Notes under the pieces: generated by a model
Told to the model about the DNA's origin: nothing
Seen by the model: only the letters and a program-made list of their open reading frames with translations
Database searches by the model: none
Part shown: positions 1 to 17,603 of the stretch, piece by piece
How positions within the stretch are numbered: the first letter of the stretch is position 1
Layout of the letters: each line of letters opens with the position of its first letter
Translations under genes and position numbers: made by a program
Sequence record: MG766218.1
Reading direction: 5' to 3' (one strand)
Source: Staphylococcus phage vB_SauP_phiAGO1.3
Length of the DNA: 17,603 bases

Positions 1-317
1 AAATATAATTAGGGAAAAAGTTAGTATAAATTTACACCTCCCCACCGTTTAAAATAAACGATTATAAAAATCAAAACTTATAAATTCACTTATCATTTCT
101 TTACTAAACGATTATAAAAATCAAAACTTATAAATTCACTTATCATTTCTTTACTAAACGATTATACAAATCAAAACTTATAAATTCACTTATCATTTCT
201 AAACTAAACTTATAAAAAACTGTTCAACAACTTAACTAACTTATCTAACCTATTACATATTCATCAAATACAAAATTTATACATCTATTGACTTTTATCA
301 AAAGTTATGATTGGAAC
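1..317. repeat. Left inverted terminal repeat (ITR) of a linear protein-primed phage genome
   Basis: The reverse complement of the last ~266 nt of the window matches nt 1-317. Positions 1-105 are identical except for one mismatch at position 9 (left ..ATAATTAGGG vs right ..ATAAATAGGG). The inner ~110 bp is about 85% identical with a 1-bp indel. Homology ends at ..GTTATGATTGGAAC (317). Confidence 0.85.
56..205. repeat. Tandem 50-bp direct repeats inside the left ITR: two identical copies and one variant copy
   Basis: The unit AAACGATTATAAAAATCAAAACTTATAAATTCACTTATCATTTCTTTACT occurs at 56-105 and 106-155. Copy 156-205 is a variant (ATACAAA; ..TTTCTAAACT). Confidence 0.9.
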
Positions 318-382
318 ATAAAATCTAATTTCTTCTATTAAATAGTAGTTTTAAATTATTTAAACTTTTTTAAGAAAAACTT

Positions 383-412
383 TTGACAAAACTTTTAAAC
401 GTTTGCTATACT
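383..412 (+). promoter_or_regulatory. Early sigma-A-type promoter: TTGACA, 18-bp spacer, TG-extended -10 TGcTATACT
   Basis: TTGACA at 383-388 and TGCTATACT at 404-412. It lies about 30 nt upstream of the AGGAGGT Shine-Dalgarno (431-437) of the first + strand ORF. Confidence 0.7.
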
Positions 413-444
413 AAGTATGTAATCAAAACAAGGAGGTAACAATA

Positions 445-747
445 ATGGTTAATGTTGATAATGCACCTGTAGAAAAAGGTCAAGCATATACTGAAATGTT
501 GCAACTATTCAATAAACTTATTCAATGGAATCCAGCTTATACATTTGACAATGCTATTAATTTAGTATCGGCTTGCCAACAACTATTATTAAACTATAAT
601 AGTTCTGTTGTTCAATTCTTAAATGATGAACTAAACAACGAAACTAAACCAGAATCTATTTTATCTTACATTGCTGGTGATGACTCAATAGAACAATGGA
701 ATATGCACAAAGGATTTTATGAAATGTATAACGTTTACGTTTTTTAG
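445..747 (+). CDS. Early protein of unknown function (100 aa)
   Basis: ATG at 445 preceded by AGGAGGT with 7-nt spacing. It is the first gene downstream of the early promoter. No recognisable motif. Confidence 0.7.
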   Translation: MVNVDNAPVEKGQAYTEMLQLFNKLIQWNPAYTFDNAINLVSACQQLLLNYNSSVVQFLNDELNNETKPESILSYIAGDDSIEQWNMHKGFYEMYNVYVF

Positions 748-764
748 AAAGGAGTGATATAATA

Positions 765-1001
765 ATGAAACCTGATGATATTGTTACATTACGAATTAAA
801 GGTTATATTCTTCACTATTTAGATGATAAAAATGAATATATTGAAGAATTTATACCACTTCATGAGTATCATTTATCAAAAACACAAGCAAAAGACTTAT
901 TACCTAATTCACACAAACTTTTATCCACTACACGCACAACAAAAACTATGCAAGTTTATTACAATGATTTACTACAAATTGCAATTGCAGAAAGCAAATA
1001 A
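765..1001 (+). CDS. Early protein of unknown function (78 aa)
   Basis: ATG at 765 preceded by AAAGGAGTG (748-756). Tightly packed after the previous ORF. Confidence 0.65.
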   Translation: MKPDDIVTLRIKGYILHYLDDKNEYIEEFIPLHEYHLSKTQAKDLLPNSHKLLSTTRTTKTMQVYYNDLLQIAIAESK

Positions 1002-1025
1002 TTTATAATAAGAGGAGAAATAAAA

Positions 1026-1394
1026 ATGACAAACGTAAAAGATATTTTATCAAGACACCAAAAAACATTAGCGAGATTTGAATTTGAGGAAAAAGAAAGA
1101 GAATTTATTAAACTATCAGAATTAGTAGAAAAATACGGTATGAAAAAAGAGTATATCGTTAGAGCATTATTCACAAATAAAGAATCAAAATTCGGTGAAC
1201 AAGGTGTTATCGTCACTGACGACTATAACGTAAACTTACCTAATCACTTAACAGAGTTAATTAAAGAAATGAGAGCAGACGAGGACATTGTTAACATTAT
1301 CAATGCTGGTGAAGTGCAATTTACAATTTATGAATATGAAAACAAAAAAGGTCAAAAAGGTTACTCAATCAACTTTGGTCAAGTATCATTTTAA
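1026..1394 (+). CDS. Early protein (122 aa), possibly an abundant DNA-binding/SSB-like protein. The function is inferred only from size, position and the terminator that follows.
   Basis: ATG at 1026 preceded by AGAGGAG (1011-1017). Followed directly by an intrinsic terminator, which suggests a short, highly expressed transcript, as for phi29 p5/p6. There is no motif-level proof. Confidence 0.6.
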   Translation: MTNVKDILSRHQKTLARFEFEEKEREFIKLSELVEKYGMKKEYIVRALFTNKESKFGEQGVIVTDDYNVNLPNHLTELIKEMRADEDIVNIINAGEVQFTIYEYENKKGQKGYSINFGQVSF

Positions 1395-1403
1395 TACAAT
1401 TTC

Positions 1404-1431
1404 ATAGGGGATACTTATCCCCTATTTTTTA
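1404..1431 (+). terminator. Rho-independent terminator inside the early operon
   Basis: Stem ATAGGGGAT (1404-1412) pairs with ATCCCCTAT (1417-1425) around loop ACTT, followed by TTTTTT. Confidence 0.7.
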
Positions 1432-1443
1432 TGAGGTGCTTAA

Positions 1444-1620
1444 ATGGAACGTAAATACAAAACGGTATTATTATATTGTGATGAGATTAAAGGACATTTA
1501 CCACATCAAATTGCAATGTTTGAAGATTTATATGACGCTAAAGTTGTATACTCGTATTATGAATACAACCTGTTCACTAAAAAATATGCGTATATCATAG
1601 AATACATTAAGGAGATATAA
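1444..1620 (+). CDS. Small early ORF (58 aa), absent from the supplied ORF track
   Basis: ATG at 1444 preceded by GAGGTG (6-nt spacer). Translation begins MERKYKTVLLYCDEIKGHLPHQIAMFEDLYDAKVVYSYYEYNLFTKKYAYIIEYIKEI. Stop TAA at 1618-1620. Its last codons (AAGGAGAT) supply the RBS of the next gene. Confidence 0.5.
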   Translation: MERKYKTVLLYCDEIKGHLPHQIAMFEDLYDAKVVYSYYEYNLFTKKYAYIIEYIKEI

Positions 1621-1622
1621 AA

Positions 1623-2036
1623 ATGAAAATTACAACAACATTAAACATAAAAAAATTAATTAATTATATTTTAGATAATAGAGATTGTTTTATGAATAAA
1701 ATAACAAAATTTACATCACTAAGTGGAAAATGTGTTGTTTATGTTAGATACGGTGAAATTTCTATTGAATACTATGATAGTGATACAAAAAACAATAATG
1801 ATTTATTTACTTTAGACATTGACGTTGATATTAATAAACATGTCTTTAATATTCTTAAAGTTTATTATATAAAACATACATCAGATACAAACATATTATA
1901 TAAAAAAGATTTATTCACGGAATGCACTATTGATGATGTATTAGTACATTTTGATAATCCAGTTGAAAGTGATATTACTATTTTTTACCAAAATAAAGTT
2001 ATTTATGAATACGGGAAAGTGATAGACTATGAATAA
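1623..2036 (+). CDS. Early protein of unknown function (137 aa)
   Basis: ATG at 1623 preceded by AAGGAGAT (1609-1616). Confidence 0.65.
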   Translation: MKITTTLNIKKLINYILDNRDCFMNKITKFTSLSGKCVVYVRYGEISIEYYDSDTKNNNDLFTLDIDVDINKHVFNILKVYYIKHTSDTNILYKKDLFTECTIDDVLVHFDNPVESDITIFYQNKVIYEYGKVIDYE

Positions 2037-2196
2037 TATACTGGATATTATTATTGTATTTCTTTTAGCATTTTTAATTACACTGATTATACTTATGACA
2101 CTGCATATACGTGTGTCATTTGGTGTTTTATTCACTGTATTAATTATATTCTATATTATCTTTTTAATGGTTATTTACGCTTTATATGGAGGTTGA
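2029..2196 (+). CDS. Small hydrophobic (membrane) ORF, 55 aa, absent from the supplied ORF track
   Basis: ATG at 2029 overlaps the stop of the previous ORF. Translation MNNILDIIIVFLLAFLITLIILMTLHIRVSFGVLFTVLIIFYIIFLMVIYALYGG gives two predicted transmembrane (TM) segments. A weak GGGAAAG lies upstream. It ends in TGA at 2194-2196, which overlaps the RBS/start of the next gene. Confidence 0.45.
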   Translation: MNNILDIIIVFLLAFLITLIILMTLHIRVSFGVLFTVLIIFYIIFLMVIYALYGG

Positions 2197-2201
2197 TAAC
2201 A

Positions 2202-2684
2202 TTGGTTAGACATACGTCTGAAATGGATAGATGGAAAAAAGAAAGAGAAGCTAGAAAAGAGCAAGAAAAAGATTTATTTTTAAATGATTTTAGTAATGTT
2301 AATTTTAAATTTGATGATAAAGATTTACAAGAGGCGTACATAGACGCATGGAAACATTTCGCACATTTGCCCTATTTTCCAAAAGAAAGAAACGTGTCAT
2401 ATGTAAATGCTGTATCATTGGTAAGAGGTAAAAGACATGAACAATTAAACTATATACTTGAAATATATAACCGTAAAGATGAATCTAATAATAAAAACGC
2501 TAAAAAACATAAATATGCTTTATATGATTTACAAGCAAAAAATAATAATTCTTCTATGTATAAATATATAAAGGAAATTGACACTTTATACAAAGAAATT
2601 GGTAAATCAGATAGACCAGTGACTACTATTGATGATGAAGATGTGAGGTATAACTTTTTATATTATGCAACATTTGAAGACTAA
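2202..2684 (+). CDS. Basic Lys/Glu-rich early protein (~160 aa) with a probable TTG start. It is a candidate for a replication accessory protein or the unidentified terminal protein.
   Basis: The ORF is open from 2193. GGAGGT at 2188-2193 is followed by TTG at 2202 with 8-nt spacing. The first in-frame ATG (2223) has no RBS. The sequence begins [26 protein letters not shown]. Confidence 0.55.
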
Positions 2685-2731
2685 TTTTAATACTGTAAAC
2701 GACATAATAAACTATTATAAGGAGCAAAAAT

Positions 2732-3979
2732 ATGGTAAAACAAAATCGTCTAGATATGGTAAGAGATTATCAAAATGCAGTTTATCATGTAAGGAAAAAA
2801 ATACCTGATAACTATAATCAAATAGAATTAGTTGATGAACTCATGAATGATGATATAGACTATTATATATCTATTTCAAACCGTTCTGACGGAAAATCGT
2901 TCAACTATGTTTCATTTTTTATTTATTTAGCTATTAAACTTGATATAAAATTTACTTTATTATCACGTCATTATACATTACGTGACGCTTACCGTGATTT
3001 TATTGAGGAAATCATAGATCAAAACCCACTATTCAAATCTAAGCGTGTCACTTTCAGAAGCGCTAGAGACTATTTAGCTATTATCTATCAAGATAAAGAA
3101 ATTGGCGTGATTACAGATTTGAATAGTGCCACTGATTTAAAATATCATTCTAACTTTTTAAAACACTATCCTATTATTATATATGATGAATTCTTAGCGC
3201 TTGAAGATGACTATTTAATTGATGAGTGGGATAAGTTAAAAACAATATATGAATCAATCGACCGTAACCATGGTAATGTTGATTATATTGGCTTCCCTAA
3301 AATGTTTTTATTAGGTAATGCGGTCAACTTTTCAAGTCCTATATTATCCAATTTAAATATATACAACTTATTACAAAAACACAAAATGAATACATCACGA
3401 CTTTACAAAAACATTTTTTTAGAAATGCGAAGAAACGATTACGTCAATGAAAAGCGTAACACTCGTGCGTTCAATTCAAACGATGACGCTATGACAACTG
3501 GTGAGTTTGAATTTAACGAATATAATTTGGCAGATGATAATTTAAGAAATCATATTAACCAAAACGGTGATTTTTTCTATATTAAAACTGAAGATAAATA
3601 TATAAAAATTATGTATAATGTTGATACATTTAATGCTAACATCATTGTTATACCTTATACAAAACAATATGAGTTTTGTACTAAAATCAAAGATATAGAC
3701 GACAATGTTATTTATCTAAGAGAAGATATGTTTTATAAAGAAAACATGGAACGTTATTATTACAATCCAAGCAATTTACATTTTGACAATGCATATTCGA
3801 AAAATTACGTGGTTGATAATGATAGATATTTATATTTAGACATGAATAAAATTATAAAATTTCATATAAAAAATGAAATGAAGAAAAATATGAGTGAATT
3901 TGAAAGAAAAGAAAAAATATACGAAGATAACTATATAGAGAATACGAAAAAGTATCTAATGAAACAATACGGGTTATAA
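2732..3979 (+). CDS. DNA encapsidation (packaging) ATPase, phi29 gp16-like
   Basis: 415 aa. A degenerate Walker A lies in [12 protein letters not shown] (GKS) and a Walker B in [17 protein letters not shown] (2719-2724). The position immediately upstream of the DNA polymerase matches the 44AHJD/P68-type layout. Confidence 0.8.
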
Positions 3980-3994
3980 AAGGTGTGTAATATT

Positions 3995-6280
3995 ATGGGA
4001 TTACTTGAGTGTATGAAATATCATAAAAATCAACGCAAAATGATATTGTATTGGGATATTGAAACATTATCATACAATAAAATAAACGGACGTAATAAAC
4101 CAACGCTATATAAAAACGTAACGTATTCTGTTGCGATTGGTTGGTTTAATGGTTACGAAATTGATGTTGAAGTATTCCCTAGTTTTGAAGCTTTTTATGA
4201 TGATTTTTACAAGTATGTTAACCGTCGTGATACAATCACGAAATCAAAAACAGATATTATTATGATTGCACATAACTGTAATAAGTACGACAATCATTTT
4301 TTACTTAAAGATACCATGCGTTACTTTGATAATATCACACGTGAAAATATATATTTAAAATCAGCAGAAGAAAATGAACACACGTTGAAAATGCAAGAAG
4401 CTACTATCTTAGCTAAAAATCAAAATGTGATTTTAGAAAAACGTGTAAAATCCTCTATTAATTTAGACTTAACGATGTTTTTAAATGGTTTTAAATTTAA
4501 TATTATAGATAACTTTATGAAAACTAATACATCAATAGCAACATTAGGTAAGAAATTACTTGACGGAGGTTATTTAACAGAAAACCAACTTAAAACAGAT
4601 TTTAATTATACAATTTTTGATAAAGATAATGATATGTCAGATAGTGAAGCCTATGACTATGCTGTAAAGTGTTTCGCTAAACTCACACCTGAACAACTTA
4701 CATACATTCATAATGACGTGATTATATTAGGTATGTGTCATATTCATTATAGTGATATATTCCCAAATTTTGACTATAACAAATTAACATTCTCATTGAA
4801 TATTATGGAATCTTACTTGAATAATGAGATGACACGTTTTCAGTTACTCAATCAATATCAAGATATTAAAATATCTTACACACATTACCAATTCCATGAT
4901 ATGAATTTTTATGACTATATCAAATCGTTTTACCGTGGTGGTTTAAATATGTATAACACCAAATATATCAATAAACTTATTGATGAGCCATGTTTTTCTA
5001 TTGACATCAATTCGAGTTATCCTTATGTGATGTATCATGAGAAAATTCCGACATGGTTATACTTTTACGAACACTATTCAGAACCAACATTAATCCCTAC
5101 TTTTTTAGATGATGATAATTATTTTTCATTATATAAGATTGATAAAGAGGTATTTAACGATGAGGTATTAATTAAAATCAAATCACGTGTATTACGTCAG
5201 ATGATTGTTAAATACTACAATAATGATAACGATTACGTTAATATCAACACAAACACATTAAGAATGATACAAGACATTACGGGTATTGATTGCACACATA
5301 TACGTGTTAATTCGTTTGTGGTATATGAATGTGAATACTTCCACGCACGAGATATTATATTTCAAAACTATTTTATTAAAACACAAGGTAAATTAAAGAA
5401 TAAAATCAATATGACAACACCTTACGACTATCACATTACAGATGAAATTAACGAACACCCCTACTCAAATGAAGAAGTTATGTTATCAAAAGTCGTTTTA
5501 AATGGTTTATATGGTATACCTGCTTTACGTTCACACTTTAATTTATTTCGTTTAGATGAAAACAATGAATTGTATAATATCATTAACGGTTACAAAAACA
5601 CTGAACGTAATATATTATTCTCTACATTTGTCACATCACGTTCATTGTATAACTTATTGGTACCTTTCCAATACTTAACGGAAAGTGAAATTGATGACAA
5701 TTTTATTTATTGCGATACTGATAGTTTGTATATGAAATCCGTTGTTAAACCCTTATTGAACCCCAGTTTATTCGACCCGATAGCCTTAGGTAAATGGGAT
5801 ATTGAAAACGAACAGATAGATAAGATGTTTGTACTGAATCATAAAAAATATGCATATGAAGTGAATGGAAAGATTAAAATTGCCTCTGCTGGTATACCGA
5901 AAAACGCCTTTGATACAAGCGTCGATTTTGAAACCTTTGTACGTGAACAATTCTTTGACGGTGCCATAATTGAAAACAATAAAAGTATATATAATGAGCA
6001 AGGTACAATATCGATATATCCGTCTAAAACTGAAATTGTATGTGGTAATGTATATGATGAATATTTTACTGATGAACTTAATATGAAACGTGAATTTATA
6101 TTAAAAGACGCTAGAGAAAATTTTGACCATAGTCAATTTGATGATATTCTTTATATTGAAAGTGACATTGGTTCATTTTCACTTAACGACTTATTTCCAT
6201 TTGTACGTTCAGTACATAATAAATCAAATTTAAATATATTAAAAATGCAACACGATGACATCAAAAAAGGCAACTGTTAA
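3995..6280 (+). CDS. Protein-primed family-B DNA polymerase
   Basis: Exo I YWDIETLS (DIE at 4055-4063), Exo II AHNCNKYDNHF, Exo III YIHNDVIIL, motif A DINSSYPYVM, motif B KVVLNGLYG, motif C YCDTDS (5708-5725) and KxY NHKKYAY are all present. The ORF is open from GTG 3983. ATG 3995 is preferred because AGGTG (3981-3985) lies 9 nt upstream. Confidence 0.93.
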   Translation: MGLLECMKYHKNQRKMILYWDIETLSYNKINGRNKPTLYKNVTYSVAIGWFNGYEIDVEVFPSFEAFYDDFYKYVNRRDTITKSKTDIIMIAHNCNKYDNHFLLKDTMRYFDNITRENIYLKSAEENEHTLKMQEATILAKNQNVILEKRVKSSINLDLTMFLNGFKFNIIDNFMKTNTSIATLGKKLLDGGYLTENQLKTDFNYTIFDKDNDMSDSEAYDYAVKCFAKLTPEQLTYIHNDVIILGMCHIHYSDIFPNFDYNKLTFSLNIMESYLNNEMTRFQLLNQYQDIKISYTHYQFHDMNFYDYIKSFYRGGLNMYNTKYINKLIDEPCFSIDINSSYPYVMYHEKIPTWLYFYEHYSEPTLIPTFLDDDNYFSLYKIDKEVFNDEVLIKIKSRVLRQMIVKYYNNDNDYVNINTNTLRMIQDITGIDCTHIRVNSFVVYECEYFHARDIIFQNYFIKTQGKLKNKINMTTPYDYHITDEINEHPYSNEEVMLSKVVLNGLYGIPALRSHFNLFRLDENNELYNIINGYKNTERNILFSTFVTSRSLYNLLVPFQYLTESEIDDNFIYCDTDSLYMKSVVKPLLNPSLFDPIALGKWDIENEQIDKMFVLNHKKYAYEVNGKIKIASAGIPKNAFDTSVDFETFVREQFFDGAIIENNKSIYNEQGTISIYPSKTEIVCGNVYDEYFTDELNMKREFILKDARENFDHSQFDDILYIESDIGSFSLNDLFPFVRSVHNKSNLNILKMQHDDIKKGNC

Positions 6281-6300
6281 ATAACAGTCGCCTTTTTCTT
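6263..6300. terminator. Bidirectional intrinsic terminator between the convergent early (+) and late (-) operons
   Basis: Stem GGCAACTGTT (6269-6278) pairs with AACAGTCGCC (6283-6292) with one mismatch around loop AAAT. An A-tract (6263-6268) and a T-tract (6293-6300) flank it. The polymerase stop codon lies in the loop. Confidence 0.65.
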
Positions 6301-6393
6301 TTGAGATAACTTGAAAAATGTGTACGAAAATTGATTATGTTTTGTATTTTATTTACTAGCATTACTAGCATGAGTTCATTATAGCATACATCT

Positions 6394-7824
6394 TTATGCA
6401 ATACCACTGAAGAATACAATATTATCACCTGCATTTTCAGGTACACCATTAATGAGTGTATATAACACAACACGTGACGGAGCAACGTAAGGTGGAACAT
6501 TATAGTTTGCGACTAAGAATGAACCATCATCAAACACTGCTACTACAACACCTGTATGACCAATTCCATATATACTTGCTTGTAAGTATGGTGGTTTACT
6601 AGAGAATCCATATCCAACGGTAGGATTATGTGTGGTTTTCGCTCCTAATTTTTTATAAACATACCACACACGTTGACCGTTTGTTACTTGTCCATCATCA
6701 GTTGGTTGTCTTTTTCCATGTAGTTGTGACATATACGCCCATGTTAATTCTGTACACTGTCCTGCATTACCCGTTTGAGGGAATATGTTACCTGGTTTGT
6801 ATAAATATTCTTTTTTGAATAAAGGTACACCAATTGCTTTTTTATATTTTTCTGGTAATTGGTCATACGTCCAGTTACCACCTATCACACGACCACTTTT
6901 TCCGTTTGGTTTCACAGATTTACCACTAATCGCATTATGCTCACCATCGTCATCAGTAGGGTTTGAACTTCCACCATCTATTTGCACACTATCAATGAGC
7001 TTTTTTAATGAGTCGAGTAGTCCAATTGTCATTTTAATATGATACGTGTTGTTAAATGTTTTTTGTAATGTAAAATAATCATTACTAAAAAATTTATCAC
7101 TACCAATACTATGCACGTCCCATTGTAATGCGTCTTGAACTTTTTTTAATAATTCTTGCATGGCTTGTTTTGCTAAAGCAAGTAATGAGCTACCTCCACT
7201 ATCAGAACCACTGTCAGATGAATCACTAGGTGAACCACCTTTTCCATCTATTTTACCACCCCACGCAAGAATAGTATTAGCACCATCTAAAAACGGATTA
7301 CCGTAATTTTGTACCTTGTTATATGACGCATTCAAACCTGGTGGATAATATGCCGCCCAAGTAGCCGCCGCTGTTAATGGAATATATGCACGTCCAATTG
7401 TACCTGCTTTCATATTTTTAGCAAAATCTGCATTACCTTTTCTTTGTACGTCTTGTGGTACAAAATGCACTGGATTACCGTAATCATACCAAGACGGTTG
7501 TCCAGCTTGTTTTGATTGTGATACTAATTTTCTTGCTATGAATTTAGCGTCTGTTAAATAATCACCACGTGCAGACGTATGATTTAACCAACCTAAACCA
7601 GCACTATAACCCTCATTTTTTTCATATACGGCAAAAAGAGTAGGTGATACACCTATCTCTTTTACTGCTTTTAATACTTGTCTGATTTTACTTTCATTAC
7701 CACCTAGCCATACATTAAAGCGCCCATATCCTTTTACTTTAGGGACTAACTGGTCTATCGTTAAACCGAAATCATCATTAATATACGAATGTGTAAATTT
7801 ATCTATCTTCTCTTGGTCGTTCAT
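6394..7824 (-). CDS. Tail-associated peptidoglycan hydrolase: lysozyme-like N-domain, Ser/Gly-rich linker, C-terminal CHAP peptidase (analogue of phi29 gp13)
   Basis: A CHAP Cys/His signature is present (NAGQCTELTWAY ... GIGHTGVVVAV). The linker is GGSPSDSSDSGSDSGGSS. The N-terminal region resembles the lysozyme-like domain of phi29 gp13. It is the last gene of the late operon, after the holin. The ORF is open from GTG 7833. ATG 7824 (MNDQEK) is preferred, with a weak AAAGAG RBS. Confidence 0.8.
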   Translation of the reverse strand: MNDQEKIDKFTHSYINDDFGLTIDQLVPKVKGYGRFNVWLGGNESKIRQVLKAVKEIGVSPTLFAVYEKNEGYSAGLGWLNHTSARGDYLTDAKFIARKLVSQSKQAGQPSWYDYGNPVHFVPQDVQRKGNADFAKNMKAGTIGRAYIPLTAAATWAAYYPPGLNASYNKVQNYGNPFLDGANTILAWGGKIDGKGGSPSDSSDSGSDSGGSSLLALAKQAMQELLKKVQDALQWDVHSIGSDKFFSNDYFTLQKTFNNTYHIKMTIGLLDSLKKLIDSVQIDGGSSNPTDDDGEHNAISGKSVKPNGKSGRVIGGNWTYDQLPEKYKKAIGVPLFKKEYLYKPGNIFPQTGNAGQCTELTWAYMSQLHGKRQPTDDGQVTNGQRVWYVYKKLGAKTTHNPTVGYGFSSKPPYLQASIYGIGHTGVVVAVFDDGSFLVANYNVPPYVAPSRVVLYTLINGVPENAGDNIVFFSGIA

Positions 7825-8221
7825 TATTATCACTCTTTTCAGAATCGTTTTTAATTACTCTTAATTTATCTTTAATTTGTTCTGGCACTAACACGTCCAT
7901 TTCTGCACAATTTTCTACGATAGATAAGCCCTCATTAGCGATATAATAGAAAATCGTAATCATGAGTAAGCCACCTTTTAATTGTAAAATCTGGTCAATG
8001 ATATTTGCTAAAATGATAATACAGAATATCAATAATTTTTTAGCAAAACCTTTCATTGATTTTTTTGACCATAAGTTATTATTTTTAATGGCTTTAGCAA
8101 AACCAGTAATAATATCAACAATCATTAAAACAAATAAAAAATATAGTAATTTTAAATCACCTGCATATACGAACATATGAAAAGCTTCTGTATCGGTGAA
8201 TCTTAATTTTACCTCATTCAT
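7799..8221 (-). CDS. Holin (phi29 gp14 / phage_holin_4_1-like)
   Basis: Hydrophobic TM segments (LLYFLFVLMIVDIITGF; LLIFCIIILANII; LLMITIFYYIA) precede a charged C-terminus. The pattern VD..G.....SI.EN is shared with phi29 gp14. ATG at 8221 is preceded by AGAGGGTG with 6-nt spacing. The track start at GTG 8230 is less likely. Confidence 0.7.
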   Translation of the reverse strand: MNEVKLRFTDTEAFHMFVYAGDLKLLYFLFVLMIVDIITGFAKAIKNNNLWSKKSMKGFAKKLLIFCIIILANIIDQILQLKGGLLMITIFYYIANEGLSIVENCAEMDVLVPEQIKDKLRVIKNDSEKSDNNERPREDR

Positions 8222-8222
8222 T

Positions 8223-9986
8223 TTATACACCCTCTCTAAATTTATTATTTAATGGATTTTGTAACATTGGATTACCTGAACCGTCATTATGCCAAAATCT
8301 CACACCCGATTCTAAAATTGCTTTTAATTGCTCCATTAACATGGGGTCAATGTCACGTATAGTATACGTACCTGTACATTTTAAATAGTTGCAAACGGTC
8401 ATACTGTTAATTGGTTCAATAAATGTGTTATAGTCATTCACTTCAAAACCAAACAACATATAATATTTTTGTAAAAATGTAATTTCTTTTGGTGATGGGA
8501 CACTAATCTTCATAGTTAAACCATTAATACTATTTGCGATTTGAAATGCGTTTCCCATTTCTGATTCAGTCACTGAGGGCGGTTGTAAGGCTAAATCTTT
8601 ATATTCTGCTTGTTGTTGTTTGTAGAAATTATATTCTTCATTAAATTTACCAAATAAAGCCGTTGGACTTAAATTACTTGCCACACTTACAGCGTCATAA
8701 AAACGTGATTTTGGGTCACTACCATTTAATACATTATCTATACGACTTGTGATTAATTGACTTTCTGCATTACGCTGTCTATTGGCTTGTTGTGATTGCC
8801 CTAAAATTCCGTTATTAATTAATATAGGGACTTGCGCAAAACTATTAAATGTTATATTTGTATTTAAGAATGAACCTGTATCAATCAATATTTCTTTATT
8901 TTTAGCGAGTATTGGTCTGTCGTTTTCAGCACTGTTATAATCTACTGGATATACTCGAACTTCATTATGATAACCAATAATTGATTTTGTACGTAACTTA
9001 ACACCAGTTTTTTCTGATATTTTACCAGCGTCGAGTAACATTGTATTCCCATTCCAATCATAAAATTCAATCGTCATGTATTCATTACGTATCATATGTT
9101 TAAATTCATCTTTTTTAGATAACATCATCTCTTGAAGTTTTTCAAAACTTAATGATAAATTGTTTAAACTCCATTCTTTTGATTTACCACCTTGTTTTAA
9201 TGTTTTTAAACCTTTAATACTTTCACTTGATTTTACATCTTCTAAATCTTTTTCATTAATAAAGTCTTTAGGTAACATTTGAACCTTTTGAAAGTTTTGT
9301 GTAATCCACGGATAAGCACTCATTTTATCCATAAAATTAATAAAATCCCCGTATTCCATGACGTATAAGTTAACTGGTGATGTGATATTGTCATATATCG
9401 TACCCTTAGATGTATCCAAATTAGGTTCTTTTTTCGTTCCAAATTTCTTTGATAAATCCGCACTTGATTGAAATAATACTAAATTTTCCAAATACTGTTG
9501 CATTTGGTTATACACATAATTTTTGTTCGATACTTTTAATACATCATCATTGTTACGTAACATTGGTAACATATAGTTATACGTGCGTTTAGATAAATGT
9601 TGGCGTTCAATATTAACATTTGAGAGTTGCTCTAATACATTCCCTTGTGTATACGTCATAATAGTATCAATAACAAAATATATTTTAACCACAACGTCAT
9701 TAACGTATTCGATTTGGTTCACAAATGCGTAATAACGTCTGTCCTCAAAATCTGATAAAAAGGTCATATAGTTAATCCCTTGTGCGTCATGCCACTGAAT
9801 ATCAACATTGATTTCCATTCTATCACGTATAAAATTATACGGTTGTTTTGAATAGTCTAACGATTTAAAATGACGACCGTTTAAAAAATAATCATCACGT
9901 TCTTGATTACTATTAAAATGAATAGTATTTTGATAGTCTGTAAACGGTGTGTTATAGAAAAACTTAAAATTTGTTAATTTTCTCAT
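8223..9986 (-). CDS. Tail knob / distal tube protein (phi29 gp9-like)
   Basis: About 587 aa. The N-terminal FFYNTPFTDYQNTIHFNSNQERDDYF resembles phi29 gp9 VPFSNDYKNTRWFTSSSNQYNWF. ATG at 9986 (MRKL) is preferred because the GGAGGT of the RBS (5-nt spacer) lies inside the first four codons of the longer track ORF starting at 9998. Confidence 0.75.
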   Translation of the reverse strand: MRKLTNFKFFYNTPFTDYQNTIHFNSNQERDDYFLNGRHFKSLDYSKQPYNFIRDRMEINVDIQWHDAQGINYMTFLSDFEDRRYYAFVNQIEYVNDVVVKIYFVIDTIMTYTQGNVLEQLSNVNIERQHLSKRTYNYMLPMLRNNDDVLKVSNKNYVYNQMQQYLENLVLFQSSADLSKKFGTKKEPNLDTSKGTIYDNITSPVNLYVMEYGDFINFMDKMSAYPWITQNFQKVQMLPKDFINEKDLEDVKSSESIKGLKTLKQGGKSKEWSLNNLSLSFEKLQEMMLSKKDEFKHMIRNEYMTIEFYDWNGNTMLLDAGKISEKTGVKLRTKSIIGYHNEVRVYPVDYNSAENDRPILAKNKEILIDTGSFLNTNITFNSFAQVPILINNGILGQSQQANRQRNAESQLITSRIDNVLNGSDPKSRFYDAVSVASNLSPTALFGKFNEEYNFYKQQQAEYKDLALQPPSVTESEMGNAFQIANSINGLTMKISVPSPKEITFLQKYYMLFGFEVNDYNTFIEPINSMTVCNYLKCTGTYTIRDIDPMLMEQLKAILESGVRFWHNDGSGNPMLQNPLNNKFREGV

Positions 9987-10000
9987 TTTTACCTCCATAA

Positions 10001-10040
10001 AAATAGTCGTATAAATAATTTATACGACTATTATATCATT
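10001..10040 (-). promoter_or_regulatory. Composite element on the - strand: a TG-extended -10 (TGATATAAT) followed immediately by a hairpin terminator and T-tract
   Basis: TGATATAAT on the - strand is the reverse complement of 10030-10038. A near-perfect palindrome AGTCGTATAAAT/ATTTATACGACT (10005-10029) is followed on the - strand by ATTTTTAT. The tail-knob RBS comes next. Confidence 0.5.
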
Positions 10041-10041
10041 T

Positions 10042-10938
10042 TTATTCAATGATTTGTGTATCTATTACAAAACGTTTATCTCCATTTGTTAAGTCACTAT
10101 CTTGATAAGATGATGTAACAAAATGTAATTCGTTTTTAAAATTTAAATACATTCTTGTATTTATCATTTTTGTATCAATGGCACATTGTGTATAGTGATG
10201 TGTTGTTTTTAAATTTGCATTAATACTACCTAATTTAATATCTCCGTTTTTCTTAATTCCTTTTAATACCCCTTTTATTTGTATGATACGAATATTATTA
10301 ATTGTAATAATACGGTATTGCGGAGAAGGATAACCACCATTACTATCGCTTACGGTAATACCACTTTCTAATGTTATATCTTGCCAACCTGTATCATTAA
10401 CAGTTGTTTTTGAAGCTTCAATTTTTTTATAAATTTCTAAATTGTTATTAGATACAGTTGAAGCTAAATTTTCTATACTTTGTTTATTTTGTCCAGTAGC
10501 TTCTTTTGTAGCGATAATATCTTGTTTGTTTTTTTCAATATCTGATTCATTTTCTTTATTTTTATCATCTAATAAATGAATAGCTGATTCATGATTATTT
10601 AATGTATTTGAAAATTCTGATTGAACATCAGATAAATTTTTTATTTTTTTATCTTGTTGTATATTATCCTCTTTAATATGAATAATATCTGTAGCGTTTT
10701 GAGATATATTGCTTTTATTTGTAGCAATGTCACTTTTGTTTTTACTAATTTCATTCATATTTGTATTAATTTTTTCTAATAATTCATCTTTAAAAGTTAA
10801 CTTATAATAATCCTCATCACGTTTTATATAAATGTTGTCATCTTTAGTTGTTATTAAGTCATTTGCTTCAACTAAATTGTCGTTTAATTTATCAACAGAA
10901 TCAATGTTTCTTAAACTTCTTACAATTCTATCAGCCAT
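10042..10938 (-). CDS. Coiled-coil fibre-like structural protein (298 aa), possibly a head fibre
   Basis: The N-terminal two thirds are coiled-coil-like and rich in charged residues and Asn/Ser, ending in a globular C-terminal domain. RBS AAGAGGTG then TAAAA then ATG. Its position among the tail genes leaves the assignment to head or tail unclear. Confidence 0.55.
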   Translation of the reverse strand: MADRIVRSLRNIDSVDKLNDNLVEANDLITTKDDNIYIKRDEDYYKLTFKDELLEKINTNMNEISKNKSDIATNKSNISQNATDIIHIKEDNIQQDKKIKNLSDVQSEFSNTLNNHESAIHLLDDKNKENESDIEKNKQDIIATKEATGQNKQSIENLASTVSNNNLEIYKKIEASKTTVNDTGWQDITLESGITVSDSNGGYPSPQYRIITINNIRIIQIKGVLKGIKKNGDIKLGSINANLKTTHHYTQCAIDTKMINTRMYLNFKNELHFVTSSYQDSDLTNGDKRFVIDTQIIE

Positions 10939-10999
10939 TTTTACACCTCTTATTTATATCGTTTCCAACTAAACTCAAAGAAAAATCCTAAAATACCCA

Positions 11000-11749
11000 T
11001 TATGAGAACACCCCCCACGGAATACCAACACTGTAACTATTACCTGTTTTACCATTCCATTGCCTTACTGGTAAATAATAACGTGTACCTTGCCAATTAT
11101 AACCAATCCATACATAACCGTCTGATAAGCAAACCTCGTCATATGGTGTATATCCACCAGGTTGAAACCAGTAGCCGTTAGGTTCAGATAATTTAGGACT
11201 ACCAACATGTGCAAATATTGGTAAAAAGCCACATGTAAATGTTGCATTTTCATTTCTATAATATGTGCCGTATTGATTTTGTTTCCAGTTGTTAGTTTTT
11301 TGAATATTTTGTTCTAATACTTTACTATCACTATTTGAAAATTTTGGACGAATAAAGTGTGTTACACCGTCATAATAATGTGTTCTTATTGTTGCTTTTT
11401 CCCAACCGTCAAAACCTCCACCTAACCAGTTTTGTTCTAGACATGTATAATAATCTAAATTCCCGCTTGTTACACATTGGATATGACCATATTGAGAATT
11501 AGTATAAACAGCAATGTCACCTAATTGAGGTTTAAAGCTCGGTGTATTTTCATACACCGTTGCTAAACCTTTAAAGTCATTATTAATGGCGTCTTTGGCG
11601 TTGCCCCACATACGAACTTTACCGTCTGTAATGTAATATACATAAGCAACAGCTAAGTCCATACATTGAAATCCATATGCACCATCAAAGTTAACACCTA
11701 CACCCTCATGATTATATATCCATTCTTTTGCTTGTTGTAGTGATTTCAT
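11000..11749 (-). CDS. Endolysin: N-terminal CHAP peptidase plus C-terminal SH3b-type cell-wall binding domain
   Basis: The CHAP catalytic Cys (GFQCMDLAVAY) and His (YGHIQCV) are present. The C-terminal YYLPVRQWNGKTGNSYSVGIPWG is SH3b-like. From memory, it is very similar to staphylococcal podovirus endolysins of the P68 Lys16 / SAL-2 type. RBS AGGAGTG. Confidence 0.88.
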   Translation of the reverse strand: MKSLQQAKEWIYNHEGVGVNFDGAYGFQCMDLAVAYVYYITDGKVRMWGNAKDAINNDFKGLATVYENTPSFKPQLGDIAVYTNSQYGHIQCVTSGNLDYYTCLEQNWLGGGFDGWEKATIRTHYYDGVTHFIRPKFSNSDSKVLEQNIQKTNNWKQNQYGTYYRNENATFTCGFLPIFAHVGSPKLSEPNGYWFQPGGYTPYDEVCLSDGYVWIGYNWQGTRYYLPVRQWNGKTGNSYSVGIPWGVFS

Positions 11750-11766
11750 TTATATCACTCCTATTT

Positions 11767-13704
11767 TTAATGTTTTGCTACCCAATCATATTCACGATGT
11801 TTTGTTTCTGCATTAACATTACTGAAAAATTCTTTATATACGGAAACATTAGCCTCAAGGGTTTGCCTTACTTCACCGACGGCGTTACCACTTGAAACAC
11901 GTAACCACGCACCCACTTTTTTAATTTCTTCTGGCGCGTCTTTGAATAATTCCATTTGGTTACCTGTAATGTAATACTCACCAGGTGTCGTTACATAAGC
12001 TATCCAGTTATTATATTGACTTGCTTCTAAATATTCTTGATGTGCTGAGTCAGTTTTGATTGTTGTCCATAAACCATAATCCCATTTTAATGTAAATACG
12101 TCGAGTGTCATACCACGCACCATTTTAATCATTTTACGACCTGTTGAGAAACGTGTTAATTCTTGTACAGTACCTAATGTTTGTGTTGTAGGGTACACAT
12201 TAATGAAACAACCAGCGTCAATGATACGCTTACTACCATTCATTGGCATATTCTTAAGTTTTTCTGCAGTACCACCGTCAATATAATAAAAACCAGCTTG
12301 CGTTAAATCGTTTAAATCGTCGATATGGTCTGGAATAGATAATGCACGACCGTCGTCTTTTGTTAATTTATAGTTTTGTGCTCCTCTTGCGCGTAATGCT
12401 TCAAAGTGTTCATACTCACCAAGTTGGAAGAAACCATATAAATTATGGAAACGTTTTCCACCACCGCCATTTGTCATAGCAAGTAATAACGATTTACGTT
12501 TTGTTTTTGGATTTGTATAAATACAAATACCCTCAGGCTCTTTAAAGTTATCACGTGGAAAATTAATCCCGTCTTGATATGATAATTTAAACGGATAATC
12601 ATAAATCTTTTGACCTGTTGTTAATGAATATTTACCAATTTGAACGTGTGAATTAACTGAACTGTTACCACTTAACCAGTATAAATCGTCACCGTCAACA
12701 GCGATGCCTTGCATCCAACGATCATCATTGTTTTCTGAATTATCAATTGTCATTTCTTTTTCTACATTATCAATGTGATTTTTTACGTCTGCTCTTGAAC
12801 GCACCTGTATCGTACCGTCGCCGAATCTTAAAACGAGTTTGTCATTTGCTTCATCAATTAACGGTGTAAATGAATGTTTGTTTAAAAGTGACTGTGGTGT
12901 ATAATCTGTTAATCCTTTTGCTTCTTCTAAATCTAATACATAATTATCTTTATAAGCAACTTGTAAAAGTTTTGCTACACCATCATGATGTAACCATATT
13001 TTCATTTCTCCGTTGGATTGACGTTCTAAACCGATTGTAGTACCATGACCACCTTGTACTATACGCATACTAGAAATTAAATCACCACTAGGTGTTAATT
13101 TATTAATCCAAAAACCTTCAGGATTTTGTGAGTCAGATTGTGTAGAGTACATTTGATTAGTCTCTTTATCAATATTAATAGATTGGTTAACAGCATTACG
13201 AATACCACCAAATCCCATCACAAACTTTGGTTCGAGTTCATTTAATTCAAAACCATTAACAAAACGGTCAATATCTTTGATTAATTCTTTGACTTCGGCT
13301 TTAAAGTCATTCATTTGTTTCATTTCAGAAGCTTTAAATAATGCAAATGCAGTTGTTAAACCTGCACTATATTTTATAAACTCATCATGAATGATTTTAT
13401 CAATCGTACCGTCGTTTAACCAACCTCTAAATAAATCTTTTGCTTGTTCTGGAAAAGCTTTCATTAAGTCGTCCCAATTTTTAAAACGTTTTTTAAGTTC
13501 ATCATCATATTCCCAAATACGACGAGCTAATACTTCAATTAAACGTGATAACTTTGATAAGTAATCATAATACGATTTTGAATTTGTATTATAATCTGCT
13601 CTATCATCATAAAACGGTGTATATCTTTCTCTTGTTTTATATATTTCGTCTATAAAAGGACGGATGTCATCAAAATATTTAAAATCATTTTCATTAAATG
13701 CCAT
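11767..13704 (-). CDS. Tail fibre / pre-neck appendage (receptor-binding protein), 645 aa
   Basis: Large late protein between the lower collar and the endolysin, the position and size of the P68-type tail fibre. RBS AAAGGTGG. Confidence 0.65.
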   Translation of the reverse strand: MAFNENDFKYFDDIRPFIDEIYKTRERYTPFYDDRADYNTNSKSYYDYLSKLSRLIEVLARRIWEYDDELKKRFKNWDDLMKAFPEQAKDLFRGWLNDGTIDKIIHDEFIKYSAGLTTAFALFKASEMKQMNDFKAEVKELIKDIDRFVNGFELNELEPKFVMGFGGIRNAVNQSINIDKETNQMYSTQSDSQNPEGFWINKLTPSGDLISSMRIVQGGHGTTIGLERQSNGEMKIWLHHDGVAKLLQVAYKDNYVLDLEEAKGLTDYTPQSLLNKHSFTPLIDEANDKLVLRFGDGTIQVRSRADVKNHIDNVEKEMTIDNSENNDDRWMQGIAVDGDDLYWLSGNSSVNSHVQIGKYSLTTGQKIYDYPFKLSYQDGINFPRDNFKEPEGICIYTNPKTKRKSLLLAMTNGGGGKRFHNLYGFFQLGEYEHFEALRARGAQNYKLTKDDGRALSIPDHIDDLNDLTQAGFYYIDGGTAEKLKNMPMNGSKRIIDAGCFINVYPTTQTLGTVQELTRFSTGRKMIKMVRGMTLDVFTLKWDYGLWTTIKTDSAHQEYLEASQYNNWIAYVTTPGEYYITGNQMELFKDAPEEIKKVGAWLRVSSGNAVGEVRQTLEANVSVYKEFFSNVNAETKHREYDWVAKH

Positions 13705-13717
13705 TATTTAACCACCT

Positions 13718-14473
13718 TTACCATATTTGTAAAAAACATTTTTTATCAAATTCATTTAAAATTTTCTTTCTTAAATCATACGCTTTATCAATGTTATCAA
13801 TTAAATACTGCTTTGTGAATTGTGTTCCTTTTGCATTACCTTTTTGATTTTGATTACGTTTTGAATTTTGATTGCTTTCATTACTTGATTTATTAACTGT
13901 TTTACCATTATCAATCGTATTATTATCTGCAAATTGTAATGTTGTATTTTCAACATCAATGTTAACCTCGCTTTGTGGTAATGAAGCATAAGCATTTCTA
14001 TTTGCAGTCATGCCAGTTGAATTGTCTAATGATGTTGCATTTTGATTTAATGTTTCATCAGTATTGTTTGTTGTATCTTCGTTGTGTTCTGTATACCCTT
14101 GAGATTGTAAATATTTTTCGACTTCACTTGATGAATATACCACATTTAAATAATCCTCGTGTGTAATACATACAGTAATAACTTGCATACCAAATGCCTC
14201 AACTGTTTGTCTGTTGATTTCTCTATCTAAAAAATGAATCGTAAATGATTTTTTAAAAAGTAAATCTGATAATTCATCTTTTAATGAAAAACCTTTAAAA
14301 ACTTTTTCATTAACAATTGCTAAAACGTCTTTGTCAAATTTCAACATTTTTTGCATAAATTGAAACTCGTCATCATAAAACGTTAATTTATTATCATTTA
14401 CAAATTCATTGAAACCTTTTTTTATCAATTCTGATTTAATAAAATCATATAAAGTCATTGTATATCTAGCCAT
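13718..14473 (-). CDS. Lower collar protein (phi29 gp11-like), 251 aa
   Basis: It sits immediately after the portal gene and overlaps it by 8 nt. It has an Asn/Thr-rich C-terminal half. The call rests on synteny with phi29/P68. Confidence 0.6.
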   Translation of the reverse strand: MARYTMTLYDFIKSELIKKGFNEFVNDNKLTFYDDEFQFMQKMLKFDKDVLAIVNEKVFKGFSLKDELSDLLFKKSFTIHFLDREINRQTVEAFGMQVITVCITHEDYLNVVYSSSEVEKYLQSQGYTEHNEDTTNNTDETLNQNATSLDNSTGMTANRNAYASLPQSEVNIDVENTTLQFADNNTIDNGKTVNKSSNESNQNSKRNQNQKGNAKGTQFTKQYLIDNIDKAYDLRKKILNEFDKKCFLQIW

Positions 14474-15449
14474 TTATATCACTGCTTTCATCTTTAAAAA
14501 GTGTATCTACCATTGATATTTTAGACGTTGTTTCATCATCATAATACGGTTTAATATCTAAACCATAACGTTTTGATAAAAACGTAATAGGTTCTCGACC
14601 TTTTAAATAAATGTTACTATTTGATGTTGTAAAACCACGATTACTTTTTGCCTCTTCGTCTGAAACACCGCTTTCTTTATCAACGGCTAATGAATTTATG
14701 CCTAAATAGTTACTTAATTCACTAATTTTATTTTGGTATTCTCTTTTCATTTCTGTTAAAGCAGGTATCACACTATTACTTGTTAAGTCAATAATATCAT
14801 CATCAGCATTGAACATAGGGGACATTTTAACAAATGGTGCACCGTTATATATTTCGGACACAAGTTGATTGATTGACTCGTCATTAATTTCAGATTTAAA
14901 TATCTTGCTAAATTTAGCTTGCATAATTAATGAAAAACGAGATAAAACTACTTCCGCTAATTCATCTGTATAATGCTCTATAATTTCAATATCACTATTA
15001 TATTGTATAGGTTTGTTTTGCATAACAACAAAATTACCACTCATACAGTTATCATATTGTTTATGAATTTGTAAGCATTCATCTGGTATTAAATAGTCAG
15101 GTACAATAAAATAAATATCTTCTTTTGTTAATCGTTTTTGAAATTGGAAATTAAAGTTTGATGAAAAATTTGGTGCTTGATTAAAATAGGTATTATTTAC
15201 ATAACCAAGTATCATAATTTGTTTATTTCTAGCTTCTCCAACAACTACATTAATATTTTGCCTTAATGCAGACTCTAACTGTATAAAATCTATACCAACC
15301 GTGTCACGATTGGTATAGTTTATAAGTAGGGGTAAAAATTCCAAATAACGATTAAACATAAGACGTTTAAATCTGTTGCGATGTTCAACAACTCTTTTGT
15401 TGATTTCTTTTGATAATTCAACGTTTAAACCTCTTTTATCGTTGTTCAT
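14466..15449 (-). CDS. Portal / upper collar (connector) protein, 327 aa
   Basis: It is immediately downstream of the capsid gene, similar in size to the phi29 gp10 connector (309 aa), and has an acidic C-terminus. RBS AAAAGGAGCG. Confidence 0.65.
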   Translation of the reverse strand: MNNDKRGLNVELSKEINKRVVEHRNRFKRLMFNRYLEFLPLLINYTNRDTVGIDFIQLESALRQNINVVVGEARNKQIMILGYVNNTYFNQAPNFSSNFNFQFQKRLTKEDIYFIVPDYLIPDECLQIHKQYDNCMSGNFVVMQNKPIQYNSDIEIIEHYTDELAEVVLSRFSLIMQAKFSKIFKSEINDESINQLVSEIYNGAPFVKMSPMFNADDDIIDLTSNSVIPALTEMKREYQNKISELSNYLGINSLAVDKESGVSDEEAKSNRGFTTSNSNIYLKGREPITFLSKRYGLDIKPYYDDETTSKISMVDTLFKDESSDING

Positions 15450-15463
15450 ATTTTACGCTCCTT

Positions 15464-16690
15464 TTATTCTGTTGCTTCTTCCTCTGGCTTTGGTGTTACT
15501 TCTTGGTCAGTAATTAAGATTTTATTAAAGAATGGGCTAATAGCCTTAAATGAATAGTAATGAATCCAGTGTGTAACTTCGTCAAATTCTCCATTATAGA
15601 ATGGTTGTTTTAACATACCCTTTGTATAGCGTTTGTATTTAATTGCATTAATATCTATGATAAACGCATATAAATCTGATTTTGGTTTAATTTCTTCAAT
15701 ATTACCAGTAAACTCTTTAAGTTTAGAAACATCGTAAGTAAATACTGCACCAACTGGAATTGTGTCTTCAATTTGTGACTGATAATCCCCGTAAGCACGT
15801 AAAAAGTCAATTGATTCTTGGTTCTGTAACTTAAACTCTTTCGTTACTTTATACACACCACCTAAATCGTCAAAACTTATAACGTGGTCTGTAAAATCAA
15901 TTCCAGCAATCTGGAAAGTATTCGCAATTTTTGTATCTAAAAGATAAGATTTTAATGAATCTGTTGTTAAAATTACAATATCTTTTAGTTTAGATACAGT
16001 TGTATATTGTCCAATTGCACCACCTGAGGCACGATGAACCTCATTATATTTAGCACTGTTGTTTTGTAAGTTTAAAATTGCCTCAAAAACTTTACTTGCT
16101 AAATCTTCTTTAGATGTTGTTTTACGTACATTTGTATCAGATAATTGATTCAATGAATAATCAACTAACATTGCACGCATTTCTTTTTCTTCTAATACAT
16201 TAATATCAGAAATTTTCTTTTTATATACACCTAAAGCATAATTAGTTGCGTCTGCTAATGTTTGGAAATTGAAACGTGTATCATTATTGTTTAATGTGAA
16301 TTTTTGTTTCTTAACAATACCACTACCATATAACTTAGTAGCCATACGTGGATAGTTACGTTTTAACATTAACTCTTCGTTTTTAGATAAATCCATGTTG
16401 ATTGGAACAGTATCCATAATTACATATTCTTCACTATATTGACCAATAAAGTCTTGTTCTTTAGCTAACCAATTAAAACGATTACCTAAGGCGATATCGA
16501 TTAATAATGTCTCATTAATCTTAGGGAATAAATATTTATTTACAAATGTTTCAAACATTGTATTTGAATTATCCCATTTGTCTCCAAATGTCCAAGATTT
16601 TGAATAATCATGATTAAAATCTTGCAATGCAGATTTTGCAGAATTTGCTACTAAAAGGGCAGTTTCATTTTTTTTACTCGCTTGTGGCAT
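15464..16690 (-). CDS. Major capsid protein, 408 aa
   Basis: Its size and position (third gene of the late operon, just before the portal) match the phi29 gp8 / P68 major head protein. RBS GGAGGAATAATAAATT. Confidence 0.75.
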   Translation of the reverse strand: MPQASKKNETALLVANSAKSALQDFNHDYSKSWTFGDKWDNSNTMFETFVNKYLFPKINETLLIDIALGNRFNWLAKEQDFIGQYSEEYVIMDTVPINMDLSKNEELMLKRNYPRMATKLYGSGIVKKQKFTLNNNDTRFNFQTLADATNYALGVYKKKISDINVLEEKEMRAMLVDYSLNQLSDTNVRKTTSKEDLASKVFEAILNLQNNSAKYNEVHRASGGAIGQYTTVSKLKDIVILTTDSLKSYLLDTKIANTFQIAGIDFTDHVISFDDLGGVYKVTKEFKLQNQESIDFLRAYGDYQSQIEDTIPVGAVFTYDVSKLKEFTGNIEEIKPKSDLYAFIIDINAIKYKRYTKGMLKQPFYNGEFDEVTHWIHYYSFKAISPFFNKILITDQEVTPKPEEEATE

Positions 16691-16696
16691 AATTTA

Positions 16697-16879
16697 TTAT
16701 TCCTCCTCTACGTCTCCGCTAAAAGACTGTTTTGAAAGTGAGTGAATTTGTACACCGTACTCATCCTCGCTTTTATTTACATCAATTGACATATTTTCAT
16801 TTAATTCTGTTCGTTTGTTTAATCTTGAATCTTCATATGATGTTCCCATCATAGAACGCATGTTGTTACCTTCATACAT
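16697..16879 (-). CDS. Small late protein (60 aa), possibly a minor capsid/decoration protein
   Basis: A strong RBS AGGAGGAAAATATT precedes ATG at 16879. It lies between the scaffold-like gene and the capsid gene. Confidence 0.5.
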   Translation of the reverse strand: MYEGNNMRSMMGTSYEDSRLNKRTELNENMSIDVNKSEDEYGVQIHSLSKQSFSGDVEEE

Positions 16880-16891
16880 AATATTTTCCTC

Positions 16892-17263
16892 CTAATCTAA
16901 ATCTAACTTATCTACTAATTCTTCATCAGAATAGTCTTTATCTTCTTTATCTGCTTCTGTAACATCTGGTTGTGTTGGTTGTACTTGTTGTGGTTGTTGC
17001 ATTTGTGAAGATAAAAAAGTAGTCACTTGTTGTTCTAATGAAGTAATACGTTGCTCTAATACAACAGGGTCAAATTTCGAACTATCTTCATCTGTTATAG
17101 TAGGTTCTAATTTGTTTTCGTTTTCTTCTTCGATTGTTTCTACTGTTTTATCTTCAGTTGATTCTTCAGTTGATTCTTCAGTTAATTCTTCAGTTGATTC
17201 TTCAGTTGATTCTTCTGTTGATTCTTTATCGTCTGGTTTTACGATTTCATCAAATTCTGTCAT
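16892..17263 (-). CDS. Highly acidic repeat protein (123 aa), a candidate scaffolding or inner-core protein
   Basis: It is the first gene after the right-end promoter, with RBS GGAGGTG. It carries about six ESTE tetrapeptide repeats followed by a Gln-rich predicted coiled coil (LEQRITSLEQQVTTFLSSQMQQ) and has a very low pI. Its position relative to the capsid gene resembles phi29 gp7. Confidence 0.55.
   Translation of the reverse strand: MTEFDEIVKPDDKESTEESTEESTEELTEESTEESTEDKTVETIEEENENKLEPTITDEDSSKFDPVVLEQRITSLEQQVTTFLSSQMQQPQQVQPTQPDVTEADKEDKDYSDEELVDKLDLD
17156..17227 (-). repeat. Six tandem 12-bp in-frame repeats (AGTTGATTCTTC) encoding ESTE units
   Basis: Read directly from the sequence. 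One unit carries AGTTAATTCTTC (encoding ELTE) and the last unit is degenerate. Confidence 0.85.
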
Positions 17264-17291
17264 TTAGACACCTCCAAATATTTTATAACTA

Positions 17292-17321
17292 ATTATATCA
17301 TAGAATATTTAAATAAGTAAA
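17292..17321 (-). promoter_or_regulatory. Right-end late/structural operon promoter on the - strand: TTTACT, 18-bp spacer, TG-extended -10 TGATATAAT
   Basis: The -10 is the reverse complement of 17292-17300 (ATTATATCA) and the -35 the reverse complement of 17316-17321 (AGTAAA). It lies about 25 nt upstream of the GGAGGTG RBS of the first - strand gene. Confidence 0.6.
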
Positions 17322-17337
17322 TTAATTTTATTATTTT

Positions 17338-17603
17338 GTTCAAATCATAACTTTGAATAAAAGTCAATAGATACCTAAATTTTGTATTTGATGAATATGT
17401 TATAGGTTTGATAAGTTGGTAAAGTTGGTGAACAGTTTTTATAAGTTTAGTTTAGAAATGATAAGTGAATTTATAAGTTTTGATTTGTATAATCGTTTAG
17501 TAAAGAAATGATAAGTGAATTTATAAGTTTTGATTTTTATAATCGTTTATTTTAAACGGTGGGGAGGTGTAAATTTATACTAACTTTTTCCCTATTTATA
17601 TTT
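17338..17603. repeat. Right inverted terminal repeat (ITR)
   Basis: This is the reverse complement of the left end. It is 51 bp shorter because it carries one fewer 50-bp repeat copy and has a 1-bp indel. Confidence 0.85.
17449..17548. repeat. Tandem 50-bp direct repeats inside the right ITR: two copies, one perfect and one variant
   Basis: These are reverse complements of the left-end unit. Only one perfect copy plus the variant copy are present, so the ITRs differ in length. Confidence 0.9.

Follow-up and report, generated by a model that had tools for sequence, protein, structure and literature searches.

Unequal copy number of a 50-bp tandem repeat in the inverted terminal repeats of Staphylococcus phage phiAGO1.3

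Results

Layout of the terminal repeats

The window analysed here is the whole 17,603-nt stretch of record MG766218.1, that is, the genome of phiAGO1.3 at the length of 17,603 bp at which it was announced together with its sibling phiAGO1.9 (PMC5920172). Over its whole length it shares 90-93% identity with the P68/44AHJD/SAP-2/66-like Staphylococcus podoviruses (Rosenblumvirus). The genome is linear and carries inverted terminal repeats (ITRs), within which a segment of 50 bp is iterated at both ends. The features that concern us are the following, in window coordinates.

1-54, plus strand: left terminal ITR segment, presumed replication origin core; begins 5'-AAATATAA and equals the right end save at position 9 (T)
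55-59, plus strand: TAAAC, outermost copy of the 5-nt direct repeat flanking each unit; further copies at 105-109, 155-159 and 205-209
60-109, plus strand: left unit A1, 50 bp; same sequence as A2 and right unit A
110-159, plus strand: left unit A2, the extra unit without a right counterpart; 100% identical to A1 and equal to the 50-nt gap in the alignment of the two ends
160-209, plus strand: left unit B, with C at unit position 8 and AA at 42-43; equal to right unit B and to the SapYZU01 allele
210-226, plus strand: inner near-perfect ITR with the A-run 214-220, which has one A more than the right end or any relative
227-344, plus strand: degenerate inner ITR, sharing about 89% identity with its right-end counterpart until about 321; holds a TTGACT block kept across relatives
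383-412, plus strand: strong sigma-70-like promoter of the left early operon, TTGACA-18-TATACT with TG, inboard of the array
17260-17444, minus strand: right inner ITR, near-perfect as far as 17429 and degenerate beyond
17292-17321, minus strand: promoter-like site of the right-end operon, TTTACT-18-TATAAT with TG, inboard of the array
17445-17494, minus strand: right unit B, identical to left B
17495-17544, minus strand: right unit A, identical to left A1 and A2
17550-17603, minus strand: right terminal ITR segment; the counterpart of left position 9 (window 17595) is A, read on the reverse strand

Tandem Repeats Finder reports a period of 50 bp at 55-218 on the left (3.3 copies, score 293) and at 17445-17554 on the right (2.2 copies). 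Read from the terminus inward, in the register starting at G, the units follow one another as A-A-B on the left and as A-B on the right, where unit B differs from unit A at unit positions 8 (A/C) and 42-43 (TT/AA), and where all three copies of A are identical to one another, as are the two copies of B. The perfect 100-nt tandem on the left is far beyond chance. The repeat finder, the unit comparison and the gapped alignment of the ends thus bear out the three units against two described in an earlier note on this sequence, although its picture of three alike left copies has to be given up, the identity holding for the first two only and the third being of type B.

A gapped alignment of left positions 1-226 with the right end leaves only three differences, namely position 9, the 50-nt gap and the A-run at 214-220, which has one A more on the left. 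This last difference is the 1-bp indel that had been placed near the terminus; it sits immediately inboard of the array. Once the single 50-nt gap is allowed, the two ends agree almost perfectly over about 226 nt at the left terminus and 175 nt at the right. An ITR of this length is long for this kind of phage, and it then passes into a degenerate tail, the ends being about 89% identical inboard of 226 to about 321, with traces up to 344. The genome announcement calls this inner ITR "less perfect until position 344" (PMC5920172), and its account corresponds to the window ends compared without a gap, with a mismatch at 9 and a first register difference at 117, where the A of left unit A2 faces the C of right unit B. 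In contrast to the present analysis the announcement names no 50-bp tandem repeat and no 3:2 copy number; the feature is nevertheless already implicitly in print, as an "imperfect" ITR.

In the related phage P68, a terminal protein is reported to be covalently bound to the 5' ends (Vybiral 2003, as cited in PMC6346686). From these protein-linked termini and by analogy with phi29, we take phiAGO1.3 to replicate by protein priming. Both of its ends start 5'-AAATATAA, and the reiterated AAA is a fit for sliding-back initiation, as in phi29 with its likewise linear genome. The first 7 nt of phiAGO1.3, AAATATA, equal the core ITR of the phi29-like phage MG-B1 (PMC6266182).

One-base differences at the termini

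In the 12 relative ends and the one Logan contig (L016) that extend this far, the terminus reads ...AATAGGG, in full AAATATAATAGGG, while the left end of SAP-2 departs from it with ...AATCGG. The window termini, AATTAGGG at the left end and AAATAGGG at the right, have one base more than these relatives at each end: window 1-10 and 17594-17603 read AAATATAA-N-TAGGG, with N standing for T at the left terminus and for A at the right one, against AAATATAA-TAGGG in the relatives. The T/A mismatch reported at position 9 in the earlier note is therefore correct in that the bases do differ, but the comparison with relatives recasts it as a one-base length change shared by both ends. Either a single insertion common to both ends and followed by a substitution, or residual base-calling errors in run-off reads, would account for the extra base. 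Each of the small oddities of the window is a change by a single base in the length of a homopolymer or right next to one (TT for T and AAA for AA at positions 8-10, A7 for A6 at 214-220). One-base errors in homopolymer length are typical of 454 chemistry and of the final bases of run-off traces, and these small differences could be either real or residual errors.

In several other records (L007, L010, L008 and the right ends of L002 and L012) the very first bases are TAAATAT instead of AAATAT. The leading T probably reflects the non-templated A that Taq adds at the ends of run-off reads.

Evidence that the unequal copy number is genuine

A tandem repeat next to a genome end invites mis-assembly, and the earlier note had offered collapse at the repeat as one of two explanations. 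The genome was sequenced by 454 Titanium at 80-91x with the assembly controlled by restriction mapping, and the terminal repeats were re-sequenced by Sanger from virion DNA with primers sited in unique sequence (PMC5920172). In the window each of these primers has one match, at 481-505(-) and at 17114-17136(+), from where they read outward through the left and the right end, which lie 505 and 490 nt away, respectively. Together with the length and the ITR description, these primer sites identify the window as the published phage. Since both primers are unique, each array is crossed by one anchored read, as follows from the published method rather than from the traces themselves. Collapse of the assembly is thus unlikely and largely excluded.

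A broader version of this idea, in which the true unit count is equal at the two ends and the 3:2 state, perhaps along with the small differences, comes from mis-assembly or base-calling, strikes us as very improbable. It can draw on the facts that the first assembly was built on 454 sequencing, which tends to miscount homopolymers, that all three small peculiarities are homopolymer-associated and make the window the odd one out among the relatives reaching the position, and that public records of the genus are often damaged at their ends, by adapter, fold-back or truncation. However, Sanger run-off reads of about 500 nt cross arrays of 110-164 nt with unique sequence on the inside and the physical end on the outside, 454 Titanium reads exceed the array in length, the assembly was verified by restriction mapping, and the ORFs of the genome interior are intact and full-length. 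The sibling phiAGO1.9 also speaks against it, having been independently sequenced and given the same ITR description at a length of 17,637 bp (PMC5920172). By the published lengths it exceeds phiAGO1.3 by 34 bp, that is, 36 bp for one extra repeat in ORF20 less 2 bp elsewhere, which excludes a 50-bp difference and implies the same total of five units, an arithmetic that concerns the total only. The 2 bp that phiAGO1.9 lacks elsewhere could correspond to the two extra terminal bases of phiAGO1.3.

The repeat in ORF20 (16892-17263, minus strand) is an in-frame 12/36-bp coding tandem repeat, acidic and E/S/T-rich, at 17126-17226, of which phiAGO1.9 carries one further 36-bp unit (PMC5920172). It constitutes a second repeat-number polymorphism of the lineage and shows slippage at that site.

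The stock could also be a mixture of molecules with two, three or more units per end, from which the consensus took a different majority at each end. We consider this improbable, if somewhat less so than an outright artefact. A perfect 100-nt tandem is an unstable substrate, and the ORF20 repeat differs between phiAGO1.3 and phiAGO1.9, which come from the same sewage sample (PMC5920172); yet a mixed template would superimpose the Sanger traces past the array, of which PMC5920172 reports nothing, and the implied total unit count is equal in phiAGO1.9. Such heterogeneity overlaps with the explanation we prefer below, the mechanism being shared and only the fixation of the state being different.

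Two of the damaged records deserve mention. In the CSA13 record (L013, MH107118) positions 1-27 and the last 27 nt are the Illumina adapter GAGTTCAGACGTGTGCTCTTCCGATCT, abutting AAATATAATAGGG. This is contamination, which also marks the physical end of the genome, adjoining AAATATAAT; those 27 nt are presumably included in the 234 bp given in print for the CSA13 ITR (PMC6356323). The Pabna record (L003, MH972260) has 128 nt ahead of the consensus terminus, so that AAATATAAT begins at 129; this leading stretch repeats the ITR in inverted, degenerate form, and the right end of the record stops inside the repeat, which looks like an artefact of fold-back or of a circularised assembly.

Copy number across the genus

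Following the comparison proposed in the earlier note, we examined both ends of 15 complete genomes of relatives. The 50-bp segment is contained in 29 of these ends, and it is single-copy in every one (29/29). The exact-protein lookup of ORF19 pointed to 10 further relative right ends, nine of them truncated or already in the set, while that of ORF01 gave no match. The unit-unit junction CATTTCTWWACTAAACGATTATA had no match in IMG/VR, in GTDB genomes or in JGI metagenomes, and none among 50,697 phage genome records spans it. Judged from these sequences, the array is private to the phiAGO1.3 lineage.

Other members of the genus have duplications of their own close by. Pabna has a separate subterminal duplication of 32 bp (x2.3) flanked by an 11-nt repeat, AAACTTATAAA; GRCS has 84 bp in two copies, present at both ends; and vB_Sau-F2 has subterminal tandem periods of 84 and 47 bp. 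As in phiAGO1.3, these are head-to-tail copies of ITR that is normally single-copy, in the AT-rich zone inboard of the conserved terminal stretch of about 55 nt; in GRCS, however, the copy number is equal at both ends, in contrast to the 3:2 of phiAGO1.3. Since the duplications of these sister phages differ in period and boundary, they are independent events, and the subterminal zone is a recurrent duplication hotspot in Rosenblumvirus.

Origin of the array

Both in the window and in the single-copy relatives, the 50-bp segment is flanked on either side by TAAAC. At the bracket, the single-copy relatives read AAAATAAAC-G...ACTAAAC-T, and the bracketing repeat extends imperfectly to about 15 nt (TAAACGATTATAAAAA versus TAAAC-TTATAAAAA). 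A segment bracketed in this way is a classic substrate for slipped-strand or microhomology-mediated duplication. The expansion and contraction by slippage that the earlier note had put forward is thus supported by the TAAAC brackets, by the single-copy state of the relatives and by the independent duplications of sister phages in the same zone.

Hairpin- or cruciform-driven slippage, like a structured origin, was considered and rejected, as the single-stranded DNA folds no better than shuffled sequence, either over 1-230 (z = +0.48) or within one unit (z = -0.36).

Unit A and the adjoining 40 nt on its outer side match the PSa3 right end exactly, and unit B is the allele that SapYZU01 carries, in single copy, at either end. 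Furthermore, AA at unit positions 42-43 always goes with C at position 8 and with an inner flank of the AAAAACT type in the relatives, and it does likewise in the window. A simple duplication followed by random mutation must remake this second natural allele at three sites, whereas a single unequal exchange or template switch joined within TAAAC yields the A-B dimer in one step and is therefore preferred. With moderate confidence, we read the A-B dimer as a recombinant that may have arisen by unequal exchange or template switching between two ITR haplotypes, a reading that builds on three sites, all polymorphic in the genus. Alternatively, the TT/AA difference could be one templated change copying the adjacent TAAAC.

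The events can then be pictured as follows. An illegitimate join between the bracketing TAAAC repeats would have created the A-B dimer, through polymerase slippage or template switching or, more likely, through unequal exchange of two ITR haplotypes, one (A with its outer flank) as in the right end of PSa3 and the other (B with its type of inner flank) of the SapYZU01/SAP-2 class. In a second step the dimer would have been copied to the opposite end, by the process that keeps the ends alike; the A-B junction and the alleles are identical at both ends, which implies transfer of the dimer from one end to the other. Finally, the 50 nt of perfect homology would have promoted further slippage or unequal exchange, through which one A was gained on the left or lost on the right, giving 3:2. 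The perfect A-A pair on the left would on this account be the younger, one-step gain, unless the right end has lost one A.

Taken together, we think it likely that the array is an ordinary, recent and lineage-private duplication. It would have arisen at short direct repeats through slippage or unequal exchange, spread to both ends and then changed by one unit, gained or lost, at one of them, with a near-neutral effect.

Similarity of the two ends

The second step calls on a process that keeps the ends alike, and concerted evolution of the two ends is indeed seen in the genus. Over the outer ~92 aligned columns, left and right ends differ by 1.1% within a genome, whereas the distance from one genome to another is 6.6%; a within-genome value as low as this was reached in 0 of 5000 label permutations. 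The two ends are identical in 9 of 13 relatives, and the other 4 show 2-4 left/right differences. The premise that terminal repeats are normally kept identical, from which the earlier note had started, thus stands as a strong tendency in the genus but not as a rule. Elsewhere, the core ITRs of the phi29 group measure only 6-7 bp (PMC6266182) and the ITRs of betatectiviruses are imperfect (PMC8234876). With 4/13 relatives differing as well, unequal ends are therefore not exceptional. The betatectiviruses Sato and Sole resemble phiAGO1.3 in being protein-primed with imperfect ITRs (74 bp), although in their case the imperfection is not given as a difference in tandem-repeat copy number (PMC8234876).

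Among the relatives, the two ends of PSa3 (L002) carry unlike alleles, both for the 50-bp segment and for its outer flank, with 4 differences in the ~92 columns. PSa3 is thus a natural genome with two ITR haplotypes, the substrate required by the unequal-exchange model.

A further parallel is found in adenovirus, which shares with Rosenblumvirus protein priming, an ITR length of about 100-200 bp and the concerted evolution of its two ends. Adenovirus ITRs are held identical via panhandle intermediates. In Rosenblumvirus, by contrast, the ends are not always identical, as the 4/13 relatives illustrate. Replication of the phi29 type copies each end from the corresponding parental one, and a change at one end is therefore inherited until the next homogenisation. 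We know of no end-to-end copying process described for the phi29 paradigm, where the ITR is 6 bp. Against this background one could tentatively regard the 3:2 state as an intermediate in the concerted evolution of the ITRs, in which the A-B heterodimer, created by unequal exchange between two ITR haplotypes, has been copied wholesale to the other end while the newer change of one unit is still uncopied. We hold this stronger version to be possible, with the odds leaning against it. If true, it would provide sequence-level evidence of active end-to-end copying, panhandle-like or recombinational, over about 200 nt in Rosenblumvirus.

Possible roles of the array

The array lies close to a presumed origin, and the earlier note had suggested that it could serve as a binding platform for a terminal or nucleoid-type protein. 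In the form in which each unit binds a p6-like protein or the complex of polymerase and terminal protein, with selection for additional units that strengthen origin firing, we judge this highly unlikely. The suggestion is not without appeal. Like phi29, phiAGO1.3 has a non-coding AT-rich stretch at 50-125 nt from the ends, the zone where p6 of phi29 nucleates (46-68 on the left, 62-125 on the right; PMC4974454), and the 50-bp segment falls at a similar 55-110 nt from the end. The segment is conserved, with 40 of its 50 columns invariant and a mean major-allele frequency of 0.96 against 0.88 just inboard, and AA/TT spacing contains a weak component at 24 bp that ranks within the top 4.5% of windows across the genome, with 7 periods tested.

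However, conservation of the segment is equally explained by its membership of a homogenised ITR, and the marginal 24-bp signal is lost on correction for the 7 periods, while the 12-bp and 10-11-bp components are not raised and no phasing at 10-11 bp is seen. The iteration is missing from the 29 relative ends as well as from the phage records, IMG/VR, GTDB and JGI metagenomes. Multi-copy conservation of the unit among related replicons, as expected of iteron-type origin repeats, is thus not seen, each relative end that contains the segment having one copy; the copy numbers in the relatives fit slippage and count against an iterated platform. Within phiAGO1.3 itself the units are unequal between the ends of one viable phage, and the sister phages duplicate differing, overlapping segments of 32 and 84 bp, which argues against a favoured unit boundary. 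phi29 differs in having an ITR of only 6 bp; its p6 recognises bendability, not sequence or a repeated unit (PMC4974454).

On the protein side, we detected no p6 homolog in phiAGO1.3, with no match to a p6-like protein in PHROGs or Pfam and with a PDB sequence search of four early proteins leaving three without a match; at the same sequence level, PHROGs, Pfam and PDB gave no terminal-protein homolog. PHROGs matched only families of "unknown function", an SSB, the packaging ATPase and the DNA polymerase (phrog_1907 "DNA polymerase", E = 8e-201), whereas Pfam yielded nothing meaningful, with no match to the polymerase at the threshold used. The earlier suggestion of an iterated platform is thus not sustained. 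Binding by a single copy of the segment, by analogy with phi29, is a possible candidate role.

The protein encoded by ORF01 (445-747, plus strand, 100 aa) matches the Andhra tail-tip protein gp1 (PDB 8ej5_B, E = 2e-32). In a 2019 paper on phiAGO1.3 two candidates are named for the terminal protein, ORF01 being one; the tail-tip match argues against it and leaves ORF07 (2193-2684) as the other candidate.

A promoter or terminator inside the array was likewise ruled out by the site scan, which found four promoter-like sites, with site counts equal to the shuffle expectation and no promoter or terminator within 55-210 or the right counterpart. Most likely, the extra units act only as additional spacer, about 50-100 bp long, separating the origin core (1-59) from the conserved block and the promoters that lie inboard, and we assume that they are probably near-neutral.

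The inboard block, at window ~232-320 and 17334-17385, carries TTGACT at both ends of every relative, with the -10 hexamer absent at a spacing of 16-18 nt, and could be a regulator site or an unusual promoter. Further inboard, at ~251-366, the left ends of SapYZU01, ESa4, S24-1 and S13' (L005, L006, L007, L010) have tandem repeats of 35-36 bp in 2.3 to 3.3 copies, each with TTGACA. These appear to be duplicated -35 regions of the left early promoter, of which the window has a single copy (TTGACA at 383; equivalent region ~350-412).

Discussion

The analysis reveals no new kind of element or mechanism. What it adds is modest: a near-perfect ITR of 226/175 nt, an apparently recombinant dimer within it, an extra base at both ends, and a duplication hotspot in the subterminal zone.

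For P68-like therapeutic phages, it means that the ITRs exceed the published descriptions in both length and mutual similarity if tandem duplications are taken into account, and that a difference between the ends of such a genome can be real and should be left "uncorrected" in assembly. To our knowledge, the homogenisation of ends has not been studied in this phage group. The number of units at each end offers a natural marker with which its rate and direction can be followed in a protein-primed phage.

Follow-up and report, generated by a model that had tools for sequence, protein, structure and literature searches.

A promoter-type element without an in-register -10 hexamer at the inner edge of both inverted terminal repeats of Staphylococcus phage vB_SauP_phiAGO1.3

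Background

Both inverted terminal repeats (ITRs) of Staphylococcus phage vB_SauP_phiAGO1.3 carry at their inner edge a short element that faces into the genome, and what really calls for explanation at this locus is the strong constraint on a promoter frame that has no -10. The window analysed here (MG766218.1, 17,603 bp) is the complete linear genome of the phage, a 44AHJD/P68/66-like S. aureus podovirus (Rosenblumvirus, Rountreeviridae). For phage therapy against S. aureus, P68, 44AHJD, 66 and related phages count among the leading candidates. Both transcription units of these 20-gene phages begin just inside the ITRs, making the element an obvious first target for expression timing; in engineering it bears on minimal ITR design and on the avoidance of unwanted promoter activity. 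In the searchable literature we found neither a description of the element nor a transcription-start, footprint, reporter or transcriptome study for phages of the genus; what the PSK paper terms "promoters" are repeat motifs that MEME identified in the ITR.

Results and discussion

Genome ends

The left end is matched at 80-99% identity by 70 phage records, all from Staphylococcus phages. The gene arms are convergent, the left arm being read rightwards up to the DNA polymerase while the right arm is read leftwards and codes for capsid, collar, tail and lysis proteins. The ITRs are roughly 270-320 bp long and are as follows:

1..321, plus strand: left ITR, almost identical to the right end over 1-213 and about 88-89% identical over 214-321
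17334..17603, minus strand: right ITR, with one 50-nt tandem unit fewer than the left

The two ends are unequal in length by one unit because the copy number of a 50-nt tandem repeat, TAAACGATTATAAAAATCAAAACTTATAAATTCACTTATCATTTCTTTAC, differs between them, with 3.3 copies on the left (55-218) and 2.2 on the right (17445-17554). A short motif, ACTTAT, recurs all through the inner ITR. The termini differ at one base, position 9 versus 17595 (AAATATAATTAGGG versus AAATATAAATAGGG; AAATATAATAGGG in SA46-CL1), a mismatch that may bear on the register of sliding-back initiation or reflect a sequencing issue at the ends. Comparison of the ITRs with Rfam covariance models gave no match at E<=1, whether to a phi29-type pRNA or to another RNA family.

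ITR lengths in the databases are unreliable because several public records have adapter-like starts or truncated ends. Adapter-like sequence precedes the true terminus in MK936475 (SA03-CTH2; 1-43, …GATGCTCTTCCGATCT) and at the right end of MZ152915 (1-26, …GACGGCATACGA…), and one or both ends are truncated in the records of P68, 44AHJD, SCH1, Portland MN098325 and ASUmrsa123.

An inward-facing element at the inner edge of both ITRs

An earlier note on this DNA had described an inward-facing TTGACT/TATGAT element at the inner edge of both ITRs, and the sequence is exactly as placed there. Its parts, with the right copy read on the minus strand, are the following:

283..317, plus strand: left copy within the limits of the earlier note, ATCTATTGACTTTTATCAAAAGTTATGATTGGAAC
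284..298, plus strand: left invariant core, TCTATTGACTTTTAT, which includes the -35-type hexamer TTGACT (288-293)
306..309, plus strand: TATG, corresponding to the Gram-positive -16 motif TRTG and in register for a 17-nt spacer
306-311, plus strand: TATGAT, whose first four bases are this TATG
311..316, plus strand: left -10 slot, TTGGAA, 17 nt after TTGACT and not a -10
319..324, plus strand: TAAAAT, a consensus-type -10 hexamer, 25 nt from TTGACT and thus 8 bp out of register, at the boundary between ITR and unique DNA
17338..17372, minus strand (17372-17338): right copy, ATCTATTGACTTTTATTCAAAGTTATGATTTGAAC
17371-17357, minus strand: right core, with TTGACT at 17367-17362
17349-17344, minus strand: right TATGAT, with TATG at 17349-17346
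17344-17339, minus strand: right -10 slot, TTTGAA, empty

TTGACT and TATGAT are 12 nt apart in both copies. A genome-wide search for the full pattern gave these two sites alone, with 0 matches expected by chance. A third copy, as expected for a regulon, was not found in the genome, the match at 15800-15815 having 3 mismatches and being at chance level. Homology between the ends stops a few bases past the element, with 9 mismatches in the next 18 positions. The inner ITR, put at about 85% conservation in the earlier note, measures 88-89% identity between the arms, a close value. The element had also been said to stand out against a diverging background, and within the genome this does not hold: 3 of its 35 positions are mismatched between the arms versus 8 of 68 in the preceding inner ITR (Fisher p=0.75).

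Conservation among relatives

An alignment of the ITRs of related phages, which had been proposed as a check on conservation, gave a different resolution. It covers both ends of 20-odd relatives, anchored on the element, with 33 distinct ITR ends used for column diversity and 32 distinct ends for the register counts of TG, TRTG and the -10 slot. The 15-mer TCTATTGACTTTTAT has a column diversity of 0.012 as compared to an ITR mean of 0.203, ca. 17-fold below an average column of the inner ITR; it is the least variable of 124 inner-ITR windows, and 0 of 20,000 column shuffles reached its value. Across the 33 ends, these figures point to a clear constraint on the 5' half of the element, where the earlier claim of constraint is borne out, and to a lesser one on the 3' half. 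TATGAT is only moderately conserved, with a mean column diversity of 0.086 (0.12, 0.12, 0, 0.06, 0.22 and 0 from first to last base). Taken along its length, the element consists of the 15 invariant positions, then AAA, also invariant, flanked by two hypervariable bases on its 5' side and one on its 3' side, and lastly TTATGATT, which is moderately conserved and after which the sequence is variable; the spacer is almost constant in length while its sequence varies.

TTGACT itself is invariant in 29 of the 32 distinct ends, the exceptions being TTTACT in two (CSA13 left and SAP-2 right) and a 1-nt deletion in one (GRCS right). At the right end of ESa4 the base that directly precedes the 15-mer is changed, and in PSK the upstream ITR sequence is different with the core kept. 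In SAP-2, LSA2366, SA03-CTH2 and SA30-CTH2, the right end departs from the left inside the element (TATGTTCAC…). All of these phages are closely related, with polymerases that are 90-97% identical; in the search for a bigger, unbiased sample, IMG/VR held the same RefSeq genomes and metagenome scans added one contig only. Outside the genus, the element was not found in plasmids, and other phages gave chance-level matches only.

The core corresponds to a sigma-A -35 region

A viral contig collection scanned for the exact 15-mer TCTATTGACTTTTAT yielded 94 distinct unrelated occurrences. A -10 hexamer matching at >=5/6 positions lies at exactly 17 nt in 27 of the 94, as compared to 0-4 for every other spacing from 8 to 26, an enrichment that many TTGACT-containing 15-mers would give in similar form and that indicates the usual identity of the sequence, not its role here. 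In the Kayvirus phiIPLA-RODI (NC_028765, about 141141-141190), gp211 is preceded by a canonical promoter, TTGACT-17-TAATAT, the -35 region of which is ATCTATTGACTTTTAT, a 16-mer that matches the ITR core exactly. Within the genus, the left main promoter of several relatives (see below) has TCTATTGAC in common with the element, as its -35 context. By every comparison available, namely the contig scan, the Kayvirus promoter and the TCTATTGAC context, the core is a sigma-A -35 region, and the earlier reading of TTGACT as a -35 was sound in that it behaves as a genuine -35-type sequence.

TATGAT lies in the -16 frame and the -10 is missing

In the primary transcriptome of S. aureus, the promoter consists of a -35 TTKMAA, a -16 TNTK/TRTG and a -10 TAWAAT, with a spacer of 17+-1 nt and a transcription start site 7 nt after the -10 (PMC5797083). 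At both ends of the genome, the element has a hexamer close to TTGACA/TTKMAA (288-293; 17367-17362) and a TRTG at -16, but no TAWAAT 16-18 nt after the -35, where TTGGAA, TTTGAA and similar sequences are found instead. It is thus like an S. aureus or other Gram-positive sigma-A promoter (PMC5797083) in its -35-type hexamer with typical flanks, in its TRTG distance and in facing genes, and unlike one in that the in-register -10 is missing in all 32 ends, the nearest TAWAAT of the element being 25 nt from the -35.

The frame can be compared directly with that of canonical promoters. Among 27 canonical controls, TATGT or TATGA often immediately precedes the -10, and several controls have the form TTGACT-(12 nt)-TATGA-TATAAT, to which the ITR element corresponds as TTGACT-(12 nt)-TATGA-TTKGAA. 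TG is present at -15/-14 in 11 of these 27 controls and TRTG in 7 of 27, versus 5 and 1 of 67 non-promoter occurrences; in the same frame, the ITRs have TG in 31 and TRTG in 30 of the 32 distinct ends. Natural variants of the TATGA frame are TATGT and TGTGA, both still TRTG, and CATGA. The best-conserved bases of TATGAT are T3 and G4 and not A2, as a -10 would need: A2 is lost at both ends of Simurgh/Huma (TGTGAT, TGTTAT), and the left end of LSA2366 has CATGAT, all of them changes that harm a -10 while the TG is retained except in TGTTAT. On these grounds TATGAT is not to be taken as a -10. The earlier note had rightly doubted that a 12-bp spacing could join a canonical sigma-A -35/-10 pair; what does not stand is the spacing itself as an anomaly, 12 bp being the ordinary distance from -35 to TRTG. 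Since TATG sits in the -16 TRTG frame of a 17-nt spacer, the unusual feature is the missing -10 and not the 12-bp spacing.

The -10 slot (311-316; 17344-17339) has A2 together with T6 in 0 of the 32 distinct ends, and its columns are variable. When all ends were scanned systematically on both strands, the TTGACT of the element had no conserved -10 at a distance of 16-18 nt. TAWAAT at the 25-nt offset is present in many, though not all, of the ends of relatives, and removal of 8 bp, TTTGAACW, would yield a consensus promoter, TTGACT-17(TATGA)-TAWAAT. Outward or other promoters were considered and rejected, a TTATYM-17/18-TAWAAT arrangement occurring in 7 of 17 right ends and a minus-strand candidate in 5 of 15 left ends, neither of them conserved.

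Main promoters downstream of the element

Each arm has a proper sigma-A promoter in the unique DNA beyond the ITR:

383..412, plus strand: left main sigma-A promoter, TTGACA-18-TGcTATACT, an 11/12 match with TG, ahead of the ORF at 445-747
17292..17321, minus strand (17321-17292): right main sigma-A promoter, TTTACT-18-TATGaTATAAT, ahead of the ORF at 17263-16892
324..372, plus strand: left non-coding block, …TCTAATTTCTTCTATTAAATAGTAGTTTTAAATTATTTAAACTTTTTTA, A/T-rich, between the ITR and the left main promoter and invariant in 15 distinct left ends

The left main promoter starts 95 bp and the right one 46 bp downstream of the TTGACT of the element. Both are more conserved than the element and occur in every lineage, including those that are devoid of it; the right one is nearly invariant (region diversity 0.065). 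The right main promoter has TATGA in common with the element, and both main promoters differ from it in having a proper 18-nt spacer followed by TATACT or TATAAT. The block at 324-372 probably serves the left main promoter as its UP-element region, and the core of the block, TTTCTATTAAATA, is common to Andhravirus (about 150-190 in Pontiff) despite a polymerase identity of 67%. An A/U-only hairpin plus a T-run is also contained in this block.

Two relatives have tandem duplications of a 34-nt unit in which the UP-like tract is joined to the TTGACA of their left main promoter, with three copies in ESa4 (255-360) and two in S24-1 (262-335), and in both phages only the last copy has a -10. As ESa4 and S24-1 carry these extra units, -35-only modules recur in the genus.

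The product of the ORF at 445-747 (plus strand), the first "early" gene of the left arm, is homologous to gp1, the tail tip protein of the Andhra virion (E=2e-32 against PDB 8ej5 chain B), and is annotated as hypothetical in the records; both terminal transcription units therefore start with virion-associated genes. In the first right-arm protein (ORF 17263-16892), a 12-nt and 36-nt tandem repeat (17126-17226, minus strand) encodes an acidic (S/L)TEE repeat, the copy number of which varies among relatives.

Lineages without the element

SA46-CL1, a complete genome with ITRs of ca. 217 nt, has no element at either end and has only the terminal ca. 55-60 nt of the ITR in common with vB_SauP_phiAGO1.3. 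SA03-CTH2 and SA30-CTH2 are mosaics in which the element occurs at the structural-gene end only. Two alternative inner-ITR types thus exist in the genus, and SA03-CTH2 and SA30-CTH2, with one type at each end, have ITRs that shrink for this reason to about 80 nt. The core is also absent from the Andhraviruses, whose polymerase is 67% identical. Because SA46-CL1-type relatives are viable without it, the element is read from these comparisons as an accessory module and not as a part of the core origin.

A role in the replication origin, as had been suggested, is unlikely where the core origin is concerned. Such an origin would have a fixed terminal position and be present in every replicating relative, while the element lies 288 nt from the terminus on the left versus 237 nt on the right, owing to the number of 50-nt repeats, is at other distances in other phages, and is lacking in the SA46-CL1 type. 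The core origin more likely corresponds to the terminal ca. 55 nt, the sole part of the ITR that is common to all lineages. An adenovirus ITR combines a core origin with auxiliary host-factor sites that stimulate initiation. The ITRs described here are similar in that their terminal core is conserved throughout, while the inner part is specific to the lineage and carries a host-factor-type site; they differ in that the inner ITR is replaced wholesale in SA46-CL1-type phages.

Possible role of the element

Given its architecture and register, its pattern of conservation and its absence from some viable relatives, the reading that we tentatively favour is that of a module for recognition by sigma-A/polymerase, acting in regulation or as a weak promoter. 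The module would comprise the invariant -35 region TCTATTGACTTTTAT, a spacer of constant length that ends in TRTG and a degenerate -10 slot. Sigma regions 4 and 3 would dock the host polymerase on the -35 and the TG, and without a -10 the complex would open poorly or not at all, so that the site would be either a weak or conditional promoter or a place where polymerase docks non-productively. In both cases it might modulate the real terminal promoters, which lie 46 bp downstream at the structural-gene end and 95 bp at the polymerase end. Its footprint at the structural-gene end would border on the UP/-35 region of the main promoter there, and occlusion or cooperative loading is conceivable; since the promoter distances are 46 versus 95 bp, a single geometry-dependent mechanism cannot serve both ends. 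A host factor as the reader of the element fits with the finding that no gene co-occurs with it and that no DNA-binding domain is seen in the small ORFs. Invariance beyond the contacts of sigma region 4, with TCTA upstream and TTTAT followed by AAA downstream, would also fit another DNA-binding protein, and the fact that SA46-CL1-type phages manage without the element counts against a polymerase module.

A more specific version, in which the -35 and TRTG form a selected, non-productive docking site for the host RNA polymerase with the -10 deliberately absent, is considered unlikely. If true, polymerase would be held by the site at either end of the genome, with the possible effect of occluding or feeding the neighbouring terminal promoters or of coupling the transcription machinery to the protein-primed origins, and the site would be a class of cis-element new for terminal-protein phages. 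We know of no established function for a docking site without a -10 in protein-primed phages.

Two alternatives call for a different reader. The same bases might be an operator, at the same site on both ends, for a non-polymerase protein such as a small early phage protein or a host regulator, for example as one component of a nucleoprotein complex at the termini through which the terminal promoters are controlled, as by p6 and p4 in phi29. This is somewhat unlikely, even though invariant blocks split by hypervariable positions at constant spacing are a typical protein contact map, the invariance reaches outside the -35 hexamer, the window copy contains a partial dyad (ACTTTT-ATC-AAAAGT), six small ORFs are of no known function and the control of terminal-region promoters by phi29 p6 provides a precedent (PMC11476376). 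The dyad is not maintained in relatives, where compensatory changes were not seen and where, in the degenerate and variable right arm, G304 varies to A, T or C opposite an invariant C292, which led us to reject a dyad-symmetric operator. The small ORFs, compared with Pfam, PHROG and PDB, gave no AsiA/MotA-like or sigma-like match and have no HTH, RHH or other DNA-binding domain, nor a solved homologue with one; in the co-occurrence test only the physically linked first ORF differs between phages with and without the element, no third site exists in the genome, and an operator leaves the coincidence of a TG in register unexplained. A hairpin or cruciform was rejected as well, the best folds differing between the copies (-0.4 to -2.9 kcal/mol, z-scores 0.2 to -2.2), as were by-eye likenesses to CodY, DnaA, LexA, Fur and sigma-B/H/ECF sites, in which the matching bases fall at variable positions or the second half-site is missing. 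T4 middle promoters depend on sigma appropriation by AsiA/MotA and have their MotA box about 12 bp ahead of the -10. The element resembles them in that some 12 bp separate an upstream box from a -10-like hexamer, most ends retain both hexamers as well as the 12 nt between them, and uncharacterised small early proteins exist; yet a true TTGACT-12-TATGAT promoter for a phage-remodelled polymerase is most improbable. Appropriation systems normally replace the -35, and here the upstream box is a perfect sigma-A -35 without modification. The "-10" does not have the conservation pattern of one, for which A-11 and T-7 are the key positions, its A2 being less conserved than T3 and G4 and lost at both Simurgh/Huma ends, and the left end of LSA2366 has the CATGAT given above. 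No AsiA/MotA-like or sigma-like domain was detected in the ORFs examined, and the TRTG in register covers the same bases without a new mechanism.

An auxiliary origin element that stimulates protein-primed initiation would be expected at both ends, and the element is indeed inside each ITR at its inner boundary, the two origins being the only sites that need identical cis-elements. Such a role is nevertheless very unlikely in view of the varying distance from the terminus, the replication of SA46-CL1-type phages without the element, its presence at a single end in SA03-CTH2 and SA30-CTH2, and the restriction of what all lineages and Andhravirus have in common to the terminal ca. 55 nt. The element could finally be a non-functional relic, i.e. 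an ancestral terminal promoter split by an insertion of ca. 8 bp between TRTG and TAWAAT and carried along by ITR homogenisation over the short divergence time of the genus. The consensus promoter restored by removing TTTGAACW, the dispensability of the element in some lineages and the close kinship of the phages would all agree with such an origin, but the low variability of the core, matched by none of the shuffles, its retention beside unrelated upstream sequence in PSK and a TG kept in 31 of 32 ends amid freely varying neighbours make a relic quite unlikely.

The recognition module that we favour has a partial counterpart in phi29, where the early promoter C2, controlled by the p6 nucleoprotein complex, is likewise an inward-facing polymerase-recognition site, a few hundred bp from the end of a linear genome primed by a terminal protein and upstream of end-proximal genes (PMC11476376). 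The difference is that phi29 has 6-bp ITRs, so that C2 is present at one end only, and that C2 is a complete promoter; no homologue of phi29 p6 or p4 was detected among the phage ORFs examined. The element is best filed as a promoter-type cis-element without a -10 that is duplicated in the ITRs, and not as a new category.

Sequences at the corresponding edge in Andhraviruses can be added here. Their ITRs (ca. 143 nt; 120-143 in Pontiff) end with …GGATTATGAATGAGAAA, which resembles …AGTTATGATTGGAAC at the ITR edge of Rosenblumvirus, and at their right end TTATGA occupies the -35 position of the adjoining TATGTTATAAT promoter.

Follow-up and report, generated by a model that had tools for sequence, protein, structure and literature searches.

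In the genome of a P68-like Staphylococcus aureus podophage, 55 nt separate the head-fibre-like gene from the tail-knob gene that follows it on the late strand, and this gap is wholly occupied by a module made up of a -10 element, a hairpin, a T-run and an RBS. What would such a module do to the transcripts that reach it, or that begin within it? The stretch of DNA analysed here (the window, 17,603 bp, MG766218.1) is the complete genome of one such phage (Rountreeviridae, Rosenblumvirus), 98.9% identical to phage 351Saur083PP and 90% identical to P68 (700 bp tested). Its early genes are read rightward on the + strand, the last of them being the DNA polymerase gene, which ends at 6280, and its late genes run leftward on the - strand from 17263 to 6394. 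In late-strand order, the capsid, collar, tail-fibre, endolysin and head-fibre-like genes lie upstream of the module, and the last of these closes the upstream late unit with a TAA stop codon at 10044..10042, 9 nt before the hairpin. The remaining late-gene junctions are 17 nt or shorter, with the exception of one 61-nt gap. The P68 virion structure assigns gp14 to the head fibre, gp13 to the tail knob and gp11 to the tail spike (PMC6795507).

Table 1. Features of the late strand at and around the module, in window coordinates.
Feature	Position	Strand	Basis or remark
Right-end late promoter	17292..17321	-	identical TGATATAAT at 17300..17292; TTTACT 18 nt upstream
Head-fibre-like protein, 298 aa	10042..10938	-	ORF list; phrog_9604 + phrog_17481 (PHROG tail-protein families); P68 ORF14/gp14 homologue
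Extended -10 element TGATATAAT	10038..10030	-	perfect match to TGnTATAAT; TG at 10038-10037, TATAAT at 10035..10030
Hairpin, 14-bp perfect stem	10032..10002	-	starts with the AAT of the -10
Hairpin 5′ arm AATAGTCGTATAAA	10032..10019	-	
Predicted transcription start, A	10023	-	7 nt downstream of the -10; tenth position in the 14-nt 5′ arm
Hairpin loop TTA	10018..10016	-	
Hairpin 3′ arm TTTATACGACTATT	10015..10002	-	
T-run TTTTT, then A and T	10003..9999	-	first two T are the last two stem bases
RBS GGAGG of the tail-knob gene	9996..9992	-	
Tail-knob ATG	9986..9984	-	same start as in the P68 and EBHT annotation
Tail knob (gp13)	8223..9986	-	PHROG scan and annotated relatives
Holin (gp12)	7799..8230	-	PHROG scan and annotated relatives
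CHAP tail spike (gp11)	6394..7833	-	PHROG scan and annotated relatives
Unit downstream of the internal promoter (tail knob, holin, CHAP tail spike)	6394..9986	-	

A sequence-only reading of this DNA had placed a -10, a palindrome, a T-run and the tail-knob RBS in that order on the - strand, and the coordinates read from the sequence bear this order out (Table 1). The palindrome is perfect, as had been claimed, but its stem is 14 bp long rather than 12. Likewise, the gene described there as 'fibre-like' is indeed the one upstream, with its identity now sharpened to a homologue of the P68 gp14 head fibre, and the 9-mer of the module does recur at the right-end promoter. The -10 and the hairpin overlap by 3 nt, and a further 5 nt separate the hairpin from the RBS. 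Applying the standard sigma-70/sigmaA spacing rule to the sequence gives a predicted start at A10023 and a predicted 5′ UTR of 37 nt that contains GGAGG, and RNA 3′ ends are predicted at ~10001-9996 on the - strand. The ORF list also holds an in-frame ATG at 9998, upstream of the one at 9986, which overlaps the RBS. A second -10 downstream of the hairpin, in the style of the phage C1 junction described below, is absent from the window; Andhra has only a TATAAG overlapping the RBS region.

The hairpin displays features of an intrinsic terminator, including a stable stem-loop, a U-tract directly 3′ of the stem and pairing that is maintained among relatives. As RNA, it folds with -14.2 kcal/mol, compared with -3.2 ± 1.9 kcal/mol for shuffled sequences (z = -5.9; 0/200 shuffles as good). 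As DNA, the inverted repeat extends to 15 + 15 positions around one central base, and at 31 bp it is the longest perfect one in the window. Only 3 of the 14 stem pairs are G-C, and the U-tract (UUUUU, then A and U, at 10003..9997) is short, with 5-6 U among relatives. A terminator scan of the whole window returned 7 sites against 4.6 ± 2.1 expected, too close to expectation to be informative. The consensus terminator scan flagged the hairpin on the + strand only, and not on the - strand, because of the way it handles the tail after a maximal stem. Rfam covariance models gave no match at the module at E <= 1. The terminator half of the module is already annotated, and is not new: record NC_055906 labels the hairpin as 'putative terminator, -8.20', and in MT926124, too, the matching stretch carries a terminator feature. 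Given its 3 G-C pairs, the short U-tract and the nearby stop codon, the predicted terminator is probably partial, and a ribosome terminating at that stop codon may hinder folding of the hairpin. We also considered a second nested module at the early-operon terminator (1404-1425), where TACAAT lies 3 nt upstream without a TG and Andhra carries TAAAAT, and rejected it as an AT-rich chance occurrence.

Upstream of the -10, no -35 hexamer is present at 16-18 nt, the sequence at 17-nt spacing being CACAAA (2/6 matches). A -35 hexamer defines the canonical promoter class, and promoters of the extended -10 class need none. The module site is not among the 60 best -35/-10 pairs of the promoter scan. 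Within the window, TGATATAAT occurs 3 times against 1.25 expected, a count that 23/200 shuffles reach, and TGNTATAAT occurs 5 times against 3.5 expected. The motif by itself is not significant; what stands above chance is the composite and its conservation. With motif counts at chance level, our argument rests on conservation rather than on frequency. One copy of TGATATAAT, at 755-763 on the + strand, falls in the spacer that separates an RBS from its ATG, and its presence there is probably incidental. The copy in the right-end late promoter, by contrast, is followed by GGAGGT and the first late ATG (17263); this promoter is conserved in P68 and EBHT, and Andhra carries TGTTATAAT at the equivalent place.

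A 63-nt element corresponding to the module is found in 69 phage records. Since the tail-knob 5′ region matches 72 records, a few lack the element. In an alignment of Rosenblumvirus sequences (n = 15), there are 0 changes in the TG, the TATAAT and the 28 stem positions; variation is confined to the N of the -10 (A/T), to the loop, with its central base and an insertion, and to indels within the T-run or directly behind it; the run has 5 to 6 T among relatives. The flanks, by comparison, have 33-47% variable columns. In the S. epidermidis phage Andhra and its relatives (Andhravirus), which have a 69% identical tail-knob protein, the layout is shared but the stem is another one: TG[A/G]TATAAT-AGACACGU-GAAA-GCGUGUCU-AUUUUU, with a folding energy of -14.5 kcal/mol. 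Among 11 distinct Andhravirus-type sequences, variation in the module is limited to 3 of 36 columns (the N, a single loop base and the T-run length), whereas 62-65% of columns vary in the upstream coding flank. Together, these patterns argue that the anatomy of the module is under purifying selection.

To place the module among more distant relatives, we used a metagenome scan with a tail-knob protein alignment, which added 65 further loci, and we examined 106 loci altogether. The nested layout, in which TGNTATAAT runs straight into a hairpin and a T-run, is present at 54/106 loci, all of staphylococcal type. Across these, TG and TATAAT are invariant and N may be A, T, G or C; apart from the stem, which occurs as five sequences, variation is limited to the N of TGN, to the loop and to how many T the run has. 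The five stem sequences (AGTCGTATAAA, AGACACG, AAGTACATACA, AGGTACATAC and AGGTACATACAT, carried by Rosenblumvirus, Andhravirus, L056, L105 and L049/L092) are unrelated to each other. Nevertheless, each of the five takes the AAT of TATAAT as its first bases, has a U-run behind it and folds with -14 to -18 kcal/mol, and in all five lineages the predicted +1 falls within the 5′ arm.

Other layouts of the same gene boundary separate the two elements. A tandem layout, with a GC-rich hairpin, a T-run and then TGNTATAAT, is found at 18/106 loci that resemble and include Streptococcus phage C1 (L020, L072-L079, L083, L084, L087, L089, L094, L096, L100, L102 and L103), and its stems are many and different. 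Nine of the 106 loci, counting L082, which was moved by hand from the 'overlapped' class, have TGNTATAAT alone. In 6 of these 9 (L015/L093, L081, L082, L085 and L086), the upstream gene is divergent and the tail-knob block stands alone behind its own TGNTATAAT; at L015, an inversion of the entire head-gene block has its breakpoint precisely at the tail-knob junction. In both the tandem and the promoter-only relatives, TGNTATAAT lies 20-35 nt before the tail-knob RBS. A hairpin without the promoter motif is seen at 5/106 loci, and the remaining 20/106 have neither element, mostly with the tail-knob gene abutting or overlapping its neighbour. No gap precedes the tail-knob gene in the Enterococcus phages, L043, L054 and L058, so the Enterococcus Rountreeviridae are uninformative on the module. 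At L036/L037, only TGCTATAAT is kept, leaving the -10 and the start of the 5′ arm, and ~100 nt of coding-like sequence stand in place of the 3′ arm.

The chance of finding TGNTATAAT in a given 150-nt stretch is ~0.02 (from 5 matches per 35 kb). Its presence at about three quarters of the loci, in many independent lineages, compared with this ~2%, is thus not a chance outcome. We conclude from the comparison that a host-type extended -10 promoter before the tail-knob/holin/lysin block is an old and conserved feature, and that a putative terminator accompanies it whenever the upstream gene is co-oriented; where that gene is divergent, a terminator is unneeded. Because the promoter motif is kept across the nested, tandem and promoter-only layouts, we take the tail-knob/holin/tail-spike block to be a conserved, separate transcription unit. 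The staphylococcal phages would then carry a compacted, nested version of the junction, and we regard the predicted nested module as evolutionarily equivalent to conventional terminator-then-promoter junctions.

The same comparison bears on whether the module contains a promoter at all. It could be only a terminator, or an RNA-stabilising 3′ hairpin, in which TGATATAAT is an A-tract that pairs with the U-tract and the downstream genes are expressed by read-through. GenBank annotates the hairpin as a terminator alone, there is no -35, the copy of TGATATAAT at 755-763 serves as an RBS-to-ATG spacer, and 44AHJD expresses its tail-knob block without a promoter at this place. An A-tract, however, needs no invariant TG and free N before TATAAT, which is the exact signature of an extended -10 promoter. 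Furthermore, the 9-mer precedes the tail-knob gene without an overlapping hairpin at the 18 tandem and 9 promoter-only loci, and at the 6 of the latter with a divergent upstream gene TGNTATAAT must be a promoter. We consider it unlikely that the hairpin acts on its own.

The 44AHJD-type phages are informative in a second respect. They have a deletion that begins within the head-fibre gene and reaches the T-run; both the promoter and the hairpin are gone, and the tail-knob RBS is retained. Since they are viable, the module is dispensable rather than essential. Both halves have been lost together, as expected for a coupled pair, and the downstream unit can live on read-through.

A different role for the palindrome would be as an operator, spanning -9 to +22, that binds a dimeric phage or host regulator and switches the internal promoter, with the T-run being incidental. 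A 31-bp perfect DNA palindrome over a -10 and a start has the classic geometry of an operator, and relatives of phi29 use DNA-binding regulators at their late promoters (PMC11476376). Between lineages, though, the sequence of the palindrome has been replaced wholesale while its complementarity, stem energy and U-run have been kept, a pattern that speaks against a protein-binding site. Similarly, a G to A change in the loop (L035, L044 and L104) converts the closing U-G pair into a Watson-Crick U-A pair. Palindrome half-sites are about as frequent as in shuffles (6 vs 4.5 expected in the window, 5 vs 2.6 in Andhra), with none at the other late promoters, and in the C1-like layout the hairpin lies upstream of the promoter, where blocking would be impossible. 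Taken together, an operator seems very improbable. Least probable to our minds is that the stem only provides an RNase III or stabiliser site that splits the RNA or tunes tail-knob translation without termination, for although a perfect A/U-rich stem as long as 14 bp could plausibly be cut by RNase III, with a short U-tract after it and the RBS 5 nt away, the U-run directly follows the stem in all five stem lineages, relatives have canonical GC-rich terminators at the same position, and the conserved -10 would be left unexplained. Such processing or translational control is compatible with a promoter nested in a terminator, and is possible as an added role.

We therefore return to the promoter and terminator together, and propose that the host sigmaA RNA polymerase would read the 55-nt gap as a compact border, where one late transcription unit ends and the next begins. 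RNA from the right-end promoter would extend through the capsid, collar, tail-fibre, endolysin and head-fibre genes, both arms of the hairpin and U5, and a fraction of the upstream-born polymerases would terminate there. That upstream transcripts should meet a terminator had been claimed by the sequence-only reading, and the hairpin with its U-run, the co-oriented stop codon just before it and the pairing kept in five stems are in agreement. Its TG-extended -10 likewise gains from the comparison, in which TG and TATAAT are invariant, N is free and the same motif stands before the tail-knob gene in other layouts. This putative promoter, lacking a -35, would sit directly upstream of the stem and share its AAT with the stem base. 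From it, transcription would start at about A10023, inside the 5′ arm, yielding an RNA with the 3′ arm only, which would escape the terminator and continue into the tail-knob, holin and tail-spike genes. Expression of the tail-tip and lysis block would in this way be set by the internal promoter plus any read-through, and not by the promoter of the head genes alone.

The predicted folds are consistent with this escape, which the earlier reading had also put forward. RNA beginning at the predicted +1, A10023, has a folding energy of 0 kcal/mol. If transcription instead began at G10025, the RNA would fold with -3.5 kcal/mol, through a residual 7-bp A/U stem that ends 5 nt before the U-run. Because that stem stops short of the U-run, and the predicted start lies in the arm in all lineages (in Andhra, it is the last paired G of the 5′ arm), the argument tolerates an error of a few nucleotides in the position of the start. 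With the start inside the 5′ arm, promoter-born RNA could not form the terminator; as only upstream-born RNA would hold both arms, the predicted terminator would be selective for the origin of the transcript. An upstream polymerase must cross the promoter before terminating, such that the nested layout, unlike the tandem one, offers no shielding from occlusion, and promoter firing and termination must compete within ~40 bp. The module may serve to lower, or to time separately, the low-copy tail-tip proteins and the holin relative to the capsid, and the independence of the block in phages with the divergent layout fits a separately controlled unit. On balance, we think it likely that the module is a boundary of two units with a promoter nested in a terminator, although we infer its start, its termination and its purpose from sequence.

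Where terminators stand very near promoters, as in the module, a polymerase that has released its RNA at an intrinsic terminator may remain DNA-bound and re-initiate at whichever promoter is closest, on either side (PMC11347151). Applied to the module, this would make it a 'transcript splitter', in which the polymerase arriving from the head genes releases its RNA at the U-tract, remains on the DNA, binds sigma again and restarts at the embedded -10 ~25 bp away, with the register of the two elements selected for the hand-over. Recycling of this kind was shown in vitro for the E. coli polymerase (PMC11347151), whereas the module belongs to a staphylococcal phage and its putative promoter lies ~25 bp upstream of the predicted release site, and we hold the idea to be a speculative and rather unlikely addition. 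If it were true, one long late RNA would be divided into two messages, each stable and translatable by itself, at little cost in transcription flux, and origin-selective terminators could be a general design rule for very small genomes.

At its far end, immediately past the final late gene, the late strand has one more conserved TGNTATAAT, its third, at 6386..6378 (-). Downstream of this copy come a 5′ hairpin that is likewise conserved, a single-stranded A-rich tract that does not vary, AAAACAUAAUC, and a bidirectional terminator, and the predicted product is a non-coding RNA of ~109 nt (6371..6262, -; unit 6386..6262) that is conserved in Rosenblumvirus and Andhravirus. RNAalifold supports its 5′ hairpin only, because the terminators of the two genera misalign. 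Rfam gave no match for this RNA, and no phage target complementary to its conserved A-rich tract was found.

These 17-18 kb podophages are used as therapeutic anti-staphylococcal phages, and we found no published transcription map for them. For P68, 44AHJD, Andhra and the other members of Rosenblumvirus and Andhravirus, our literature search returned neither mapped 5′/3′ ends nor RNA-seq. The P68 structure paper is silent on transcription (PMC6795507), and in a recent paper on the Rosenblumvirus PSK, the predicted promoters are confined to the terminal repeats and the two listed terminators are different ones. Our analysis offers a late-strand map with three predicted TGNTATAAT promoters, at the right end, in the internal module and before the small RNA. 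If the tail-knob, holin and tail-spike genes are separately controlled, as predicted, this matters for when lysis occurs and for phage engineering, including where inserts would or would not be expressed, and the module could serve as a very compact insulator part in Gram-positive synthetic biology. It would also provide a natural example of a terminator that acts on upstream-origin transcripts alone, with the start of the next promoter inside its stem.

How does this arrangement compare with known systems? The late region of phi29 has a main late promoter, A3, weak internal promoters B1/B2 and an internal terminator within gene 4 (PMC11476376). Like the phage studied here, phi29 is a small, protein-primed podophage that relies on the host polymerase, with internal promoters and a Rho-independent terminator tuning its operons; it differs in that the review describes no overlap of promoter and terminator and A3 needs the activator p4, and the two share no sequence relationship (PMC11476376). 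With TG-extended -10 promoters of the sigma-70/sigmaA type, the module shares a perfect TGNTATAAT in which N is free, and its spacing to the RBS is suitable. Andhra and the C1-like phages match the TRTG-like context of that class in full (TATG, TGTG), the window only in part (AATG). The module differs from ordinary members in that its initial transcribed region would double as the 3′ half of a putative terminator.

The nearest idea to the module, by analogy, appears to be the retroregulation of lambda sib/tI, in which the fate of an RNA is set by its promoter of origin, which decides the hairpin that is formed. In lambda, antitermination and read-through create an RNase III site at the 3′ end; in the module, by contrast, the predicted start lies inside the stem, and the outcome would be termination versus continuation.

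Intrinsic terminators and TG-extended -10 promoters are textbook pieces, and terminator-then-promoter junctions are ordinary inside phage operons. The C1-like tandem junction is of this kind and resembles the module in its gene boundary, in TGNTATAAT and in a hairpin and T-run placed after a co-oriented gene, presumably with the same job of ending one late transcript and starting the next. It differs in its order of hairpin, T-run and -10: the whole terminator precedes both the -10 and the start, as in conventional tandem junctions, and the elements merely abut. In the window this is not the case; the hairpin follows the -10, and the 5′ arm contains the predicted start, such that the immunity of the new transcript would be set by the position of its start. 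We know of no named family with this nested geometry. Closest relatives thus present tandem, nested and promoter-only layouts of one junction side by side, and the variant feature of the module is its apparent nesting, in which the -10 shares stem bases and the predicted start falls inside the 5′ arm, in a register that is kept across five stems.

The junction upstream of the tail-knob gene, which in the window carries the overlapping promoter and terminator module (an extended -10 element, a hairpin and a T-run), is rearranged in several related phages. In 44AHJD, the sequence between a point just within the head-fibre gene and the T-run is deleted. The head-fibre gene, the -10 element and the hairpin are lost with it, and a 23-codon ORF stub is left joined to the tail-knob RBS, so the module is dispensable. 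Among the matches listed, the records of 44AHJD and vB_SauP-V4SA02 align to the tail-knob side of this junction only. At locus L015 (IMG/VR contig 3300022535_000009), from a 70%-related phage, and also at L093, capsid and two small upstream genes form a head-gene block that is inverted with respect to the block of tail knob, holin and CHAP. In L015 both blocks diverge out of a 53-nt region, within which TGTTATAAT points to the tail-knob gene and elements resembling TGATATACT/TGTTATACT point to the head genes, and the position of the module is the breakpoint of the inversion.

A further altered arrangement precedes the tail-knob gene in locus L037 (also L036, L043, L054 and L058), where an ORF of 100 aa with coiled-coil-like character is followed by TGCTATAAT and by the initial 10 nt of the 5′ arm found in L105, a lineage with its own stem sequence. 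In place of the 3′ arm, T-run and RBS there are ~140 nt that evolve in the manner of coding sequence: L037 and L054 differ at third codon positions. No in-frame start codon lies within this stretch, and its terminal TAATG overlaps the start of the tail-knob gene. It may represent a C-terminal extension that is frameshifted or fused.

Copies of the extended -10 motif also occur elsewhere in the window. The third copy of TGATATAAT lies between an RBS and its start codon (AAAGGAG-TGATATAAT-A-ATG), and the endolysin ATG is preceded by a near-identical spacer, GGAGTGATATAA. Because the 9-mer TGATATAAT can serve as an RBS-ATG spacer, not every copy of it in this genome is a promoter. Antisense to the tail-knob gene, TGTTATAAT is found at nearly the same position in the window, P68 and Andhra, and is absent from EBHT. 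Conserved codons at this site may be the whole explanation; alternatively, the motif may be a weak promoter on the antisense strand, directed at the palindrome.

The S. epidermidis phage Andhra contains a second compact module, in tandem order, between its encapsidation and DNA polymerase genes: a hairpin, AAGCAATGTGTAAA-GTT-TTTACATATTGCTT, is followed by TTTTTA and then by TGATATAAT, with a -35 element (TTTACA, 17-nt spacing) inside the 3′ arm. The corresponding junction in the window is a gap of only 3 nt. At the right-end late promoter of Andhra, a small hairpin, AAGCAA-AAAT-TTGCTT, begins 6 nt after TGTTATAAT; ACATTTTT comes next, and the first late gene lies beyond it. This hairpin, which the window's own right-end promoter lacks, could possibly act as a 5′ stabiliser or attenuator of the main late transcript.

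In the early operon of the window, an internal terminator-like hairpin (ATAGGGGATA-CT-TATCCCCTAT, then TTTTTT) has an RBS directly 3′ of it and corresponds to T2 in the supplement of the PSK paper, a recent Rosenblumvirus study. The equivalent junction in Andhra also holds a GC-rich hairpin, which differs from that of the window. Hexamers resembling a -10 element just upstream of these early hairpins (TACAAT in the window, TAAAAT in Andhra) are without the TG extension and were judged to be chance occurrences. Of the ~60-nt tandem unit in the inverted terminal regions, the left end carries three copies and the right end two; the 'promoters' from the MEME search in the PSK paper are terminal-repeat sequences.

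Coordinates of features in the window and in loci of related phages
Feature	Genome or locus	Position	Strand	Remarks
Inverted terminal regions	window	1-240, 17380-17603		tandem unit, ~60 nt (AAACGATTATAAAAATCAAAACTTATAAATTCACTTATCATTTCT...)
Third TGATATAAT copy	window	755-763	+	
Early-operon hairpin	window	1404-1431	+	between ORFs 1026..1394 and 1444..1620
Candidate small RNA unit	window	6262-6386	-	gap between the convergent CHAP tail-spike (stop 6394) and DNA polymerase (stop 6280) genes
Its promoter, TGCTATAAT	window	6386..6378	-	
Its predicted start	window	about 6371	-	
Its 5′ hairpin, UGCUAGU-AAU-GCUAGUA	window			loop variable; one covarying pair
Its single-stranded tract, AAAACAUAAUC	window			invariant
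Its bidirectional terminator	window	6297..6264		stems covary between lineages
Antisense TGTTATAAT in tail-knob gene	window	8933-8941	+	
Antisense TGTTATAAT in tail-knob gene	L002	8234-8242		
Antisense TGTTATAAT in tail-knob gene	L016 (Andhra)	8593-8601	-	
Endolysin ATG and spacer	window	11750-11766	-	
44AHJD deletion	L017 (44AHJD)	3288-3400		equivalent of window ~9990-10940
Right-end late promoter	L016 (Andhra)	232-268	+	
Second module	L016 (Andhra)	13611..13566	-	
Inverted arrangement of the gene blocks	L015	668-4255		
Altered tail-knob junction	L037	2340-2495		

Beyond the late genes, the window likely encodes a conserved small non-coding RNA of ~109 nt, and the unit is present in 45 Rosenblumvirus and Andhravirus-type loci. 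Across these relatives the N of its promoter is C, G, A or T and the discriminator varies. We consider the unit non-coding because stop codons arise after 4-7 codons (L014, Andhra). Longer and differently structured versions are found in L037, L049 and L056, and L015 is without the unit. An Rfam search returned no match, and a search within the phage for a complementary target found none. Prohead RNA has so far been reported only from phi29-like Bacillus phages (PMC11476376), and a packaging role for the candidate RNA is therefore worth testing.
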